64,000 nt of DNA, from NCBI GenBank assembly GCA_963662615.2, contig CAXXSR010000001.1, positions 960,001-1,024,000 of the forward strand, written 5' to 3'. This document shows, piece by piece, positions 1 to 64,000 of this stretch. Numbering within the stretch: the stretch's first letter is position 1; every line of letters starts with the position of its first letter. The translations under genes were made by a program, and so were the position numbers. Under the pieces are notes generated by a model. The model did no database searches. It was not told the origin of the DNA and saw only the letters and a program-made list of their open reading frames with translations. Origin of the DNA: Dehalococcoidia bacterium. Lineage in GTDB: Bacteria; Chloroflexota; Dehalococcoidia; Bin125.

Positions 1-261
1 ATCCGCCAGCTGCGCGAGCTGCGCCCGGAGTTCAAGGATCCCGAGTCCTTCGTCTTCTTTCCCTGGTCGGGCCGGGTGGAATCGTTCGTGAACGCCAAGC
101 TCTTCGAGCGCATTCTGAGGCGCTGCAGCGGGGACGAGCGGGCGGAGAAGGATACTCGCCGCGCCCTGGAACAGCTCCTCGCCCTGGACCGCGAAGACCT
201 GCGCCAAGCCATCGCCGGGGGAGAGAAATACCACACGCTCTACGAGCATGGCGAAGGCTAA
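1..261 (+). CDS. 3' part of a hypothetical protein (truncated by window edge)
   Basis: Frame 1 is open from base 1 (IRQLRELRPEFKDPESFVFFPWSG...) to TAA at 259-261, with host-like codon usage. Confidence 0.7.
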   Translation: MRQLRELRPEFKDPESFVFFPWSGRVESFVNAKLFERILRRCSGDERAEKDTRRALEQLLALDREDLRQAIAGGEKYHTLYEHGEG

Positions 262-306
262 GCGAAGCACGAAAACCAAAGCGCTCAGCCTTTTGGCCGC
301 CTCCGC

Positions 307-336
307 TTGCAACGCGGAAGGGCCGTTATATAAACT
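307..336 (+). promoter_or_regulatory. sigma70-type promoter for the small zinc-ribbon gene at 458
   Basis: TTGCAA (307-312), 18-bp spacer, TAAACT (331-336), in an AT-rich patch of a GC-rich genome. Confidence 0.55.
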
Positions 337-457
337 CACCCCGGTTAGGGCGGGGGTGAAGAGGCGAGGCGACCCCCATGGGTGACGCCGAAAGGCTCGG
401 CGCACGGAAAGGAGTCCCGCGCTTTTGGTACACAGATCGGCATTGGGGGGCGTGTCT

Positions 458-616
458 ATGCGCACGCTGCGAAGAAACTGTACCCATCATTGGCAGGTCG
501 ATCGTCCTGATTCCCAGTACTCCGCAGGCACCTGCGCCAAGTGCGGGATGATGAAGAAGTTCCTCAACTACGGCGAGCAATTGCGGATGCCGTTTGGGCG
601 GCGGCGGAGCGCTTAG
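458..616 (+). CDS. small CxHHW...CxxC zinc-ribbon protein (52 aa), function unknown
   Basis: MRTLRRNCTHHWQVDRPDSQYSAGTCAKCGMMKKFLNYGE...; GGGGGG RBS-like run upstream; clear paralog at 19311-19586; promoter upstream and terminator downstream. Confidence 0.75.
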   Translation: MRTLRRNCTHHWQVDRPDSQYSAGTCAKCGMMKKFLNYGEQLRMPFGRRRSA

Positions 617-687
617 GCCATTCGGCCGGGCTGATCGACCAGCAGCGCCGGCTCCGCTCCGGAGCCGGGAACTGCTACACCAGGGGG

Positions 688-716
688 GAAGGCGGCCGAC
701 TCTCGGCCGCCTTTTC
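688..716 (+). terminator. intrinsic terminator
   Basis: AAGGCGGCCGA-ctc-TCGGCCGCCTT hairpin followed by a T-rich tail. Confidence 0.7.
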
Positions 717-782
717 GTTGTTCAACGGTTTCGTAAAGGGTGCGTGATGTTGCCGCCCGGTGTTCGCCGCTGCGGGAGCAAC

Positions 783-848
783 GGCTCAAGGCGCGGGCTC
801 AGGGCGCAGGGCTCAAGGCAGTGGCTCAAGGCACCGGTTCAAGGCAGT
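783..848. repeat. 13-14-bp tandem repeat x5 (GGCTCAAGGCAGT-like)
   Basis: Units start at 783, 796, 810, 823 and 836; the last contains the TGA stop of 839-1672. Confidence 0.8.
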
Positions 849-1672
849 GGCGGCGCCTCCACGACCTCAATCCGAAGCGCGATAATCTCCTCATGCTCCC
901 GCGCCAGCAGTTGGAACGCCGCCGGGCTCAGTTCCAACTCCGTGCGGAAGGCGCCGGCGCCGCCGACGACGACGCGGGTCGCCGTGCCGATCAGGGCGGC
1001 GGTGTCTTCCTCACTCAGTTGCGGTCCGCCCGGGAGGCGTGTGAGTTCCAGCGTGGTGCCCGCGGCCCAGACGCTCGACAGCGCGAAGGTCGCGTCGGCG
1101 GGGTCGTAGCCGAGGCCGGGGGCGACCGTGCGGTTGGGGAGGCCCGCCGGGATGGGACGGGCCGCCCCGCGCTCCACGACCACGGGCGCGCCGCCCAGAT
1201 CGGCGGAGGTGATGATGGTGGGCCGGTCTGGTTGCGCGGGCACCGGGTCAGGCGCGGCTTCGGCCTCGCTCGCGGTGGGCGCCACGTCGGCCGGGGCGGA
1301 CCGCTCCACATCGATCGGCGCCGCGGCCGGGACGCTGTCCTCGACCGCCGCGGCGGCGGTCGCCGGCGCTTGCGGCGCGGCTGCGACCGGCGCCGAGGGA
1401 GTGGGCGCCGCGGCCGGTGCCGCCTCGTCGTCCACCAGCGCATCGACGCCGAAGAAGACGCCGACGCCAAGGCCGGCCAGGGCCAGCATCGGCAGGAGCA
1501 GTCGCAGGAGCGCTCCCCCGTTCAGTTGCGGCCGTCGCCGGCGACGACGATCGCCGGGAAGGCGCAGCGGCCGTCGGGGGTTGTAGGGGAGGTCGTTGGC
1601 ACCGCGAATCCGCGTGGTCGCGCCGGGAAGCTCGCGAAAGCTGCGACGACTGAAACGCATGCCATCCGCCAT
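839..1672 (-). CDS. hypothetical membrane-anchored protein with Ala/Pro-rich linker
   Basis: One TM helix (LLLPMLALAGLGVGVFFGV), a low-complexity linker and a globular C-terminus. Confidence 0.65.
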   Translation of the reverse strand: MADGMRFSRRSFRELPGATTRIRGANDLPYNPRRPLRLPGDRRRRRRPQLNGGALLRLLLPMLALAGLGVGVFFGVDALVDDEAAPAAAPTPSAPVAAAPQAPATAAAAVEDSVPAAAPIDVERSAPADVAPTASEAEAAPDPVPAQPDRPTIITSADLGGAPVVVERGAARPIPAGLPNRTVAPGLGYDPADATFALSSVWAAGTTLELTRLPGGPQLSEEDTAALIGTATRVVVGGAGAFRTELELSPAAFQLLAREHEEIIALRIEVVEAPPLP

Positions 1673-1844
1673 AGGCCGATACTACGCCCCGCGATCACGT
1701 TGTCAAAGAGGGCGTGTTGTCAAAGCGAGGCGCCGGCGGATACCAGCAGGACATGGTCCAGACCAGGGCGAGCGAGCGATGGTAGCGGCCTCGTATGGTG
1801 GTGATGCGCAGCGGGTGTCTGAGCCCAGCGAAAGGATGCGAGCC

Positions 1845-2264
1845 ATGCCCGACACGCCCGAGTCCCCCATCCGGGGGCGCGCGCTGGATCACGTCGTCCT
1901 GCGCGTCCGCGATCTTGAGCGCAGCCTGGGCTTCTATCGCGACGTGTTGCATTTGACGGTGGAAGGGCAGGAAGCGCACAGGGCCGGGAAGAAGCCGTTC
2001 GTCAGCGTCCGCGCGGGCACGTCGCTGATCGATCTGATCCCCGATCCCGCCGCGACCGCTGCCGCCGCAGGGATGGACCATCTGTGTCTCGAGATCGCCA
2101 CGGACGATCTCTCCGCGGCACGGCGCTGGCTTGAGGCGAAGGGCATTGCCGTTGACGATGGTCCCGTGCGGCGAGACGGTGCGCGCGGTTGGGGCATGAG
2201 CCTCTACGTTCGTGATCCGGACGGCTACGCCTTGGAGCTGAAGCGATATGACGAGACGGCCTGA
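1845..2264 (+). CDS. VOC/glyoxalase family protein
   Basis: LDHVVLRVRDLERSLGFY...DHLCL...SLYVRDPDGYALEL motifs; AAAGGA RBS. Confidence 0.85.
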   Translation: MPDTPESPIRGRALDHVVLRVRDLERSLGFYRDVLHLTVEGQEAHRAGKKPFVSVRAGTSLIDLIPDPAATAAAAGMDHLCLEIATDDLSAARRWLEAKGIAVDDGPVRRDGARGWGMSLYVRDPDGYALELKRYDETA

Positions 2265-2356
2265 GCAGGGCCGGCGCGCGCTTGGACCAATCCGGGCCGC
2301 ACAGTACGATGCGCGGAAACGTGGCCGACATGCGGACGGGACGATCGCGAGTTGCC

Positions 2357-3514
2357 ATGAACTATGACGAAGAGGCCATTGCCGCCCACCGCAAGTGGCG
2401 GGGCAAGGTTTCCTATGGCAGCAAGGTCACGGTCCGGGATCACAAGGACTTGAGCGTAGTTTACACGCCCGGTGTGGCCGCGCCTTGCCGGGAGATCCAG
2501 GTGCATCCCGAGCTGGCGCGAGAGTTCACGGGCATCGCCAATCTTGTCGCGGTGATCACGGACGGGAGTGCGGTCCTGGGGCTGGGCGACATTGGCCCCC
2601 AGGCGGCGCTGCCAGTCATGGAAGGCAAGTGCATCCTCTTCAAAGAGTTCGCCGGCATTGACGCGGTGCCTATTGCGCTCGACGTGCACAGCAGCGACGA
2701 GATCGTGGCGACGGTGGCGGCGCTGGCGCCCTCCTTCGGGGGGATCAACCTGGAGGACATCGCCGGGCCCAAGTGCTTCGAGATCGAGGCGCGCCTGCGC
2801 GACAGGCTCACGATCCCGGTCATGCATGACGACCAACACGGGACCGCCGTGGTGGTGCTGGCCGGCGTCATCAATGCGATCAAGGTGACCAAGCGGGAGC
2901 CGCGCAACACCCGCACGGTAATCCTGGGCGCGGGCGCCGGCGGCATCGCCGTGGCGAAGCTGCTGCGGGCCTACGGCGTGGGGGAGATCGCAGTGCTGGA
3001 CAGCAAGGGCCTCCTCACCGCCGACCGCGACGCTCTCAACCCCTACAAGCGAGAGATTGCCGCTGCGGACGGCTACACCCGCAATCGGGATGGCAGCATC
3101 CCCCAGCTCGCCCAAGTGATTCGCGGGGCAGACCTCTTCTTGGGCCTGAGTGGTCCCGGCCTGGTCAGCGCGGCGGAGGTCGCTTCCATGAACCGGGAGG
3201 CGCTGGTCTTCGCCATGGCGAATCCGGACCCAGAGATCGAGCCGGACGCCGCCGCCGAGGCCGGCGCCGCCATCGTCGCCACGGGCCGGTCGGACTACCC
3301 CAATCAGATCAACAACGCCCTGGGCTTCCCGGGCATCTTTCGGGGGCTGCTGGACGGCGAGATCGCCAAGGTGGAGGAGCCGCTCAAACTGGCCGCGGCG
3401 GCAGCCATTGCCGAGTCCGTGACGGAACCGACGCCGGGGAGGATCGTGCCCAGCATCTTTGAGCCGGGACTGGCCAACGCCGTCGCGCAGGCGGTCATGC
3501 GCTCGGCGGGCTAG
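2357..3514 (+). CDS. NAD(P)-dependent malic enzyme
   Basis: YTPGVA, TDGSAVLGLGDIGP, VMEGK, INLEDI, HDDQHGTA, GAGAGG, ATGRSDYPNQINN motifs. Confidence 0.95.
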   Translation: MNYDEEAIAAHRKWRGKVSYGSKVTVRDHKDLSVVYTPGVAAPCREIQVHPELAREFTGIANLVAVITDGSAVLGLGDIGPQAALPVMEGKCILFKEFAGIDAVPIALDVHSSDEIVATVAALAPSFGGINLEDIAGPKCFEIEARLRDRLTIPVMHDDQHGTAVVVLAGVINAIKVTKREPRNTRTVILGAGAGGIAVAKLLRAYGVGEIAVLDSKGLLTADRDALNPYKREIAAADGYTRNRDGSIPQLAQVIRGADLFLGLSGPGLVSAAEVASMNREALVFAMANPDPEIEPDAAAEAGAAIVATGRSDYPNQINNALGFPGIFRGLLDGEIAKVEEPLKLAAAAAIAESVTEPTPGRIVPSIFEPGLANAVAQAVMRSAG

Positions 3515-3543
3515 CGCCCGGAAGTCTCGCTCAGGACCGCGCC

Positions 3544-3599
3544 GGCTGGACGAAGGGCTAGGCTGGACGAAGGGCTAGGCTGAACGAAGGGCTAGGCTG
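3544..3599. repeat. 17-bp tandem repeat x3 (GGCTGGACGAAGGGCTA)
   Basis: Units 3544, 3561 and 3578; the last overlaps the TAG stop of 3592-3807. Confidence 0.85.
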
Positions 3600-3807
3600 C
3601 AGCCACCTCGGTGACGCGCCAGTGGCCGCCGTCGCGGGACAGCTGCACCGAGGCGCGGAGGCCGTTCTTCCCCAGGAGCCAGACGACCGCACAGGGGCCG
3701 TTCAGTTCCACTGCCTCCACCACGGGCGAGGGGACTCCCGCCTGCCCAAGCGATTGCATCACGGCCGTCACCCGCGCAGAGTCGCGGTCCGCGTCGCCAA
3801 GGCTCAT
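3592..3807 (-). CDS. small hypothetical protein (71 aa)
   Basis: Protein-like composition with a beta-rich C-terminus (LSRDGGHWRV); fills the intergenic gap. Confidence 0.45.
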   Translation of the reverse strand: MSLGDADRDSARVTAVMQSLGQAGVPSPVVEAVELNGPCAVVWLLGKNGLRASVQLSRDGGHWRVTEVAAA

Positions 3808-3940
3808 GCTCGCGCCGCCGTTCGCCTGCTCGCTCAGGGAGAGCGTGGCAGGGACTGGGGCGGACTCCTATCAGGGAATGGCCCATCAGCGGGTGCGAGG
3901 CGCCCCGATTCCGGCGCGAGGGTGAGGGGCGTCGGAGGCG

Positions 3941-4005
3941 CCTCATGGAGTCGCCTCATGGAGTCGCCTCATGAAGTCGTCTCATGGAGGCGTCTCATGG
4001 AGGCG
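3941..4005. repeat. 13-bp tandem repeat x5 (CCTCATGGAGTCG)
   Basis: Units 3941, 3954, 3967, 3980 and 3993; the last contains the TGA stop of 3995-5857. Confidence 0.85.
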
Positions 4006-5857
4006 GTGGCTGGCGCCAGGCGTCCTCGTAGCGGTGGCCGTCCCAACCGAAGCCGAAACGGGGCAGGTGCACATGGGGCGGATGGAGCGTCCGCTGGATG
4101 CCATGGCCGACGTTGACGACCCACGACGGCCGCTCCAGCAACACCGGCTCCACTGAGTCGCGGAAGATGCGCCGCCGCTCCCTGGCATCCTGCGCCCGCC
4201 GCATCCGCTCCAGGGCGGCATCGACGCCCGGATGGGCAAAGCCGCCCCAGTTGTCGGCGCCGTCGCTGTGCACCGTCCGCAGCAGGTGCGCGGTGGGATC
4301 GGGGTCCGTGATGGCGTCGCCCCAGCCCACGAAGACGCTCACCGTTCCCCGTCGCAAGCCCTCCACGATGTCGGCGTAGGCGGCCGTCTCCGTCCTGACG
4401 TCTATCCCCAGCCGGGCCCCCAACGTGGCCTCCAGCTCCGCGTCCACGCCGGGGTAGGTGGCGGCGAAGGTCGCCGGCAGGTGCAGCGTCAGCGGCCCTT
4501 CGAATTGCGCCGCCGCTACGAGATCGCGAATCGTCTTGCGCTGCGCGTCAGAGAGCCGTGCGCTATAGCCCGGTTGCTGCAGCAGTTCCGGCTCCGCCAT
4601 GGCCCAGCCGGTGAACCAGGGGACGGCGCCGCTCAGCCGACCGTGCGAACCGTATGCCCGCCCCATGAGTGCGTGTCGGTCCAGCGCCAAGTGCAGGGCC
4701 CGCGCCAGGCGGGTGTCCTGGAGCGGATTGGCCGGCCCCCGGCGAAAGCTCATTGCCATCTGAATGCCGAACGGCAGCGGCCGTTCAGCGACGCGGTGGT
4801 CCGGCAAGTCGGCCAGCACGGGCTGGACGGCGCGGGGATCGCCGGGGCTCCACAGATCGAGTCGTCCCTCGCGGTAGGCGGCTTCTTGCTCGGCGGCGCT
4901 GACGAGGTGCACCACGGTCACGCTGTCCAGATAGGGTCGCTGCGCACGGAAGTAGGACTGATTGCGCTGGAAGCTGATCAGTCGGCCCGGCCTGAAGCTG
5001 CCGACGCGGAAGGGGCCGCTGCCGGTGTAGTAGCGGCGATCGAGCGGATCATCCCGCAAGCGCTCACCGTAGATTCGCCATACCTCCGGCGCCTGGATGA
5101 AGGCCCAGGGACCCGCATGCGTCACCGTTGGGTAGAGGGCGTTGGGGCCATCCGTGCGCAGGACGATCGTCTCGGCGTCCACTACCTGCAGCGACGCCGT
5201 CTCTGCGTAGAGGCTCTGGCGGAGGAAGAGCGGATCGGCCGCGCCGCTGGCGTCAACAGCGGCGATCTGGCGTTCAATGTTCGCGCGCACATCGTCGGCC
5301 GTGAGGGAGCGGGCGCCGGTCAGGGGATGATCCCACCAGCGCACGCTTGGTCGCAGGACGAAGACGTACGTTTCCTCGTCGGGCACCTCCGGAAGGGCAG
5401 CGAGATCGCCCTCCAATTCGCCGCTGTCGATGTCTGCGTAGCGGAGGAGCTTGCTCTGCTGCAGCGCGGAGAAGAGTTGCGTGCTGACTAAGCGCGATCG
5501 ATGGATGTCGAAGAAGTCCAGCTCCGACAACGAGGCCGCCAACTGCAGGGTGCCGCCGGGCTGCGGCGGCCCCGTTGGCGGCGGCCCATCCGCGAAGGAC
5601 GGCGGCGGGGCGGGATCGGACGCCTGCGCCGGCGGCGCTCGCTCCGGCCTCAGGGCGGCGCCGGTCCCGGCGGGCGGCATCTCGCCGACGCCGTCGTCGC
5701 CATTGGTGGCGTCGCCATCGGCGTCGTCGTCATCGCCGCCGCAGCCCGCCAGCGCCAGCGCCGCGACGCCAACGCCCGCCCGCAGCGACGCGGCCAGCAG
5801 CGCGCGTCGCGACAGGCGGCGTCGGGCGAGCCCGGGTCGCGTTGCGTGGGCGCGCAC
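3995..5857 (-). CDS. ABC transporter substrate-binding lipoprotein, family 5 (peptide/nickel type), Tat signal
   Basis: RRRLSRRALL Tat motif, LAGC lipobox, GSGPF, RALHLALDR; paralog of 42951-44867. Confidence 0.9.
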   Translation of the reverse strand: MRAHATRPGLARRRLSRRALLAASLRAGVGVAALALAGCGGDDDDADGDATNGDDGVGEMPPAGTGAALRPERAPPAQASDPAPPPSFADGPPPTGPPQPGGTLQLAASLSELDFFDIHRSRLVSTQLFSALQQSKLLRYADIDSGELEGDLAALPEVPDEETYVFVLRPSVRWWDHPLTGARSLTADDVRANIERQIAAVDASGAADPLFLRQSLYAETASLQVVDAETIVLRTDGPNALYPTVTHAGPWAFIQAPEVWRIYGERLRDDPLDRRYYTGSGPFRVGSFRPGRLISFQRNQSYFRAQRPYLDSVTVVHLVSAAEQEAAYREGRLDLWSPGDPRAVQPVLADLPDHRVAERPLPFGIQMAMSFRRGPANPLQDTRLARALHLALDRHALMGRAYGSHGRLSGAVPWFTGWAMAEPELLQQPGYSARLSDAQRKTIRDLVAAAQFEGPLTLHLPATFAATYPGVDAELEATLGARLGIDVRTETAAYADIVEGLRRGTVSVFVGWGDAITDPDPTAHLLRTVHSDGADNWGGFAHPGVDAALERMRRAQDARERRRIFRDSVEPVLLERPSWVVNVGHGIQRTLHPPHVHLPRFGFGWDGHRYEDAWRQPPPP

Positions 5858-5972
5858 GTCCCTCCCTCTTGCGCTTAGCGTCTCCGATGACGGAAGTTCT
5901 CGCCAGGCGCTCCCGGGCCCGGCGCCGTCAGCCCTGGTTTGCCGGCAGGGCGGCGTTCTCTAAGGTAGCCCC

Positions 5973-6701
5973 GTGCCCATGCCCGCCCCGTCCGGCGCCG
6001 TGTTGGGGAAGCTCTCGCTGACGGCCCTGCGGCGTTCGCTTCCTGCCCGCGCGCGCCTGCGCCGGCACTGGCTTGGGTTTCTCTGGACGGGGCTGCTCCT
6101 TGGTGGCGTGGCGATGGCCGTCTGGGCCTCGGTGGACGACCGCTTTCCCGCCGACGTCACGGTGGGCCGCTGGCTTCAGGACCATGATGTCGGCGGCCAG
6201 GAGCTGATCGACTTCCTGCGCGACGTGGGCGCCACTACCCCGGCGCTCGTGACCGTCCTGGTGATGGCGGCGACCCTGGCCGCGCTCAAGCGTCCGCGCA
6301 TGGCCGTGGTCGCGGCGGCCTTCGCGCTCGGCTTCGTGCTCCAGTGGCTGTTGAAGGAGTTGGTCGACCGGCCGCGCCCCGCCATGGATCTCTTGGAGCA
6401 TCGCACGACGTTCGGCTCCAGCAGCTTTCCCAGCGGCCACGCCATGAGCAGCGTGATCGCGGCGGGGCTGGTGCTCTATCTCTCGTTGCGCATCGCCGCT
6501 CCGCTGTGGCTGCGCGCGGGCGTGGCCGTGTGGACGCTGGGCGTGGGGCTGCTCAACCCCTGGGTGTCGGTGACGTCCGGCGTGCACTGGCCGTCCGACT
6601 CCCTGGGCGGCGTGGTGTGGGGATTGGTGGTGATCATTCCGGGCATCGTGCTGCTGGAACGAGTCGCCGCCGCCGACGCTCGCGCCAGAGCTGGTCGCTA
6701 G
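5973..6701 (+). CDS. PAP2 family membrane phosphatase
   Basis: KELVDRPRP, FPSGHA and GVHWPSD motifs; the motif-3 Arg appears replaced by Ser; multiple TMs. Start uncertain. Confidence 0.85.
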   Translation: MPMPAPSGAVLGKLSLTALRRSLPARARLRRHWLGFLWTGLLLGGVAMAVWASVDDRFPADVTVGRWLQDHDVGGQELIDFLRDVGATTPALVTVLVMAATLAALKRPRMAVVAAAFALGFVLQWLLKELVDRPRPAMDLLEHRTTFGSSSFPSGHAMSSVIAAGLVLYLSLRIAAPLWLRAGVAVWTLGVGLLNPWVSVTSGVHWPSDSLGGVVWGLVVIIPGIVLLERVAAADARARAGR

Positions 6702-6710
6702 AGCCGCACG

Positions 6711-7697
6711 CTAGAGCCGCACGCCGCTGCGCTCTGCGCCCAGATACGCCAGCGTTTGGCGCAGTGCGGCACGCAGGCCGAACAGCGGCGCGAAGCCGGT
6801 GGTTGAACGTAGGCGGGAGTCGTCGATGAGGTGGGGCCGGTCCACTAACTCCAGATAGCCGTCAACTCGGTCAGGGGCTCGCACGATCCAGGAGCTGAGC
6901 GTGCTGCTGCGCTGAGCCGCCCGCGCCAGGCGGTACGGTACCCAGACGAACCGCGCGCGGCGGCCCAGCAGCGAGTACGTCTCCTCGGCCAGCGAGCGCC
7001 AATCGCTGTCGATGCTCTTGACGTGGAAGATCCGGTCCCGTGTCTCGCTCAGCTGGTCAATGGTGCTCCAGACGGCCCGAGCCAAGTCCGGGGCGTAGGA
7101 GAGCGAAACGGGCTGACGCCCCCCGTCGATCAAGCGGGGCCGGAGCGTGTCCTGAAAGTGGAGCAAGATCCGATGCACCGGACCGGAATCGCGCGGGCCG
7201 AAGGCCAGGGCCGATCGCAGGACAATCAAGGGGATGCGACGGCGGTAGGTGCGCGCCGCGCGCTCGGCCATCACCAGGCTCTGCGCCAGCGGCGCTTGGG
7301 GGCGAAAGCTCCAGGTCTCGGCCACGGGCCAACTGGGCAATGATTCGCCGTACATCGCGGTGGAGGAGAGGTGAACGAACCCTTCCACGCCCGCGTCCAC
7401 GGAGGCGTCCAGGAGGTTGGTCGTACTCGTGACGTTGGCTTCTTCGTACTCCTCTTTGCTGTGGCCGCTGGTGGTCAGGCCCACGGCGTTGATCACCACC
7501 GTGGCCCCGGCCGCCGCCCGGCGCAGGGCGTCGCGGTCCGTGTGGTGGGCCCGCACGATGGTGAGCCCCAGCTCCGCCAGCCGCTCCACCGGGGCGCCCG
7601 GGCGGATCAGCGCCACCACCTCAACATCGTGACGCGCCAGCTCATCGACGATGTGGCCGCCAATGAAATCGCAGGCGCCGGCCACTACGATGCGCAC
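6711..7697 (-). CDS. extended SDR / NAD-dependent epimerase-like protein with degenerate active site
   Basis: Rossmann start VVAGACDFIGG and HLSSTAMYG; the YxxxK position reads LAQSL. Confidence 0.8.
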   Translation of the reverse strand: MRIVVAGACDFIGGHIVDELARHDVEVVALIRPGAPVERLAELGLTIVRAHHTDRDALRRAAAGATVVINAVGLTTSGHSKEEYEEANVTSTTNLLDASVDAGVEGFVHLSSTAMYGESLPSWPVAETWSFRPQAPLAQSLVMAERAARTYRRRIPLIVLRSALAFGPRDSGPVHRILLHFQDTLRPRLIDGGRQPVSLSYAPDLARAVWSTIDQLSETRDRIFHVKSIDSDWRSLAEETYSLLGRRARFVWVPYRLARAAQRSSTLSSWIVRAPDRVDGYLELVDRPHLIDDSRLRSTTGFAPLFGLRAALRQTLAYLGAERSGVRL

Positions 7698-7807
7698 CCT
7701 CGCAGTGTAGTCGCGCTCCTCCCGCGAGCCAGAGGAGGCCGCGTGCTAGTCTGATCCGGCCGCGTCCCGGTGGGATGGCGGCGCCTGGGGGCAGAAGGGG
7801 CGGGGAG

Positions 7808-8110
7808 ATGCCGGTTCGACTTCGCCGCGGCCAGACGGTGCTGCGGCTCGAGACGATCTCGCCCCCTCCGATCCAGACCTCGGCGGGTCTCGCCCGGATC
7901 CAGGCCGCCAGCTTCGCGTTCGCATCGCCTCGGGCCGGGGCCTACTGGTTGAGTCCCCGCAGCGTCACCCTGGTCCGCGGCGACGGCCGGCGCGAACAGG
8001 CGAGGGTGGTGGATGTGACCGGCCGGGCAATTGTGGCGATGATCGTGACGAGCATCGCGGTGCCCGCTCTGTGCATCGCCGCGCAGCGAAAGTGGAGGCG
8101 GATGTCATGA
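7808..8110 (+). CDS. hypothetical protein with C-terminal TM helix
   Basis: GGGGAG RBS; ATGA overlap with the next gene. Confidence 0.6.
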   Translation: MPVRLRRGQTVLRLETISPPPIQTSAGLARIQAASFAFASPRAGAYWLSPRSVTLVRGDGRREQARVVDVTGRAIVAMIVTSIAVPALCIAAQRKWRRMS

Positions 8111-8520
8111 CAGGCCCAGAGGACGAGGCGCCCTGGTTGGGCGAGCTTCCCCGGTCCGTGACCCGAGTGATGGATGTCGCCAACGCCAACACCGTGGTCG
8201 GCCCCGCCCAAGAGCGTGATGGCCGCACGGTGATTCCGCTGGCGACGGTCGCAGCGGGGTACGGCTTCGGCCTCGGTTTTGGGCGCGAGGCCGGCCAGGA
8301 GCGCGACGAAGAAGAAGAAGAAGGGCTAAAGACCGGCGGCGGCGGCGGCGGTGGTGGCGGGGCGCGCGTGCGCCCGGTGGCCGTGTTGGAGTTTTCGGAT
8401 CAGGGCGTGCGCGTCCATCAAGTGGTGGACAGCACCCGGATTACGGTGGCGTCGTTGCTCCTGGCCGGCTGGTGCGTCTTCTGGATCACGCGGACCATTG
8501 GCGGGTTCCGCCGGCGTTAG
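8107..8520 (+). CDS. YtfJ/GerW family protein
   Basis: VVGPAQERDGRTVIPLATV..GYGFG...GGGGGGG..RPVAVL pattern. Confidence 0.8.
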   Translation: MTGPEDEAPWLGELPRSVTRVMDVANANTVVGPAQERDGRTVIPLATVAAGYGFGLGFGREAGQERDEEEEEGLKTGGGGGGGGGARVRPVAVLEFSDQGVRVHQVVDSTRITVASLLLAGWCVFWITRTIGGFRRR

Positions 8521-8577
8521 CCGCCATCCGGCGACTCCGGCGCTAGCCGCCATCCGGCGGCTCCGGCGTTAGCCGCC
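8517..8577. repeat. 26-bp tandem repeat between convergent stop codons
   Basis: TTAGCCGCCATCCGGCG.CTCCGGCG at 8517 and 8543, plus TTAGCCGCC at 8569. Confidence 0.8.
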
Positions 8578-9951
8578 CCCCGGCGGCTGGGGCTCCAGAT
8601 CGGCCAGCACCTCCATCTGGTAGTTCAGGCTGGGGTCCCAGAGCATGAAGCCTTGGCCGCCCGCCTCCGCCGATCCCTCGATCTGCGCCATCACTTGGGC
8701 GCGTCCGTAAAACAGCTTTTCTGCCTGATAGTCGTGGAAGTCCTGCAGCCACGGTCGCACCACGACATTGGGGAACGGCCGCAGCCGCTCCACTGCCAAG
8801 CTGACGCTGCTGAGGACCACGAGATACGGATCGGCCGGGGGGTAGTCGAGGCCGAACCATCCCGGCGTCCAGGTGCTGGGGTAGACCATGGGCGAGTAGT
8901 AATCCAGGTACGGAGCCATGTCCTCCAGAATCTGGCCAATGCCGTCGTCGTGGGCGATCACCGTCGTCTGGCCGAAGGTGTCGAAGGCGAGGGCGGCGCC
9001 GACGGCGTGCAGCGCCTGGGCCGCCTCCTGCGCGAACTGGGCGATGATGGCCGAGCGCTCGTCGCTGGTGGTGCCAATGCGCACCGCCGCGCCCGCGTCC
9101 GTGGGCAGACGTACGTAGTCGTACTGGACCTCCTCAAAGGTGCGGGCCGCGTTCACGCCGATCTCCACGTTGTGCCTTCGGGCGAGATCGCTGAAGGGGT
9201 CGGTCCAGGCGAGACCGATGGAGTCCCGAAAGATCTCTCCTTGCGGCGTGCGCACGGCGGTCTCGGGGTAGGCGCGGGCGAGGCGGCCGTCGAGGAAAGT
9301 GACGACCCGCGCGATGCGATGGATCCCCAACCGGCCCAGCTCATTGAAGAACGCTTCCAGATCCGTGCCGGTGTCTCGCACCGCGCCCATGTCGCGGGCA
9401 ATGTCGTTGGCCACCATGGGCAGGACGGCGCCGCCCTCGTCCTTGACGTCGATCACCAGCGACGACACGATGCCCGCACGGGCCAGGCCCAGGGCCCAGT
9501 CCAGGACCGCTTGGCGGCGCAGCTCGTCGTAGGGCACATAGATGGCGCGCACGTCCAAGGGAGCGACGTAGATCACGATGTAGTCGGCGGTGGTCTGCTG
9601 CCGCACGATGCGATACCCGGCCGCCACCACGTTGACCTGGTTCGTGCGGATGGCCGCGGGGATGCTGAAGCGCCCGTGGCGGTCGGTCTGCACTGACCGC
9701 TCGCCCGTGCCCACGTGCGCGCCGGCCAGGCGCACGGCGCGGCCATCCTCCCAGGTCATGACGAGGCCCTGCAGGGGACGATTGATGCGGAGCGGCCCGT
9801 CGGCCTGGGCCGCCTCCTCAACGCGAAGCTGCGGGACGCTGGAGCCGTCTGGAGCGACGCCCACTGCGGTGACGATTGGGGAGGGGGCGGTCCCGAGAAG
9901 GGAGAGCGCGAGTAGCGCCGCGATGGGGGCGGTGAATAGGGGGAGGCGCAT
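8569..9951 (-). CDS. secreted putative glycoside hydrolase (DUF4015-like) with N-terminal beta-sandwich
   Basis: Signal peptide; VIDVKDEGG, IARVVTF, EVQYDYVRLP, SPMVYPS, RPWLQDF, GFMLWDP motifs. Confidence 0.85.
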   Translation of the reverse strand: MRLPLFTAPIAALLALSLLGTAPSPIVTAVGVAPDGSSVPQLRVEEAAQADGPLRINRPLQGLVMTWEDGRAVRLAGAHVGTGERSVQTDRHGRFSIPAAIRTNQVNVVAAGYRIVRQQTTADYIVIYVAPLDVRAIYVPYDELRRQAVLDWALGLARAGIVSSLVIDVKDEGGAVLPMVANDIARDMGAVRDTGTDLEAFFNELGRLGIHRIARVVTFLDGRLARAYPETAVRTPQGEIFRDSIGLAWTDPFSDLARRHNVEIGVNAARTFEEVQYDYVRLPTDAGAAVRIGTTSDERSAIIAQFAQEAAQALHAVGAALAFDTFGQTTVIAHDDGIGQILEDMAPYLDYYSPMVYPSTWTPGWFGLDYPPADPYLVVLSSVSLAVERLRPFPNVVVRPWLQDFHDYQAEKLFYGRAQVMAQIEGSAEAGGQGFMLWDPSLNYQMEVLADLEPQPPGGG

Positions 9952-10044
9952 GCGAACCTACCTGCTCGCCCACCCCTCTCTATTGTTCGCGCCGAAGGGT
10001 GGGGCGTCAATGAGGAAAACACCGAGGCCACTGGGGGCGGTGCG

Positions 10045-10410
10045 CTAGGTGCTGCGTTGGGCGTCCGCCTCTGCCGCCGCCTTGAGATTGGACAGCCCCT
10101 GGGTGACGGCCACCATGTAGGGCGTCGCGCCGCGGCCGAGCGAGATGATGTTGGAGACGGCGTGCCGGATGCCGTAGGGAGCGACTTGGACGGCGACCTC
10201 CGTGTGGCCGGACTCCGCCTTCAACGCGTAGCGGTAGCGCACGCGCAGGCCCCAGCCCATGCGGACGTCCAGCACCAACTGCCGCGGCGCCTCCTCGCGC
10301 ACGAGGCTGGCGCGCCCGCTGTCCAGGCCCGCCTGCACTTCGCGCCGGAGGGCGCGCCAGATCACGTCGGGAGAGGCCTGGATGGCGAAGGCGCGCTCAT
10401 TGCTTGCCAC
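10045..10410 (-). CDS. SRPBCC/START-like protein
   Basis: IQASPDVIWRAL...GLSNLKAAAE pattern. Confidence 0.65.
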   Translation of the reverse strand: MASNERAFAIQASPDVIWRALRREVQAGLDSGRASLVREEAPRQLVLDVRMGWGLRVRYRYALKAESGHTEVAVQVAPYGIRHAVSNIISLGRGATPYMVAVTQGLSNLKAAAEADAQRST

Positions 10411-10459
10411 GGGCCGAGCCTATCACGCGCCGGCCGCATCCCCTGGAGGCGCCGGCGGC

Positions 10460-11062
10460 CTAATCGGTCGCGGTTCGAGCCTCCGCCTGCAGCGCTGCAA
10501 TGAAGGCGTGCAGGCTCTCCCGGCGAGTGACGTCGGGCGGGTAGGCGAGCCCGCGATTGCGGGGCCAATCGATCAGGTCCACCTGGACGCCGTCGCGGGC
10601 CAGCAGCGCCGCGGTGGCGGCGTCGTCTTCCACGTGACGCACGACGCCCAGGAGGCGCGCACGCTCCCGCTTGAATTGCGCCGCCGGGGCGCCGCTGTCG
10701 TTGAGGTGGACCGCGTCGAGATAGGGGAGGATGCCGTGGCGGTGAAGCCAGCCCTCGGTGGCGGCGCGACCGCGCCAGTTGCGGGCGCTGAGGAGGCTGA
10801 CACGGTATCGCTGGGCCGCCGCCGCCACTGCCGCCGCCGCCTCCGGCAGGGGCGACCGGCCGCCATAGCGGAGGGGGTAGTAGGCCCGCGCCAGCAAGCG
10901 CTCCCAGAAGGTCCAGCCGCCTTCGCCAGGGGCGGCTCCTTCCTGGGTCGCGGGCTGACCCTGCAGGGCGCGATTGATCGTCAGGTTGAGGCCCAGGGGT
11001 GGGCGCGCCAAGACGCCGTCCAGGTCGAAGGTGAGCAGGGGGCGCTCCGCCCCGTCAGCCAT
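10460..11062 (-). CDS. HAD-superfamily hydrolase
   Basis: FDLDGV motif I, LSAR motif II, K...HVEDD motifs III/IV; start overlaps the stop of the upstream reductase. Confidence 0.8.
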   Translation of the reverse strand: MADGAERPLLTFDLDGVLARPPLGLNLTINRALQGQPATQEGAAPGEGGWTFWERLLARAYYPLRYGGRSPLPEAAAAVAAAAQRYRVSLLSARNWRGRAATEGWLHRHGILPYLDAVHLNDSGAPAAQFKRERARLLGVVRHVEDDAATAALLARDGVQVDLIDWPRNRGLAYPPDVTRRESLHAFIAALQAEARTATD

Positions 11063-12051
11063 CAGATCCAACCGTTCGCCCGATACCAGACCACCGTTGC
11101 CCGCAGCCCCTCCGCCAGTGACGTCCGCGGCGTCCAACCCGTGCAGGCGGCGAGCGCCGTGTTGTCCGACAGCCAAGCGACCTGTCGCATCTCGGCGACG
11201 CGTGAGCTGTCGAGCCGGGGAGGTTTACGGCTGAGGCGGGCAGCGGCCATGCTCGCCCGCGCGGCGATGGCGAAGCCCAGGGCCGGCACGGGGATGGACA
11301 CGATCCGGTGGCCGAAGGCGTCGGCCAGCGCGGCGATGATCTCCCGCCAGGTGTAGGGGCCGGCGCCGTCGCTGAGGTGGAAATAGGGGGACGGGGCCGG
11401 CGCGACGGCGAGGAGCGAGACGACGGCCTCGGCGAGGTCGGGGCCGTAGACGAGATCGAACCGGTTCCAGCCGTCTCCCAACCGCGTGATGAAGCGCCGC
11501 CGCGCCATCTGGAAAAACGGGAGGAGCCCGCTGTCGCGCGGGCCGTAGACCAGGGACGGCCGCAGGATTTGCACGGCCCCGCCCTTGGCGCCGGCCAGCG
11601 CCGCCGCCTCGCCGGCGGCCTTCGAATCGCCGTACGGGGTGATGGGATGGCAGGGCGCGGCCGGGTCAGGGGCATCGCCCTGGCTGCTGGGTCCCTGCGC
11701 GGCCAGCGAAGAGATGTAGAGAAAGCGCGGCACGGCGGCGGCGGCGGCGGCGCGGGCGAGCGCTGCGGTCCCCTGCGCGTTGACGCGGTGGAAGTCCGAC
11801 CCGGTGCGCGCTCTCGTCACGCCGGCCGCATGGACCACGGCGTCCATGCCGGCGCAGGCCGGGGTGAGACCCACGCCGCCGGGGTCGGGTCCGCCCAAGT
11901 CGCCCACGACACGCTCGTAGCGCAGCCCTTCCAGGCCGGAGAGGTCGCTGCTGGACCGGACCAGCGCGCGCAGGTCGTGCCCCGCCGCGATCAAGGCGTG
12001 GGCTGTGTGACCGCCAATAAAGCCGCTGGCGCCGGTGAGCAGTACGCGCAT
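11062..12051 (-). CDS. NAD-dependent epimerase/dehydratase family (candidate ketosphingoid/ceramide reductase)
   Basis: TGASGFIG, HAAG, ISSLAA and catalytic YGDSK; directly downstream of the SPT-like gene. Confidence 0.85.
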   Translation of the reverse strand: MRVLLTGASGFIGGHTAHALIAAGHDLRALVRSSSDLSGLEGLRYERVVGDLGGPDPGGVGLTPACAGMDAVVHAAGVTRARTGSDFHRVNAQGTAALARAAAAAAVPRFLYISSLAAQGPSSQGDAPDPAAPCHPITPYGDSKAAGEAAALAGAKGGAVQILRPSLVYGPRDSGLLPFFQMARRRFITRLGDGWNRFDLVYGPDLAEAVVSLLAVAPAPSPYFHLSDGAGPYTWREIIAALADAFGHRIVSIPVPALGFAIAARASMAAARLSRKPPRLDSSRVAEMRQVAWLSDNTALAACTGWTPRTSLAEGLRATVVWYRANGWI

Positions 12052-12058
12052 GGCCTGC

Positions 12059-13339
12059 TCAACTGATGATGCTGTGACGCCGTCCGAGCTCGCCGAACAT
12101 GTCCAGGGCACGCTGGAGCTGCTCGTCGGTGTGCGTGGCGATGTAGGACGTGCGCAGCGCCCCCTGGCCGCGCGGGACGGCGGGGAGGATCACGGCGTTG
12201 GTGTAGATCCCGTGTTTCAGCAGATCCTTCCAGAAGACGGCAGTGCGGACCTCGTCGCCGATCTTGATCGGCACGATGGGCGTCTCGCTCTCGCCGATGT
12301 CGAACCCCATCGCACGCAGGCCCGCCCGCATGCGCGCGCCCAGCTCCTGGACCCGCTCCACCCGCCAGGGCTCCTCCTCCAGACAGGTCAGCGCCGCCAG
12401 CGCCGCGGCGGCCGAGGCGGGCGGCAGCGATGCGGTGAAGATCATGGGGCGGCCGAAATGCTTGATGTATTCCAACACGGGCGCCGGCCCCGCACAGAAT
12501 CCACCCACGGACGCCAGCGTCTTGCTGAACGTCCCGATCAGGATGTCCGCTCCCTGCCCGTCGATGCCGAAGTGGCTGGCGGTGCCGCGGCCGCCTTCAC
12601 CCACGGTGCCAATGGCGTGCGCATCATCCACCATCAGCCGCGTCTTGTGACGCCGGCAGACCTCAACGATCTCGGGCAGGGGCGCAATGTCGCCGCCCAT
12701 GGAGTAGACGCCGTCGATGATCACCAGTCGGCCGGCGTCATCGGGCAATCGGTCCAAGATCTCGTCCAGGTGCTCCGGTTCGTTATGGCGGAAGCGCACC
12801 GCCTCACCGGGCGCCATGGCGACGCCGTCGTAGATGCTGGCGTGGACCCCCTTATCGATCACGGCGGTGCAGCCGCGATCGACAATGGCGGAGATGGCGC
12901 CCAGGTTGGCGAGATAGCCGGTTGAAAAGACCAGCGCCGCTTCCGTTCCCAAGAAGGCGGCGATGCGCTCTTCCAATTCCTCGTGGAGCACGCTGGTGCC
13001 GTTGAGCAGGCGCGACCCGGTCATGGAGGGGCCAAGGTTCTCCAGCGCCTCCCGCGCCGCCGCCATCACTTTGGGGTGGCGCGTCAGCCCCAGGTAGTTG
13101 TTGGAGCCCAGCATGAGCACCCGCTGGCCTTGGACGATGGCCTCGTCGCCATAGTTGACGTCGATGGGTTGGAAGAACGGGTACAGGCCCACGGCGCGCG
13201 CCTGGGCGGCGAGCTGGAAGTGGGAGATCCGCTGGAAGATGTCCGTGCCCTTGTAGTCGTGATGGCGGCCCTCGATCTCGTCGAGGGAGAGGCCCGCCGA
13301 GATCGCGGCAACCCGTTCCAGATCTTGGGCCTGCGTCAT
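12059..13339 (-). CDS. spt: serine palmitoyltransferase-like alpha-oxoamine synthase (PLP)
   Basis: YPFFQPI, GSNNYLGL, TGSRLLNGT, HASIYDG, DDAH and GTFSK (PLP Lys). SRxLNGT and GTFSK are SPT-type rather than BioF- or KBL-type. Confidence 0.8.
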   Translation of the reverse strand: MTQAQDLERVAAISAGLSLDEIEGRHHDYKGTDIFQRISHFQLAAQARAVGLYPFFQPIDVNYGDEAIVQGQRVLMLGSNNYLGLTRHPKVMAAAREALENLGPSMTGSRLLNGTSVLHEELEERIAAFLGTEAALVFSTGYLANLGAISAIVDRGCTAVIDKGVHASIYDGVAMAPGEAVRFRHNEPEHLDEILDRLPDDAGRLVIIDGVYSMGGDIAPLPEIVEVCRRHKTRLMVDDAHAIGTVGEGGRGTASHFGIDGQGADILIGTFSKTLASVGGFCAGPAPVLEYIKHFGRPMIFTASLPPASAAAALAALTCLEEEPWRVERVQELGARMRAGLRAMGFDIGESETPIVPIKIGDEVRTAVFWKDLLKHGIYTNAVILPAVPRGQGALRTSYIATHTDEQLQRALDMFGELGRRHSIIS

Positions 13340-13454
13340 GGCATTCCACCGTTTCTCGTTGCCGGCCATGAGCCCGCGCGGGCGCGCAGTCAGTCCGCGC
13401 CGGCGAGGCTGTCGTCAGTGTAGGCAGAACCCAAGGGCAAAGGGTAGCGGCGGC

Positions 13455-14225
13455 CTAGGTCTCGGCCCAGCGGCGTGGCAGGCGCGGTCGCGACCAGCGT
13501 CGCAGTGTCGCGCGGATGCGTGCGCCGTGGCGCTCCAACTGTGTCGCGACGATCATGCCGAAGACGGCGACCGGCACGCCCAGGACGGCGTCAAGGATCC
13601 AGTGGTTGCCGGTCCCCACGATGCTGATCAGCATGATCGTGGGCAGGAGGATCAGCAGCGCCAGGCCGCGACGGCCGCCGAAGACGCGGTACAGCACGAC
13701 GCCGACGATGAGGGCGAATCCCTGATGCATGCTGGGGACGGCCGCAAACTGGTTGACGAATCCGGAATCTCCATACTGGAGCGCGAACACGCCACGGATG
13801 GTGTCCACGAAGCCCGCGGCGGGCAGGAGGCGGGGTGGCGCCACCGGAAACGTCAGGTAGACCAGCAGGCCAATGGCGCCGGCCGCGAAGATGGCGCTGC
13901 GCGCCCAAGCGTAATGGCGGCGGTGGCGACAGAAAGCCCATACCGCGAACGCGATCATGAGCGGAAAGTGACCCCAGAAGTACCACAGGCTCAGAAGCTT
14001 GATCACGAAGTCGTAGCTCAGCAGCGCGACTTGGAAGTTGAGCTCCACGAAGATGCCCATGGCCTGTTCCGTGCGAACCAGGAGGTCGGCGTTGGCGATG
14101 GCGTCCAGCGCCCGATCGGCCGACAGCGAACGCACGATCTCGTACGCCATGTAGGCGCCGCTGACGAGGAGCACCTCACGGGCGAAGCGGATCGCCGGAA
14201 GCCGTTGGGTGGCCTTCTTGATCAT
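13455..14225 (-). CDS. AUR1/inositolphosphorylceramide synthase-like PAP2_3 membrane protein
   Basis: FPVAPPRL, NQFAAVPSMH and TGNHWILDA motifs; about 6 TMs. Confidence 0.85.
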   Translation of the reverse strand: MIKKATQRLPAIRFAREVLLVSGAYMAYEIVRSLSADRALDAIANADLLVRTEQAMGIFVELNFQVALLSYDFVIKLLSLWYFWGHFPLMIAFAVWAFCRHRRHYAWARSAIFAAGAIGLLVYLTFPVAPPRLLPAAGFVDTIRGVFALQYGDSGFVNQFAAVPSMHQGFALIVGVVLYRVFGGRRGLALLILLPTIMLISIVGTGNHWILDAVLGVPVAVFGMIVATQLERHGARIRATLRRWSRPRLPRRWAET

Positions 14226-14540
14226 GGGAACTCTTGGGTACCCCTACCGCGCCGGCAGTCACTCTACTGCATCAACGGGGGACGCAGCGCCCGCCCGCCG
14301 GTCACGGCGGCGCCGGACCAGGCACGCGTCCGCCGTTGGCGGTTTATGTACTACGGATGGCCGCCATTGCGCAATCCCTCCGGGGGCCTCCCCTCTCTCG
14401 CCTCTCTCTCGCATGGCCGCTTACGAGACCGGCACCATGCCGTCGCCGCGGTCGCAATCCAACTCCGCGTCAACGCCGCCGGCTGGACGCGGAGGCGCGT
14501 GCGAGAACCTCTGGGCGCCGCGATCTACAATCGGGAGGTT

Positions 14541-15038
14541 ATGGGCAGCCCAGCGGTCGCCGAGGAGTGGGTCCACACCCTGTTCAACAAGATCAGCCGG
14601 GCCTACAACGCGCATGACGCCGCTGCCACGGCCGACTGCTACGCCGAGGATTTGCTCTTCACCGTCAACGGCGAACGCGGTCCCCGTGATCGGGATGCCT
14701 TCGTGGAAGCGCTACGCGAACAGTGGCTGGGCTTTCCCGACATTGCCTGCAGCGAATCCTCCCGCCTCATCCGGGGCAACCGGGTGGTCATGGAGTTCAC
14801 GCTGGACGGCCACAACGCGGGACCGTTCCTTGACCGCCCGCCCACGGGGAAGCGCTGGTGCGTGACCTTGAGCTGGATCTGCGAAGTGGCGGACGGGCGT
14901 GTGCGTGAGGTCCACGCCTATGTCGATAACGAGCCGCTGCGCAGGGCCGTGGACCGCGCCGCTCTTACGCCGTCGGCCTCGCCGAGCCAGCTGCCGCCGG
15001 CCTCCCGGTCCTGTAGGCTCCACCTCCTGCTCCTGTAG
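14541..15038 (+). CDS. SnoaL-like ester cyclase / NTF2 family protein
   Basis: AYNAHD...GFPD...GHNAGPFLDRPPTGK...DGRV; GGGAGG RBS preceded by TACAAT. Confidence 0.8.
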   Translation: MGSPAVAEEWVHTLFNKISRAYNAHDAAATADCYAEDLLFTVNGERGPRDRDAFVEALREQWLGFPDIACSESSRLIRGNRVVMEFTLDGHNAGPFLDRPPTGKRWCVTLSWICEVADGRVREVHAYVDNEPLRRAVDRAALTPSASPSQLPPASRSCRLHLLLL

Positions 15039-15103
15039 GCTTCGCCTGGCGGTTCAACCGGCCCCCAGGTGCGGGCCGCGTGCCGCCTGCGGAAGGAGCC
15101 CCC

Positions 15104-15565
15104 ATGTCCGACGGCGCGCGCGAGGAATCCGGCCCGGATCGCGGCCCTGTCGCCCAGACCCGACACGGCGAACTGAGCCTCGATCAGATCGGCGGCATGC
15201 AGATGGGCATGGCGCGCCTCATGCGCGAGTACAGCGATCGCATCTGGAGCTGCTACTACGCCGCCCGCGACGGGAACTGGCCCCTTGCCATCTACATGCT
15301 CAACAACACGCTGAAGCTGCACGGGTACGGGGGCGAGACCCGCCCCAAGATGAAGCCCTATCTGGACCGCTTCGAAGCGGAGCGGCTGCGACCGCTGATG
15401 AACACGGCGGTAGCGGAGGACTGGGCGGCCTTTGAGACGGCGTTCCAGGCCGCGGTGGACGGTGGCAACGCTCTGCACGTGGAGCTGGGCTATCCCTACA
15501 TTCAGTGGACGCTGCCGCCGGACCCTCCGCCCCACCTCCGCACCACGCCCACCGACAGCGCTTGA
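15104..15565 (+). CDS. four-helix-bundle protein resembling cytochrome c'-like hypotheticals but lacking CxxCH
   Basis: GMARLM...YYAARDGNWPLA...F..A...GGNALHVELGYPYI; GGAAGGA RBS. Confidence 0.7.
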   Translation: MSDGAREESGPDRGPVAQTRHGELSLDQIGGMQMGMARLMREYSDRIWSCYYAARDGNWPLAIYMLNNTLKLHGYGGETRPKMKPYLDRFEAERLRPLMNTAVAEDWAAFETAFQAAVDGGNALHVELGYPYIQWTLPPDPPPHLRTTPTDSA

Positions 15566-15721
15566 GCAAGCGCCGGTCCCGGCGCCGAGCGCCCGGGCCG
15601 CCGGCGGGGCGGGCCGGCGGGATGACGGCGCGGTAAATCCTGTCCTTCGCACTATTGCGTACACGCTCCCATCGGCTAGAGTGCTTGCGGCTGGTGGCGG
15701 GCCCGAATGGGAGGGCCCCGC

Positions 15722-16507
15722 ATGCGGATGGACCCCAAGACGGCCGGTGCGTACGGCGCCGGCGCCTTCATTTTCCTGATGATCTTCGGATTGGGCTGGC
15801 CGGGTCCCGGGACTTGGCTGCTCGTCTTCGCGCTGCTCTTCATGGGGGCGGCGGCGGTCGCTTGGTGGCTGGACAGCGTGATGGTGCCCGCGGGCGGGGG
15901 CGCCGTGACGGCCACGCCGCGCTCGTCGCCGTTTCAGCCGCGTCGAGCCAGCGGCGGGCGGCGCGACTCGCGCATGCTCTCCCTGGGCCTGCCCGGACCC
16001 GATGCCAGCGGCCGCTGGGTTCTGCCCAACAAGGTCCACGTCACCGTCCTGGCGGCCCTGATCGGGCTCCTGGCGATGATCCTGTTCATCAGCGGCGCGG
16101 TGGGTGGCGGCAGTCCGGCCGTGGTGGAGGAGGTCCCGGTGGTCCAGCCGAATCCGGCGCTGGACTTCGCGCGGCCGGTGACGCCCATTGTGCAGGCCAG
16201 CACCGATCCGCCCGTGGCCCCCGTGGCGCAGGAGCCGACGCCCATTATCGTCCCGCAGCCCCCGGCGACGCCGCCGGAGCCGGCACGGCCGCTGAACGCG
16301 CCCGCGGCGCCCACCGACCCAGCGCAGACGATCATCCATGACGTGGTCGCCGGTGACACGATCTACGACCTGGCGATCACGTACAACACGTCGATCGAAG
16401 CGATCATGAACGCCAACGGGATCAGCGAGTTCGACACGATCCGCGTGGACGAGCGGTTGATCATTCCCGCCGGGCCCAGCGAATCCTCCAGCGAACCAGC
16501 GGAGTAG
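15722..16507 (+). CDS. membrane protein with C-terminal LysM domain
   Basis: Three TMs, a Pro-rich linker and HDVVAGDTIYDLAITYNTSIEAIMNANGI...LIIP. Confidence 0.85.
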   Translation: MRMDPKTAGAYGAGAFIFLMIFGLGWPGPGTWLLVFALLFMGAAAVAWWLDSVMVPAGGGAVTATPRSSPFQPRRASGGRRDSRMLSLGLPGPDASGRWVLPNKVHVTVLAALIGLLAMILFISGAVGGGSPAVVEEVPVVQPNPALDFARPVTPIVQASTDPPVAPVAQEPTPIIVPQPPATPPEPARPLNAPAAPTDPAQTIIHDVVAGDTIYDLAITYNTSIEAIMNANGISEFDTIRVDERLIIPAGPSESSSEPAE

Positions 16508-16611
16508 CCCTGTTGTGCAGTGGGGGAGGGCGATCGCCCTCCCCCACTCGTTGTTCCCTCAGCTCCCCCTGTGTTCCCGGCAGCTCCGCCTGTTCCCGGC
16601 GGGAGTCCCGC

Positions 16612-17403
16612 TCAGCGGCCGCGATAGACGGGCGGCCGCTTCTGCGCGAACGCCCGCGTCCCCTCGGCGGCATCCTCCGTCTGCAGGATCTCGGCGTAGA
16701 GCTGATTCTCCAGTCGCATGCCCGCGTGGAACGCTCCCTGCGCGTCCAGGGCGCCCTCATAGGCGGCCTGCTTGGTGGCGCGCACCGCGAGGGGGCCGTT
16801 GGCCTCGATCTCCGCCGCCCAGGCGCGGGCGGTGGGCATGAGGTCCTCCGGCGGGACCACCGCGTTGACCAGCCCGATGCGGTAGGCCTCGGCGGCATCG
16901 ATGTGGTTGGCGCGCAGCAGCAGCTCCAGCGCCGTCCCAAAGGGGACGTAGCGGGCCAGCCGCTGGACTTGGCCGCCGCCGGGCACCAGTCCGCGTTTGG
17001 GCGCCATGCTGCCAATGCGCGCGCCCGCGGCCATGATGCGCAGGTCGCAGGCGAGCGCCAGCGCGAATCCGCCCGCCAAGCACCAGCCGTTGATGGCGGC
17101 GATGACCGGCTTCCAGATCCGGTCGGGCGCAATGTCGGCGCCGTCGCTCTCGACGCGACGCTGGGCGCGCTCCTGCTCGTCCGCCACCGCCGTCTCGCGG
17201 GTCAGGTCGCGGCCCGTGCTGAAGGCGCGCGGCCCCGCGCCGGTGACGATGGCGACGTGCAGCGAGTCGTCCTCTTTGAAATCGCGCCAGAAGCGGGCAA
17301 GGTCGCGGTACATCTCGGGGTTGATCGCGTTCATCCGCTCGGGCCGGTCCAGCGTGACGGTGGCGATGGCGCCGTCCGCGCCCTCCCGCTCGACGCGGAT
17401 CAC
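16612..17403 (-). CDS. enoyl-CoA hydratase/isomerase family protein
   Basis: LDRPERMNA, AFSTGRDL, KPVIAAINGWCLAGG, DAAEG.RAF.QKR.P motifs. Confidence 0.92.
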   Translation of the reverse strand: MIRVEREGADGAIATVTLDRPERMNAINPEMYRDLARFWRDFKEDDSLHVAIVTGAGPRAFSTGRDLTRETAVADEQERAQRRVESDGADIAPDRIWKPVIAAINGWCLAGGFALALACDLRIMAAGARIGSMAPKRGLVPGGGQVQRLARYVPFGTALELLLRANHIDAAEAYRIGLVNAVVPPEDLMPTARAWAAEIEANGPLAVRATKQAAYEGALDAQGAFHAGMRLENQLYAEILQTEDAAEGTRAFAQKRPPVYRGR

Positions 17404-17693
17404 GAGTCGGTCCCGTCGCCGCCGCCCGCCACCGCCGGGACGATGCTGACCTCGTCGCCGCTGGCGACGGCGGTGCGGAGCCCGTCCAGGAACCGCACGT
17501 CCTCACCGTTGACGAAGACGTTCACGAAGCGGCGAATCTCGCCGGCGTCGTCAAGGACCCGCTCGCGAAGGCCCGGGTAGCTTCCGTCCAGGTCGTCGAT
17601 CACGGCGGCCAGATTCTCGCCGCCGGCCGAGACCACGTCCTGCTCCGCCGTGAGCGCGCGCAGCGGGGTGGGAATGCGGACCGTGACGCTCAT
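17400..17693 (-). CDS. MoaD/ThiS/CysO-type ubiquitin-like sulfur carrier with residues after the GG motif
   Basis: VRIPTPLR...RRFVNVFVNGEDVRFLDGL...SIVPAVAGG, then GDGTDS; GAAAGGG RBS. Confidence 0.9.
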   Translation of the reverse strand: MSVTVRIPTPLRALTAEQDVVSAGGENLAAVIDDLDGSYPGLRERVLDDAGEIRRFVNVFVNGEDVRFLDGLRTAVASGDEVSIVPAVAGGGDGTDS

Positions 17694-17795
17694 GCCGGGC
17701 CCTTTCCTGGCGGCGGCGCTCGCATGCGGGCGCGCGCTGCCATTATGCCGTCCCGCGCCGCGTGCGTCAGCCAACGAGGCGCCGGCGCGGTCGCG

Positions 17796-18818
17796 CTAGG
17801 GCGGAGGGAGGCGTCGCCCCAGGGCCGGGGCGAGCAGCGTGAGCCGTTGCGCCAAGCGGGCGAACTGGGCCGGCGTGAGGGACTGCGGCCCGTCCGCCAG
17901 GGCGTGTTCGGGATCGGGGTGAACCTCCACGATCAGCCCGTCCGCCGTCGCGGCCACGGCCGCCATCGCCAGCGGCTCCACCAGCGAAGCGCGCCCGGCG
18001 CTGCGGGCGGGATCCACGACGACCGGCAGGTGGGTCCTCTGCTTGAGGACGGGAACGGCGCTGATGTCGGTGGTGGTGGGTGTGGCGGGCTCAAAGGTAC
18101 GAATCCCGGTCTCGCACAAGATGACCTGGTCGTTGCCGCCGTAGAGGATGTGCTCCGCGCAGAGCAGCCATTCATCCACGGTCGCCGAGAGCGCCCGCCG
18201 CAGCAACACCGGCTTGCCGCTGGCGGCCATCGCCTCCAGCAGCCCGAAGTTGCGCATGTGGAACGGGCCCACCTCCAAGGCGTCCGCGTACCGTGCGACG
18301 ATCTCCACGTCGGCGGTGCTGGAGACGTCGCTGATCACCGGCAGGCCCGTGGCGGCGCGCGCCGCGGCAAGGTGGCGCAGCCCCTCTTCACCCAAGCCTC
18401 GAAACGCGTACGGGGATTGGTCGGGCCGCATGGCGCCGCCGGCGAGCAGTTGCGCCCCCGACTCCCGCAGCGACCGCGCCAGCCCTACCACCTGCTCCTC
18501 TGACTCCACCGTGCCGGGACCGGCGATCAGCACCAGCGCGTCCCCGCCGATGGCAACGTTGCCCACGTGGACCACGCTGCCGGCAGGCTTCGTCTCGCGC
18601 CCGGCCAGCTCGTAGGACTTGCCCAGCAGGACCACGTTGTCCACGTGCGGCAGCGCGCGCACATCGTCGGCGAGGGCCGGCGGCTTGGGGCCCACCACGG
18701 TGATGATGGTGCGCTCCACCCCCACGGTCAGCTCGCCGCGGCAGCTCCGCTCCGCCAGCCGCTCTAGCACGTGGGCAATGTCCGCCTGGCTAGCGGCCGC
18801 GCTCATCACGATGACCAC
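17796..18818 (-). CDS. type I-beta DAHP synthase homolog (N-terminal ACT-like domain) with catalytic motifs substituted
   Basis: Full-length AroF-type scaffold (IAGP, SPY.F.GLG, KPVLL, GIRTFE, EVHP.P..AL.DG.QSL), but key residues are replaced (see findings). Confidence 0.85.
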   Translation of the reverse strand: MVIVMSAAASQADIAHVLERLAERSCRGELTVGVERTIITVVGPKPPALADDVRALPHVDNVVLLGKSYELAGRETKPAGSVVHVGNVAIGGDALVLIAGPGTVESEEQVVGLARSLRESGAQLLAGGAMRPDQSPYAFRGLGEEGLRHLAAARAATGLPVISDVSSTADVEIVARYADALEVGPFHMRNFGLLEAMAASGKPVLLRRALSATVDEWLLCAEHILYGGNDQVILCETGIRTFEPATPTTTDISAVPVLKQRTHLPVVVDPARSAGRASLVEPLAMAAVAATADGLIVEVHPDPEHALADGPQSLTPAQFARLAQRLTLLAPALGRRLPPP

Positions 18819-18839
18819 GTGCCACCCCTCCCCGCGGGG

Positions 18840-19121
18840 CTAGGTGAACGGCTCGTCTTCGTCCTCGGGGGCCAGATGCCAGAGCAGCCGGCATTCGTCA
18901 CAGGCCAGCGACGTGAGCAGGGAGGCGCCCTCTTCCACCTCTTCGTATTCCGGCTCCAGTTCGCTGCCGCAGTCCGGGCAAAGGGGGCGCAAGATGTAGT
19001 CGAAGTCGCCGCTGGTCACGGCGGTGCGATGCACCAGCGTGTCTACGTCCGCCCACTCCTCAAAAGGGACGGGGTGGACGGTGTACCCCTCGCGCGAAGT
19101 TCCTTGCTCCACGCTGCGCAT
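18840..19121 (-). CDS. small acidic zinc-ribbon protein
   Basis: CPDC and CDEC pairs; 93 aa; same strand as neighbours. Confidence 0.6.
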   Translation of the reverse strand: MRSVEQGTSREGYTVHPVPFEEWADVDTLVHRTAVTSGDFDYILRPLCPDCGSELEPEYEEVEEGASLLTSLACDECRLLWHLAPEDEDEPFT

Positions 19122-19310
19122 CCTAACTCAACACCGCTCCTGCAGGCCCGCGTCTGTCCGGCCCGCGTCTGTCCGGGCCGGCAGGCGCGGGCCGGAGAGA
19201 GGCCGTGACCGGCCGGATTCTTCCAGCGACGGAAGGATCCGGCCGGCCCGGCTGGAGCCGCGTCCCTCATCCGCAATCGAGAGGGGGGTAGGCAGGAAGA
19301 TGCGCTGCGA

Positions 19311-19586
19311 TCAGGCGGCGGAGCCCGCTCGCTTCGACTCGTCGTAGGCGGCCGCAACGCCCGGATCGTAGTAGGTCGTGCGACGGTCCGGCCGCCAAGC
19401 GGTCGCCGTGTCGACGAAGAGGTCGGAGTTGTTCGTGCGGTCGCGTCCGTCAAAGCGATTGCTGAAGCGCTTGCGCCTGCCGCACTTGCGGCATTCGCCC
19501 CAGCTCGTCGCTCCAGCGGGCGGGCGCACCGCCCAGTGGTGCTTGCAGCTCTTGGTTCGTGGCCGCGGCGTCGTCATCGTCACCAT
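19311..19586 (-). CDS. small CxHHW...CxxC zinc-ribbon protein, paralog of 458-616
   Basis: CKHHWAVRPPAGATSWGECRKCGRRKRFSN aligns without gaps to CTHHWQVDRPDSQYSAGTCAKCGMMKKFLN. Confidence 0.75.
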   Translation of the reverse strand: MVTMTTPRPRTKSCKHHWAVRPPAGATSWGECRKCGRRKRFSNRFDGRDRTNNSDLFVDTATAWRPDRRTTYYDPGVAAAYDESKRAGSAA

Positions 19587-19874
19587 ATGCGCTGTCCATC
19601 ACCACGCGTCGATCCGCAGGGGTCCGCCGTCAGGCGAACTCGGCTGGACGACACGGGGTAGAAAGGGAGATGAACGGCCTCGTGGAGTTCTGCGACCCGC
19701 CCCTAGCTTCGCGCGCGGGCGGATTGGGGTCAATCGTTGCGCAGCGACTTTTACGAGGGCTTAACGCGGGCTCACCGCGGTCCGCGCTCTCCTTGAAGAG
19801 CGGTGTGGAGCAACTATTTCATGCGCGTATCAAGCAGCGCCGCACGACAACCGCTGACGACGATCGCGTGCGCG

Positions 19875-20318
19875 CTAGCCGTCCGTCTCCGGCGCTTCTC
19901 CGGCGTGAGGACGCCCGACCAGCCGACCCACGAGGGGATGCCGGTAGTCCTCACCCCGGCGCACCGCGCGCGCGGCGCGCGTGGCCGCCAGGCCCTGCCC
20001 GAGGTAGTAGATGGCGAGGAACGGCGACGCGGTGAGCACCACGGCGAGGACGAGCGCGCCACCGTCGTAGCGGCCGTCCCATGCCAGCAGCGCCAGCGGC
20101 GCCACGACGGCCAGCACGATCAGCAGGAGATTGAGCACGATGATCTGGAAGAGCGACGACTGCAACGCTTGTAGCGCCACCCAGGGCGACGCGTGGAGGT
20201 TGCGGCTGTAGATCGCCACGGACGCGAACACACCCAACAAGGGAAGCAGGGCGAGCCAGGCGCTCAGATGGGCACGCGCCGCCTGCGCTCGTTCCTCCGG
20301 ACTGGCGATAGGCATCAT
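19875..20318 (-). CDS. DUF4870-like membrane protein
   Basis: EER..A..AHLS...ALQS..FQ...A...GEDYRHPLVG pattern. Confidence 0.8.
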   Translation of the reverse strand: MMPIASPEERAQAARAHLSAWLALLPLLGVFASVAIYSRNLHASPWVALQALQSSLFQIIVLNLLLIVLAVVAPLALLAWDGRYDGGALVLAVVLTASPFLAIYYLGQGLAATRAARAVRRGEDYRHPLVGRLVGRPHAGEAPETDG

Positions 20319-20565
20319 GCCGTTGCCGAGCGGGACGGCGTGCCTGCCGCCGCGGCGCGCCGCGCACTCACAGTCCGCCTCCCGCCGGGGTGGCCGCCCC
20401 GCTTAGGCGCACGCGTTCGCAAGGCCAGCTTCCTGACGGGCGACAAGCGCTCAGGCGCCACTAGTGCCGCAATCTTCGCTGAGGCGGTGGGCAGTATAGG
20501 CGCGGGCGCGGGCCCGGACCCGATCCGATCCGGTCGTGCGCCTCCAGCAGGGTGAGGACGGATGC

Positions 20566-20802
20566 GAGAGGGGTTAACCCACTGTAAATCTTGGCCGCAC
20601 CGCCGATGAGAGCGTTGCGACCCTGCCACGGCCCAACTACGTTGCGGAACAGTTGAGGGCGGGCCGACCCGGGAGAAACGGAGAAAGATCCGAATCGGCC
20701 CAGCCCTAGGGGAGGATGCGGGCCCGTCTTGGGGAGGCGGAGCCCGCCTCTCGAATCTTCGCACAGCTGTTCCGGCACTGCAATAAAGGGTCAACCTCTC
20801 TC
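20566..20802 (+). ncRNA. candidate structured non-coding RNA (~237 nt), family not recognised
   Basis: Closing stem 20566-20580/20788-20802, inner stem 20645-20655/20764-20774 and three hairpins; most G-U pairs favour the + strand. Confidence 0.5.
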
Positions 20803-21000
20803 TGGGAAATGGCTACGCCCCGGGGAGTCTCGGCCGTGGTCAGGGCCCCAGCGGGGAGCGGGGACCACCGCCGTGAGGCGCGTCCGACGGCCGCGGGCGC
20901 GATACCACGGACACAGTGCTGCGGACCCCTGCCATCCGGCACGTTCCCGCTGGGCGCAACCGGCCGATCGCGCCGCCGTCGCCGGATATACTCGATTCGT

Positions 21001-21543
21001 ATGGTGGGGAGTGCGGGACACGACCTGGGCGCGGCGGAGTCCGTTGAAGCGGAAGCGGTAGGCGTTCCGGGAGAGCGAACCTTCCGCATTCGCCTCCTTG
21101 CCGCCAACGCCTCGGCCTCACTGTGGCTTGAGAAGGAGCAGGTGCAGGCTCTCGCTACGGCGATCCAGCAGATTCTGGTCCAGCATCGCCAGCCCGGCGA
21201 GACGCGGCGGCCCCAGGCGCCCTCCCTGCAAGACTTTCCCCGCTATCCCACGCACGATTTCCGCGTAGGCCGGCTGGCGCTGGGCTTTGACGAAGGCGCG
21301 GACAATCTGGTCATCTACGCCACGGACATGGACGCCGAGGACCCGGGCCATCCCACGCTGCGTGTGACCTTCACGCGGCAGCAGGCCCGGCTCTTCTCGG
21401 CCCAGGCCGAAGCCACGGTGGCGGCGGGCCGCTCCCTGTGCCCCCTCTGCAAGGCGCCCCTGGACGAGCCGACGCATCTCTGCCCGCCCGCCAACGGCCA
21501 CTCGGAGGACGCGGTCGTCTGGCTGGGCCCGCCCGACCTCTAG
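21001..21543 (+). CDS. DUF3090 family protein
   Basis: AVGVPGERTF, LEKEQV..LA, FRVG.LALG.D, AAGR..CPLC..PLD...H.CP..NGH motifs. Confidence 0.85.
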   Translation: MVGSAGHDLGAAESVEAEAVGVPGERTFRIRLLAANASASLWLEKEQVQALATAIQQILVQHRQPGETRRPQAPSLQDFPRYPTHDFRVGRLALGFDEGADNLVIYATDMDAEDPGHPTLRVTFTRQQARLFSAQAEATVAAGRSLCPLCKAPLDEPTHLCPPANGHSEDAVVWLGPPDL

Positions 21544-21546
21544 CGC

Positions 21547-22803
21547 ATGCCAGATCACCCCAGCCCGCGCGCGTCGACGCGCCCTCCCCTGTGGACGCTC
21601 AACTATGCGCTGACCCTGCTGGGCACGTTCACGTTCTTCGGCAGCTTCTTCTATCTCCTCGCCGTCCTGCCGGACTACGTGGATGCCATTGGCGGCAGTG
21701 CCTGGCAGGTTGGCCTGATTGTCGGCGGCTTCGGCTTCGTCCCGCTCTTCCTGCGGCCGCTGTCCGGGCGCTGGAGCGACCGCGGCCGGCGCCTCCGCCT
21801 GATGCGGGTGGCGCTGCTGGTCTTCGCCGTCTCCCTGGGGCTGATGGCGTTGTCGGAGGACATCTGGTCCCTGCTGGCGCTGCGTGTCGTCCAGGGCATT
21901 GGCATGGCGATGTTCCCCACGGCGGCGGGGTCGCTGGTGGCGCAGAGCGTGCCACCGCCGCGACGCGGCGAGGGGCTGGGATTCTTCGGCATGTCCACCA
22001 GCGCGTCGCAAATGGTGTTCCCCGCGCTCGGCTTCGTCATCACCGACGTCTGGGGCTTCGACGCGGTCTTCTTGGTGGCGTCGGTGACGGCGGCCGCCAC
22101 GCTGCTGGTCGTCGCCTTCTTGCACGAACCGCAGCCCGATGCGTCGGGCGCAGCGACGCCGACGCGGACGCTGATCCCGACGAAAGCGCTCTTTCCCATG
22201 GTGATCTTCCTGACGGTCACCCTGGCCTTCTCCGCGACCGCAACCTTCTTACCGCTCTTGGGCGACGAGCGCGATCTGGGCAACGTGGGTCTGTTCTTCC
22301 TTGTCAGCGGCGCCGCGGCCCTCGTCATGCGGCCCACCGCGGGGCGCATGTCCGATCGCGTTGGACGGTTGCCGGTGATCCTGCCGGGGCTGGTTTTTAC
22401 CGCTGTCAGCATGTGGATCCTGACGCAGGCGGAGAGCTTTGGTCTCATGCTTGTGGCGGGCGGCTTTGCCGGGGCGGGGCTGGGGGCGACGCATACCGGC
22501 CTGTTCGCCCTTGCCATTGACCGCGTCCTATCGACCGAACGGGGCAGCGCCACCGCGGTCTTTCAGATGGCCTGGGATATCGGCGGGGTCTCCGGCGGCG
22601 TGCTGCTGGGCTTCGTCGCGCAGGCCCTCGATTTGGTCACCGTGTTCTGGGTCGCGGGGGCGTTTCTGCTCGTGGCCATCGCGCTGCTGCTGCCGGGCCG
22701 GATGCTGGGGTGGACGCGCCCGCTGCCGGGGGCGCACGTCGGTTTGGAAGGCGCCGTCGCGCCGGCCGGGGGCGCGCCGCCGGCGGGCCCGCACCGACAG
22801 TAG
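21547..22803 (+). CDS. MFS transporter
   Basis: About 12 TMs; G..SDR.GR motif A in both halves. Confidence 0.92.
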   Translation: MPDHPSPRASTRPPLWTLNYALTLLGTFTFFGSFFYLLAVLPDYVDAIGGSAWQVGLIVGGFGFVPLFLRPLSGRWSDRGRRLRLMRVALLVFAVSLGLMALSEDIWSLLALRVVQGIGMAMFPTAAGSLVAQSVPPPRRGEGLGFFGMSTSASQMVFPALGFVITDVWGFDAVFLVASVTAAATLLVVAFLHEPQPDASGAATPTRTLIPTKALFPMVIFLTVTLAFSATATFLPLLGDERDLGNVGLFFLVSGAAALVMRPTAGRMSDRVGRLPVILPGLVFTAVSMWILTQAESFGLMLVAGGFAGAGLGATHTGLFALAIDRVLSTERGSATAVFQMAWDIGGVSGGVLLGFVAQALDLVTVFWVAGAFLLVAIALLLPGRMLGWTRPLPGAHVGLEGAVAPAGGAPPAGPHRQ

Positions 22804-22854
22804 TGTGACCGTCTCCCGGCCGCGCTGCCCCTCAAGTGCCGCCACCGTTGGACG

Positions 22855-25506
22855 ATGGCGCGCTACCCTGTGCCTTCCATGATCGCGAGTGACCGATCTG
22901 GCGACGCAGGCAGCGCCCTCGCCGGCCTGCGCGTCCTTGAGCTGGGCGAGAGCCGGGCGCTGGCCTATGCCGGCAAGCTCTTGGCCGACTTCGGCGCGGA
23001 CGTCGTCAAGGTCGAAAGCGAGCGGGGCGACTCCTCGCGACGGCGTCTGCCGCTGCCGGACGCCCCCGGCGCCGACGGCCAACTGCACCGCTGGCTGAAC
23101 AACAACAAGCGCAGCGTCGTGATCGACTGGCGGCGCGACGCCGCGTCGCTGTCGCCGCTGCTGGACGGCGCCCACGTCGCCATCAGCGCGGTGCCGGCAG
23201 CCGGCCCGCAAGCGCCACGGACGGCGGCGGCGCTTGCGCCGGAGGCGTTGCGCCGCGGCCGCGATCATCTAGTCGTCGCGCATGTGTCGGACTTCGGCCC
23301 GGACGGTCCGCTGGCCGGCTGGATGGGTGGCGAGTTGGTGCTCTACGCGCTCAGCGGCTTGCTGGCGGGCAGCGGCGCCTACGACCGGCCCCCGGTCAAG
23401 CATGGGGTCGGCGTCGCCTGGTACACCAGTGGCGCGGCGCTGGTGCTGGGCGTGTTGATTGCGCAGTGGGAACGAGGCGAGCACGGCCACGGGCAAGTCG
23501 TCGATGTGGCCGCCCTTGACTGCATGGTGGGGGCGCAAGCGGCGCTCCCATTCGTCCACTCCTTCACGGGCGTCGTGCCGCGGCGGGCCGGCAAGGTGGT
23601 GCGCGCCGACTTGGGGATCCTCCCCTGCAAGGACGGCTATGTCGCCAGCATTACCGGCCCCATGGGCTGGGAGCGATTCGTCGCCTTGCTGGGCGAGCCC
23701 GCGCTGGCGCGCGAGCACTTCCTGGACCGCGGCGAGCGCGTCCAGTACATGGGGGAGGTCATTGACCTCATCATTCGCCGTCTCAGCGAGAAGACGAAGG
23801 AGGAGTGGTTCCACGAGGCGCAGGCGCTGCGCTTGGCTTATGCGCCCGTCCAGTCCGCCGCCGATCTGGCGCGCTGCCCCCAGCTCGCCGACCGTGGCTT
23901 CTTCGTCGACGTGGACGGCGCCGACGGCCTCCGCTCGCGCCTGCCGGGGCGGCCCTTCCTGATGAGCCGGACCCCCTGGCGCCAGTCGCGCCCCGCCCCT
24001 CTGCTGGGCGATACCGCCATTGACGCGGTGGGCTGGGACCGTCCCGCCCGGCCCGGCGCCGATGCGCCTTCCAACGAGTTCCCGCTCCGTGGGATTCGCA
24101 TCCTGGAGCTGAGCACCGCCTGGGCCGTTCCTTGCGCGACGAAGCTGCTGGCGGAACTGGGCGCCGACGTGATCAAGGTCGAGTCCCATACGCACATCGA
24201 CCACGCGCGCACCGCTCCCTATGCCGACCACGAACTGGGCGAACGCTTCTTCGATCGCACGCCGATCTTTCACGTCGCCAACACCAGCAAAGCGCACGTC
24301 TGCCTGGAGCTGTCGCATCCGCAGGCCCGTGACCTGTTGCGACGCCTCGTCGCGGGGGCCGACGTGTTGATGGAGAATTTCACGCCCCGTGTGATGGAGC
24401 GGTTCGGGCTCACCTACGACGACCTCATCGCCCATCGGCCCGACCTGATCATGCTCTCATCGTGCGGCTACGGGCACACCGGCCCCTGGCGCGACTATCG
24501 TGCTTACGGCTGGAGCCTGGAGCCGGCCGGCGGCCTCAGCGACGTCACGGGCTATCCCGACGGCCCGCCCCACTCCAGCGGCGTCCCCTATCCGGACATG
24601 GCCAGCGCCTTGCACACGGCATACGCCATCCTGCTGGCCCTGCTGCACCGCCGTCGCACCGGCCAGGGCCAGTGGATCGATCTCGCGCAGTACGAAGTGG
24701 GAGCGCTGGCCGCCGTCGAGCCGCTCTTGCAGCAGTTGACGGACGGCAGGCCATGGGGGCGGCACGGCAATCGCCACCCCTGGTACGCGCCCCACAACAT
24801 CTACCCGGCCGCGCCCGACGGCACGACGCTGGGCGCCGACGACCAGTGGGTCGCCATCGCCGTTGAGCGTGACGAGGAGTGGCCGCGACTGGTGCAAGCG
24901 CTGGACGGCGCGCTCCCCGATCGCCCCGAGTGGGCCGCGATGGGCGGCCGCAAGGCGGACGAAGAGGAGATCGATGCGGCCATCGCGGAGTGGACGGCGA
25001 GCCGGACGGCGGAAGAGTCGGCGCGGCTGCTGCAGTCGGGTGGCGTGCGCGCGGCCCCGGTGCATCGTTACGACCAGACGCTGCGCAACCCGCAGCTCTG
25101 GCACCGCGACTATCTCCAGCGCGTGACGAGCCGCGAGGTGGGCACACGTATCCTGCCCGGCGCTTGGCAGCGCTTCTCGCGCACGCCCGCACGGATGCGC
25201 TGGGGCAGTCCCGGCTTCGGCGAGCACAACCGGCTGGTCCTGCAGGGCGTCCTGGGCCTCAGCGACGCGGAGGTCGATGCGCTCTACGCCGCCGGCGCGA
25301 CGGCGGATGCGCCCACGACGATCGAGCGTCCGCCCATTGGCGGCGTGCCCGTCGAAACCCAGATCGAGCTGGGCGTCGGGCGGGGCCTGGACGCCGGCTA
25401 TCGGGAATGGAACGAGGCCGGCCCCGCGGTTCCAGTGGTGGAGGCGCTGCCGCTATCCTGGGGGCCGACGGCGGCGCGGATCGCGACGGGAGACGGCAAT
25501 GACTGA
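22855..25506 (+). CDS. two-domain family III CoA-transferase (CaiB/BaiF)
   Basis: Two L.G.RVLEL...LA..GADV.KVE modules, with catalytic Asp (YPDMAS) in the second. Start may be 22879. Confidence 0.92.
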   Translation: MARYPVPSMIASDRSGDAGSALAGLRVLELGESRALAYAGKLLADFGADVVKVESERGDSSRRRLPLPDAPGADGQLHRWLNNNKRSVVIDWRRDAASLSPLLDGAHVAISAVPAAGPQAPRTAAALAPEALRRGRDHLVVAHVSDFGPDGPLAGWMGGELVLYALSGLLAGSGAYDRPPVKHGVGVAWYTSGAALVLGVLIAQWERGEHGHGQVVDVAALDCMVGAQAALPFVHSFTGVVPRRAGKVVRADLGILPCKDGYVASITGPMGWERFVALLGEPALAREHFLDRGERVQYMGEVIDLIIRRLSEKTKEEWFHEAQALRLAYAPVQSAADLARCPQLADRGFFVDVDGADGLRSRLPGRPFLMSRTPWRQSRPAPLLGDTAIDAVGWDRPARPGADAPSNEFPLRGIRILELSTAWAVPCATKLLAELGADVIKVESHTHIDHARTAPYADHELGERFFDRTPIFHVANTSKAHVCLELSHPQARDLLRRLVAGADVLMENFTPRVMERFGLTYDDLIAHRPDLIMLSSCGYGHTGPWRDYRAYGWSLEPAGGLSDVTGYPDGPPHSSGVPYPDMASALHTAYAILLALLHRRRTGQGQWIDLAQYEVGALAAVEPLLQQLTDGRPWGRHGNRHPWYAPHNIYPAAPDGTTLGADDQWVAIAVERDEEWPRLVQALDGALPDRPEWAAMGGRKADEEEIDAAIAEWTASRTAEESARLLQSGGVRAAPVHRYDQTLRNPQLWHRDYLQRVTSREVGTRILPGAWQRFSRTPARMRWGSPGFGEHNRLVLQGVLGLSDAEVDALYAAGATADAPTTIERPPIGGVPVETQIELGVGRGLDAGYREWNEAGPAVPVVEALPLSWGPTAARIATGDGND

Positions 25507-26338
25507 CGGCAACTGGGCGCACCCCGAACTTCTCTGCGACACCGATTGGCTGGCGCAGCGCTTGGACGACCCCGGCGTCGTCGTCGTTGATTGCGACCTG
25601 CTCCCGGCCTACCTGCGCCTGCACATCCCCGGCGCCGTCTCGTCGCTGTCGCGCTACTGGAAGCGCGGCGGCACTGATACCGACCTTTACGGCATGGACG
25701 ACGCCGATGAGTTCGCCGGGATGATGGGCCGTATGGGCGTGAGCAACGACGCCACCGTCGTCGCCTATGACGGCTCCGGCGGCCTCTACGCCACCCGGCT
25801 CTGGTGGACACTGGACCGCTTCGGCTTCAGCAACTTTCGTTTGCTCGACGGCGGCATGGACAAGTGGCACGCCGAGGGCCGCCCGCTCTCGCGCGAGAAC
25901 GTCCGCCCGCAGCCGGTCACGTTCAGGGCGAAGCCGGTCGATACGCGCTGGACCTGCACCCTCTCCGACATCCCTGCCCACATTGCCAATGAGCAAAACC
26001 TGTTCTGGGACGTCCGCTCCGACGCCGAGTGGACCGGCGCCAACAAGCGCGGCACTCAGCGCGGCGGCCGCATCCCTGGGGCGGCGCACCTGGAATGGCT
26101 GGACGTGCTGGACCGCCCCGTGCGCACGCTGAAGCCGCCGGACGAGCTGCGCCGCACGCTGTCGGATCTGGGCATCACGCCGGACAAAGCCGTCACGACC
26201 TATTGACAGGGCGGCATCCGTGCGTCGCACGGCCTGTTCCTGCTGCGGCTCCTGGGCTACGACAACGCCCGCATGTACGACGCCTCCTGGGGCGAATACG
26301 GCAACGCCCTCGATCACGCCATCGAGAGGGAGACCTAG
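25499..26338 (+). CDS. tandem-rhodanese sulfurtransferase, probable selenoprotein (UGA=Sec at 26204-26206)
   Basis: HIPGA, YDGSGG, LLDGG, DVRS..EW.G and GRIPGA motifs. The active-site loop reads VTTY-UGA-QGGIRA and the frame continues through YDASWGEYG to TAG at 26336-26338. Confidence 0.85.
26204..26236 (+). promoter_or_regulatory. bacterial SECIS-like hairpin
   Basis: CAGG(26207-10)/CCTG(26233-36) and CCGTGC/GCACGG stems immediately 3' of the in-frame UGA. Confidence 0.55.
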
Positions 26339-26377
26339 GCCCGCCTAGCGCTATCCTCCCTCCGTTGGGGGTCAGAC

Positions 26378-26977
26378 ATGCGCTTGCTGGCGCTGGCCAC
26401 AAGTGCTGCAGCCGCCCTTATCACTGCTTGTGGCGGAGAGAGCAACGATGACCTCGAGCGACGTATCGCCGCGCTCGAAGCACAGCCACAGATGGGGAAT
26501 CTCATCGTGGTGGGCAAGGAGATGAATGTGCTGGGCGCCGCTGCCGAAGTCTGCGTCCGATACCGGGTCTTCGAAGCGACAGACGAGACATGCCAGCTTC
26601 TAGGTCAGGCTCAACTGGACTGTTCTCGAGAAGCGCGGATCGGCGAGCCGCTTCCCGAATGCTGGAGGGGCGGGGTCGCAAATGACAAGCCGGATCTGTC
26701 TGGACTAGTTGAGGCCAACGTGACCACGTGTGAAACCGAAGAGCGCGGCTTCCCGGAGGCAGTGGGCACGGTCCGTAACAATTCTGAGGACATCGTTGAT
26801 GTGATCATCGACATCCAGTTTCTCGGTCGCTCTGGATTTGTGGTGGCAAACCAGTCGGATGAAGTCCGCGGCCTGCGGCCAAACCAGGTTGGTGAATGGC
26901 GAGGAAGTCCGTACGTCAGGGTCGGGTGGACGTCGTGCGAGCCTCAGATAGGCCGCGTGGTGCCGTCACGTCGCTGA
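26378..26977 (+). CDS. lipoprotein with FxLYD-like C-terminal domain, lower GC
   Basis: ITAC lipobox; G.VRN.S......I...F.G.SG.VV......L.P.Q...W pattern; atypical codon usage. Confidence 0.7.
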   Translation: MRLLALATSAAAALITACGGESNDDLERRIAALEAQPQMGNLIVVGKEMNVLGAAAEVCVRYRVFEATDETCQLLGQAQLDCSREARIGEPLPECWRGGVANDKPDLSGLVEANVTTCETEERGFPEAVGTVRNNSEDIVDVIIDIQFLGRSGFVVANQSDEVRGLRPNQVGEWRGSPYVRVGWTSCEPQIGRVVPSRR

Positions 26978-26994
26978 GGGCGTCGCCACTCTCG

Positions 26995-27630
26995 TCACTC
27001 CGACGATACGCCCTGCGCGGCGGTGACGATGAGGTCCGCGGCCTGCTGCATGTCCAGGACGTCAGTGTTGATGACGAGGTCGTAGTGGGTGGGGCGCTCT
27101 TCCTCCACCTTGTAAAAGCGCTTGAGATAGTCGCGGCGCTCGCGGTCGGAGCTGGCCACCGCCTTCTTGGCGCCTCCCTCACTGAGCTGGGTCGCGTGCA
27201 TGAGTCGCTGCATCCTGGTCTCCGGCGACGCCGTCACGAAGACGCGCAGGAGGCCCGGTTTCCCCGCCAGCGCCATGCTGGCGGCGTGGGCGATGATCAC
27301 CACCCGACGGTCGTCCGCCGTCTCGCAGACGACCTGCTCAATGAGCCTCTCAGCACGCGGCGGCGGCGGATCTGTCATGCGCCTCTGCACGCTGGCGCCG
27401 GTCGGGTCGACCGGCATCGCGCTGGTGATCACGTCGACGATGCGGTCAACCAGCGGCTTCGAGTGCTCGGCCGCCGCGATCTCGGCAGGGGAGACGCGGG
27501 CCCTGTCCGCCGCCTTCAGGACGATCTCATCGTCCACGTAGCGGTAGCGAAGCCGTCGCGCGACCGCGCGGCCAATCTCTTCGCCGCCGGCCGCGACCGA
27601 TCGCGAGATGCAAACGATGTCGTACGCCAT
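26995..27630 (-). CDS. cytidylate kinase-like family protein
   Basis: ISRSVAAGGEEIG, YVDDEI, RVFVTAS...R..R, D.ER..Y, YDLVINT motifs. Confidence 0.9.
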   Translation of the reverse strand: MAYDIVCISRSVAAGGEEIGRAVARRLRYRYVDDEIVLKAADRARVSPAEIAAAEHSKPLVDRIVDVITSAMPVDPTGASVQRRMTDPPPPRAERLIEQVVCETADDRRVVIIAHAASMALAGKPGLLRVFVTASPETRMQRLMHATQLSEGGAKKAVASSDRERRDYLKRFYKVEEERPTHYDLVINTDVLDMQQAADLIVTAAQGVSSE

Positions 27631-27701
27631 CGATCCCCTCCTTCGCCCGCTGACCGTCGCCGCAGCGGGCCGGAACCGCGACGAGACGGAGCCGTCGCCC
27701 C

Positions 27702-29315
27702 CTACTCCCCACCCAGGCGAAAGCGCGTCGCGGCGGGCTCTTTGGGCAGGCCGGGCATGGTCATGATCTCCCCGGCGATGACCACCAAGAAACCGGCCCC
27801 CGCCGAGGCGCGCACCTCGCGCACTCGGAACTCGAACCCCTGGGGACGGCCCAACAGCGCCGGATCGTCGGAGAGCGAGTACTGCGTCTTGGCGACGCAG
27901 ATCGGCAGCTCCTCCAGCCCCAGCCGCTTCATCCGACGCAGGGTGAGTTGCGCGGGCCGGAGGTAGCTCACCGACCCCGCGCCGTAGACCTCCCGCGCCA
28001 CCGTCTCAATCTTTTCCGCGATCGGCTGCTCCAGGTCGTAGAGGGGGCGGAGGGTCGCGTCGCCATCGTCCAAGGCAGATCGCACGGCCTCGCCCAGCGC
28101 CATGCAGGCCGCGCCGCCGCCGCCGAACGGGTCCGCCTCCGCCACCCGCACGTCGCGCCCTTGGCAGTGCCGGACCACCGTTGCGATCTCCGCGTCGCTG
28201 TCGGCGGGGAAGCGGTTGACCGCCACCACCGGCGTGACGCCGTGGCGCTGGACGTTGTCGATGTGCGCGTCCAAATTCGCCAGCCCCTGCTCGACCGCGC
28301 CCACGTTTTCCGCCTCCAGCTCCTTCGCATCGACGCCGCCGTGGCGCTTCAACGCCCGCACCGTCGCCACGATCACCGCCGCGTCGGGCCGCAGCCCGCC
28401 GAGTCGCGAGACCACGTTGAAGAACTTCTCCGCGCCCAGGTCCGAGCCGAAGCCGCACTCCGTGATCACGACGTCCGACGTGGCCAGCGCCGCTTTGGTG
28501 GCGATGATGCTGTTGCAGCCCAAGGCGATGTTGGCGAAGGGGCCGCCGTGCACGAGCGCCGGTCCCCCCTCACTGGTCTGCACCAGGTTGGGCTGCAGCG
28601 CCCCCTGCAGCAGCACCGTCATGGCCGTGTCGACGCCGATGTCGCGGCAGACGACCGGTTCGATGTCGCGGGTGTAGCCCACGATCACATCGCCGAGCCG
28701 GCGCTGGAGGTCCTCCAGATCGCTCGTCACGGAGAGGACCGCCATGACCTCGGAGGCGGGCGTGATGTCGAAGCCCTCCTCGCGCGGGATGCCGTCCGTC
28801 GTGCCGCCCATGCCGATCACGATCTGGCGCAACGCGCGGTCGTTCATGTCCAAGCATCGCCGCCAGGTGATCCGTCGGGGGTCGAGGCCGTGGGGATTGC
28901 CGTGGAAGAGCGAATTGTCGACAGCTGCGGCCAGGAGGTTGTTGGCCGCGGTGACGGCGTGCATATCGCCCGTGAAGTGCAGGTTGATCTCGTCGGCCGG
29001 CAGCACCTGCGATCCCCCGCCGCCGGTGCCGCCACCCTTGATGCCCATCACGGGGCCCATGGACGGCTCCCGCAGCGCCACCGTCGCCTTGACGCCTTGC
29101 CGTCGCAGCGCCTGCGTCAGGCCAATGGAGGTCGTCGTCTTGCCCTCGCCGGCCGTCGTCGGCGTGATGCCGGTCACCAGGACGAGCCGGCCCGGGTCGG
29201 CGTCGCGCAAGCGCAGCACGGTGGCCGGTGTCAGCTTGGCCTTGTAGCGGCCGAACAGTTCCAGATCATCGGCCGCCAATTCCAGGTCGGCGGCCACCTG
29301 CTCGATCGGGCGCAT
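27702..29315 (-). CDS. fhs: formate--tetrahydrofolate ligase
   Basis: TPTTAGEGKTT, LREPSMGP, INLHFTGD, VHGGPFANIA, AKTQYSLSD, MTMPGLPK motifs. Confidence 0.97.
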   Translation of the reverse strand: MRPIEQVAADLELAADDLELFGRYKAKLTPATVLRLRDADPGRLVLVTGITPTTAGEGKTTTSIGLTQALRRQGVKATVALREPSMGPVMGIKGGGTGGGGSQVLPADEINLHFTGDMHAVTAANNLLAAAVDNSLFHGNPHGLDPRRITWRRCLDMNDRALRQIVIGMGGTTDGIPREEGFDITPASEVMAVLSVTSDLEDLQRRLGDVIVGYTRDIEPVVCRDIGVDTAMTVLLQGALQPNLVQTSEGGPALVHGGPFANIALGCNSIIATKAALATSDVVITECGFGSDLGAEKFFNVVSRLGGLRPDAAVIVATVRALKRHGGVDAKELEAENVGAVEQGLANLDAHIDNVQRHGVTPVVAVNRFPADSDAEIATVVRHCQGRDVRVAEADPFGGGGAACMALGEAVRSALDDGDATLRPLYDLEQPIAEKIETVAREVYGAGSVSYLRPAQLTLRRMKRLGLEELPICVAKTQYSLSDDPALLGRPQGFEFRVREVRASAGAGFLVVIAGEIMTMPGLPKEPAATRFRLGGE

Positions 29316-29417
29316 GGTCCCTCCCCCGCTGAGCCCGGCTCCTGCATTGCGCTCGTGACGGCTCAAGCTGTGCGAGGCTACAGGATTCGACGGGGAGGAT
29401 GAGCGCGCGCGCTGGCG

Positions 29418-29930
29418 CTAGCGGCGTTCGGCCTCGAATTGCACATCGGTGATCTTGCGCGAATTCGCGATCAACGACACGTTCCAGTGGCCCGCCTCTG
29501 GGACCGTCACGGGGATCACGGCCACGATCCAGGGCGGCGTCACCGCTACCTCGAAATCGCTGCGCTGCTGAAAGGCCGTGCCCACGCGCTTGTGCAGGCG
29601 CACCCGCACCGACGGCGCGTCAAGGGGGCGGGGTACCTCCAGGCGCACGAACAGCTGCTCGCCCACCGCCACGGGTCCGTCTACCGGCACGAGCACCGGC
29701 TTGTCGGGGTCCGACTCATCGACGGCGATGGCGAGCGTGGCGGTGCCGCCGGCACCCCCCAGCCCGCAGGCCCCCGCCGCCAAAGCCGCCGCCAGTGCGA
29801 GGAAGGCGATGTAGCAACGAGCCCTGAGGATGGCCGCCATCACGCCGAGTGGCATCGTCCCAAGTGCCGTCGCGCCGATTGGCATTGCGCCGAGTGGCAT
29901 TGCGCCGAGTGGCATTGCGCCGAGTGGCAT
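29418..29930 (-). CDS. putative lipoprotein with Ig-like beta domain (start 29930 if leaderless, or 29840)
   Basis: AGAC lipobox after a hydrophobic stretch; TATACT -10 element 7 nt before the ATG at 29930. Confidence 0.6.
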   Translation of the reverse strand: MPLGAMPLGAMPLGAMPIGATALGTMPLGVMAAILRARCYIAFLALAAALAAGACGLGGAGGTATLAIAVDESDPDKPVLVPVDGPVAVGEQLFVRLEVPRPLDAPSVRVRLHKRVGTAFQQRSDFEVAVTPPWIVAVIPVTVPEAGHWNVSLIANSRKITDVQFEAERR

Positions 29931-29940
29931 TGCGCCGAGT
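29845..29940. repeat. 15-bp tandem repeat x6 (CCGAGTGGCATTGCG)
   Basis: Three perfect and three degenerate units; on the minus strand most units contain an in-frame ATG (MPLGA). Confidence 0.85.
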
Positions 29941-29996
29941 ATAGTTGCGCTCGGCGGCGGGCTCTCTCGCGCCGCTCCGGCCCGACAGGTGCAGCC

Positions 29997-31340
29997 ATGG
30001 GCGCGGCCCGATCGTACGCGGAGGTCGTGGCGCTGCTCGCGGCCACTGCGGACGAGGACGCGGAAGAGGACCGAGGGCCCCGGCCGCTCGCGACGTCTGC
30101 CACCGTCTGCCTCGTCGTCGGCGATGCGGGCGTCGGCAGCATCGCGACTGTGTTGAGCGCACTGCTGGGCGCCGCCGGATACAGGACGGTCCACGTCGCC
30201 AGCCGTCACATCCACCGCTGGCACGAGCGCATTCGCCTGAACGGGCGACCGCTGGAGCCGGAGCCGTTCGCTCTCGCCATCGACGCCGCTTTCGAAGGCG
30301 CAGCTCGCCGCCAGGGGCTCTCCGCGCAGGAGGCCGTGCTGCGTGCGGGGATGACCATCGCAGACGGTCTGGCCGATAGTCTGGCGGACGGTCTGGCGAC
30401 CGGTCTGGCGGCAGGCGAGGGCGCGGGGGTCTGCTTGGTCCTGGAAGCGCCGATCCTTCCTCCGGAAGGACCGCCGATTCGCCCGGCCCCGCCGCAGCCC
30501 GCGATGGTCGTCCTGGCCCCTGCGACGTCCCCGCGCTGGATCGAGACGCGCTTGCCGTCCGCCCTCGCCGCGGCGTCAACGGTCGTGCTGGCGCCGCAGC
30601 GCGAGTCGGTGGCGGCGGCCGCGCGTGCCGCGGTGGCCGCCAGCGGCGTCGCGCTGCACGAGGCGGCCGTCGCCTGCCGGATGGGACGGGCGAGCACGGG
30701 TCTGGACGGCCAGCGCTTCACGACGCAGACGCCGCGCGGCCGTTACACGGTGGCACTCCCGTTGCTCGGCGCGCAGCAGCGGGCGAACTTCGTCACGGCG
30801 CTGCTGGCGGCCGAGCAGATCGCCCAGGAGGGCCTGAACGCTGCGGCGGTCGCGAAGGCGATCGCCGATGTCTCCTTGCCGCTTCGCTTTGAGATCATCA
30901 AGAGGTCGCCGTTGGTCGTGCTGGACGGCGCCGACGATCCGGCCGGCTATCGGGCCCTCCAGAGTGTCGCGGCGGAGATCTTCGGGCGCTTACGTTTGGT
31001 GATCGTGGCCACCGTCGACGCCGCCGTACCCCACGACGCCCTAACCGAAGCGATCGAGGCGATCCCTGCCGAGGTTCGCATCGCCTTCCCGCCGCCCGAC
31101 AGGGCCGTGGCCGAACGAGTGGCGCAGCGGCTGCGCGACCGCGGCATCGGCGCGCAGTTGTGGGGCGCGCCGGGTCCCGCGCTCGTGGACGCCGTCGATA
31201 GCGCCGGCCCGCGCGATGGCGTACTCGTTTTCGGCTCCCTGTCGGGGACGGCCGAGGCGCGAGCCTGGCTGCTGGGGATCGAGCAGGAACAGCGGCCGAG
31301 CCCGCGAACGACGGGCGTCAGCGGCTATTCCTGCGGATAG
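29997..31340 (+). CDS. FolC/Mur-ligase-like protein with degenerate P-loop
   Basis: L.AAGYR, ERIRLNG, LPLLGAQQRAN..TAL, RFE, VVLDGA, VLVFGSL; the P-loop reads GDAGVGS. Confidence 0.75.
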   Translation: MGAARSYAEVVALLAATADEDAEEDRGPRPLATSATVCLVVGDAGVGSIATVLSALLGAAGYRTVHVASRHIHRWHERIRLNGRPLEPEPFALAIDAAFEGAARRQGLSAQEAVLRAGMTIADGLADSLADGLATGLAAGEGAGVCLVLEAPILPPEGPPIRPAPPQPAMVVLAPATSPRWIETRLPSALAAASTVVLAPQRESVAAAARAAVAASGVALHEAAVACRMGRASTGLDGQRFTTQTPRGRYTVALPLLGAQQRANFVTALLAAEQIAQEGLNAAAVAKAIADVSLPLRFEIIKRSPLVVLDGADDPAGYRALQSVAAEIFGRLRLVIVATVDAAVPHDALTEAIEAIPAEVRIAFPPPDRAVAERVAQRLRDRGIGAQLWGAPGPALVDAVDSAGPRDGVLVFGSLSGTAEARAWLLGIEQEQRPSPRTTGVSGYSCG

Positions 31341-31846
31341 CGCCAGGGCCGCGCGGGCTGCTCGGCCTCTTCGTCCAGCGTCCACATGGGCAGCGACAGC
31401 CCCTCCACGACGTCCTTGAAGACCATCCGCACGCGGCTGCCGATGCCGACCCGAGCTACCAGCTCCGGGGGAGCGAACTCGCCCTCCGGGGTGACCAGAT
31501 TTCCGGCCACCCGCAAGGCGATGTCCTGTTCTGGGACGCCCTTCTGTGTGTCCAGATCCACCAGCGGGATCATGTAGGGCGTGTGCTCCTTCAGCCCTGA
31601 CTGAATGGCGTGGTGGACCTCGCCGTAGGAGTGCACCTCGCCCCGGCCGTCAACGCGCTCCCACCCAAATTCGGCGCCGGCGCACCAGGGGCAGGCGCTC
31701 CGAGGCGGGAAGCAGAGCAGGTTGCAGGCCTGGCAGCGCTGGAGATGAAAGTCGTGCTGGGCGCAGTAGCCGAAATAGGTCAGGTTCTCCGTGTCCAGGT
31801 CGCTGATGCTCAGGCTCATCCCCAGATACTCGGTGTCAATGGCCAT
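31325..31846 (-). CDS. DUF35 zinc-ribbon/OB-fold protein (thiolase partner)
   Basis: LQRCQAC...FPPRSACPWC, G.G.VHSY, IG.RV..VF motifs. Confidence 0.9.
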   Translation of the reverse strand: MAIDTEYLGMSLSISDLDTENLTYFGYCAQHDFHLQRCQACNLLCFPPRSACPWCAGAEFGWERVDGRGEVHSYGEVHHAIQSGLKEHTPYMIPLVDLDTQKGVPEQDIALRVAGNLVTPEGEFAPPELVARVGIGSRVRMVFKDVVEGLSLPMWTLDEEAEQPARPWRYPQE

Positions 31847-31874
31847 GATCACACCCCTTCGCTGCTCGCCGTGC

Positions 31875-33134
31875 CTAGCCGCGACGCAGCACCATTGACG
31901 ACGCCGCCGCCGGGTAGGCCCAGCCCAGATTGACGGTGAGGTTGACGTCGCGGACCTGCCGGCAGGCGCCCGGCGTCTCGTAGTCGAAGCTGTGCTCGCG
32001 CTTGCCGTCCGCCCCCACGGGGCAGTAGTCGTCCACGTCGCCGCGCAACTGCCGCACATTCTCAATAACCAGGTTCATGCCGTGGGTGTAGCCCTCGCAG
32101 AGGTGGCCGCCGCTGGTGTTGTTGGGCCGCGCTCCGCCCAACTGAATGGCGCCGCTACTGACGTAGTCGCCGCCTTCGCCCTTCGTGCAGAAGCCGTAGT
32201 CCTCCAGTTGCATCATGGCCGTGAAGGTGAAGGCGTCGTAGGAGCCGGTGAGGTCCATGTCCTCGGGCCCCACGCCCGCGTGCGGCCAGAGCAGCTCCTT
32301 GGCGTAATGCCCGGCCACGGTGGAGAGCGGGCCGTACTGGTAATGGAGGTAGATCTCGTTGCCCGGCTTGCAGCAGCGGCCCACCACCGAGAGGATGCGC
32401 ACCGGCGTGTGCCGACCGTCGACGGCGCGATCGGCGCTGGTCACGATGATGGCGGTGGCGTTGTCGGTCTCCACGCAGCAGTCCAGCAGGTGCAGCGGCT
32501 TGACGATGAAGCGGCTGTCCAGCACGTCCTGGACGCTCACGCGCTCCTTGTAATAGGCCTTCGGGTTCTGCGACGCGTGCCGGCTGTGCGCCATCTTCAC
32601 GTGCGCCACCTGGGCGGGCGTGGTGCCGTAGTCGTACATGTGCCGCATGAACGACTGGCTGAAGTTCTGGCCGGCGCTGAACCAGCCGTAGACCGCGTTG
32701 TGGAGGCGGTCGCCGTCGAGGGGCACGGCCGCCCGACGGCCGGTTCCGCCAATGCGGACCTGCGAGTAGCCGTTCATGGCGCGGAAGATCACCACGGTCT
32801 TGCACATCCCCGCCTCGATCGCGCCCATGGCCAGGCCGGTCAGGGCCTCGGTGCTGGAGCCGCCGCCGATCACGTCCATGTAGAAGTTGAGCCGCATCCC
32901 CAGATCGGAGGCGACGAGCGGGGAGAAGGTGGAGTCGGCGTTGGAATAGGACATCATGCCGTCCACCTCCCCCGGCCGCAGCCCCGCATCCTCCAGGGCG
33001 TTGCGGATCGCCCACGTCGCCAGGGAGCGGGTCGTGCGACCGGAGCCGCGCATGTACGTCGTCTCGCCCACGCCGACGATCGCGTACTTGTCGCGCAGGT
33101 ACTTGGGTGCCGTCGCGTCGATCTCGCTGGTCAT
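31875..33134 (-). CDS. SCP2-type thiolase / Ltp2-like aldolase
   Basis: AIVGVGET, PLHLLDCC.ETD, YDAFT, NTSGG.L.EGY.HG motifs. Confidence 0.9.
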   Translation of the reverse strand: MTSEIDATAPKYLRDKYAIVGVGETTYMRGSGRTTRSLATWAIRNALEDAGLRPGEVDGMMSYSNADSTFSPLVASDLGMRLNFYMDVIGGGSSTEALTGLAMGAIEAGMCKTVVIFRAMNGYSQVRIGGTGRRAAVPLDGDRLHNAVYGWFSAGQNFSQSFMRHMYDYGTTPAQVAHVKMAHSRHASQNPKAYYKERVSVQDVLDSRFIVKPLHLLDCCVETDNATAIIVTSADRAVDGRHTPVRILSVVGRCCKPGNEIYLHYQYGPLSTVAGHYAKELLWPHAGVGPEDMDLTGSYDAFTFTAMMQLEDYGFCTKGEGGDYVSSGAIQLGGARPNNTSGGHLCEGYTHGMNLVIENVRQLRGDVDDYCPVGADGKREHSFDYETPGACRQVRDVNLTVNLGWAYPAAASSMVLRRG

Positions 33135-33234
33135 GCCTGCCCTCTCTTCCGGGCTGCCCCGTGGCCATTAGGGTATATCCGCGCCTCTGGCGCCACTGCC
33201 GGACTCTTGGGAGCCCATCTGAAAGGTGGTCCCG

Positions 33235-33705
33235 ATGCGCTGGCTTCAGGCGACGGCACAGGCAACGATCGCCTGCCCCGAGGATCAAGTGTTCGCCTTC
33301 GTCTCCGCCGTGGAGAACATGGAACGCTGGGTGACCGGCGTCAGCGATGTGCGCCGCCCCACCGACGCCGCCCTCGCGGCGGGGGCCACCTTCAGCAGCA
33401 CGTACACGTACGCAAGGCGAACCCACGAGATCGAGTACGAGGTGACCGCTGTCGAGGCCCCGCGAGTGATTGCGATGCAGTCGCTGCGAGGGCCCTTCCC
33501 CTTCCAGAGCACGCTCGCGCTGGCGCCGGTGCCCGAGGGAACGCTGGTCAGGAACGAGTTGCGGGCGGGTTCGGACAGCGCCTTCACCAGCGCGACGTTC
33601 GTGTTGCTGCGGCCCCTGCTCCGCGCGCTGATGCGTCGCCGGCTGCGCAAGGAGCTTCGCGTCCTGAAGGCGCTGCTGGAGGACGCGTCGCCCCCTGACG
33701 GCTGA
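33235..33705 (+). CDS. SRPBCC family protein
   Basis: I.CP..QVFAFVS...N...W and C-terminal L..LKALLE. Confidence 0.8.
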   Translation: MRWLQATAQATIACPEDQVFAFVSAVENMERWVTGVSDVRRPTDAALAAGATFSSTYTYARRTHEIEYEVTAVEAPRVIAMQSLRGPFPFQSTLALAPVPEGTLVRNELRAGSDSAFTSATFVLLRPLLRALMRRRLRKELRVLKALLEDASPPDG

Positions 33706-33791
33706 AGCGGGCGCGCCGCGGTCGCTGCTAGGATCGGGCCTGGAGCCCCGCTCCGGTCGCAGAGACAGCCATAGAGACGAGGACGACCGCC

Positions 33792-34625
33792 ATGCCCCAC
33801 GCCCAGATCAACGGCGTCGATCTGTTCTACGACGAAGCCGGCGCCGGTGAGCCGATCCTCTTCCACCACGGCTACACCGGCTCCCACGATGGCTGGGAGG
33901 GCGTCGTGGAGCGGCTCCGGGACCGCTTCCGCTGCATTGTGATGGACTGCCGCGGCGCCGGCGACAGCGCCCAACCCGCGGACGGGTACACCATTGATCA
34001 GTACGCACTCGACGTTGTGGGCATGGCGGACCACCTGGGGTTGGAGCGCGTCGCCTACGTGGGGCATAGCATGGGCGGCCTCATTGGCATGTGGTTGGGG
34101 CTGGAGCACGCCCGCCGTCTGACGAAGCTGGTCCTCGTGGCGCCCGCCCCCGCCGACGGGATCCGGCGCGACCCCGCCGATCGCGAGCGCGCCCGCGCGC
34201 TCTGGATCGGCCGCGAACGCGACACGATGATTCACGAGCGCACCGTCACGGCCGCCCGCTCCGTGAGCGAGGAGCAGATCGTCGGCAGCATCGACCGCGC
34301 TCTTTCGGTGTCGGAGGGCCACTACGAGGAATCCTGGCGGTCAATGGAGCAGACGCGAATCGGCGAGCGCTTGGGCGAGATCCAGACGCCGACGCTGATG
34401 ATCGCCGCCGCCGCCGACGACCTCCTGCCCGGCAACCTGGATGACTTCCGCCGCCTGGGCAACGCCACCCTGCACGTCTTCAGCCGCGTCAGCCACGGCA
34501 TCCCCCGCGAGGTCCCGTCGGCGCTGAGCCGCGTGCTGGCCGATTTCATGGAGCACGGCGTCGTCATCCCTGCCACCCTGCGGGAGCGCCTGCAAGACGC
34601 GCCGGCAAGGGGCGTGAGGGGCTAG
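33792..34625 (+). CDS. alpha/beta hydrolase
   Basis: HG, D.RG.G.S, GHSMGG nucleophile elbow, C-terminal His. Confidence 0.92.
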   Translation: MPHAQINGVDLFYDEAGAGEPILFHHGYTGSHDGWEGVVERLRDRFRCIVMDCRGAGDSAQPADGYTIDQYALDVVGMADHLGLERVAYVGHSMGGLIGMWLGLEHARRLTKLVLVAPAPADGIRRDPADRERARALWIGRERDTMIHERTVTAARSVSEEQIVGSIDRALSVSEGHYEESWRSMEQTRIGERLGEIQTPTLMIAAAADDLLPGNLDDFRRLGNATLHVFSRVSHGIPREVPSALSRVLADFMEHGVVIPATLRERLQDAPARGVRG

Positions 34626-35407
34626 CCGGACCTCGATGCGCTAAACGTGATGCCGCGCGTATCGAACTCCGCCGCGTCCGACTCGTGCTCGGAGCCGGAG
34701 AAGACGTCGATCTGTTCGCCCCAGCGTATGTCCACGAACCCTGAGAGCCTCAGCACCGCTTTCCACTCTGCTTCCAGCAGAGCGCCGGCGATTCAACCGG
34801 ACCACAGATCGATGTCGTCCTTCGCCTCCTGGGGCACCGGCTGCAGTACGACGATGTCGGCGATCTGAATCCGCCCGCCCGGCTTCAGCACGCGATGGAT
34901 CTCCTCCATCACCGCCCGCTTATCCGGGCAGAGGTTGATGACGCCGTTACTGATCACGACGTCCACGGATGCGCTCTCGACCGGCAGCTCCTCCGTGTAG
35001 CCAAGACGCACGTCCACGTTCTGGAGCCCCAGCGCGCCCGCGCCCGCCCGCGTCTTCTCGACCATGGCCTCCGTCATGTCAACGGCGATCACCCGGCCGC
35101 TCTGGCCCACCTGCCGCGCCGTCAGCAACGTGTCGAAGCCAGCGCCGCAGCCCAGGTCCAGCACCGTCGCCCCGCTCGGCAGCCGTCCCAGCGACAGCGG
35201 GTTGCCGGTCCCCGCGAACGATTCCACGGCGGTAGGCGGCAGCCAGTCCACGTCGGCGGGGTCGTAGTCCAGCATCGCGGCGAGCGGGCGGCCCGTGTGG
35301 AAGTGGAAGCCCTTGTCGGGCTCGCTGGCGACGTCGTGATATTTCTGTTGCACCTGCTCCCGCAGCAGCGCGCGATCGACTCTGGCGGGTGTCACGGAAT
35401 CTGCCAT
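34622..35407 (-). CDS. arsenite methyltransferase (ArsM-like), probable selenoprotein (UGA=Sec at 34795-34793)
   Basis: GNP, VLDLGCGAGFD, VISNGVINLCPDK, RVLKPGG, then LWSG-UGA-IAGAL; frame continues 56 codons to TAG at 34624-34622; GGAGG RBS. Confidence 0.85.
34755..34795 (-). promoter_or_regulatory. bacterial SECIS-like hairpin
   Basis: Minus strand CGCTCTGCT-GGA-AGCAGAGTG 9-bp stem starting 9 nt after the UGA, with an apical G. Confidence 0.65.
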
Positions 35408-35492
35408 CAATTGTTCCTCCAGCAACTGCTTCACACTGACCACGCGGCGCGACGCGTGTCAAGCGCGCGCCGCTCCCCGCGGGAGGGGCCCA

Positions 35493-37391
35493 CTACTCCT
35501 CCAACGTCGTCAGATCGCCGGGGTCCAAGCCCAGCTCCTGGGCCTTCAACACCCGCCGCATGATCTTGCCGCTGCGCGTCTTGGGGAGCGCGGAGACGAA
35601 CTCGATCGCTTTCGGCGTCGCGATGGGGCCCAGCACGTCGCGCACTTGACTCACCAGCTCCGCCCGCAGCTCTTCGCTCGCCTCGTGGCCCGAGCGCAGG
35701 ATCACGAAGGCCTTGATCTCTTCGCCCTTGAGCGGGTCGGGTACGCCAATGGCCCCAGCCTCAGCGACGGCCGGATGTGCGACCAGGGCACTCTCCACGT
35801 CCGCCGTGCCGATGCGATGCCCGGCGACGTTGATCACGTCGTCGGCGCGGCCTAAGACGGTGAAGTAGCCGTCCTCGTCCACGGTGGCGACGTCGCCGGC
35901 CGTATAGGCGTCGGGGATGAGGTGGAAGTACTCCTGGTAGCGGGCGTCGTCGGCCCAGATGGCGCGCATCATATGTGGCCACGTATTTTGCAGGACCAGG
36001 AAGCCGCCTTCGCCGGGCGAGACCGGCTCGCCCGACCGGTTCACGACGGCGGCCCGCACGCCCGGCATGGCCCGACCGACCTTGCCCGGCTTCGCCAGCG
36101 ATGAGGGCATCGTGCCCAGCGTCGGCGCGCCGGTCTCGGTCTGCCACCAGTTGTCGCAGATTGGCCCGCGGCCTTGCATGATGTGTTCGTAGGCCCACAG
36201 CTGCGCTTCCGGGTTCAGCGGCTCGCCGGCGCAGATCAGGAGCCTGAGCGAATCCAGGCGATGCCGCGCCGGGTACGCCGGCCCGAAGCGCATGAACATG
36301 CGCAGGGCGGTTGGGGCGGTGAAGATGGTGGTCACGCCGTAGCGCTCGACGATCGACCAGACGACGGCCGGATCCGGATGGTCCGGCGCGCCCTCGCGCA
36401 CAAGCTGCGAAGCGCCGTTGATCCAAGGCCCGTAGACGATGCAGGAGTGCCCCACGATCCAGCCGATGTCACTGGTGCACCAGTAGAGATCCGCAGGATG
36501 CAGATCGTAGGCGATGCGCGTCAGCAGGGCGGTCCCCACGGCATAGCCGCCGTGGTCGTAGACCGTCCCCTTCGGAGTTCCCGTGGTCCCGGAGGTGTAG
36601 AGGATGAAGAGCGGGTCCCCCGACGCCATCTCTTCGGGCTCGGCCTGATCCGAGGCCGCCTCCAGCGCGGGCAGCAGATCGATCTCGCCGCGGCGCAGCG
36701 GCGTCGCCGCGTTGCGCCGGTGCAGGATCACGTGCTTCACGCCGCTCCCCGCGATCGCCTCATCCGCAATGCGCCTCAGGTCGATCGTCTTGCCGCGGCG
36801 GTAGCCCACATCGGTGACGATCACCGTCGTGGCGCCGGCGTCGTCAAGGCGCGACCGTAGCGCTCCCGCTCCCAGGCCCGCGTAGACCACGGAGTGGACC
36901 GCGCCCACCCGCGCGCAGGCCAGCATGGCCGCCATCCCTTCCGGGACCAGCGGCATGTAGATGCAGACCCGTTCGCCCTTCTGCACGCCGGCGTCGCGGA
37001 GCACGTTGGTGAACCGATTGACCAGCCGTCGTAGCTCGTGGAACGTGAAGCGCCGCTCGGCGCCGTCTTCGCCCAACCAGATCAGGGCGAGCCTGTCGCG
37101 GTTCGCGCCGTCGGCGTGACGGTCCAGGACGTTCTGGGTGATGTTGCAACGCCCCCCCAGGTACCACTCCGTGTGATTGTGATCGTCGCTGCGACGCAGC
37201 TCGCGCCAGGGCGACATCCAGACGAGTTCGTTGGCCGCCTCCGCCCAGAAAGTGTCCAGGTCGGCGTCGGCGTCGGCGTAGTACGTCTCAAAGTTGGGAA
37301 TGTGAGCGCGCGCAACGATATCGGGCGGCGGCGGCACCGGCTGCAGATCCTGTAGGAGCTGCCTGAATTCGCCGCTTTCCGCGTCCGTCAT
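35493..37391 (-). CDS. acs: acetate--CoA ligase
   Basis: LYTSGTTGTPKG, DIGWIVGHS, AGEPLNPE, DNWWQTETG, GRADD, LPKTRSGKIMRR motifs. Confidence 0.95.
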   Translation of the reverse strand: MTDAESGEFRQLLQDLQPVPPPPDIVARAHIPNFETYYADADADLDTFWAEAANELVWMSPWRELRRSDDHNHTEWYLGGRCNITQNVLDRHADGANRDRLALIWLGEDGAERRFTFHELRRLVNRFTNVLRDAGVQKGERVCIYMPLVPEGMAAMLACARVGAVHSVVYAGLGAGALRSRLDDAGATTVIVTDVGYRRGKTIDLRRIADEAIAGSGVKHVILHRRNAATPLRRGEIDLLPALEAASDQAEPEEMASGDPLFILYTSGTTGTPKGTVYDHGGYAVGTALLTRIAYDLHPADLYWCTSDIGWIVGHSCIVYGPWINGASQLVREGAPDHPDPAVVWSIVERYGVTTIFTAPTALRMFMRFGPAYPARHRLDSLRLLICAGEPLNPEAQLWAYEHIMQGRGPICDNWWQTETGAPTLGTMPSSLAKPGKVGRAMPGVRAAVVNRSGEPVSPGEGGFLVLQNTWPHMMRAIWADDARYQEYFHLIPDAYTAGDVATVDEDGYFTVLGRADDVINVAGHRIGTADVESALVAHPAVAEAGAIGVPDPLKGEEIKAFVILRSGHEASEELRAELVSQVRDVLGPIATPKAIEFVSALPKTRSGKIMRRVLKAQELGLDPGDLTTLEE

Positions 37392-37450
37392 CGCTACCTC
37401 CCCTACGCTGGCGCTCAGAGCAGGCCGCGCCCAATCGCTGCCGCGCCCGC

Positions 37451-38476
37451 TCAACCGAGGTTGGGCGGGTCAGGGCAGGGCTTGAGGTCCAGCTTCTTGA
37501 GGATGCCCTTGTTGGCGACGAAGCGAGGCCACTGCCCGGAGAGGACGTACACGGCGCTGTCCGCCACGCGACGCGAGAGCAGCCGGAAGGCGTGGTCGGA
37601 ATAGGAGGCCGAGTGGGGGGTCAGCACCACGTTGTCCAGACGCCGCAGCGGGCTCTCCAGCGGCAGCGGCTCCTTCTCGAAGACGTCCAGCCCCGCGCCG
37701 GCGATGCGCCCCTCTTGCAGCGCCGCGATCAGCGCCGCCTCATCCACGGTGGGGCCGCGGGATGTGTTGATGAGATAGGCGGTCGGCTTCATCTTGGCCA
37801 GGGCATCGGCGTCAATGATGTGGCGCGTCTGCGGCGTCAGAGGGGCGTGCACGCTCACGACGTCGGCCTGCTGCAGCAGTTCGTCGAGCGTCGCAATTAG
37901 CTCGATGCCCGCCCGCTCGGCCGCGGCCGGCTCCAAGTAGGGGTCGTAGGCGATGACGCGCATGGACAGCGCCAGCGCTCTCTTGGCGAACGCCTGAGCG
38001 ATGTTGCCGGCGGCAACGAGGCCCAACGTCTGGCCGTGCAGGTGCTGCATGGGCGCCAGCGTCTCTGGGCGCCAGCCGCCCTCGCGAATCGTGCGGTCCA
38101 TGGGCACCAGCTTTCTGACCGCCGCCAGCATCAGCAGGAGCGCGTGGTTGCTCACCTCCTCCATGCAGAAGTCGGGAACGTGCGCGCAGATGATGCCGTT
38201 CTCCGTGGCCGCGTCGAGGTCCAGCGTGTCCACGCCGACGCCGTAGCGGACCACGACTTTGCACTTTGGCAGGGAGGCCAGGAGGTGCGCGTTCATGGGC
38301 GCGGCCCGTACAAGGACGGCATCGGCGTCGGCCAGGAGCGTCGTCAGCTCCTCCGCGCTCTTGCCGGGCTGGAGGAGGTGAAGCTCGGCATCGATGCCGG
38401 CGAGGATCTCGCGCTCGATCGGGTAGTCGCCGAACCCCAGCGAGATGTCCGAGTGGTACACGGTGAATTGGGCCAT
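37451..38476 (-). CDS. D-isomer-specific 2-hydroxyacid dehydrogenase (CtBP-like)
   Basis: RYGVGVD, HAPLTPQT, INTSRG, LDVFE.EP, TPHSA motifs. Confidence 0.93.
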   Translation of the reverse strand: MAQFTVYHSDISLGFGDYPIEREILAGIDAELHLLQPGKSAEELTTLLADADAVLVRAAPMNAHLLASLPKCKVVVRYGVGVDTLDLDAATENGIICAHVPDFCMEEVSNHALLLMLAAVRKLVPMDRTIREGGWRPETLAPMQHLHGQTLGLVAAGNIAQAFAKRALALSMRVIAYDPYLEPAAAERAGIELIATLDELLQQADVVSVHAPLTPQTRHIIDADALAKMKPTAYLINTSRGPTVDEAALIAALQEGRIAGAGLDVFEKEPLPLESPLRRLDNVVLTPHSASYSDHAFRLLSRRVADSAVYVLSGQWPRFVANKGILKKLDLKPCPDPPNLG

Positions 38477-38710
38477 TGGGGCTCCTCACAAGCTCACGCT
38501 GACAGGCGCCACGCGTCGCTGACGGGGCGCCCTCAATAATCGATCATGAGAGGGACCTGGTCATCATCCAGCAGGCCCGTCCCGGTTCTGTCGGCCGTGG
38601 TTGCTCTGCGCCGCTCAAGCCGCGCCGCGCCCGCGGCCGGCCCGCAGGATAGAATCACCCCCGGCGTGGCGCCACTGTCGTGATGCCGCCTGCGATCTCG
38701 GAGCTGCGCG

Positions 38711-39001
38711 ATGCCGGCCAGTAACGATACCGCCCCAGGCGCCGACGTCTGGGCCATCCGTCCCTGCATCTACGGGGGCAAGCGTCGGGAGCGGGGCGAG
38801 CGTTTCCGCCTGGCCGGCCTCCCCACCGACGCCCGCCTGTTCGAAGAGCTGTACGTTCAGCGCCTCCTGCCCAAGCACAAGCTCTATCCCTGCGATCGCT
38901 GCGGGAAAGCGTTGGTGGTCGGCGAGAACTTCGCCGCCCACCTCACCGACGCGCACGGGCTCGGTCGCGACGAGGCGCGTCGCGAGGCGGACTCGCGCTA
39001 G
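38711..39001 (+). CDS. small protein with a classical C2H2 zinc finger
   Basis: YPCDRCGKALVVGENFAAHLTDAH = C-x2-C-x12-H-x4-H; GGAG RBS; TAGAAT at 38650-38655. Confidence 0.7.
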   Translation: MPASNDTAPGADVWAIRPCIYGGKRRERGERFRLAGLPTDARLFEELYVQRLLPKHKLYPCDRCGKALVVGENFAAHLTDAHGLGRDEARREADSR

Positions 39002-39074
39002 GCGCCCGCCCAAGCCCGGAGTAGCGGCGCGGGGCTCGTGGCTCTCCCGCAGCCGGCGCGTCGGGTCAGGCGTC

Positions 39075-39260
39075 GACGCGCGGCGGAGATCGTCGCACTG
39101 ACTCCAGACTGCGGACGCGGTGGTTAAAAAACGACGCCGACGCGCGGCGGAGATCGTCGCACTGGCTCCAGACGGCGGCCGCGATGGTTCAAAAAGACGC
39201 CGCCGCGCGGCAGAAATCCCCGCGCTCGCACCAGCCGTCTAACGCGATGGTTAAAAAATC
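39075..39260. repeat. ~63-bp degenerate tandem repeat x3 at the htpX stop
   Basis: CGACGCGCGGCGGAGATCGTCGCACTG.CTCCAGAC.GCGG..GCG.TGGTT.AAAAA recurs; the last GGTTAAAAAA contains the htpX TAA. Confidence 0.75.
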
Positions 39261-40153
39261 TGGCCGGTTTCGCGACCGATCTTGCGGAGGCGCCGCACCC
39301 GCTCCTCCACCGGCGGATGGCTGGCGAACCAGCGACCGGGGCCGCCGGCGAGCGGGTTGACGATGAAGAGGTGGTTCGCAGCCTCCATGCCCGCCGTGGA
39401 CCGCGCGGTGACCTGCACATGCGGTCGCTGCGACGCCAGTTGCAGCTTCACCAGCGCCGAGGCGAGCGCCTCTGGATCGCGGGAATTGCGGGCTCCGGCC
39501 TCGTCGGCGCTGTACTCGCGCGCCCGCGACACGGCCATCTGGATCAGACCCGCCACGATGGGCGCGACGATCGCCAGCACGATCGTCCCCGCCAACTGCG
39601 CCAGATGATCGGAGCCACGGCCCCCGCGCGAGCCGAACATCAGGCCGAAGAAGAGGCTCCAGCGCGCGAACATCGCCACGATGAGGATGGTCGACGCCAT
39701 CATCGCCACGATCGCATTGATGAGCGTATCACGGTTCTTCACGTGCCCCATCTCATGCGCGAACACGCCGGCCAGCTCGCGCTCCGTGAGCAGGCTGAGG
39801 ATGCCCGTCGTGGCGGCGACCGCCGCGTGCGACGGGTTCCGCCCCGTGGCGAAAGCGTTCGGCACCGGCGTGTCAACGATGTAGACCTTGGGTTTGGGCA
39901 GGCCGGCTTCCCGCGCCGTCCGCTCGACGATGCGGTGCAGCTTGGGCGCCTGCGCCGGCGTGACCTCCTGCGCGCGCATCGTCTTGAGGATCGCCTTGTC
40001 CGAGTACCAGTAGGAGAAGAAGTTCAGCGCCACCGCCAAGACGGCCGCGAAGATCAGCCCGGCCAGCCCGCCCACGAGCTGTCCCGCGACGAGCAAGACG
40101 CCCGTCAGCAGCACGACGAGAAAGACTGTACGGAGGCCGTTTCGACCGATCAT
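39251..40153 (-). CDS. htpX: zinc metalloprotease HtpX (M48)
   Basis: PNAFATGRNP, HEMGH, SRAREYSAD, FASHPP motifs. Confidence 0.95.
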   Translation of the reverse strand: MIGRNGLRTVFLVVLLTGVLLVAGQLVGGLAGLIFAAVLAVALNFFSYWYSDKAILKTMRAQEVTPAQAPKLHRIVERTAREAGLPKPKVYIVDTPVPNAFATGRNPSHAAVAATTGILSLLTERELAGVFAHEMGHVKNRDTLINAIVAMMASTILIVAMFARWSLFFGLMFGSRGGRGSDHLAQLAGTIVLAIVAPIVAGLIQMAVSRAREYSADEAGARNSRDPEALASALVKLQLASQRPHVQVTARSTAGMEAANHLFIVNPLAGGPGRWFASHPPVEERVRRLRKIGRETGQIF

Positions 40154-40397
40154 CTGCTCGTCTGTCGCTCCTGGGATGCTCCTGGGAGGCCGCTCGATCA
40201 GGCAAGCGCAGGGGGTAGTCGCCGCTATCTGCCGCGAGCGTATCACGGGGGATAGGGCCGGTTCCGTGGTCTGGTGGGCGTCCGCGATAGCTGGCGGCGG
40301 GGCTTCCGTTCTGGTGGCATCCGCGGGTAGCATGCCCCGCAGTTGGGTACACCGCAACACGCCGCCGATGCGGCCACCGCCAGGACGGAGAGCACAC

Positions 40398-40880
40398 ATG
40401 GGCCAGGCTGGAAACGACCTGCTGGCGGGGCTGGACCGCGACAAGCTGATCGACTCGCTCAACAGCCTCTACTGCTACGAGATCGCGACGATGGTCTGGG
40501 CCATGGCGGTCCGAAGCCGCCTGAGCGGGCAGGCGCTGTTCGTCCTTAACGACGAGATGGAGGAGCTGGCGTCCGAGAGCCTGGAGAACGCTCGGGCGCT
40601 CGCCGAGCGCATCGGCGAGATCGGCGGAGGGCTCCCAGCTGATGTCACGGACTTCGTCAAGCTATCCCCGATCGAGCGGGTCGAGCTGCCCGCCAGCACC
40701 GCTGAGGTGGGGCCTATCGCGGTCTACGGTCTTGAAGCGGTGCGGCTCGCCATTCGCACCTACGGAGCGCTGGCCAGCGAGGTTCGCGAGCACGACCCGA
40801 TCAGCCATCGGCTGGTCATCAGGATCCTCGCCAAGCACGTGAGCCGGGAGGACGACGCGGAGAGCTTTCTGGGCGGTTAG
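40398..40880 (+). CDS. DpsL/bacterioferritin-like protein with degenerate diiron site
   Basis: LAERI.EIGG, AI..Y and DPISHRL..RIL scaffold; ExxH motifs replaced; GGAG RBS. Confidence 0.75.
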   Translation: MGQAGNDLLAGLDRDKLIDSLNSLYCYEIATMVWAMAVRSRLSGQALFVLNDEMEELASESLENARALAERIGEIGGGLPADVTDFVKLSPIERVELPASTAEVGPIAVYGLEAVRLAIRTYGALASEVREHDPISHRLVIRILAKHVSREDDAESFLGG

Positions 40881-41833
40881 GACCCTGAATCGTCGCCGGG
40901 CTCCACCCCCCGGCAGACGCTCCCCGGCCCCACACCGGCCCCCGCTGCCCACTCGTGCGCGGCGATGCGCTTGCCTCCCTCCGGCAGCACCGTCTCGACG
41001 CGCACGGCACCGCCGTCGCCGCAGCGGATCACCACGCCCTCCGCGCCCACGGCGGTGACGGCGCCTGCTGCTCCCACCTCTGCAGGGACCAGCCGCGAGC
41101 CGTAGAGGCGCACGGTGACCCCGTTCAGCACCGTCCAGGCGCCCGGCTGGCGGTCGCTGCCGCGGATGAATGTGTGCACCTCGCGCGCCGGCCGCGACCA
41201 GTCGATCTGGGCAATGTCGCCTTCCCAGGGCGGTTCGTAGGTGGCGGTCGCTTCGTCTTGGGGGATCCGCGGCGCCCTTCCTTGCGCCACCAAGCGGGCC
41301 GCCTCGCCCAACGCCTCCACGCCCAGGGGGAAGAGATGCTCCCGATAGACGCTGTTGACGGTGTCGTTCTGACCCAGCGGTACCCGCTTCTGCAGCAGGA
41401 TGGGGCCGGTATCAATGCCCGCATCCACCCAGAAGATCGTCAGCCCCGTCTCGCCGTCGCCCTGCAGCAGCGCGTGGTTGATGGCGCTTCGCCCGCGGTG
41501 CCTGGGCAAGAGGCTGGGGTGGAACTGAATGGTGTCGTGCGGCGGATGCTCCAGCACCTGGGCGGGAATGATCTGCGCCACGAACGCCATCACATTGAGT
41601 TCGGGATCGCTGCCGGCGTAGCGACGGAACAGATCCTCATCCACGACGCCCTGGCGCTGCCATCGCCGCGGCTGGACGACGGTTACGCCGTCTCCCCGCG
41701 CCGCCTCCGCCAGCGAGTCCGCCCGACCCTTCTCAGGTGGCGTGAACACAGCGACGATCTCGTGGCCGTCGTTGCGGAGCCGCTCGTACGTGGCCGCTCC
41801 GAACGCGGCCTGCCCGATGATGGCAATGCGCAT
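40877..41833 (-). CDS. methionyl-tRNA formyltransferase-like / 10-formyl-THF hydrolase-like protein
   Basis: IGQAAFG, FHPSLLPRHRG.SAIN, D.GIDTGPILLQK, IDWSRPA motifs. Confidence 0.9.
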   Translation of the reverse strand: MRIAIIGQAAFGAATYERLRNDGHEIVAVFTPPEKGRADSLAEAARGDGVTVVQPRRWQRQGVVDEDLFRRYAGSDPELNVMAFVAQIIPAQVLEHPPHDTIQFHPSLLPRHRGRSAINHALLQGDGETGLTIFWVDAGIDTGPILLQKRVPLGQNDTVNSVYREHLFPLGVEALGEAARLVAQGRAPRIPQDEATATYEPPWEGDIAQIDWSRPAREVHTFIRGSDRQPGAWTVLNGVTVRLYGSRLVPAEVGAAGAVTAVGAEGVVIRCGDGGAVRVETVLPEGGKRIAAHEWAAGAGVGPGSVCRGVEPGDDSGS

Positions 41834-41964
41834 GCTGTCCCCTGCCTCTCGGCGGACGAGAGGCTAGCGAACGCCGGGAGCAGCGGCAACGTGCGGCGGC
41901 AACGCGCGGCCGCCCCGGCGGCCGAGGGCGGGGCGGCAACTGCGCCGATTGCTCGGCGGCGCCG

Positions 41965-42282
41965 TCAGCTGAGGTGGCAGTAGAACTCGCGCTGCTGGGG
42001 CGGGCCGGTGATGTGATCGATACGCAAGCGCAGCGCCGGGCTGCTCTCCGTGCGCAGGACGATCAGCGGCTGGTCGGCGTAGACCATCGCCTCCAGCACG
42101 CCCCGCGGCTCCACCTCCGTGATCTGGATGCTGTACGCGCCGACCACGTGATCGCGCCGGCGCGGGGCAGCCTGCCCCTTCGCGACGATCGTCCCGCTGG
42201 GGGTCATTACTGTGCAGGCCATTGCCTGAGATGGGATGGCGCTCTCATCGAGCGCCGGCATCGGCGAGGGCAAGCGAACCAT
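41965..42282 (-). CDS. hypothetical beta-rich protein
   Basis: GGAGG RBS; TTGACA -35 at 42345-42340 upstream. Confidence 0.55.
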   Translation of the reverse strand: MVRLPSPMPALDESAIPSQAMACTVMTPSGTIVAKGQAAPRRRDHVVGAYSIQITEVEPRGVLEAMVYADQPLIVLRTESSPALRLRIDHITGPPQQREFYCHLS

Positions 42283-42422
42283 GGGGCCCCTCCGGCCCCA
42301 CCACCTACTGTAATAGGAGATAGACGGTTTATCGGTTTCTGTCAATGGGAGGGAGGCGGTCCATGCGATCGAGCGGGCCGTCGCGCCGTGGGGAGGGCCG
42401 GCTTCGCGCGCTAAATCGCCTG

Positions 42423-42764
42423 CTAAACCTCTAGCAGGCCGCTCTCGCCGCCCTGATCGTCGTCGTCCTCATCATCGTCGAACTTGTCGGCACCCAAGCC
42501 GAAGCCGATGTAGATGAAGCCGCCCAGCCCCAAGCCCAGGAAGAGGCCCGCCCCCACGATGATCCACAGCAGCCACTCTGAGAAGCCGCCCGAGTCGGTG
42601 CTGAGGTGCTGGTTCCCCGCGCCCAGGTTGATCATGATCGCATTGACCACGATCCCGAGGATCATGCCCACGAAGAGCCCCGGCAGAAGCAGCGCCACTT
42701 TTACCAGGGGCGGCGCTTCACGGAGCCACTTTGGCAGCAAGAACGAGGGAACGAGCGGCGGCAC
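42423..42764 (-). CDS. small two-TM membrane protein with acidic tail
   Basis: AGGAG RBS before GTG; two hydrophobic helices; DDDEDDDD tail. Confidence 0.6.
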   Translation of the reverse strand: MPPLVPSFLLPKWLREAPPLVKVALLLPGLFVGMILGIVVNAIMINLGAGNQHLSTDSGGFSEWLLWIIVGAGLFLGLGLGGFIYIGFGLGADKFDDDEDDDDQGGESGLLEV

Positions 42765-42950
42765 GACTCTGACTCCTAGAAGTGGCGGCTCCGGGCGCTG
42801 CGGGGGGCAGCCCCTCTCCATTAAGTATCGCGCCCTCTCCGCTCATCCGTCTAGGAGGCTGCTGGCCCGGGGTGGCAGCGCGGGCTACGCTGCCAGCGAT
42901 GCGCGGCGACCGTCGCCGGCTAGGGGGCGGGACGCCCGCGTAGAGGAGCC

Positions 42951-44867
42951 ATGGAGGACGTTCCCCACTGGTCGCGGCTGCGCCGGACTCGGCTGTCGCG
43001 ACGCGCCCTGCTGTGGGCGAGCGGCCGCGCCGGCGTCGGCGCGGTGGGGCTGGCGCTCGTGGGCTGTGGCGGCGACGACGACGAGGAGCCGCCCGAGGAG
43101 ACGCCTGCGGCCGCCGACGCCCCGACGGACGAGACGCCGCCCCAGCCGCCAATCGAGGAACCGGACGCCGTGGAGGCGCCGGAGCCGGAACCGCGGCAAG
43201 CACCGCTCACGCCGGTGCGCGGCGGCATTGCCCAACTATTCTCCGCCACGGAGATCCACGACCGCTGGGACCCTCACCGCTCGCGCTTCAGCCAGACACA
43301 GGCCGTTCACAGCCTGATGTACAACCGGCTCATCCGCTTCGATTCGGTCTCCGAAGGGACGCTGGAGGGAGACATCTGCGATCTTCCCGAGACGCCCGAC
43401 GAGGAAACTTACATCTTCACGATCCGGCCCGGCGTCCGCTTCTGGGACCGCGAGCCCACCAACGGCCGCCCCTTCACCGCGGAGGACATCCGCTTCAACA
43501 TCCAGCGTCAGATGGGTGGTCGGGACAGCGAGGAGAACCCCGACCCGCTGTTCTATCGCCAGAGCGACTACCGCCGCACCGCCTCCATGGAGGTGCGCGA
43601 CAGTCGCACCATCGTCCTCAAGACGGACGGGCCCGACGCCACCTACCTCGCCTCCGTGCACGCCGGGCCCTGGAGCTGGATGACCAGCCCCGAGGCGGTG
43701 GAGAGCTTCGGGGCCGACTGGCGCACGCAAGTCGACGACATCCAGCTGAACAGCGGCACCGGCCCGTTCGTTCCCGTTGAGTTCACTCGCGGCGGTGACC
43801 TGATCCTGCGCCGATCGACGAACTGGTGGCGCGCCGACGGCGCCTACTTGGACGGGCTCATCCTGCGACGGACGCCCAACCCCGGTATCGCCTTGACCTA
43901 TCGGGCCGGCCAGTTCGACCGCGCCGACTTCCCACTCGGCAAGAGCGAGATCGAGTCGCTGCGGACCGAGTTCCCGGACCACAACGCGTACGAATTTCCC
44001 CTGGACACGCCGGTCCAGCTCAGCTTCGTGATCAGCGACGATCCGGAGAGCCCGTTCCGCGATCCGCGAGTTGGCTTGGCGATCAGCCTTGCCATCAACC
44101 GCTTTGAAATAATCGATCGTCTCTACCTCGGAGACGGCCGCCCTTCCGGCCCTCTGCCCTGGTTCCTCCAGGGCTGGGCCATTCCCGAAGAAGAGCTCTT
44201 GACGCGGCCGGGCTACCGCCTCAACAAGGAGGATGATCTGAGCGAGATTCAGTTGCTCCTCGCCAGCGCCGGTGGCGCCGAAGCGATCGGCGATGTGGAG
44301 ATCGTGATTCCCGACCTGTTCGAAGGCTTCTTCCCCGGCATCTCGGCGAGTCTCACGAGCATGCTGGAGCGCAATCTTGGCCTGCAGGTCACCAACAGCT
44401 TCCGTTCCTACCAGACCATCACCGATCAGCTGCGCAAGGGCGACCTCTCCTTCGTCTTCGGCTGGGGTCCCGCGCCGCGGCAGGCCGACCCCACCGACCA
44501 CTGGCTGCGTGTCGCTCACACGGACGGCGAAGGCAACTATGGGCGCTATTCCAATGCCGAGGTGGACGGCCTGATTGACCGCATGCGCGTCACGCTTGAT
44601 GAGGATGAGCGCAAGGTGCTTGCCCGCCAGGTCCAGCAGATCCTCCTGGAATCCGGCTTCTGGGTGCAGAACGTCGCCAACGGCATCCAGCTGGGAATCG
44701 CCCGCCCCTACCTGCACCTCGACCCGCGCGCCCTCGACTTCGCCTGGGCCGCGCACCACCTCGACAACACCTGGATCGATACGGCCGACCCCGACTACCC
44801 CTCGGAGCGCACCCTGCCGGGCGACGACGACAGCGAAGGACAAGGCGCCGAAGACGGGGACGGCTAG
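42951..44867 (+). CDS. ABC transporter substrate-binding lipoprotein, family 5, Tat signal
   Basis: LSRRALL, LVGC lipobox, GTGPF, PFRDPRV..AISLAINR; paralog of 3995-5857. Confidence 0.92.
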   Translation: MEDVPHWSRLRRTRLSRRALLWASGRAGVGAVGLALVGCGGDDDEEPPEETPAAADAPTDETPPQPPIEEPDAVEAPEPEPRQAPLTPVRGGIAQLFSATEIHDRWDPHRSRFSQTQAVHSLMYNRLIRFDSVSEGTLEGDICDLPETPDEETYIFTIRPGVRFWDREPTNGRPFTAEDIRFNIQRQMGGRDSEENPDPLFYRQSDYRRTASMEVRDSRTIVLKTDGPDATYLASVHAGPWSWMTSPEAVESFGADWRTQVDDIQLNSGTGPFVPVEFTRGGDLILRRSTNWWRADGAYLDGLILRRTPNPGIALTYRAGQFDRADFPLGKSEIESLRTEFPDHNAYEFPLDTPVQLSFVISDDPESPFRDPRVGLAISLAINRFEIIDRLYLGDGRPSGPLPWFLQGWAIPEEELLTRPGYRLNKEDDLSEIQLLLASAGGAEAIGDVEIVIPDLFEGFFPGISASLTSMLERNLGLQVTNSFRSYQTITDQLRKGDLSFVFGWGPAPRQADPTDHWLRVAHTDGEGNYGRYSNAEVDGLIDRMRVTLDEDERKVLARQVQQILLESGFWVQNVANGIQLGIARPYLHLDPRALDFAWAAHHLDNTWIDTADPDYPSERTLPGDDDSEGQGAEDGDG

Positions 44868-45011
44868 ACCCGCGCGGGCGCAGGCGCGGCCTGAAGGCAG
44901 CGGACCAGAATCTGCCGGCGGTACCCACGGCCCGGCTGTAGGCGCTAGACTTGCCGAAATCTGAGCCGGTGCAGGCCGGATCCGAACCCAGCCGAGGAAG
45001 GGGGAACTGCT

Positions 45012-45452
45012 ATGCCGAAGCACACAGCCACCGTGGAGATCAACGCCTCGCCCGACAAGGTGTGGGCGATAGTCTCGGACGGCGCGCGCCTGACGGAGTG
45101 GTTGACGCCGGTCCGTGGCGTCGACAGTGTCGATCCGCAGGGGCCGCTGAAGGTCGGCAGCCAGATCGAAGCGACCCTCGGCAAGGCCGGCGGCGCTCAG
45201 CTCAGGATTAAAGAAGCGCAGCAGGGGCGGCGGCTGCGTTGGGCGGCCGGGCCCGCCATGGCGCACATGATGCGGATGCCCATGCACGTGGAGCTGGACC
45301 TGGAGCCGCGTGGCGAGTCCACGGCGGCCACCATCACCTTCAAGGCCAACCCCATGATCGCGCCGCTGATGAAGATGATGAGCGGCCTCAACCTTGGCGC
45401 CGAGGCCCCGAACACGGTGCAGAAGCTGAAGCAGGTCGTCGAGGCCGGCTAG
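45012..45452 (+). CDS. SRPBCC family protein
   Basis: EINASPDKVWAIVSD...EW and C-terminal KLKQVVE. Confidence 0.85.
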   Translation: MPKHTATVEINASPDKVWAIVSDGARLTEWLTPVRGVDSVDPQGPLKVGSQIEATLGKAGGAQLRIKEAQQGRRLRWAAGPAMAHMMRMPMHVELDLEPRGESTAATITFKANPMIAPLMKMMSGLNLGAEAPNTVQKLKQVVEAG

Positions 45453-45458
45453 GCGAAC

Positions 45459-45884
45459 GTGACCGTGTCGCTCTCCTCCGGCCGCGGGGACCCGATGGCG
45501 CAGCTCGAAGGCCTGGAGCGGGAGTTGGGGCGGCGGCCCGCCTTGCCCCTGATCGCGCTGGGCCTGACGGGGTTCGGGCTGATCCTCCTCGTGGTGCTCA
45601 CCATCATCGCCGGCGTCGCTTACGCCGATAACTGGGGCGCCGGCGGCGACGCCGCTCGCTCCGCCGCGACGTTCAAGCCCTGGTTCCGCATGGCGCTCCT
45701 GACGGCCATGGGCATCATGCTCACCGGCATTATCACCATGCTGCTGGCGATCATCGCGCGAATCTGGTGGGTCACCACCAGCAACCGCATGTTCTTCCCC
45801 GTCATCGTCGACGCCCGTCGGGGGGCGGAGGGCCGTGCGCCCCGCTTCGTTCGGCGGCGCGCGGACGACAAGGGAGGCGCCTGA
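45459..45884 (+). CDS. two-TM membrane protein
   Basis: Two TMs; shares a W...MGIMLTGI...L.I module with the next gene. Start may be 45495. Confidence 0.7.
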   Translation: MTVSLSSGRGDPMAQLEGLERELGRRPALPLIALGLTGFGLILLVVLTIIAGVAYADNWGAGGDAARSAATFKPWFRMALLTAMGIMLTGIITMLLAIIARIWWVTTSNRMFFPVIVDARRGAEGRAPRFVRRRADDKGGA

Positions 45885-46567
45885 TGGCCGTGGGCACGGC
45901 GGCGGTCGGCTCCGCGGATCTGGCGCGACGAGTCGAGGAGCGCATGGCCCAGCTTCCGGCGGTCCAGATGACCGCCATGCAGGCGATGGCCACGTTCTTG
46001 TGGCGGCCCCTGGCGGTGATGGGGATGCTGGTGCTCGTCTCGGGCGCCATCATCGCCGGCGTCAACTCCTTCCGCGTCGACGAGTTCTTCGGGCTCGCCG
46101 CGCCGGACGTCGGTGCGCGGAGCACCTTCCAGAGCATGCAGGCGTGGCTCCCCGGCTACCAGTTCATGGGGATGGGCTTCATGTTCGCCGCCATCACCAT
46201 GGTCGTCGCCTCCATCCTGGGGCGGCTGCGAATCCTGGGCGGCACCGTCCAAGGCTCCCTGGGGGCTCGCATCATCTACCCGCCCTTCCCCTTAAGCGCC
46301 CGCATCTTCCCCCTGCTCATGCTGTTCGGCCTGATCATCTTCCTGACCCAGCTGGGCCTGAGCGCCTGGTTGGCGACCGAGGCGAAGGCGGGCGACATGC
46401 AGACCGTGACGACCCACGCCGACTGGGTCCAGGGCATGCGCTTCGTCGGCGTGGGCGTGATGCTGACGGGGATCGCCCTGGCGCTGTTCACGATCACCGG
46501 GCTCATGCGCTTCTTGGCCGGTCGCATCCGCGAGGTCGCTGCGGAGGCGATCGAGGTCGACTCCTAG
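45884..46567 (+). CDS. four-TM membrane protein with internal repeat
   Basis: TGA/ATG overlap and GGAGG RBS; WLPGYQFMGMG and WVQGMRFVGVG repeats. Confidence 0.75.
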   Translation: MAVGTAAVGSADLARRVEERMAQLPAVQMTAMQAMATFLWRPLAVMGMLVLVSGAIIAGVNSFRVDEFFGLAAPDVGARSTFQSMQAWLPGYQFMGMGFMFAAITMVVASILGRLRILGGTVQGSLGARIIYPPFPLSARIFPLLMLFGLIIFLTQLGLSAWLATEAKAGDMQTVTTHADWVQGMRFVGVGVMLTGIALALFTITGLMRFLAGRIREVAAEAIEVDS

Positions 46568-46632
46568 ATCTGAAAGCCGAGCCGGTCCCGGCCCGAGCGC
46601 CCCGCACCCCAGCCGGCACGGCCGCTCGTATC

Positions 46633-47010
46633 ATGCGAGTGGTGAGCGTTCACAGCGTCCAGACCCGCACCTGCGCGCATTGCGCCGCCTTGACCGCCGA
46701 CCGCCGCGTCTTCCGCATGAAGGACGCGCGGGGCTTGGTGCTGAACTGCTTGGGCTGCGCAGTGCGCGACGGCCGTCTGCTCCGGCGCGCCGCGCTGACG
46801 GCGCTGGTGGTCGGCACGATCCTCACCCTCATCAATCAGGGCCCCGCCATCTTCGGCGGCGACATTCACGACTCGCTCGCCTGGAAGATCCCGCTGACCT
46901 ACAGCGTCCCCTTTCTCGTGGTGACCTTCGGCGCCCTCGCCAACGCCGCTGAACGGCTCCGGGGCGGCCCCCAGGAGGACGGGTCGCCGCGGCCGCCGTC
47001 GCGCGACTGA
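46633..47010 (+). CDS. NrtS-like small membrane protein with N-terminal CxxC...CxxC
   Basis: RRAALTALVVGTILTLINQG...KIPLTY.VPF.V.TFG; CAHC and CLGC pairs. Confidence 0.7.
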   Translation: MRVVSVHSVQTRTCAHCAALTADRRVFRMKDARGLVLNCLGCAVRDGRLLRRAALTALVVGTILTLINQGPAIFGGDIHDSLAWKIPLTYSVPFLVVTFGALANAAERLRGGPQEDGSPRPPSRD

Positions 47011-47041
47011 GCTCTGCTGCCACTGCACGCAAGCCCCGAGG

Positions 47042-47235
47042 CGTTCGTCCTGAGCCTGTCGAAGGGCGAATACGGCCGCCGACATCGTTCTGACCATCAA
47101 ACCCTGGCGCGAGCGGTTACCAGCGCCGCGGTGGCACCGACGAGCCGCGAGCGCGGGTGAAAGAAACCGTTCGTCCTGAGCCTGCCTGTCCTGATCCTTC
47201 CCAGCGGGAAGGACGAAGGGTCGAAGGGCGAACGG
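47042..47235. repeat. two REP-like palindromes (CGTTCGTCCTGAGCCTGTCGAAGGGCGAA), the second with a nested insertion
   Basis: Copy 1 at 47042-47070; copy 2 at 47167-47235 is interrupted by a related unit. Confidence 0.75.
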
Positions 47236-47251
47236 TGATCCAGCGCGCGCT

Positions 47252-48424
47252 TCAGCCTCGCGGCAAACCCAGCCCTCGGGTAGCGATGATGTTGCGTTGG
47301 ATTTCGCTCGTCCCCGCCGCGATGGTGAGCGGCACGGCGTGGAGATACTCCTGCGGCAGGCGGGCGGCGAGAGGAGCCCAGGTTCCGTCATCGCGGAGCT
47401 GGGCCGCCAGGCCCACAACGTTCAGCATGTTCGCCAGCCGTTGCTGGAGTTCGGAGCCGTACAGCTTGCTGATGCTGGCCTCGTAGTTGGGCGTCAGCCC
47501 CGCGCTCTGCATCCACGCCACCCGATAGGCCAGCAGCCGCCCCACCGCGAACTCCACGTGCAGATCCGCCAGCCGGTAGCGCACCTGATCGTCGTCGAGA
47601 AGGCGGCGGCCGTCGGGGCCGGGCCGCTTGGCGACCTTCGTCAGCTCGGCCAGCGTGCGGATCCCGTTCATCACCCGCCCGATTCCGGAACGCTCGAAGT
47701 CCAGCGTCTTCGTCCCCACGTACCAACCTTGGTTCTCCTCCCCCACCACGTTCGCCGCCGGGACGCGCACGTCCTCAAAGAAGACCTCGTTGAAGTAGCG
47801 CCGGCCGCTCATGTCGACGAGCGGGCGCACCGTGATCCCGGGCGTCGTCATATCGATGAGGAAGAAGGAGATGCCGCGGTGCTTGGGCGCGTCGGGGTCG
47901 GTGCGGGCGAGGAGGAAGATCCAGTCGGCGTGGTGTGCGTGCGACGTCCAGATCTTCTGCCCGTTGATGACGTAGTCATCGCCGTCGCGGACCGCCCGTG
48001 TCTGCAATGACGCCAGGTCCGACCCCGACCCCGGCTCGCTGAAGCCCTGGCACCAGACGATCTCCGCGTCGCGGATCTTGGGCAGGAAAAAGGCCCGTTG
48101 CTCGGCGCTGCCGGAGAGCATGATTGTGGGGCCGACGCGATCGGCGCCCTGGCTGTAGATCGGCGCCCGCTCGTACGCCATCGTCTCCGTGAAGAGCGCC
48201 TGCCGGATGTGCCCCGCGCCGGCGCCGCCGTGCTCCCGCGGCCAAGCCAGCGTCAGCCAGCCCCGCTCCGCCAGCCGTTTCTGGAACGACCGCGTGAAGC
48301 GCCAGCGCTCGTCGTCGTCCCGGCCGTCCACGCTCGACTGCCACCAGGCCGGCAGCTCCGCGGCGAGGAACGCCTGGACGTCGGCGCGGAAGGCTTCGTC
48401 TTCGTCGGAGAAGCGGAACTCCAT
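47252..48424 (-). CDS. acyl-CoA dehydrogenase
   Basis: WCQGFSEPGSGSDLASL, INGQKIWTS, FNEVFFEDVRVP, TIAAGTSEIQRNIIA motifs. Confidence 0.95.
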   Translation of the reverse strand: MEFRFSDEDEAFRADVQAFLAAELPAWWQSSVDGRDDDERWRFTRSFQKRLAERGWLTLAWPREHGGAGAGHIRQALFTETMAYERAPIYSQGADRVGPTIMLSGSAEQRAFFLPKIRDAEIVWCQGFSEPGSGSDLASLQTRAVRDGDDYVINGQKIWTSHAHHADWIFLLARTDPDAPKHRGISFFLIDMTTPGITVRPLVDMSGRRYFNEVFFEDVRVPAANVVGEENQGWYVGTKTLDFERSGIGRVMNGIRTLAELTKVAKRPGPDGRRLLDDDQVRYRLADLHVEFAVGRLLAYRVAWMQSAGLTPNYEASISKLYGSELQQRLANMLNVVGLAAQLRDDGTWAPLAARLPQEYLHAVPLTIAAGTSEIQRNIIATRGLGLPRG

Positions 48425-48602
48425 GCCACGACCCTTGCATCGATGACCCGTCGGATGCTAGCAGGGCGCCGTCGACGCCGACGGCCCGGGAGAGCGATGG
48501 GCGCTCTCGCGATCACCTAACGATCGCCCGTCTGGAGATCGCCTAGACTCCGCGATCGACGGAGCCCAAAGCGACGCTCTGAAAGCAGCGAAGGAGCCGG
48601 CG

Positions 48603-49832
48603 ATGACGACGGGACCGCTCACGGGCATCAAAATGATCGAGTGCACGACGTGGGGTTTCGGCCCCATCGGCGGGCTCATGCTGGGCGACCTGGGCGCCGA
48701 CATCGTCAAGATCGAGAGCCCCGACCGGCCCGACGGCGCCCGTCACCTGATGAACGTCGCCGGCATCGACAACCTCATGCCGGACGGCCGCTCGGCCACC
48801 TTCCAGAGCTTCAACCGCAACAAGCGATCCCTGGCGCTGAACCTGAAGTCGGAGCGCGGGCGGGAGATCCTCAAAGCGTTGATCGTCGATACCGACATCT
48901 TTTTGGAGAACTACCGCCCCGGCAGCTTCGAGGAGATGGGTCTGGGCTACGACGTCCTCTCCCGTCTCAACCCCCGTCTCATCTATGCCGCCGCCGCGGG
49001 CTACGGCTTCAAGGGCGAGGAGGCGCACAAGCCCGCCCTCGACGCCGTGGGCCAGGCGCGCTCTGGCTTCATGTGGTCTCAGGGCGCCCCCGGCGACCCG
49101 CCCAACTGGAACACCCTCGCCGTCGCCGACGTCATGGGCGCCACCTGCCTCGCCTACGGCATCCTGGCCGCCGTCGCCGCCCGCGAACTGCAGGGCGGTC
49201 TGGGGCAGAAGGTGGAGGTCTCCCACATCATGGCGAACATGTGGCTCTCCTACTGGGGCATCGCCGTCTCCATGCTCAAGGGCTATGACGAATGGCCCCG
49301 CTTCGACCGCCGCAACGCCGGCAACCCGCTCTGGAACCTCTACGAGTGCGGCGACGGCGAGTGGATCATGCTCGGCATCCTCCACGCCGATCGCGACTGG
49401 CCCGGCTTCTGCGAGGTCATGGGGCTCGACGGCTTGGTCGACGACCCTCGCTTCGTCGATATGGAAAAACGCAAGGCGAACGCTGGGGAGCTGATCGCGA
49501 TGCTGGACGCGCACTTTGCCACGGCGCCGCGCGCTGACTGGGAAGAGCGCCTGGGCCGCGACCGCGACCTCATCTTCACGCGCGTGCAGCGCATCGGCGA
49601 CCTGCCCTACGACCCCGCCATTCTCGCCAACGACTACCTCATCGACTACCACCATCGCCACTACGGCACGGTGAAGGCGCTGACCCACCCCGTCACCCTC
49701 TCGCGCACGCCCGCCTCCATCCGCCGCGACGCCCCCGAGCTGGGCGAGCACACCGCGGAGATCCTCAAAGAGCGCTTGGGCTACGGGGATGAGGAGATCG
49801 CGGAGCTTGTCGCGGAGGGGGTCGTTGCCTAA
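48603..49832 (+). CDS. family III CoA-transferase
   Basis: LGDLGADIVKIE, NRNKRS, ENYRPG, ADVMG, APELGEHT motifs. Confidence 0.95.
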   Translation: MTTGPLTGIKMIECTTWGFGPIGGLMLGDLGADIVKIESPDRPDGARHLMNVAGIDNLMPDGRSATFQSFNRNKRSLALNLKSERGREILKALIVDTDIFLENYRPGSFEEMGLGYDVLSRLNPRLIYAAAAGYGFKGEEAHKPALDAVGQARSGFMWSQGAPGDPPNWNTLAVADVMGATCLAYGILAAVAARELQGGLGQKVEVSHIMANMWLSYWGIAVSMLKGYDEWPRFDRRNAGNPLWNLYECGDGEWIMLGILHADRDWPGFCEVMGLDGLVDDPRFVDMEKRKANAGELIAMLDAHFATAPRADWEERLGRDRDLIFTRVQRIGDLPYDPAILANDYLIDYHHRHYGTVKALTHPVTLSRTPASIRRDAPELGEHTAEILKERLGYGDEEIAELVAEGVVA

Positions 49833-52348
49833 GGCGGGGTGCGGCGCAACGGAATGAGAATAAGGATTCAGAGTTCGCGATCTAGTGATCCTGGGCCTGA
49901 CGGCGGTCGTCGCGCTGCGGCTGGCTCAGCTTTCGGGGGCAGGTCACTCTTGTGTGCCGTTGAACTCATGTGAGCATTCGTAAGCCTACCGGATCCACTA
50001 GCCTAGCCATGTCTATCGGTTTCGCCACAATGGGGGCCTAGCGCCTGCAAGCGAGTCCTTGGATTGCGCGGCGTCGGGAGTTTGACTGTCTTGAACGACG
50101 CGCTCAGGGTCCTGCGTTACATCCTCGACCTGTCTCATTGGGCCGTGCAACGCTGGCGTCGATTTCGCGGAGACGCACCAGGCGTCTCCTACTGGCTGCT
50201 TCGCCCTCCTTCATTAGGCGATTTGTTCGTGGATCGGAAAGAGGAAATTGATGCGCTGAAGAAGGCTGTCAAGAACCATGGAATCGTTGTCGTATATGGG
50301 ATCGCCGGGACTGGGAAGTCGCGGTTCGCCGTCGAATTCAGTCATCGGCGAAAAACTAAGGGGTTCTGGGTCCCTTTCGCGGGATCCGTGGACAGCACGC
50401 TCGCAACGCTCGCCCCGCAGCTTGGAGAAGCACCTACCGCCGCCTCGGAAGCAGAATTGTCAATGTTCGCACGGCGGCGACTCTCTCAGCTTCCCAAGAA
50501 GCCTCTACTGATCATCGACAACATACCGAGCGTCTCGTTGCTTTCGAATCTCATGCCCATTGTGCAGAGTGCGACGGTCCTATGCACGACTCGCGATGAC
50601 AGCGTCCACGCCCTCCCTCCCGGCACAGGTACCGTCGCAGTCGGTGTGCTCGATCCGTCTTCGGCGAAAAAGATGCTCTTATCGAGAGGGCGACACGACC
50701 CTAACAATCCGGCGTTGGATGAGTTGATAGTCGCAGTTGGCGCCCTCCCCTATGCATTGGAAATGCTTGCTATCAGGCTCGGCGATGCCGGCGAGTCCCC
50801 GCAGTCCCTCCTTCGCAAGATCAGATCGAAGTCTTCCGCGGTGGAGTTTGAAGCTTTCCGCTCGACTGAGGGGGTCTCTTTCCCACATGCAGAGAGCATT
50901 TTTGAGGCGATCGTGGGAGCACTGGATGATTTACCTCAAAGCGCGCGAGCAGTGGTCGGGCGTCTCGCGTATGTGAGTGACGGACCAATACCAAGGGTGA
51001 TGGCCCGGATGCTCAACGAAGAATCTGATGAGGACTTCGAGGCCGCACTTCGTGAGTTGCGCAGGCGTGGATTGGCACAGGTCAGTGGGGACTGGCTGTT
51101 CATGCACCCGCTGACGAAGTCAGCTATCGCCGCGACGAATGAGAGATCGGTTCTTCGCCAGACTCTCGGGTCCATGAGTCATGTACTGAGATTCGTGGAC
51201 GAAACCTTCGGCCTTGCGCCGCCGATTTTTCTCTGGCACGGGATGGCCGTGCTGACTCGAACGAAAGTGCTTGGACTTCGAGATCGTAGCGTTGCAGCGT
51301 TCGCCAACCAGCTCGGCATTTCCCTTCGCCGTGCAGGCCGCCTGGCTGAATCGATATCGCTCCTTGAGTTTGTGCTAGAAGTCAGGGCGGAAGTCGACGG
51401 TCACGAGCACTTCGACACTCTGGCGTCTCGCTATAACCTCTGTATGGCGTACTCAGATGTCGGCAGAATTGGCGAAGCAGTCGAAGGTTTGCAGGTGGTC
51501 CGCGAGAAGCTCTCGACTGATCCCGCACATGAGCGCGAATTTCTACACACGGCGATGGCACTCGACCACGCTCACTACCTGAAGGGGGAGACTGCGGAGG
51601 CAATCAAACTTTACGAACAGTATCTAGATCGGGTCGTAGCGACTTTTGGCGAGGGATCTGCCGAACACGTCACATATCTCGGCAACGTGGCACTCGCCTA
51701 CCGGAGGTCCGGGCGAATGGAGGAAGCGGTAAATTGCCAGCTAAAGGCTACACAGACTCTCGAGGACAAGCTCGGTCCTGACCATCTCGATACCCTCCTC
51801 GCGAATATGAACCTGGCTTCCAGCTACCGGAGATTGGGCCGTCTCGACAAGGCGGGCCCGATTCTTGATGAGACCGTCGCTCGCATGCATAGGATGCTTG
51901 GAGCGGAGCACCAGATCACGCTCGCCGCAAGCGATGAACTTGCGGCTTGTTACGCGGAAGTTGGCGATTTCGAACGTGCCCTCCCCCTTCACAGCTTCGC
52001 CGTTGACGGCCTGAAAAGGCTACTCGGTAATGCGCATCCCGAAACTGTGAGTGCGAGAATGCTCTTCGCAGTAACTAGTGTGCTGGCAGCGAAGGAGGGA
52101 AAAGGATCACGTCTCGACGCGGAGTCGAGAATTTCCGATGTTGAGAAAGCGCTGTCTGCACTCCAGTCAGATTTGGGACCCGATCATCCCCGCGCGGTGG
52201 AGGTACGGACAGGTCTCGCCGAGGCTCGCAAAGTGCTGGAGGCTCCAACGTAGCCGGCGGCGAACACAGCGCGGAGGTCCTCAAAGAGCGCCTGGGCTAC
52301 ACGGACGACCAGATCGCGGAGCTGGTCGCTGGGGGAGTCGTCGCTTAG
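49743..52348. mobile_element. horizontally acquired islet bounded by 90-bp imperfect direct repeats (CoA-transferase 3' end)
   Basis: 49743-49832 and 52259-52348 match at 74/90 by manual codon comparison; the interior has visibly lower GC; no integrase seen. Confidence 0.65.
50064..52253 (+). CDS. STAND NTPase (NB-ARC) with C-terminal TPR repeats (NLR-like)
   Basis: FVDR, Walker A GIAGTGKS, Walker B LLIIDN, GALPYAL, MHPL and LGPDH.DTL-type TPRs. Start uncertain. Confidence 0.88.
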   Translation: MRGVGSLTVLNDALRVLRYILDLSHWAVQRWRRFRGDAPGVSYWLLRPPSLGDLFVDRKEEIDALKKAVKNHGIVVVYGIAGTGKSRFAVEFSHRRKTKGFWVPFAGSVDSTLATLAPQLGEAPTAASEAELSMFARRRLSQLPKKPLLIIDNIPSVSLLSNLMPIVQSATVLCTTRDDSVHALPPGTGTVAVGVLDPSSAKKMLLSRGRHDPNNPALDELIVAVGALPYALEMLAIRLGDAGESPQSLLRKIRSKSSAVEFEAFRSTEGVSFPHAESIFEAIVGALDDLPQSARAVVGRLAYVSDGPIPRVMARMLNEESDEDFEAALRELRRRGLAQVSGDWLFMHPLTKSAIAATNERSVLRQTLGSMSHVLRFVDETFGLAPPIFLWHGMAVLTRTKVLGLRDRSVAAFANQLGISLRRAGRLAESISLLEFVLEVRAEVDGHEHFDTLASRYNLCMAYSDVGRIGEAVEGLQVVREKLSTDPAHEREFLHTAMALDHAHYLKGETAEAIKLYEQYLDRVVATFGEGSAEHVTYLGNVALAYRRSGRMEEAVNCQLKATQTLEDKLGPDHLDTLLANMNLASSYRRLGRLDKAGPILDETVARMHRMLGAEHQITLAASDELAACYAEVGDFERALPLHSFAVDGLKRLLGNAHPETVSARMLFAVTSVLAAKEGKGSRLDAESRISDVEKALSALQSDLGPDHPRAVEVRTGLAEARKVLEAPT

Positions 52349-52511
52349 CGCGTCCTCGCGCACCTGCCCGCACAGGTTCATCCCCCGAACCATGCCGGCG
52401 AGTTCCAGAGAATCGTCCGAATTGTTGCGGAAAGCCGAGCCGGACAGCGGGGACGGCCCGGATCATTCCGGGCCATCCCTTTGCAGCAGTTTGCCCAGCG
52501 CCCGCGGGGCG

Positions 52512-53234
52512 CTACACGGACGTCGCGGCTGGCGCGCCGAAGACGCGCTCGCTGATCCGATCCAGCATGCGCTCGAAGCGCTCATCCGCCTCGTCGGCGG
52601 TCAGGCGGCCGTTCTCGACCGCGCGGTCCAGGTGCTCTCGCAGGCGCACCGCGACCGCGTCCACCACGGCCTCGCCCGACGATCCGTTTTGCTCGGCGAT
52701 CTCGGCGATGGAGAGGCCGTCCTCCACGCCCGCGACGATCACTTCCGGCTCGACGCCGATCACGTCGGCGATCAGGCGCAGGAGGTGCGCTCGCGCGTGG
52801 CCGTGCGGCCGATCGTCGCCATCCGAGTCGTGCCGCGGCCCTTCCTGAACCCAGGTGGAGACGTGCTCGGGCAGGTTCGCGATCAGCTGCGCGGCACGGT
52901 CCGCGTCGATGCGTCCGGCCTCCTCGGCCTCTTCGATCTTCTCCGTGATCTCGTCCACCAGGTAGTCCGCCAACGCGTCGGAATCGACGCCGAGGCCCTC
53001 GGCGACCGCCGCCGGCGTCTCGCCGTCACGCAACGCCTGCACCAGCTCCGCGGGCTCAATCCCCAGGAACTCGGCCGTCAGCCCCAGGGGACCGTGGCGA
53101 TGGCGGTAACGCTCCGCCGTCACGGGGCTCGAGTCGTCGGGGGACGACGTCTGTGCGGCGACGGTCGCCACCGCGCCAACCGCCAGTGTCGCCGCGAACG
53201 TCAGGCTCAGCAACAGTTTGCGATTGAATCGCAT
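52512..53234 (-). CDS. secreted helical-repeat protein
   Basis: Signal peptide; two A..LG.....L..G.(T/S).A..AE..G...AV..GR(I/L)..D.A repeats. Confidence 0.8.
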   Translation of the reverse strand: MRFNRKLLLSLTFAATLAVGAVATVAAQTSSPDDSSPVTAERYRHRHGPLGLTAEFLGIEPAELVQALRDGETPAAVAEGLGVDSDALADYLVDEITEKIEEAEEAGRIDADRAAQLIANLPEHVSTWVQEGPRHDSDGDDRPHGHARAHLLRLIADVIGVEPEVIVAGVEDGLSIAEIAEQNGSSGEAVVDAVAVRLREHLDRAVENGRLTADEADERFERMLDRISERVFGAPAATSV

Positions 53235-53396
53235 CTTTTTTTGTTTCCTTTCTCGCTACGCCCAGATGTCTTGAACGGTCCTCCCGACAGTACGCAGCGT
53301 TAGTAAGGACGCCATGCGCGGGGCGTAATGCCGCCGACAAGATTCCGTAAATTCGGGCCGCCAGCGAGAAGGTGGTGTGCGCCCCGCGAACGCCGA

Positions 53397-53903
53397 TTAG
53401 CGGTCGCGATGCTGCTTTACGATTGCCTTTACGATCGCCGCATCCAGGAGCGCGGCCTCCATCTCCTCAACCCGCACTGCATACGGACTCCCCAGCGCCT
53501 GCTGCCAGACCGGCTGCGCCTCCAGGCGGTCGCGGATCTCGTCCACCCCGCGCCACCAGTCCCACCCGGCGTCGATGGGGCCGGGCAGCTCGAGACGCAC
53601 GGGCGCTCCCTCGGCGAGATGCACGCGCATGTACCAGGCGTGACGGCGGAACGCGCCCGCGCGCAGCAGCACGACAAGTGGTGCGCCGCCGTCCGATCCC
53701 TCAGCTTCGACCTCGTAGGCGGCGCGCAGTTGAAAGTTGTGGATGGAGAACTGCCCGGCCGCCCGCCCGGTCCGGACCTTCCCGATGGCGGTGAGCCCGT
53801 CGGCCAGGACGATGAGCGCGGCCGCCCGCTCCAGCGGCAGGTTGGCTTCGTCCCAGGAGATTAAGTCCCCCGAGATGTCGTCCCAGGAGATCCGATCGTC
53901 CAT
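53397..53903 (-). CDS. hypothetical protein
   Basis: 168-aa ORF with protein-like composition and a duplicated ISWD N-terminus. Confidence 0.55.
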   Translation of the reverse strand: MDDRISWDDISGDLISWDEANLPLERAAALIVLADGLTAIGKVRTGRAAGQFSIHNFQLRAAYEVEAEGSDGGAPLVVLLRAGAFRRHAWYMRVHLAEGAPVRLELPGPIDAGWDWWRGVDEIRDRLEAQPVWQQALGSPYAVRVEEMEAALLDAAIVKAIVKQHRDR

Positions 53904-54060
53904 CAGAGAAGCTGTCCCGTCGCGCCCGCCTGACGCCCGTTCGGGAAGGGCGACGGCGCAGCCCCGACGATACGGTGCCCCGTCGCGCCTTGCTCCTCGG
54001 CCACACTAAGTTGATCAGCCGCGCCATCGATCGCGCGCCCCGCGCTCGTCTGTCAAATCA

Positions 54061-54119
54061 GAACACTTGATCGGTTCTCGATACTGTTCGTATAGTACGG
54101 CTGTTCCGAACGCGTGTTC
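54061..54119 (+). promoter_or_regulatory. sigma70 promoter overlapped by three LexA (SOS) boxes
   Basis: TTGATC 54067-72, 18 bp, TATAGT 54091-96; GAAC-GCGT-GTTC 54108-19 (perfect), GTAC-GGCT-GTTC 54095-106, GAAC-ACTT-GATC 54061-72. Confidence 0.75.
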
Positions 54120-54185
54120 ACTGCATCGGAACGGTGGCGGGGTGAACTCTCCTGGGCTCTGGGGAGCCCCGGGAGGAACGGGTCC

Positions 54186-54392
54186 ATGTTCGAGATCGTC
54201 TTCATTGGCCTGCTGACCGCCGCCGTGATCGCCATGCTGCTCTGGCAATGGTGGATCGGCGCGCTCGCTCAACCGACGCTTCAACGCCGACACGCCCCGG
54301 GCTACCCCGGCGGTCGCTCCTCTGGGAGTGCGGACGCCTCAGGGCGCAGGCGCGACGGTACACGCGCGCGCGCCGGAAGACGCGCAGCGTAG
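54186..54392 (+). CDS. small single-TM protein (68 aa), putatively SOS-induced
   Basis: MFEIVFIGLLTAAVIAMLLWQWWIG followed by an Arg-rich tail; GGGAGGA RBS. Confidence 0.65.
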   Translation: MFEIVFIGLLTAAVIAMLLWQWWIGALAQPTLQRRHAPGYPGGRSSGSADASGRRRDGTRARAGRRAA

Positions 54393-54634
54393 CCCCGCCT
54401 CGGTGGCCTCCGCACCTCTCTCGAAACAGGGCTCCGCGCCCCTGAGCGCCCGTTTCGAGAGGCGGGCCGCTGCTGAGGCATCGCATCACGCCGAAAGCGA
54501 ACCGCTGGAGCGTCGCGGCGCGGCGGCGAGCCGTCGACCGAGGCACGCCTGGAGGTCCCTGGCCCGTGGCGATCGCAGTGGCTAGAGTGCAGCGACAGGC
54601 CACTCCGCTGGGGCCGCGCGAACGGGCGACTGCA

Positions 54635-55357
54635 ATGACCGCTCCACGGGGGACGTCCGCTGGTCGCCAGCCTGCGCCAGATCCGTTGGAGCTGGTGCCG
54701 CTGTTCCGGGGCATGTCGCCCGCCCTCCTGGGCGAGCTGGCGCGGAAGCTGCGCCCGCTCCGCTTCACCGCCGGCACGGCCATCTTCCACGCCGACGACG
54801 TCGGCTCCACCCTCTACATCATTGTCCGGGGCGCGGTGAAGATCTTCATTCCTACCGCGGACGGGCGTGAGGTCGTTCTGGCCGTGCAGCGCGCCGGTGA
54901 CCTCTTTGGCGAGATGTCGCTGCTGGATGATCAGCTCCGTTCCGCCTCCGCCAGCACCCTGGACGACACGGAGATCGTCAGCCTCTCCCGCCAAGACTTT
55001 CAAGATGTCCTGGAGCACCATCCCGACGCCTGCCGCGCCATCCTGGACGTTCTGGTCAAGCGGCTCCGCCAGACCAACCAATCGATCCAGGACGCCTACC
55101 TCCTCGACGTCCCGGGCCGGCTCGCGCGGCGCCTCCTCCTCCTCTCCCGCGAGCATGGCGTCCCCGTCGAACAGGGCACCGAGATCGCGCTGCGGGTCAG
55201 CCAGCAAGATCTCGCCAGCATGATCGGCGCCAGCCGGGTCGCCGTGAACAAGCAGCTCCAGGCCTGGCGGCAGGACGGAGTCGTTGAGGTGCGGCGACAG
55301 CGCGTCACCATCCTCAAGCCGGAGGCGCTGGAGCAACACTTCGCGCTCGCCCCGTAG
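54635..55357 (+). CDS. Crp/Fnr family transcriptional regulator
   Basis: FGEMSLLD...RSASA cNMP-binding motif; SQQDLASMIGASRVAVNK HTH. Confidence 0.93.
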   Translation: MTAPRGTSAGRQPAPDPLELVPLFRGMSPALLGELARKLRPLRFTAGTAIFHADDVGSTLYIIVRGAVKIFIPTADGREVVLAVQRAGDLFGEMSLLDDQLRSASASTLDDTEIVSLSRQDFQDVLEHHPDACRAILDVLVKRLRQTNQSIQDAYLLDVPGRLARRLLLLSREHGVPVEQGTEIALRVSQQDLASMIGASRVAVNKQLQAWRQDGVVEVRRQRVTILKPEALEQHFALAP

Positions 55358-55394
55358 GGCGCGCCGCCGGCGGGCTGCGGAGAGGGTAAGGCTC

Positions 55395-56342
55395 ATGGGT
55401 CTGCTCGATGGCAAGGCGGGCATCATCACCGGCGCGGGGCGCGGCGTCGCCGGCGCGGCCGCCTCGCTGCTCGCGGCGGAAGGGGCGCGCCTGGTGGTCG
55501 CCGACTACGGCGTCGCCCTGGACGGCACCACCCCCGACCCCAGCGTGGCGGAGGAGAAGGTCGCGGCGATCCAAGCCGCGGGCGGCGAGGCCACCGCTCT
55601 CGCATCCGACGTCACCAATCCCGACGACTGTGACCTGATCGTTCAGACCTGCATCGACAACTACGGCAAGATCGACTTCGCCATCGCGGCGGCGGGCATT
55701 CTCCGCGACCGCATGGTGTTCAACATGTCCGACGACGAGTATGCCGCCGTTCTCGACGTGCACCTCAAGGGCACGTTCTATGTAGGACGCGCCGCCGCGC
55801 GGGCCATGCGGCAGCAACGCTTCGGCGCCATCGTCACGGTGACCTCAGCGTCGCAAGAGGGGCTCATTGGCCAGTCGAACTACTCCGCCGCCAAGGGTGG
55901 CATCGCCTCTATGACCTACGTCTGGGCCTGGGAGCTGCGACGCTACGGCATCAACGCCAACAGCGTCCTCCCCGCCGCCCGCACGCGCATGGTCACCTCC
56001 ATTCCCGGGCAGGAGCAGGCCCCAGAGGAGATCGAACCGGGCAGCTCTATGGGCACGGCGGAGCAGGTCGCGCCGATCTTCGCCTACCTCTGCAGCGACG
56101 AGGCCAAGTGGATGACGGGGCAGGTCATTGGCCTGGGTGGCGAGCGGCTCGCCCTCTGGCAGCATCCGCGTGAGCGCATCATCGTCACGCAGCGCGGCGG
56201 CTTCTCCCTGGACGACGTCCGTCGCACGATCCCCTCTGTATTCCAGGGGCAGCTTGAGCCCTACGGCCTGCGGCAGAACCAGTACGAGGAAGTGGACTAC
56301 ACCACCACGCAGGAGGCTGGCGCGCAGGAGAAGAAGAGCTAG
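55395..56342 (+). CDS. SDR family oxidoreductase
   Basis: TGAGRGVA, AGILRDR, NYSAAKGG motifs. Confidence 0.93.
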   Translation: MGLLDGKAGIITGAGRGVAGAAASLLAAEGARLVVADYGVALDGTTPDPSVAEEKVAAIQAAGGEATALASDVTNPDDCDLIVQTCIDNYGKIDFAIAAAGILRDRMVFNMSDDEYAAVLDVHLKGTFYVGRAAARAMRQQRFGAIVTVTSASQEGLIGQSNYSAAKGGIASMTYVWAWELRRYGINANSVLPAARTRMVTSIPGQEQAPEEIEPGSSMGTAEQVAPIFAYLCSDEAKWMTGQVIGLGGERLALWQHPRERIIVTQRGGFSLDDVRRTIPSVFQGQLEPYGLRQNQYEEVDYTTTQEAGAQEKKS

Positions 56343-56404
56343 GCGACAGCCGGGGCCAGCTTCGATTCGCTACGGGCCTGCCGCGCCGCCGACGATGATC
56401 AGAC

Positions 56405-56650
56405 ATGCACGTCGCGCCGCCGCCCCTGCTCCTGGCTCCGCCGCCTGTGGCTCTGACCCCGTTGGCGCTGCTGCCCTCCGCCGTCGGAACGGGCTCCAGC
56501 GGCATCGATCCCCGCGCGCCGGGCGCCCTTGCGTCGCTACCCCTGCAGCTCGTCTCCCTACGAGTCGCGGTCTACACGGCACAGGCGCAAACACAGGTGA
56601 TCCGGGCGCAGGACGCCATGCTGGGCACGCTCGTGGACCTGCGCGCGTAA
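56405..56650 (+). CDS. small protein with flagellar rod/hook C-terminal-like motif
   Basis: C-terminal ...AQTQVIRAQDAMLGTLVDLRA pattern. Confidence 0.55.
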   Translation: MHVAPPPLLLAPPPVALTPLALLPSAVGTGSSGIDPRAPGALASLPLQLVSLRVAVYTAQAQTQVIRAQDAMLGTLVDLRA

Positions 56651-56691
56651 GCGCCTCCAGCCGAAGCCGCGTTCCACCGGGACGGGACATC

Positions 56692-58548
56692 CTACCGTCG
56701 CAGGTTGAACCATGCGCCCATGCGGCTCCGCCACGCACGCAGGATCTCGCCCGACCCGCTGGCGGCGAAGCCCAGCACCATCCCCACGCCCAGCACTCCA
56801 GTAAGGACGATCGGGCGCACGCTTCCGCGCCAGAGCTGCCGGATCGGTCGCCCACCACCGGCTTCACGCCCACCACCGGCTTCACGCCCACCACCGGCTT
56901 CACGCCCACCACCGGCTTCACGCCCGGCGCCGGCAGCGCGCCCTGCGTTGGCGGCGGCCTCCCTTGGCCGGGGTGTGGGGAGGGCGGATCCCCCCTGGTC
57001 GGCGCGAGACCCGGTTACTGTCTCGGCGCCGCTCGCGGTGGCCGCCGGCGCCAACGGGGCCACGCTTTGCTCCGCCGCTGCCGGAGCGGGGCGAGGTTCG
57101 TCGCCGACGCCGCGCGTCCGTCGTGCCGCCTCCTCTTCGCTGAGCTTCCCTTCCGCCACCAGCTGCGCCGCTCGCACGGGGGACAGCTCCGCCCGGCTCA
57201 ACGGCTCCACACGCAGGGATCGCAGCCGCTTGCTGAAGAGGAAAAAGCCTAGCACCGTGGCGATCAGCAGCAGCGAGGATCCGGCCACCGCCGTCCGCGC
57301 GCCCACCACGTCGGCGGCCAGACTCACGGGCAGGACGCCCAAGGCCATCAGCCCGAAGGACATGACAACCACGGACATCACACGTCCGCGCATCTCCGCG
57401 GGCAAGCCGGCCTGGATGACGCTGTTGTTCGTGGTCTGAACGATCATGCCACCCACGTTGCCCAGCGCCAGGAAGACGATCGCCGGCGCGAAGTACGGCA
57501 TCTGTGTGAAAGCGACGAAGAGGCCGCCCATCCACAGCCCGCCCAGCAGCATCAGGCGGCCCTTGTGCGCTTGCCTATCGAACCGCGCCGCGATCAGGGC
57601 GCCCATGACCCCGCCCAAGCCCGTGCTGGCGGAGAGGATGCCCAGCCCGCCCGATCCCTTCTCGAACACATCCTCGGCGAAGACCGGCAGCATCTGCTGC
57701 AGCGGGAACGCGAACAGCGGGAAGATGAGCCCCAGCGCCAATAGGATCTTCAGCATCCCGTGCTGGCGGATGTAGCTGACGCCCTCCATGAACTCTTGCA
57801 GGAACGCCCCGCGCTGCTGCTGGGAGACCATGCCATGCTCGGGCAGGCGCAGTTCCGATCCCGCCGCGAGGAGGAACAGCAGGAAGGTGACCACGTAGAC
57901 CCAGCCCACGCCCATGGGCCCGATCAGCAGCCCCGCCGCGGCCGGCGCCACCACGCGCGTCATGTTCATCCCGCCCATCTGCAGCGTGACCGCGTTCATG
58001 AGCTTGTGCTGCGGCACCAGCTGCGGCACCAGCGCCTGTCGGGCCGGCATATTGAAGGCGAAGGCCGTCCCCGTGACCGCGGATCCCACGAGCAGGTGCC
58101 AGAACGCAATCAGGTTCGTGAGGATGAGGACGGCCAGGACCAAGCTCATGGCCGCCGCCGCGGACTGCGTCACGATGAGCAGTCTGCGCTTGTCGACTCG
58201 GTCCGCCACGACGCCGCCGATGGGGGCGAAGAGGAGCATGGGGATCGCGATGCTGACCGCAATGTAGCCCAGCGCCGCCGCCGTCCCCGTCATTTGGAAC
58301 GCCAGGAACCCGCGCAGCAGATGCTGCATCTGCATGGCCATGAAGAAGGCCAAGTTGCCCGCGAAGAACCAGGCGTAGTCGGGCTCACTGAGCGAGGTGA
58401 AGGTGGGGCCCCACGAGCGCGGCCCGGCGACGCCGCGAAGGCGACCGGCTGCCGCCGGAACCCTCTGCGCGCCGCCGGCGCTCTGGCGCCGTTCTCGACC
58501 TGGCATGCAACAGTCCCTGGCCCTTCCCGGCCGTTTCCCTCGCGACAT
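56692..58548 (-). CDS. MFS transporter (MFS_3-like) with long C-terminal extension
   Basis: GGVVADRVDKRRLL, PARQALVP, MRGRVMS motifs; about 12 TMs. Start uncertain. Confidence 0.9.
   Translation of the reverse strand: MSRGKRPGRARDCCMPGRERRQSAGGAQRVPAAAGRLRGVAGPRSWGPTFTSLSEPDYAWFFAGNLAFFMAMQMQHLLRGFLAFQMTGTAAALGYIAVSIAIPMLLFAPIGGVVADRVDKRRLLIVTQSAAAAMSLVLAVLILTNLIAFWHLLVGSAVTGTAFAFNMPARQALVPQLVPQHKLMNAVTLQMGGMNMTRVVAPAAAGLLIGPMGVGWVYVVTFLLFLLAAGSELRLPEHGMVSQQQRGAFLQEFMEGVSYIRQHGMLKILLALGLIFPLFAFPLQQMLPVFAEDVFEKGSGGLGILSASTGLGGVMGALIAARFDRQAHKGRLMLLGGLWMGGLFVAFTQMPYFAPAIVFLALGNVGGMIVQTTNNSVIQAGLPAEMRGRVMSVVVMSFGLMALGVLPVSLAADVVGARTAVAGSSLLLIATVLGFFLFSKRLRSLRVEPLSRAELSPVRAAQLVAEGKLSEEEAARRTRGVGDEPRPAPAAAEQSVAPLAPAATASGAETVTGSRADQGGSALPTPRPREAAANAGRAAGAGREAGGGREAGGGREAGGGREAGGGRPIRQLWRGSVRPIVLTGVLGVGMVLGFAASGSGEILRAWRSRMGAWFNLRR
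56850..56925. repeat. 18-bp coding tandem repeat x4 (GREAGG)
   Basis: GCCCACCACCGGCTTCAC repeated four times within the MFS C-terminal tail. Confidence 0.9.
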
Positions 58549-58773
58549 TCCCCGAAATGACGTGGGCCATCTCCATCATGGGTCCTGGCCGAACCTTGCA
58601 CTATCAAGCGCGGTCGCCGACGCGCGCCATCGCTGCGGGCGGCGGCGCGAACCCGATGACGATCTGAGGGTGAGTGGGGCCGGGCCGACGGGAAACGATG
58701 GGTACAACAAAGCGCCCGCCGGCACGTGCGTGCGTCGGCGGGCGCCTCGGTTGCTCGCGACAGGTGGCGGCGT

Positions 58774-59955
58774 TTAGCCGGGCCACTCTCCCAACTGCAG
58801 CTCAATCTCGATGGTCTGACCGTCCCGGCCGATCCCGAAGGTCACGATCTCGCCCACGCTCATCTCATCGATGGAGAGGGCCAACTGCTCGAAGTCCTCC
58901 AGCGGCACACCGTCCAGCGTCAGGAGGCGGTCGTCGGATTGCAGGCTCGCTGCGGCCGCGGGGCTCTCGGGGACCACGACGCCGATCAGCAGCCCCGCTT
59001 CGTCGTCGCTGAGGCCCTGGATCCCCATCCACGGGTGCAGGACCTCTTCGCCGGCGATCATCTGCAGCAGGAACCGCTCCACGGTGTTGGAGGCAATGGC
59101 AAAGCCCACGCCCACGCTGCCGCGCACCGGGCTCTCCACGCTGGCGGTCACGCCAATGAGCTCACCAGATGCGTTGATCAGCACGCCCCCCGAGTTCCCG
59201 GGGTTGATCGCCGCGTCCGTCTGGATCAGGCCGCGCTGTGGCCGGCCGCCCATCTGCAAGCCGGCTCGCGTTCGTTCGATCGCCGAGACCACGCCCGTCG
59301 TCAGGCTGGTCTGCAACCCGAACGGGTTGCCGATGGCGGCGACCGGCTCTCCCACTTGCACCGCATCGGAGTCCGCCAGCGGCACAGGAATTATGTCGAG
59401 TCCGCTCGGGTCCACCTTCAGCACCGCCAGGTCGTTGGCACGGTCGAAGCCCAGCACCTCCGCCGGCACGACGGTGCCGTCGGCGAGGATGACGTCGGCA
59501 TCAGTCGCCCCCGCGACGACGTGATAGTTCGTGACGATGTGGCCGTCCCTGTCGATGAAGAAGCCACTGCCGCCGCCAACGCCAACCTGGATGGCCACGA
59601 CCGAGGGACTGACATCCTCGAAGAGTTGCACCGGATCGAACGCCGCCACGGCAGCGGCCAGCTGCGCCTGCGCGGGCGCATCCTCAGGCGCATTCTCGGG
59701 AACTGCGACGGCGGGCCCCTCCGGCTCGACGACCGTCGCCCCCGCCACCTCCGCCTCCACGGCGGCGACGGGCTCGGTGCTGGTCTCCTCCGCCGCGACC
59801 GACGTCAACTGCTCGGTCGTTGCCGCCGGCGCCTCAATGATCGTAGTGCCGCCGTCGTCGTCGACGGCCACCACGATCACCGCCGTGATTACGGCCGCCA
59901 GGGCGCCTGTAACTGCGGGGAAGACCAGGGACTTCAAATTCAGCCTTGGCCGCAT
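58774..59955 (-). CDS. HtrA/DegP-like S1C serine protease with PDZ domain
   Basis: TNYHVV, DLAV, IQTDAAINPGNSGG catalytic triad; N-terminal TM; C-terminal PDZ. Confidence 0.95.
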   Translation of the reverse strand: MRPRLNLKSLVFPAVTGALAAVITAVIVVAVDDDGGTTIIEAPAATTEQLTSVAAEETSTEPVAAVEAEVAGATVVEPEGPAVAVPENAPEDAPAQAQLAAAVAAFDPVQLFEDVSPSVVAIQVGVGGGSGFFIDRDGHIVTNYHVVAGATDADVILADGTVVPAEVLGFDRANDLAVLKVDPSGLDIIPVPLADSDAVQVGEPVAAIGNPFGLQTSLTTGVVSAIERTRAGLQMGGRPQRGLIQTDAAINPGNSGGVLINASGELIGVTASVESPVRGSVGVGFAIASNTVERFLLQMIAGEEVLHPWMGIQGLSDDEAGLLIGVVVPESPAAAASLQSDDRLLTLDGVPLEDFEQLALSIDEMSVGEIVTFGIGRDGQTIEIELQLGEWPG

Positions 59956-60051
59956 GGGACCCCCTCCCTTTCACTTGTGGCTGGCTCTCCTACATACGGT
60001 AACGGCAGCGCCCGTCGCCAGGATGCGTTGCCGAGTGCGCAATGGCCACTT

Positions 60052-60089
60052 CTGCCAGAACCCTTACCAGTTTCTGACGTGCCTTTTAC
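60052..60089 (-). promoter_or_regulatory. putative OmpR-family response-regulator site upstream of the HtrA gene
   Basis: Minus strand GTAAA/GTCAG/GTAAG/GGCAG half-sites at an exact 11-bp period. Confidence 0.45.
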
Positions 60090-60092
60090 AAA

Positions 60093-60143
60093 CCACCATG
60101 TCTTACGAGCCACCGTGACTTAGGAGCCACCGTGTCTTAGGAG
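60093..60143. repeat. 17-bp tandem repeat x3 (CCACCGTGTCTTAGGAG)
   Basis: Units at 60093, 60110 and 60127. Confidence 0.8.
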
Positions 60144-60190
60144 CGACAGCGTTCCCGGCCTCATGGTGGCGACACCCTGATGGCGGCGAG

Positions 60191-61273
60191 CTAAGAGGAT
60201 GACGGGGAGGCGGCGATGACGGCGTGGCGCTCGCCGGCGTGGTGGCGCGACGCCAGGAAGGCGTACATCGCCACGCCGGCCGCCATGGCGACGTTGAGAC
60301 TGTCAATGCGGCCATAGACCGGGATCTCCACCTGCCGCTCCGCCGCCTCAAGAAAGGCCGGGGGCAGGCCGTCCCCCTCGTTGCCCACGACGATCAATGG
60401 TCGCTCCGGCCACTCCACCGTGAACAGCGATTCGGCCTCCGGCCCCTGCTGCAACGCCACGATCTCGTACCCTTCGCGCCGGGCGCGCTGGATGCAGGCA
60501 AGCGGCGTGGGGATGACCTCCACGGGCAGCCACCAGTCGCTGCCCTTCGTCGCGGGCCGGTAGTAGAAATCCCGCCCCACGATCCAGACCGCCTCCGCTC
60601 CCGCCGCCTCCGCGCTGCGGATCAGCACCCCCAGATTGACGCCGTAGGAAAAATTGAACGCGGCGACGGCGAAGGAGCGCGGGCGCGGCATCGCGCTGTC
60701 CGCGGGCGGCCGCAGTCCGAACGGCCGCAGCGCCGACTCCGAGAGCGATTTCGGATCCGCCGCTCCGCTCTTGCCGCGCGCGGCCATCACCTCCAAAGCG
60801 CGACCGGCCCGGCGCCGGACGGCCGGCTCGCCGTCGGCCGCCAGACGCTGGAGCAGCGGCGTCGCAGGCTCGCCCACCGCGGCCAGCGCCACGCACGCCG
60901 CCCGTTTCCCCTTCTCCGACGCCCCCGGCAGCCACGCGCCCATCTGCTCCACCAGCTCGCCGGCGTCCAGGCGCGGCAGCAGCGTCATGGCCCGACGGCG
61001 CAGCCGCCGGTTCTCCGACGTCAGCGCCGGCAGCAGCGCCGCGATCGCCTGGGCGGCCGGCGCCGACTGGAGAGCGATCCGCGCCTCGCCCCGGAGGAAC
61101 GGATGCGCCGCATGAAGCGCCGTCTCCACACAGCGCTCCACCCAGCCCTCCCCGCCGCTTGCGGGCAGCGCTCGGATCGCGAGTCCGTCACGGTAGGCCG
61201 CGTCGTCGCGCGCGCTCAGGGGTGGGACTGTGTCGAGCCCCTCGCGATCGGTCATCCCCATCCCGTTTCCCAT
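60191..61273 (-). CDS. HEAT-repeat + SpoU/TrmH RNA methyltransferase fusion
   Basis: NLGVLIRSAEAAG, VGNEGDGL, EIPVYGRIDSLNVAMAAG; HEAT-like helices N-terminally. Start uncertain. Confidence 0.8.
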   Translation of the reverse strand: MGNGMGMTDREGLDTVPPLSARDDAAYRDGLAIRALPASGGEGWVERCVETALHAAHPFLRGEARIALQSAPAAQAIAALLPALTSENRRLRRRAMTLLPRLDAGELVEQMGAWLPGASEKGKRAACVALAAVGEPATPLLQRLAADGEPAVRRRAGRALEVMAARGKSGAADPKSLSESALRPFGLRPPADSAMPRPRSFAVAAFNFSYGVNLGVLIRSAEAAGAEAVWIVGRDFYYRPATKGSDWWLPVEVIPTPLACIQRARREGYEIVALQQGPEAESLFTVEWPERPLIVVGNEGDGLPPAFLEAAERQVEIPVYGRIDSLNVAMAAGVAMYAFLASRHHAGERHAVIAASPSSS

Positions 61274-61410
61274 CGCCTGCTCCGCCGCCGCGACTGTACT
61301 CCTTCGCGTTCTGGACCTGCATCCGCGCCGGCATCGACCCCGGCCCCTTTTCGCCGCAGCTTGGTGGCGCACGGTTGGTGGCACGCAGCGCCGCTCGGTA
61401 CCATGCCGCC

Positions 61411-61824
61411 ATGCCGGTCCGCCGCGAGACCCGCGTCGCCAGCGATCCTGCCACCGTCTACGAGGTCGCGCGCGGGCGCCTGTTCCGGCACGTGGAGAGC
61501 AGTGCCTTCGAGATCACCGAGGATGATCCGGGCCGCGCCCTGGGGATCGGCTGGCGGGGCGCCCTGGGATCGTCGCGCTACCGATTCCAGATTGGGGCTG
61601 CTGGCATTGGGGACAGGGGCATTGGGGCCGGGGGCACTGGGGCCAGGGGCACAGAGACGCGCGTCGCCGCCACCCTCTGGCTTGGCGGGCTCGCCGGCCC
61701 CTTCCATGCCCTCTTCCACCGGCGGCGCCACTCGAGGCACCTCGATCGCTGGCTCCGCGACATCAAGCAGGCCGCCGAGGAGGCGACGGCGAAGCGGCCG
61801 ACGTCGCCTCCGAATCCGCCTTAG
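61411..61824 (+). CDS. SRPBCC-like hypothetical protein
   Basis: RVASDPATVYEV...L..IKQAAE; internal 15-bp GIGAxG repeat. Confidence 0.55.
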   Translation: MPVRRETRVASDPATVYEVARGRLFRHVESSAFEITEDDPGRALGIGWRGALGSSRYRFQIGAAGIGDRGIGAGGTGARGTETRVAATLWLGGLAGPFHALFHRRRHSRHLDRWLRDIKQAAEEATAKRPTSPPNPP

Positions 61825-61964
61825 GCGGCGCAGCCGGGCGGAGGCGGGCGGAGGCGAGGCGTCGGCATCGATCACGCAGTGGATAGAGCGCGCGTTGGAT
61901 ATACTTCGCGCGGCCTCGGCGCCCGGCGGGAGAATGCATTGAGCGAGGTTGGGGGAGTAGACGC

Positions 61965-62795
61965 ATGGCAGCAATGGAACTGACAGGATTTACCGGCAAG
62001 GTGGCGGTGATCACCGGCGCCGGGCGCATGCGCAGCATCGGCCGCCCCATCGCCGTGGAACTGGCCAAGGCCGGCTGCGACATTGTCCTCACCGGCACCG
62101 GCCGCGACCCGGACAACTACCCCGACGACGAGAAGGCCGCCGGCTGGCACGACACTGAGTCCGTGGCCGAAGAGGTCCGGGCCGCCGGTCGCTGCGCCCT
62201 GGCGCTGGTCAGCGACGTCTCTGAACCCGCCGCCGTCGAAGCCCTCCTGCAACGTGTCATCGCTGACTTCGGCCGCGTCGATTTCGTCGTCAACAACGCC
62301 GGCTTCGCCCGCGGGCCCGACCGCATGCCCGTCGTGGAGCTGCCGGTGGAGCTATGGCGGAAGGTGATCGACATCAATCTCACCGGCACCTTCCTCATGT
62401 CCCACACGTTCGGCGGCCGTCTCATTGAGCAGGGGGAGGGCGGCGCCATCATCAACATCTCCTCCATCGCCGGAAAGCTTATGCCGCCCAACGCCGCCGC
62501 CTACGCCTCCAGCAAGGCGGGCCTGCAGGCCCTGACCGCGTGCATGGCGCGGGAGGTTGGCCGCTACCAGGTCCGCGTCAACGCGATCTGTCCCGGCATC
62601 ATTGACACCTTCCGCATGGACGACCTTGGCCGCGGCGATGCCTGGGACAAGATGGTGGAGGAGCGCGTCCCCCTGGGCCGCGCCGGCCTGGGCATCGATG
62701 TCGCCAACATGACGGTCTTCCTCTGCAGCGAGCAGGGCGTCTGGGTCACCGGCCAGGCAATCAACGTCGACGGCGGCACCGCCGTACAGCGCTGA
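61965..62795 (+). CDS. SDR family oxidoreductase
   Basis: TGAGR...IG, NNAG, NISS, YASSK, VNAICPG, GQAINVDGG motifs. Confidence 0.95.
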   Translation: MAAMELTGFTGKVAVITGAGRMRSIGRPIAVELAKAGCDIVLTGTGRDPDNYPDDEKAAGWHDTESVAEEVRAAGRCALALVSDVSEPAAVEALLQRVIADFGRVDFVVNNAGFARGPDRMPVVELPVELWRKVIDINLTGTFLMSHTFGGRLIEQGEGGAIINISSIAGKLMPPNAAAYASSKAGLQALTACMAREVGRYQVRVNAICPGIIDTFRMDDLGRGDAWDKMVEERVPLGRAGLGIDVANMTVFLCSEQGVWVTGQAINVDGGTAVQR

Positions 62796-62815
62796 CGGCC
62801 GCCCGGGAACGGCGT

Positions 62816-63436
62816 TCAGTCCGGCCCGCCACCCGGTGGTCGGAACGGCGCGTAGTCGATGGTGCGCATGCGGCTGGCGGAATCCGGCACGTCATGGGCA
62901 AGTTTGCGCCCGTACTCCTCCGCCCAGGCCTGCGGCATGAGCTGCTGTACCTCCTGCCAGCGGACCGGCTCGCCCGGCCGCAGGCGCTCGGCTTCCTCCA
63001 CCACCGCCAGAATCACCGTCATGTCGCCGCCGTCCATGGCGTTGACCACCCGGCAGACGAGGCTGCCCAAGGCGTCGTCCAGCATGGGCAGGCCCGCTCG
63101 CCCGGCGTGCCAGCGCACGCCCTCAAGTCCGCCATCGTCGAACTTGTCTTCTTCCGCCTGCGAGCGAAAGCCGAAGTGCCGCACCCAGCGCCACTGATCG
63201 CGCGGGATCAGATGTACGGCGCAGCGGCCGCTGTCGCGGATTAAGGCGTGCGTGTAGTTGCGCTTTTGGATCTCAAGCAGGAGACGGGGCTGCTCCGGCA
63301 CGATCGACGCGGCGAAGGCGCTCACCGCGATCATGCCGCCCCGCTCCCCCGCCGCCGCCGCCGCCGTCACGACCACCAGCGGCGACCACAGCAGCGTCAG
63401 CAGCGACGCCGCTCCCTCAACGGACATGGCCACCAT
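62816..63436 (-). CDS. flavin reductase-like family protein
   Basis: VVVT...GGM...S..P...I.K.N.TH..I..SG, FGFRS, DKF, G.P.L.D motifs. Confidence 0.85.
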   Translation of the reverse strand: MVAMSVEGAASLLTLLWSPLVVVTAAAAAGERGGMIAVSAFAASIVPEQPRLLLEIQKRNYTHALIRDSGRCAVHLIPRDQWRWVRHFGFRSQAEEDKFDDGGLEGVRWHAGRAGLPMLDDALGSLVCRVVNAMDGGDMTVILAVVEEAERLRPGEPVRWQEVQQLMPQAWAEEYGRKLAHDVPDSASRMRTIDYAPFRPPGGGPD

Positions 63437-63460
63437 CCTTGGCGCTCCGGCCCGCCTCCC

Positions 63461-64000
63461 TCACCGCTCTACCGTGCGCCGTCCGGCCGACGAGGAGGGC
63501 GGCGAACCGTCGGCCTCCTCCGGAGGAACGCCCACCGTCGGCGGACTGACGCGGCGCTTCCGCAGCGCGAAGTAGCTGAGCGGGAGGATGAGGAACGCCG
63601 CCACCACCGCCAGCGCGATCCCGGCCACCAGCTTGTTGTCGGTCACGTTCTCTCCCACCACGGAGGCGGCGATGAGAATGGGCACGCTCGCGACAGCCGA
63701 GATGATCAGGTAAGGCGGGAAGCGCATGCGCGTCAGCCCGGCCGCGTACGACACGTAGTCCGCGCCAAAGATCGGAAAGAGCCGCAGGTAGATCAGGACG
63801 CGCAGCCCGAGCTGATCGGCCAGCCGGTCCACCTGCCGCACCGTCCGCTCCGCCATCAACCGTTCCAGGATGGGCCGGCCCCAGCGGCGGGCGATGTAGA
63901 AGGTGACGGAGGCCCCGATCGCGCCCGCGATCATTGTGTAAAAGAACGCGGCCACGCCACCGAACGCCGCCGCGGCGGCGAACGGCGCCGGCGTCGTGGG
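63461..64000 (-). CDS. TVP38/TMEM64 (DedA/VTT) membrane protein, 5' end outside the window
   Basis: F.IARRWGR, LRLFP, DYVSYAAGLT.M.F..Y motifs. Confidence 0.9.
   Translation of the reverse strand, partial: PTTPAPFAAAAAFGGVAAFFYTMIAGAIGASVTFYIARRWGRPILERLMAERTVRQVDRLADQLGLRVLIYLRLFPIFGADYVSYAAGLTRMRFPPYLIISAVASVPILIAASVVGENVTDNKLVAGIALAVVAAFLILPLSYFALRKRRVSPPTVGVPPEEADGSPPSSSAGRRTVER

Follow-up and report, generated by a model that had tools for sequence, protein, structure and literature searches.

A candidate core operon for ceramide (sphingolipid) synthesis in an uncultured Dehalococcoidia family of the Chloroflexota

The 64,000-nucleotide stretch of DNA analysed here (the window) carries five co-directional genes at 10045-14225, all on the minus strand. 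The families assigned to them in an earlier note on this DNA were confirmed by coordinates, Pfam matches, motifs, and AF2 models searched with Foldseek, and the Chloroflexota host proposed there agrees with the nearest named relatives, which are 'Dehalococcoidia bacterium' MAGs. The genes encode a PAP2_3 (Aur1/IPC-synthase family) polytopic membrane protein (13455-14225; 256 aa; PF14378), a serine palmitoyltransferase-like alpha-oxoamine synthase (Spt/AOS; 12059-13369; 436 aa; PF00155), a CerR-like extended SDR and putative 3-keto reductase (11062-12051; ~329 aa with the ATG at 12051 as start; PF01370), a HAD-fold phosphatase-like protein (10460-11062; 200 aa, start ATG at 11062), and a small START/SRPBCC-like protein (10045-10410; 121 aa), the last two assigned by AF2 and Foldseek. 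GC3 of the five genes is 0.84-0.93. The AOS start is placed at 13369 and not at 13339 as given earlier, because the alignments of relatives begin at residue 2. The longest open reading frame of the SDR starts at 12111; translation probably begins at the ATG at 12051, 7 nt past the AOS stop, and at 11062 the SDR stop and the HAD start codon overlap in the sequence TGATG. The AOS, SDR, and HAD genes are translationally coupled; PAP2_3 lies 85 nt from the AOS, and 49 nt separate the HAD and START-like genes. An RNA-library contig covers the PAP2_3/AOS junction (13295-13573), such contigs being no proof of transcription or of a single transcript. A synteny survey found the AOS-SDR-HAD-START-like order conserved in all 18 family loci examined, so the arrangement is not due to chance. 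The genome that holds the window is 93.6% complete, and genes not found in it are therefore not proven absent.

Sequence comparisons support an Spt-type assignment of the AOS and, with it, a sphingolipid reading of the locus. The protein matches PF00155 at 200 bits (Pfam) and carries the motifs YPFFQ, TGSRLLNGT, and GTFSK. Its best solved relatives are bacterial SPTs (348, 315, and 310 bits), which outscore BioF/KBL (271 bits for the Thermus enzyme), ALAS, cysteate acyltransferase (220 bits), and CqsA. The best NCBIfam models are likewise Spt models (431 and 403 bits), both under their cut-offs, and the AOS scores below every Spt equivalog cut-off of NCBIfam (431 vs 640, 403 vs 500, and 353 vs 670 bits). 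In a quick IQ-TREE phylogeny of 106 rows, the window AOS and 18 family AOS formed one clade (support 99) that was sister (100) to five Dehalococcoidia AOS, each with an adjoining bCerS-like gene. A 101-row Spt-like clade (99) excluded three second paralogues as well as the E. coli enzymes BioF and Kbl. The terms 'bCerS-like' and 'CerR-like' are names given from context and paper descriptions, and no Spt, bCerS, or CerR of experimentally proven function is among the sequences in the tree and alignments. The available text of PMC10196870 names 12 active-site residues for the S. multivorum SPT. By hand mapping onto the structure alignment 11 of them are identical in the AOS, most of these binding PLP and being common to the whole AOS family, and the twelfth, Met271, is Ile310. 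The same text describes contact of Asn52, Gly80, and Ser81 with L-serine through water; these residues map by hand to N90, G118, and S119. The nearest solved proteins and the place of the AOS in the tree, outside E. coli BioF and Kbl, thus bear out the Spt-type enzyme proposed in the earlier note.

The window contains no bCerS, as had been observed before; the only match in the genome is an intact 399-aa frame elsewhere on the same contig (G000:C1:1917667-1918785; E 1.6e-125), ~945 kb from the operon. A bCerS-like gene was detected in all 24 family relatives searched, and it was unlinked from spt in every family genome searched. Among 16 other genomes of the class it was present in two (G025 and G028), the same two that have a 51%-identical AOS, and a full-length copy co-occurs with an Spt-like AOS in 26 relatives. 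In other lineages, 33 of 80 loci have a bCerS-like ORF near the AOS. The SDR matches PF01370 at 110 bits and contains the motifs GASGFIGGH and YGDSK. It is the reciprocal best hit of SDRs from canonical spt-bcerS-SDR clusters (L013, L072, and L044), which match it at 171-191 bits compared with 71-99 bits for the next match in the genome, and this supports the CerR-type NAD-dependent reductase suggested previously.

The PAP2_3 protein matches PF14378 at 132.4 bits (cut-off 27), the family to which we take the fungal Aur1 IPC synthase also to belong, and its PSxH and NHxxxD motifs are invariant in eight sequences. In NCBIfam the protein matches a single model, that of the PI-dihydroceramide synthase (NF052609; E 7e-07; 28.9 bits, cut-off 480), and neither single-sequence nor profile searches matched any PDB sequence. 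Although all 24 family relatives have Spt and bCerS, operon-type orthologues (57-67% identity) were found in just 10 of them, in each case immediately upstream of the AOS gene. An eleventh copy, in G015, is truncated, and in G020, a member of the same genus, no such gene was detected next to the AOS. A paralogue of 34-43% identity is present in all 24 family relatives and also in G026, G030, G034, and G039, in which searches detected neither an Spt-like AOS nor a bCerS-like gene; this indicates that PAP2_3 proteins of the class also do other jobs. Of 80 other loci, four have a divergent PF14378 gene immediately next to spt/bcerS; their labels are Thermodesulfobacteriota, delta proteobacterium, Bacteroidetes, and Aminicenantes. 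The 'eukaryote-like headgroup transferase' of the earlier note stands as an Aur1-family membrane protein, but 'eukaryote-like' was overstated, since the available text of PMC9246714 describes a bacterial Aur1 homologue, Bacteroides BT_1522, identified by knockout as a PI-dihydroceramide synthase. For a transfer of a head group to ceramide by the PAP2_3 protein we see roughly even chances. Phosphoinositol is favoured because MIPS lies in an inositol-lipid cluster of the same genome (with IMPase, two HtrB-like acyltransferases, GT4, and a CDP-alcohol phosphatidyltransferase) and because the search for a PS decarboxylase in this 93.6% complete genome gave none; inositol as the head group is nevertheless a tentative suggestion.

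The two remaining proteins appear to be conserved accessory parts of the family operon. The HAD-like protein matched no Pfam or NCBIfam model. In Foldseek its AF2 model (pLDDT 89.3) matched HAD hydrolases (E about 1e-6), and all 13 sequences compared keep D13, D15, K131, D146, and D147 of the DxD, K, and DD motifs unchanged. The 121-aa protein had no Pfam match, and its AF2 model (pLDDT 87.9) gave weak, consistent matches to SRPBCC/START/Bet v 1-type proteins (best E 6.8e-4; TM <=0.66), among them CalU16, MLL2253 (TM 0.63), MSMEG_5634 (TM 0.66), CoxG, and PYR1 at E about 1e-3. Both genes are in the operon in 18/18 family loci, and neither was found near the AOS in the 80 loci of other lineages. 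Homologues occur in class genomes lacking bCerS, 27 for the HAD-like and 8 for the START-like protein. The HAD protein could act on phosphoserine to supply serine or remove phosphate from a lipid head group, and the START-like protein may be a lipid binder that could hold hydrophobic intermediates.

Other functions can be considered for the AOS. It might be the BioF or Kbl of the host, serving biotin or threonine metabolism beside unrelated neighbours, as no second AOS is present in the genome, the bioF model TIGR00858 scores 373.5 bits (cut-off 426), and E. coli Kbl and BioF match at 215 and 193 bits. This is hardly credible when relatives with bioA-bioF-bioD clusters hold their second AOS paralogue there, as a separate BioF besides this AOS, and support of 99 divides the two groups in the tree; in addition, the AOS keeps its translational coupling with the SDR and HAD genes in all 18 family loci, and in the 93.6% complete genome bioD was not found and bioB gave nothing above cut-off. 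Use of alanine, glycine, cysteate, or another non-serine amino acid, giving a 1-deoxy, sulfono, or other aminolipid, is improbable to a lesser degree. The scores under all Spt equivalog cut-offs leave room for it, and in the available text of PMC11334938, Ding et al. suggest that Spt-like enzymes may accept alanine and hypothesise further amino acids, lysine for one. According to the available text of PMC10196870, alanine and glycine are also substrates of S. multivorum SPT, with much lower efficiency. Against such substrates stand the margin of SPT structures over cysteate acyltransferase (348-310 vs 220 bits), the hand-mapped retention of the serine-contacting residues as N90, G118, and S119, and the C1 hydroxyl derived from serine that an Aur1-type head-group transferase would require.

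The end product can be questioned in a similar way. The earlier note suggested that, for want of a bCerS, the product could be a non-ceramide lipid, with the pathway ending at a free or head-group-modified long-chain base. The window without bCerS and the lack of linkage to spt in any family genome searched agree with this, but the argument fails because a bCerS-like gene is present elsewhere in the genome and in all 24 relatives; the intact frame on the contig and the 26 relatives with both genes make such an endpoint very unlikely. A more serious alternative, still well short of an even chance, is that the AOS and SDR make a long-chain amino-alcohol lipid and PAP2_3 stands outside the pathway as a general lipid phosphate phosphatase/transferase acting on glycerolipids or polyprenyl phosphates, a neighbour of spt in only part of the family. 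The patchy occurrence of the operon-type copy, its truncation in G015, the failure to find it beside the AOS in G020, the paralogue in genomes without Spt or bCerS found, the 85-nt gap, and the score far under the PI-dihydroceramide synthase cut-off all fit this reading. It is opposed by the position directly upstream of spt in 10/10 genomes with an orthologue, by the four loci of other phyla, by the RNA-library contig bridging the junction (no proof of a single transcript), and by the action on ceramide of the characterised family members Aur1 and BT_1522, as given in the available text of PMC9246714.

The locus probably represents the core of a ceramide pathway with a phospho-linked head group, and a ceramide-type core as such is highly probable. 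The sphingoid-base pathway proposed earlier gains support from the Spt-type AOS, the CerR-type reductase, and the Aur1-family membrane protein. From gene content, homology, folds, synteny, and co-occurrence we infer all catalytic activities, the head group, both accessory roles, and the order of the bCerS and SDR steps. Spt (12059-13369) would join L-serine and a long-chain acyl thioester to give 3-ketosphinganine, the distant bCerS-like N-acyltransferase would attach the second acyl chain, and the CerR-like SDR (11062-12051) would reduce the 3-keto group, N-acylation being placed presumptively before reduction. With a glycerophospholipid as donor, the PAP2_3 protein (13455-14225) would then attach a phospho-alcohol head group to ceramide, most likely phosphoinositol from phosphatidylinositol to give inositol-phosphoceramide, by analogy with Aur1 and Bacteroides BT_1522.

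The closest known system is the Spt-bCerS-CerR ceramide pathway of Caulobacter, as described in the available text of PMC11087976 (bioRxiv 10.1101/2023.11.08.566215) and PMC11324152. The same three enzyme types are present in both: a soluble AOS, an acyltransferase of the GNAT-like kind (~375 aa), and an extended SDR that binds NAD. In contrast to that pathway as described there, bcerS of the window's family is unlinked, the operon adds PAP2_3, HAD-fold, and START-like genes, and a dedicated ACP or acyl-ACP synthetase is absent next to the window spt. Caulobacter CerR is reportedly periplasmic (PMC11087976; PMC11324152), whereas the window SDR has no signal peptide, because the protein begins at its NAD-binding motif. 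Sister Dehalococcoidia lineages have a single spt-bcerS-SDR cluster. For Black Sea Chloroflexota MAGs, the available text of PMC11334938 and PMC12619533 reports Spt-like AOS defined by phylogeny and bCerS/CerR co-localisation, and 218 Chloroflexota MAGs; the lineages named are Anaerolineae and Caldilineae, 'Dehalococc' has no occurrence in the main text of either paper, and the available text describes no PAP2_3, HAD, or START-like operon. BT_1522 (PMC9246714, available text) and the window PAP2_3 are both polytopic PAP2-type proteins linked by the model NF052609, and MIPS and a CDP-alcohol phosphatidyltransferase in the genome resemble the Bacteroides inositol-lipid cluster. The similarity to BT_1522 is very weak (28.9 bits vs 480), and the window gene, of predicted activity, adjoins spt and not MIPS. 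BT_1522 is homologous to fungal Aur1 according to the same source. The window PAP2_3 has no detectable match to any solved structure by sequence or profile. Overall, the ceramide pathway of other bacteria, the Aur1-like ceramide head-group transferase BT_1522, and Chloroflexota Spt-like genes were already known, and the locus appears to be a rearranged operon variant of a known bacterial pathway.

Five minus-strand open reading frames fill positions 10045-14225 of the window, which confirms the five co-directional genes observed in the earlier note. The leading gene encodes a PAP2_3 protein (13455-14225; PF14378, 132.4 bits at a cut-off of 27) and is followed by an alpha-oxoamine synthase, AOS (12059-13369; PF00155, 200 bits), and an extended SDR (11062-12051 or 11062-12111; PF01370, 110 bits). 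The last two genes, for a 200-aa protein with a predicted HAD fold (10460-11062) and a 121-aa protein whose predicted fold is weakly START-like (10045-10410), gave no Pfam or NCBIfam match. Since the SDR ATG lies 7 nt past the AOS stop and the SDR stop overlaps the HAD ATG in TGATG, the central three genes were correctly described as tightly coupled. The order AOS-SDR-HAD-START-like is kept in 18/18 AOS neighbourhoods from the same Dehalococcoidia family. In 15 of these 18 loci a DUF4015 gene comes after the START-like gene; in the window it lies directly downstream of the operon (8569-9951, minus strand), and its product is putatively glycosyl hydrolase-like, with an N-terminus that resembles a signal peptide.

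The source genome, in which the window occupies C1:960001-1024000, comprises 2.66 Mb in two contigs and is 93.6% complete. The G+C content of the window is about 69%, with a dip to 0.578 at 50001-52000 vs. about 0.69 elsewhere, and GC3 of the five operon ORFs is 0.84-0.93. A SnoaL-like ORF of 165 aa (14541-15038, plus strand; PF07366, 65 bits), divergent from the operon, is masked by a longer, spurious ORF. The gene at 5973-6701 (plus strand) encodes a classical PAP2 lipid phosphatase (PF01569, 58.7 bits) and adjoins a second extended SDR (6711-7697, minus strand), in which a YxxxK motif was not seen by eye. The second SDR has tblastn matches in 13/18 family loci and the PAP2 region in 5/18, the latter via an antisense frame. 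Neither a promoter nor a terminator of the operon emerged convincingly from a consensus scan, which returned a single promoter-like site downstream of the operon (10010-9982) and about the chance number of terminator-like sites. RNA-library contigs cover only 13295-13826 of the operon: one spans 13448-13826, and one from another library spans 13295-13573 and crosses the PAP2_3/AOS junction. These contigs are a hint, not proof, of expression of the PAP2_3/AOS part, and the lack of contigs over the other operon genes carries no weight for or against their expression.

The AOS is 67-80% identical to the AOS of same-family genomes and 60-63% identical to its nearest named relatives, MAGs labelled "Dehalococcoidia bacterium." At the NCBIfam equivalog level it falls under every cut-off, including those for Spt (serine palmitoyltransferase), bioF, Kbl, ALAS, and CqsA. 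Two Spt models score highest (NF047600, 431 bits, cut-off 640; NF047599, 402.9 bits, cut-off 500), the bioF model gives 373.5 bits, and a third Spt model, NF047603, gives 353 bits (cut-off 670). Among solved structures, bacterial SPTs rank at the top with 348, 315, and 310 bits, followed by Thermus BioF/KBL (271), Kbl (234), cysteate acyltransferase (220), ALAS (215), BioF (211), and CqsA (139). Hand mapping on an alignment to an SPT structure showed that 11 of the 12 S. multivorum SPT active-site residues taken from parts of PMC10196870 are identical in the AOS, most of the mapped residues being common to all AOS. The identical positions include K283 (in GTFSK), H176, D248, H251, and S223, equivalent to S. 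multivorum K244, H138, D210, H213, and S185, and T280, S282, N90, G118, and S119, equivalent to T241, S243, N52, G80, and S81. The twelfth residue, Met271, makes a main-chain contact to the substrate according to the same parts of that paper (PMC10196870) and is replaced by Ile310.

The alternative that the enzyme is a BioF or Kbl was weighed in a quick IQ-TREE phylogeny of 106 AOS, with E. coli BioF and Kbl as references and experimentally characterised Spt absent from the tree. The window AOS groups with 18 family orthologues (support 99). The sister of this clade (support 100) consists of five Dehalococcoidia AOS, each adjoined by a gene resembling bacterial ceramide synthase (bCerS). The 101-row clade that includes both groups (support 99) excludes E. 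coli BioF and Kbl as well as three second AOS paralogues of relatives, which are taken as BioF because they sit in bioA-bioF-bioD clusters. The phylogenetic check proposed earlier has thus placed the enzyme with bCerS-linked AOS, away from E. coli BioF/Kbl and the BioF paralogues. The source genome holds a single AOS, and a search of that genome did not find bioD and gave no bioB above the cut-off. On the tree separation and these biotin-gene results, the BioF/Kbl reading was rejected. By the structure ranking and the tree, the AOS appears to belong with Spt and not with BioF, Kbl, ALAS, or CqsA, and its predicted reaction is the condensation of L-serine with acyl-CoA/ACP to 3-ketosphinganine. 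With no bioD and no above-cut-off bioB detected, the organism may need external biotin. A separate bioA-bioF-bioD cluster is present in some relatives (loci L132, L133, and L134), with bioB too in L134.

The earlier note had cautioned that no bCerS was in the window and that the product could be a non-ceramide lipid. Among 80 AOS neighbourhoods from other lineages, 33 encode, near the AOS, a protein of about 375 aa with weak GNAT similarity, often together with an extended SDR, in agreement with the spt-bcerS-cerR arrangement described in the portions consulted of published work. A search profile built from eight such Spt-adjacent proteins detected one bCerS-like gene in the source genome (C1:1917667-1918785, E 1.6e-125), about 945 kb away from the operon and in an unrelated gene context. 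The protein gave a weak PF00583 match; for the bCerS-like proteins, NCBIfam yielded no matching model. Profile matches were obtained in 24/24 family relatives and, among 16 other class genomes, in exactly the two with a 51%-identical AOS; the bCerS-like gene co-occurs with a Spt-like AOS in 26 relatives. Its presence in the source genome and in all 24 family relatives resolves the caveat in favour of ceramide, and the gene is best read as a putative GNAT-type N-acyltransferase of the bCerS kind that co-occurs with Spt. The operon SDR carries GASGFIGGH and YGDSK motifs and is the reciprocal best match of the spt-cluster SDRs of three loci, L013, L072, and L044, which score 171-191 bits against it vs. 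71-99 bits against the next protein in the source genome. It is therefore a predicted NAD(P)-binding extended SDR, probably orthologous to the spt-cluster SDRs and hence CerR-like, i.e., a candidate 3-keto reductase. In L013, a Dehalococcoidia MAG locus, a histidine-phosphatase-superfamily gene (PF00300; L013:8279-8815, plus strand) lies between spt and bcerS; it is a second phosphatase linked to spt and is unrelated to the operon HAD.

The PAP2_3 protein has the motifs PSMH (H167) and NHWILD (H208, D212), invariant in eight sequences, and we take PSxH and NHxxxD to be the PAP2 His/His/Asp catalytic motifs. Its sole NCBIfam match is NF052609, the Bacteroides PI-dihydroceramide synthase model, at 28.9 bits vs. 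a cut-off of 480, so that an equivalog-level match was not reached. No PDB match was obtained at E <=1 with the single sequence or an eight-sequence profile, and ESM Atlas returned PAP2_3 clusters, mostly of Actinomycetota, that did not inform function. An orthologue with 57-67% identity occurs in 10 of the 24 family relatives, directly beside spt in all 10; a further copy, in G015, is truncated. All 24 carry a second PAP2_3 paralogue (34-43% identity), which is also found in class genomes without a detected Spt-like AOS or bCerS-like gene, so PAP2_3 membership does not by itself point to a ceramide substrate. In-frame TGA codons were seen in this second paralogue (three in G005:C1:25164-25901, two in G007:C1:70800-71540). 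Divergent PF14378 genes adjoin spt/bcerS in 4 of the 80 loci, all from other phyla; two of these loci (L072 and L074) are closely related. These neighbours are independent support for a head-group role of PAP2_3.

At about 1495.7-1504 kb of the same contig (locus L128) lies a cluster of inositol-lipid genes that resembles the PIM genes of actinobacteria. It contains IMPase, MIPS, two HtrB-like acyltransferases, a PHP protein, a GT4 glycosyltransferase, and a CDP-alcohol phosphatidyltransferase, the last being one of only two in the genome. Because the MIPS cluster includes this transferase and no PS decarboxylase was found in the genome, phosphatidylinositol is a plausible head-group donor. 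With MIPS and the CDP-alcohol phosphatidyltransferase present as preconditions, PAP2_3 may transfer phosphoinositol from PI to ceramide, inositol-phosphoceramide being the favoured candidate product.

Structure models of the two accessory proteins were built on alignments of family orthologues. The HAD-fold model (pLDDT 89) matched HAD hydrolases in Foldseek at E about 1e-6, and the residues of its DxD, K, and DD motifs (D13, D15, K131, D146, and D147) do not vary among the sequences compared. At a threshold of E 0.01, the HAD models of Pfam and NCBIfam gave no match, and ESM Atlas returned NT5C/FCP1-like HAD clusters that did not inform function. The model and the invariant residues suggest a Rossmannoid HAD fold and a protein resembling HAD-superfamily phosphatases. 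The START-like model (pLDDT 88) drew nearly all its top Foldseek matches from SRPBCC-type proteins, weakly (E 6.8e-4 or worse, TM 0.45-0.66), and its length of 121 aa is below that of typical SRPBCC/START/Bet v 1 members. In the 80 loci from other lineages, neither gene was seen in the vicinity of the AOS. Of 151 class genomes sampled, 43 have a HAD-like homologue (27 of the 43 without a bCerS-like gene) and 16 a START-like one (eight without), and 10 neighbourhood regions examined outside the family showed no common theme. Together these results make the link to sphingolipids family-specific, and, with no HAD-like homologue found in most of the 151 genomes, the HAD does not look like a general housekeeping protein. 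In a class genome without a bCerS-like profile match (region L143:5484-9159), a HAD-like homologue has as its neighbours a 749-aa fatty acyl reductase-acyltransferase fusion and another HAD. As a test of the HAD as a phosphoserine phosphatase, SerB was sought in the source genome and none scored above the cut-off. At a guess, the HAD is a phosphoserine or head-group phosphatase and the START-like protein a lipid carrier.

A bolder reading is that the family rebuilt the ceramide pathway into a module of its own. A dedicated START-like carrier of ceramide or long-chain bases, a bacterial counterpart of the eukaryotic CERT START domain, would act alongside Spt and CerR; a head-group intermediate bearing a phosphate would be the substrate of the HAD phosphatase, and inositol-phosphoceramide would be the product of the Aur1-type enzyme in a presumed single-membrane bacterium. 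This is improbable as a whole. If the present assignments hold, a complete ceramide pathway would extend across an uncultured Dehalococcoidia family, with Spt-like and bCerS-like genes in 24/24 relatives and a dedicated phospho-head-group transferase also in about half of them. Lipid geochemists would gain a candidate source of phosphosphingolipids, and the two conserved accessory genes would have roles testable by simple co-expression.

The portions consulted of PMC11334938 and PMC12619533 report Spt-like genes from 218 Chloroflexota MAGs and name Anaerolineae and Caldilineae; the string "Dehalococc" is absent from the main texts of both papers. Predicted Chloroflexota sphingolipid producers would thus reach beyond the classes named there. 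A search of the literature on sphingolipids in Chloroflexota/Chloroflexi/Dehalococcoidia found no published description of the operon. A bacterial Aur1 homologue, BT_1522 of Bacteroides, has been shown to make PI-dihydroceramide, as stated in part of PMC9246714. Overall, membership of the locus in the known ceramide pathway is well supported, and knowledge of that pathway itself is unchanged by it. The operon, with its rearranged layout and two unexplained accessory genes, does not amount to a novel type of system.

Follow-up and report, generated by a model that had tools for sequence, protein, structure and literature searches.

A single-copy element between divergent DUF4870 and DUF3090 genes

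The window, by which we mean the whole 64,000-nt stretch of DNA analyzed, derives from a source genome (G000) of 2.66 Mb in 2 contigs. The element described here lies within a 683-nt gap of the window that separates two divergent genes, DUF4870 on the minus strand and DUF3090 on the plus strand. These genes and the promoter boxes ascribed to them are as follows.

19875–20318, minus strand: gene for a DUF4870 (Tic20/MamF-like) membrane protein, left neighbor (Pfam PF09685, E = 3.4e-9)
20493–20498, minus strand: TATACT −10-like box between the element and DUF4870, read by eye, the putative DUF4870 promoter
20987–20992, plus strand: TATACT −10 box of DUF3090, a leaderless-type promoter read in the sequence, 8 nt before the ATG at 21001
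21001–21543, plus strand: DUF3090 gene, right neighbor (Pfam PF11290, 1.5e-34)
21547–22803, plus strand: MFS transporter gene, after DUF3090 (Pfam PF07690, 1.6e-53)

DUF3090 also matched TIGR03847, with a score under the cut-off of that model. ORFs inside the gap have no Pfam match, and the gaps among homologs are 1-nt indels, which agrees with an initial annotation that saw no credible ORF in the region. A small ORF starting at ATG 20716 was considered and rejected: it has no proper Shine-Dalgarno spacing, its frame is not maintained in relatives, and the genus g9 sequences have no ATG there. Beyond DUF4870, the roughly 1 kb that extends to the DAHP synthase gene (18819–19874) is likewise without a Pfam-supported ORF; it includes a 136-aa ORF (19043–19453) that belongs to no family.

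Regulatory RNAs in Chloroflexota are almost entirely undescribed, and metagenomes are the sole source for most members of this family. Relatives of the element were found by BLASTN in genomes of the same family, and a covariance model was then built from 7 sequences. This model found a single copy of the element in each of 12 among the 65 family genomes, comprising the source genus (g1) and genera g2 (2/3), g5 (1/1), g9 (7/7), and g10 (1/1). The same model did not find it in g6 (0/37), g7 (0/9), g3 (0/2), g4 (0/3), or g8 (0/1); g4 gave weak matches only, with filters off (10.0 and 7.5 bits), which were excluded from the counts and may represent a decayed relative. Across the class, 151 sampled genomes (G000 included) yielded two matches other than G000 itself: G008, which is a family member, and a partial match of 19.7 bits. 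A pattern scan of metagenomes returned six loci, of which five were confirmed; three of these score the same as G010 or G078, leaving two new sequences (L203 and L204). L205 and L123 were discarded as chance matches. The homolog set used below therefore comprises 14 sequences, 12 from family genomes and 2 from metagenomes. An earlier, looser pattern scan of genome contigs returned at least 118 stretches; among the 80 loci examined, three are true homologs by the model (L121, L133, and L128), with scores equal to those of G016, G079, and G080.

DUF4870 lies on one side of the element at 12 of 12 genome loci and DUF3090 on the other at 11 of 12, in constant orientation; the G078 locus has no DUF3090 within it. 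Among the family members searched, a DUF4870 ortholog is present in genera g1, g2, g4, g5, g9, and g10 only. The distance from the element to the DUF3090 ATG ranges from ~25 to 204 nt, and in G010, where a further gene separates the element from DUF4870, the element is nonetheless intact (140.8 bits). This extra minus-strand gene (L032, 540–1462), present also in L200 and L201, starts with MDRWRYFDITHRDH and in L032 has a TACCCT box 6 nt ahead of its ATG; we take it to be methyltransferase-like. In G000 itself there is one full-length copy of the element in 2.66 Mb, the next best match being 20 nt long (E = 0.089). The copy count thus gives a single syntenic copy, and the suggestion that the element is a MITE is essentially excluded.

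No known RNA family accounts for the element. Searches against Rfam 15 gave 0 matches across the 64-kb window at the gathering score, and 20300–21100 gave 0 on both strands even with E ≤ 10, so that the earlier proposal of a novel ncRNA has held up, together with the single-copy, syntenic occurrence and the covariation of two hairpins described below. Literature searches on DUF4870, DUF3090, and CsrA with Chloroflexi (for the last, titles and opening lines of abstracts among the papers listed) named no RNA element of this kind. A 6S/Ms1-like RNA had also been put forward, and there are points of likeness: the 237-nt fold drawn for G000 is of similar size to 6S RNA (RF00013) and Ms1, and the slot for an abundant RNA of this type is unassigned in the family. 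Unlike those RNAs, however, the element conserves two hairpins that are independent of each other, in place of a closed rod with a central bubble, its closing stem is not conserved, and it occurs in only 12 of 65 family genomes; the 6S reading is essentially excluded as well. The Rfam 6S model itself has no bearing on this question, since it seems blind in the family, RF00013 having matched nothing in G000 (E ≤ 1) or in the 65 family genomes (E ≤ 0.1). The 6S RNA of these genomes, if any, escapes that model in all 65.

Three DNA sequencing runs (X1, X2, and X6) contain the element stretch, and in X6 it carries a C>A change at 20745, in the 3′ arm of the second hairpin. A second contig of 1739 nt in X2 and X6 matches the first hairpin with a g2-like flank (window 20655–20687), which indicates that an element-bearing relative lives in the same samples. 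Run X7, which is RNA by guess only, gave 0 contigs on 19800–21600 and has no bearing on expression.

Two further observations concern the surroundings of DUF3090 in related genomes. At L036 (G023; 1845–2367) the DUF3090 match falls into two pieces in different frames (aa 7–162 and 162–180), which may reflect a frameshift or an assembly error. At L047–L055, L058, L062, and L063 (genera g3, g6, g7, and g8), a divergent ORF lies ~100–450 nt upstream of DUF3090 and has an in-frame TGA conserved at the same site (GTTCGTTCAACC as written on the plus strand); inspection by eye suggests a selenocysteine-containing thiol peroxidase or redoxin. G000 encodes a tRNA-SeC (C2:309606).

Two covarying hairpins flanked by promoter-like motifs

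Alignment of the homologs divides the element into two hairpins (hp1 and hp2) joined by a linker and three sets of conserved motifs outside them.

20572–20589, plus strand: B1, GGTTAACC-N4-GTAAAT, two similar hexamers 11 bp apart; GTAAAT (20584–20589) is invariant in alignment A7
20615–20620, plus strand: −35 box TTGCGA, of the form TTGC(G/C)n located 17/18 nt upstream of TAnnnT
20638–20643, plus strand: −10 box TACGTT, with its T, A, and final T invariant in A7
20657–20706, plus strand: hp1, a 15-nt loop (AGAAACGGAGAAAGA) on a stem of 16–17 bp; of its 17 pairs, 5 changed on both sides, with pairing in 94.1% of cells
20707–20717, plus strand: linker TAGGGGAGGAT; GGGGA(G/A)G in 8 sequences, different in six CsrA-lacking g9 genomes
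20718–20747, plus strand: hp2, a GC-rich hairpin carrying U(U/C)GGG at its apex; 95.1% pairing over the outer 6 pairs, 4 of which changed on both sides
20755–20797, either strand: B7–B9, a gapless conserved block of invariant alignment columns, A-N3-TCGCACA-N3-GYYCC-N7-xCxATxA-N2-GGTCAA

The region had been described as a ~237-nt highly structured RNA built from five stems. All five stems are present in the window at their proposed places, and the minimum free energy fold of 20560–20810 on the plus strand includes the outer closing stem, the inner stem, and both terminal hairpins. This 251-nt fold has an energy of −112.1 kcal/mol (z = −2.83, with 1 of 200 shuffles as good), while the minus-strand fold of the same 251 nt gives z = −3.49 with 0 of 200 shuffles as good. 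Only the two terminal hairpins, hp1 and hp2, are conserved among homologs. The 11-bp inner stem is paired in 53.9% of cells, compared with 35–51% in controls slid along the alignment, and the side hairpin in 44.3%, compared with 31–50%. The 15-bp closing stem, when homologs are compared by eye, is not kept as a pair of arms: the g2 sequences lack the 5′ arm motif, and six g9 genomes and G010 lack that of the 3′ arm. RNAalifold also proposed a helix enclosing hp2 (GGGGA/UUCCC), which was dropped, being unsupported across homologs. The described stems are therefore real in G000, but conserved structure spans only ~100 of the 237 nt. In place of a closed 237-nt fold, the region should be drawn as ~100 nt of structured RNA with promoter and control motifs on either side.

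In the 14-sequence alignment, hp1 and hp2 together comprise 25 pairs, with 93.4% of 348 cells paired and 10 pairs changed on both sides; these figures lean toward structure, since the homologs are related and were aligned to fit the model. None of 500 shuffles reached the observed values, and slid controls gave at most 2 double-changed pairs. Compensatory changes are plain in MAFFT alignments too, as in CCCGGG/CCCGG to CCCAGG/CCTGGG and GGGC.../...GCCC to GGGT.../...ACCC. The purine-rich core of the hp1 loop, AGAAACGG, is invariant in 14 of 14 homologs. We conclude that the element is real, conserved, and structured, being limited to five genera of one Chloroflexota family, and, from these comparisons, that the locus probably encodes a structured RNA. 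With ~100 nt of covarying structure, an invariant loop, and recognizable promoters, it makes a compact and well-defined candidate.

Ahead of hp1, an arrangement GTAAAT-25/26-TTGC(G/C)n-17/18-TAnnnT is found in 10 of 14 homologs, its spacers being variable in sequence; the B1/−35/−10 set is missing in the other four (G016, L204, G010, and L203), the g2 sequences among them. The −35/−10 pattern occurs only 231 times in 5.32 Mb (both strands of G000), and it matches the tRNA promoters of this genome, which have the form TTGACC-17/18-TAnnnT, often with TGG. A plus-strand transcript would be predicted to start near 20649–20652, a few bases before hp1, and B1 may be an upstream activator or UP-like site of this promoter. 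We considered GTAAATC.TGG as a wider motif and set it aside, as the other three copies in G000, two of which are the exact 11-mer GTAAATCTTGG, share nothing more with the element. Reading the hairpin followed by AUUUAC on the minus strand as a terminator was also abandoned, because the fixed 25/26-nt spacing from B1 to the −35 box explains it equally well. As a separate observation, GCCGATGA (20602–20609) has exactly the sequence of the sigma-28-like −10 box that precedes the flagellin gene in G000; the box is present in G000 only, and a TAAA lies 13 nt upstream of it (window 20586–20609), where flagellin genes have 15–16 nt.

On the other side of the hairpins, the B7–B9 block read on the minus strand takes the form T(T/G)Gnnn-14-TGC-GAnnnT, that is, a −35 box and an extended −10 box, in 14 of 14 homologs. 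The base of hp2 lies 6–8 nt downstream of this motif, and the full pattern including the hairpin start is matched in 13 of 14; in G009 the promoter part is present with a different hairpin start, as judged by eye. The promoter-like pattern has 55 sites in G000. The two promoter-like motifs thus face each other across hp1 and hp2. B7–B8 is partly retained in genus g4, where the hairpins are not. Other assignments of B7–B9 were tried and rejected by eye: a sigma-54 site fails on its GG-N10-GC spacing in three sequences, an ECF-type promoter on the lack of a conserved −10 to accompany GGAAC, and a plus-strand promoter on −10 candidates that lack the final T in 12 of 14. TCGCACA-N3-GYYCC as a regulon site was likewise discarded, with 3 occurrences in G000, about chance level.

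Candidate transcripts on the plus and minus strands

It is somewhat less than an even chance, in our estimate, that the element is an independent sRNA gene on the plus strand; the somewhat fuller proposal, that this RNA acts in trans and possibly serves as a CsrA decoy, is offered tentatively. Transcription would begin near 20650 from a sigma-70-type promoter belonging to the element itself, probably controlled through the fixed-distance upstream motif B1. The RNA would span hp1 and hp2 and measure ~100–115 nt if hp2 and the pyrimidine-rich tail behind it end the transcript. It would then act through the invariant, purine-rich, Shine-Dalgarno-like hp1 loop GGAGAAACGGAGAAAG and the linker GGGGAGGA, offering GGA motifs as a decoy to an RNA-binding protein, most likely CsrA. 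Of the generic marks of an sRNA gene, which are a promoter of its own, conserved structure, no ORF, and a detectable transcript, the element shows promoter motifs and conserved structure, and the region has no Pfam-supported ORF. The plus strand is favored by its canonical promoter with a fixed upstream motif and by the purine- and A-rich character of the unpaired parts. Counting against this model are the 4 of 14 homologs without the B1/−35/−10 set, the minus-strand promoter-like block, which is present in 14 of 14 and which the model leaves unexplained, and the absence of a U run directly after hp2. Neither the wobble counts (G-U in 16 cells and A-C in 12) nor the fold energies, which are similar on both strands, pick a strand.

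A functional RNA on the minus strand is unlikely in our assessment. Such an RNA would start at the base of hp2 from the B7/B8 extended −10 box, and would be either the 5′ leader of DUF4870 or an sRNA whose C/U-rich loop CUUUCUCCGUUUCUCC pairs with ribosome-binding sites; hp2 would possibly be its 5′ hairpin, just as it is possibly the terminator of a plus-strand RNA. The promoter-like block is found even in those homologs where the plus-strand promoter is missing, its pattern is rare in G000, and hp2 follows at a nearly constant distance in all homologs if G009 is included by eye. GAnnnT −10 boxes are used elsewhere in G000, for example GATACT before a tRNA-Leu, and the minus strand folds slightly better. 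Moreover, the element is confined to genera having a DUF4870 ortholog (g4 has the ortholog without the element) and keeps a constant orientation to that gene, and in six g9 genomes no other TAnnnT box is seen by eye before DUF4870.

The minus-strand reading in turn leaves the canonical plus-strand promoter with its fixed-distance B1 (10 of 14) unexplained. The G at the first −10 position in 14 of 14 homologs is unlike most tRNA promoters seen in G000, and B7–B9 has more invariant positions than a plain promoter needs. Also against this reading are the TATACT box that lies, by eye, between the element and DUF4870 in six homologs (the window, G004, G016, G078, L203, and L204), and the gene that separates the two in G010 while the element stays intact.

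For the sRNA version, the relevant comparison is to base-pairing sRNAs with C-rich loops such as 6C and RsaE/RoxS, in which C/U-rich stretches left unpaired are complementary to ribosome-binding sites. The element, if read on the minus strand, resembles these in its length of ~100 nt, its two stem-loops, and its C/U-rich unpaired segments; it differs in having no Rfam match, in its phylum, and in that the minus-strand RNA is only predicted. The hp1 loop resembles a ribosome-binding site, and GGAGAAACGG, the complement of the minus-strand loop, has 6 other copies in G000. Two of these lie 2–3 nt before a frame-opening ATG, and a third directly abuts an ATG. Of the two opened frames, one looks by eye like that of a nucleoside diphosphate kinase.

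It is also conceivable, if quite unlikely, that both strands are transcribed. Convergent promoters ~100 bp apart would then produce a fully complementary sense/antisense pair over hp1–hp2, in which either RNA could be the cis-antisense regulator, the plus-strand RNA acting on the minus-strand RNA or on the DUF4870 leader or the other way around. Both hairpins would then do double duty, as a 5′ stem in one transcript and a terminator in its partner. The facing arrangement of two conserved promoter-like motifs is what such a pair would call for. G-U pairs are rare within hp1 and hp2 (8 of 348 cells), and G-U exceptions are balanced by A-C ones, a pattern to be expected where both strands have to fold, although high G+C and stable stems could alone account for the scarcity of G-U pairs; the absence of the plus-strand promoter in 4 of 14 homologs also counts against this arrangement. 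A cis-encoded sRNA with an antisense antagonist has been described in Campylobacter (PMC8687705). The element is like that pair in having two promoter-like motifs that face each other around a short structured region; it is unlike it in being known from sequence alone, with its two strands transcribed only by prediction. Were the convergent-promoter reading true, the locus would offer a clean natural sense/antisense RNA pair.

Very unlikely, in our view, is a control region that functions solely as DNA, with promoters and factor-binding sites between the divergent genes and the hairpins as incidental inverted repeats. B1, the −35 and −10 boxes, and B7–B9 do resemble DNA motifs in their behavior, since their spacing is fixed and the sequence between them varies. 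Against this stand the 10 base pairs that change on both sides with pairing kept, since protein-binding palindromes keep their sequence rather than their pairing.

The weakest of the transcript models is a cis-acting leader of the DUF3090-MFS operon, a riboswitch or attenuator in which hp2 would be the attenuator. A large cis-regulator of this operon had been among the initial proposals, and at 11 of 12 loci the element does point the same way as DUF3090, with a plus-strand promoter upstream of it. We nevertheless regard it as highly improbable, because DUF3090 has a leaderless-type TATACT promoter of its own. In most genomes its ATG is preceded at 6–9 nt by a TATACT/TAnACT box, including at 15 loci of element-free genera, and no Shine-Dalgarno sequence is present where the box adjoins the ATG, so that a leadered DUF3090 transcript would translate poorly. 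The variable spacing between the element and the ATG, the retention of DUF3090-MFS in element-free genera, and the lack of conservation of the large closed fold all argue in the same direction.

CsrA and the hp1 loop

For the independent plus-strand sRNA, a role as a CsrA decoy is possible but doubtful, and the fullest version of it is more doubtful still: a ~100-nt Chloroflexota RNA, with GGA in the hp1 loop and the linker, would be the first CsrA-titrating sRNA outside Proteobacteria and would stand in for FliW in CsrA-bearing genomes without flagellar genes, while its GGA motifs would have decayed in the g9 lineage, from which CsrA was lost, another function of the AGAAACGG loop keeping the RNA. 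If the link were true, RNA antagonists of CsrA would have arisen outside Gammaproteobacteria, and CsrA control would be explained in genomes that have neither FliW nor flagella. If neither this link nor the convergent-promoter reading is true, the element still constitutes a new RNA family for RNA family libraries.

Of the 65 family genomes, 6 encode CsrA (PF02599), in each case together with the element, but these genomes are kin, so that the counts are not independent and may reflect one or two evolutionary events. The other 6 of the 12 element-bearing genomes, all of genus g9, lack CsrA; they keep the RNA locus, its promoter, and the AGAAACGG loop. In minimum free energy folds of the core, the CsrA-bearing genomes have 3, 3, 1, 1, 3, and 3 fully unpaired GGA motifs and the six CsrA-lacking g9 genomes 1, 1, 1, 0, 0, and 0. 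Total GGA motifs number 4–6 in the former versus 2–3 in the latter, which is few compared with known sponges. In the CsrA-lacking g9 genomes the linker reads GGGUGGC or GAACGGU. G078, which belongs to the same genus, has both CsrA and the GGA-rich form of the linker, and thus provides a contrast within the genus.

A published review (PMC7652899) identifies GGA in hairpin loops as the CsrA site and describes Csr sRNAs for Gammaproteobacteria. The element is like the CsrB/RsmX/Y/Z-type sRNAs in being small and non-coding, with a regulated-looking promoter that we predict to be its own, in presenting GGA in a hairpin loop and a single-stranded linker, and in its occurrence in 6 of 6 CsrA-bearing genomes. 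It has no sequence or model similarity to them, however, its host phylum is Chloroflexota, and it persists in six genomes without CsrA. Escherichia coli CsrB has 22 GGA sequences by the same review (PMC7652899), compared with 1–3 unpaired GGA in the element. The main site of the element is also unlike theirs, since hp1 presents a 15-nt loop on a very stable 16–17 bp stem rather than an ANGGAN hexaloop; hp1 is not a short hairpin loop of the ANGGAN type described in this review, and CsrA/RsmE binding is weakened by additional nucleotides in the loop and by very stable stems, as stated there (PMC7652899). The form of hp1 and the low number of unpaired GGA motifs therefore count against the decoy reading.

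FliW and flagellin are both encoded in 2 of the 6 CsrA genomes, G000 and G009. Four genomes thus apparently have CsrA without its usual partner FliW, three of them being 79–84% complete. In G000, csrA stands alone between unrelated genes. The G000 flagellin leader (C2:243060–243220) has a GGA-bearing hairpin loop and two GGA motifs adjoining the start codon; its hairpin, GCGGUG-AACGGAGAGAA-CACCGC, shares AACGGAGA with the hp1 loop. This leader resembles the CsrA-controlled flagellin (hag) leader of Bacillus subtilis, as described in the same review (PMC7652899), in having GGA in a hairpin loop and near the start codon. The flagellin leader of G009 has a layout similar to that of G000.
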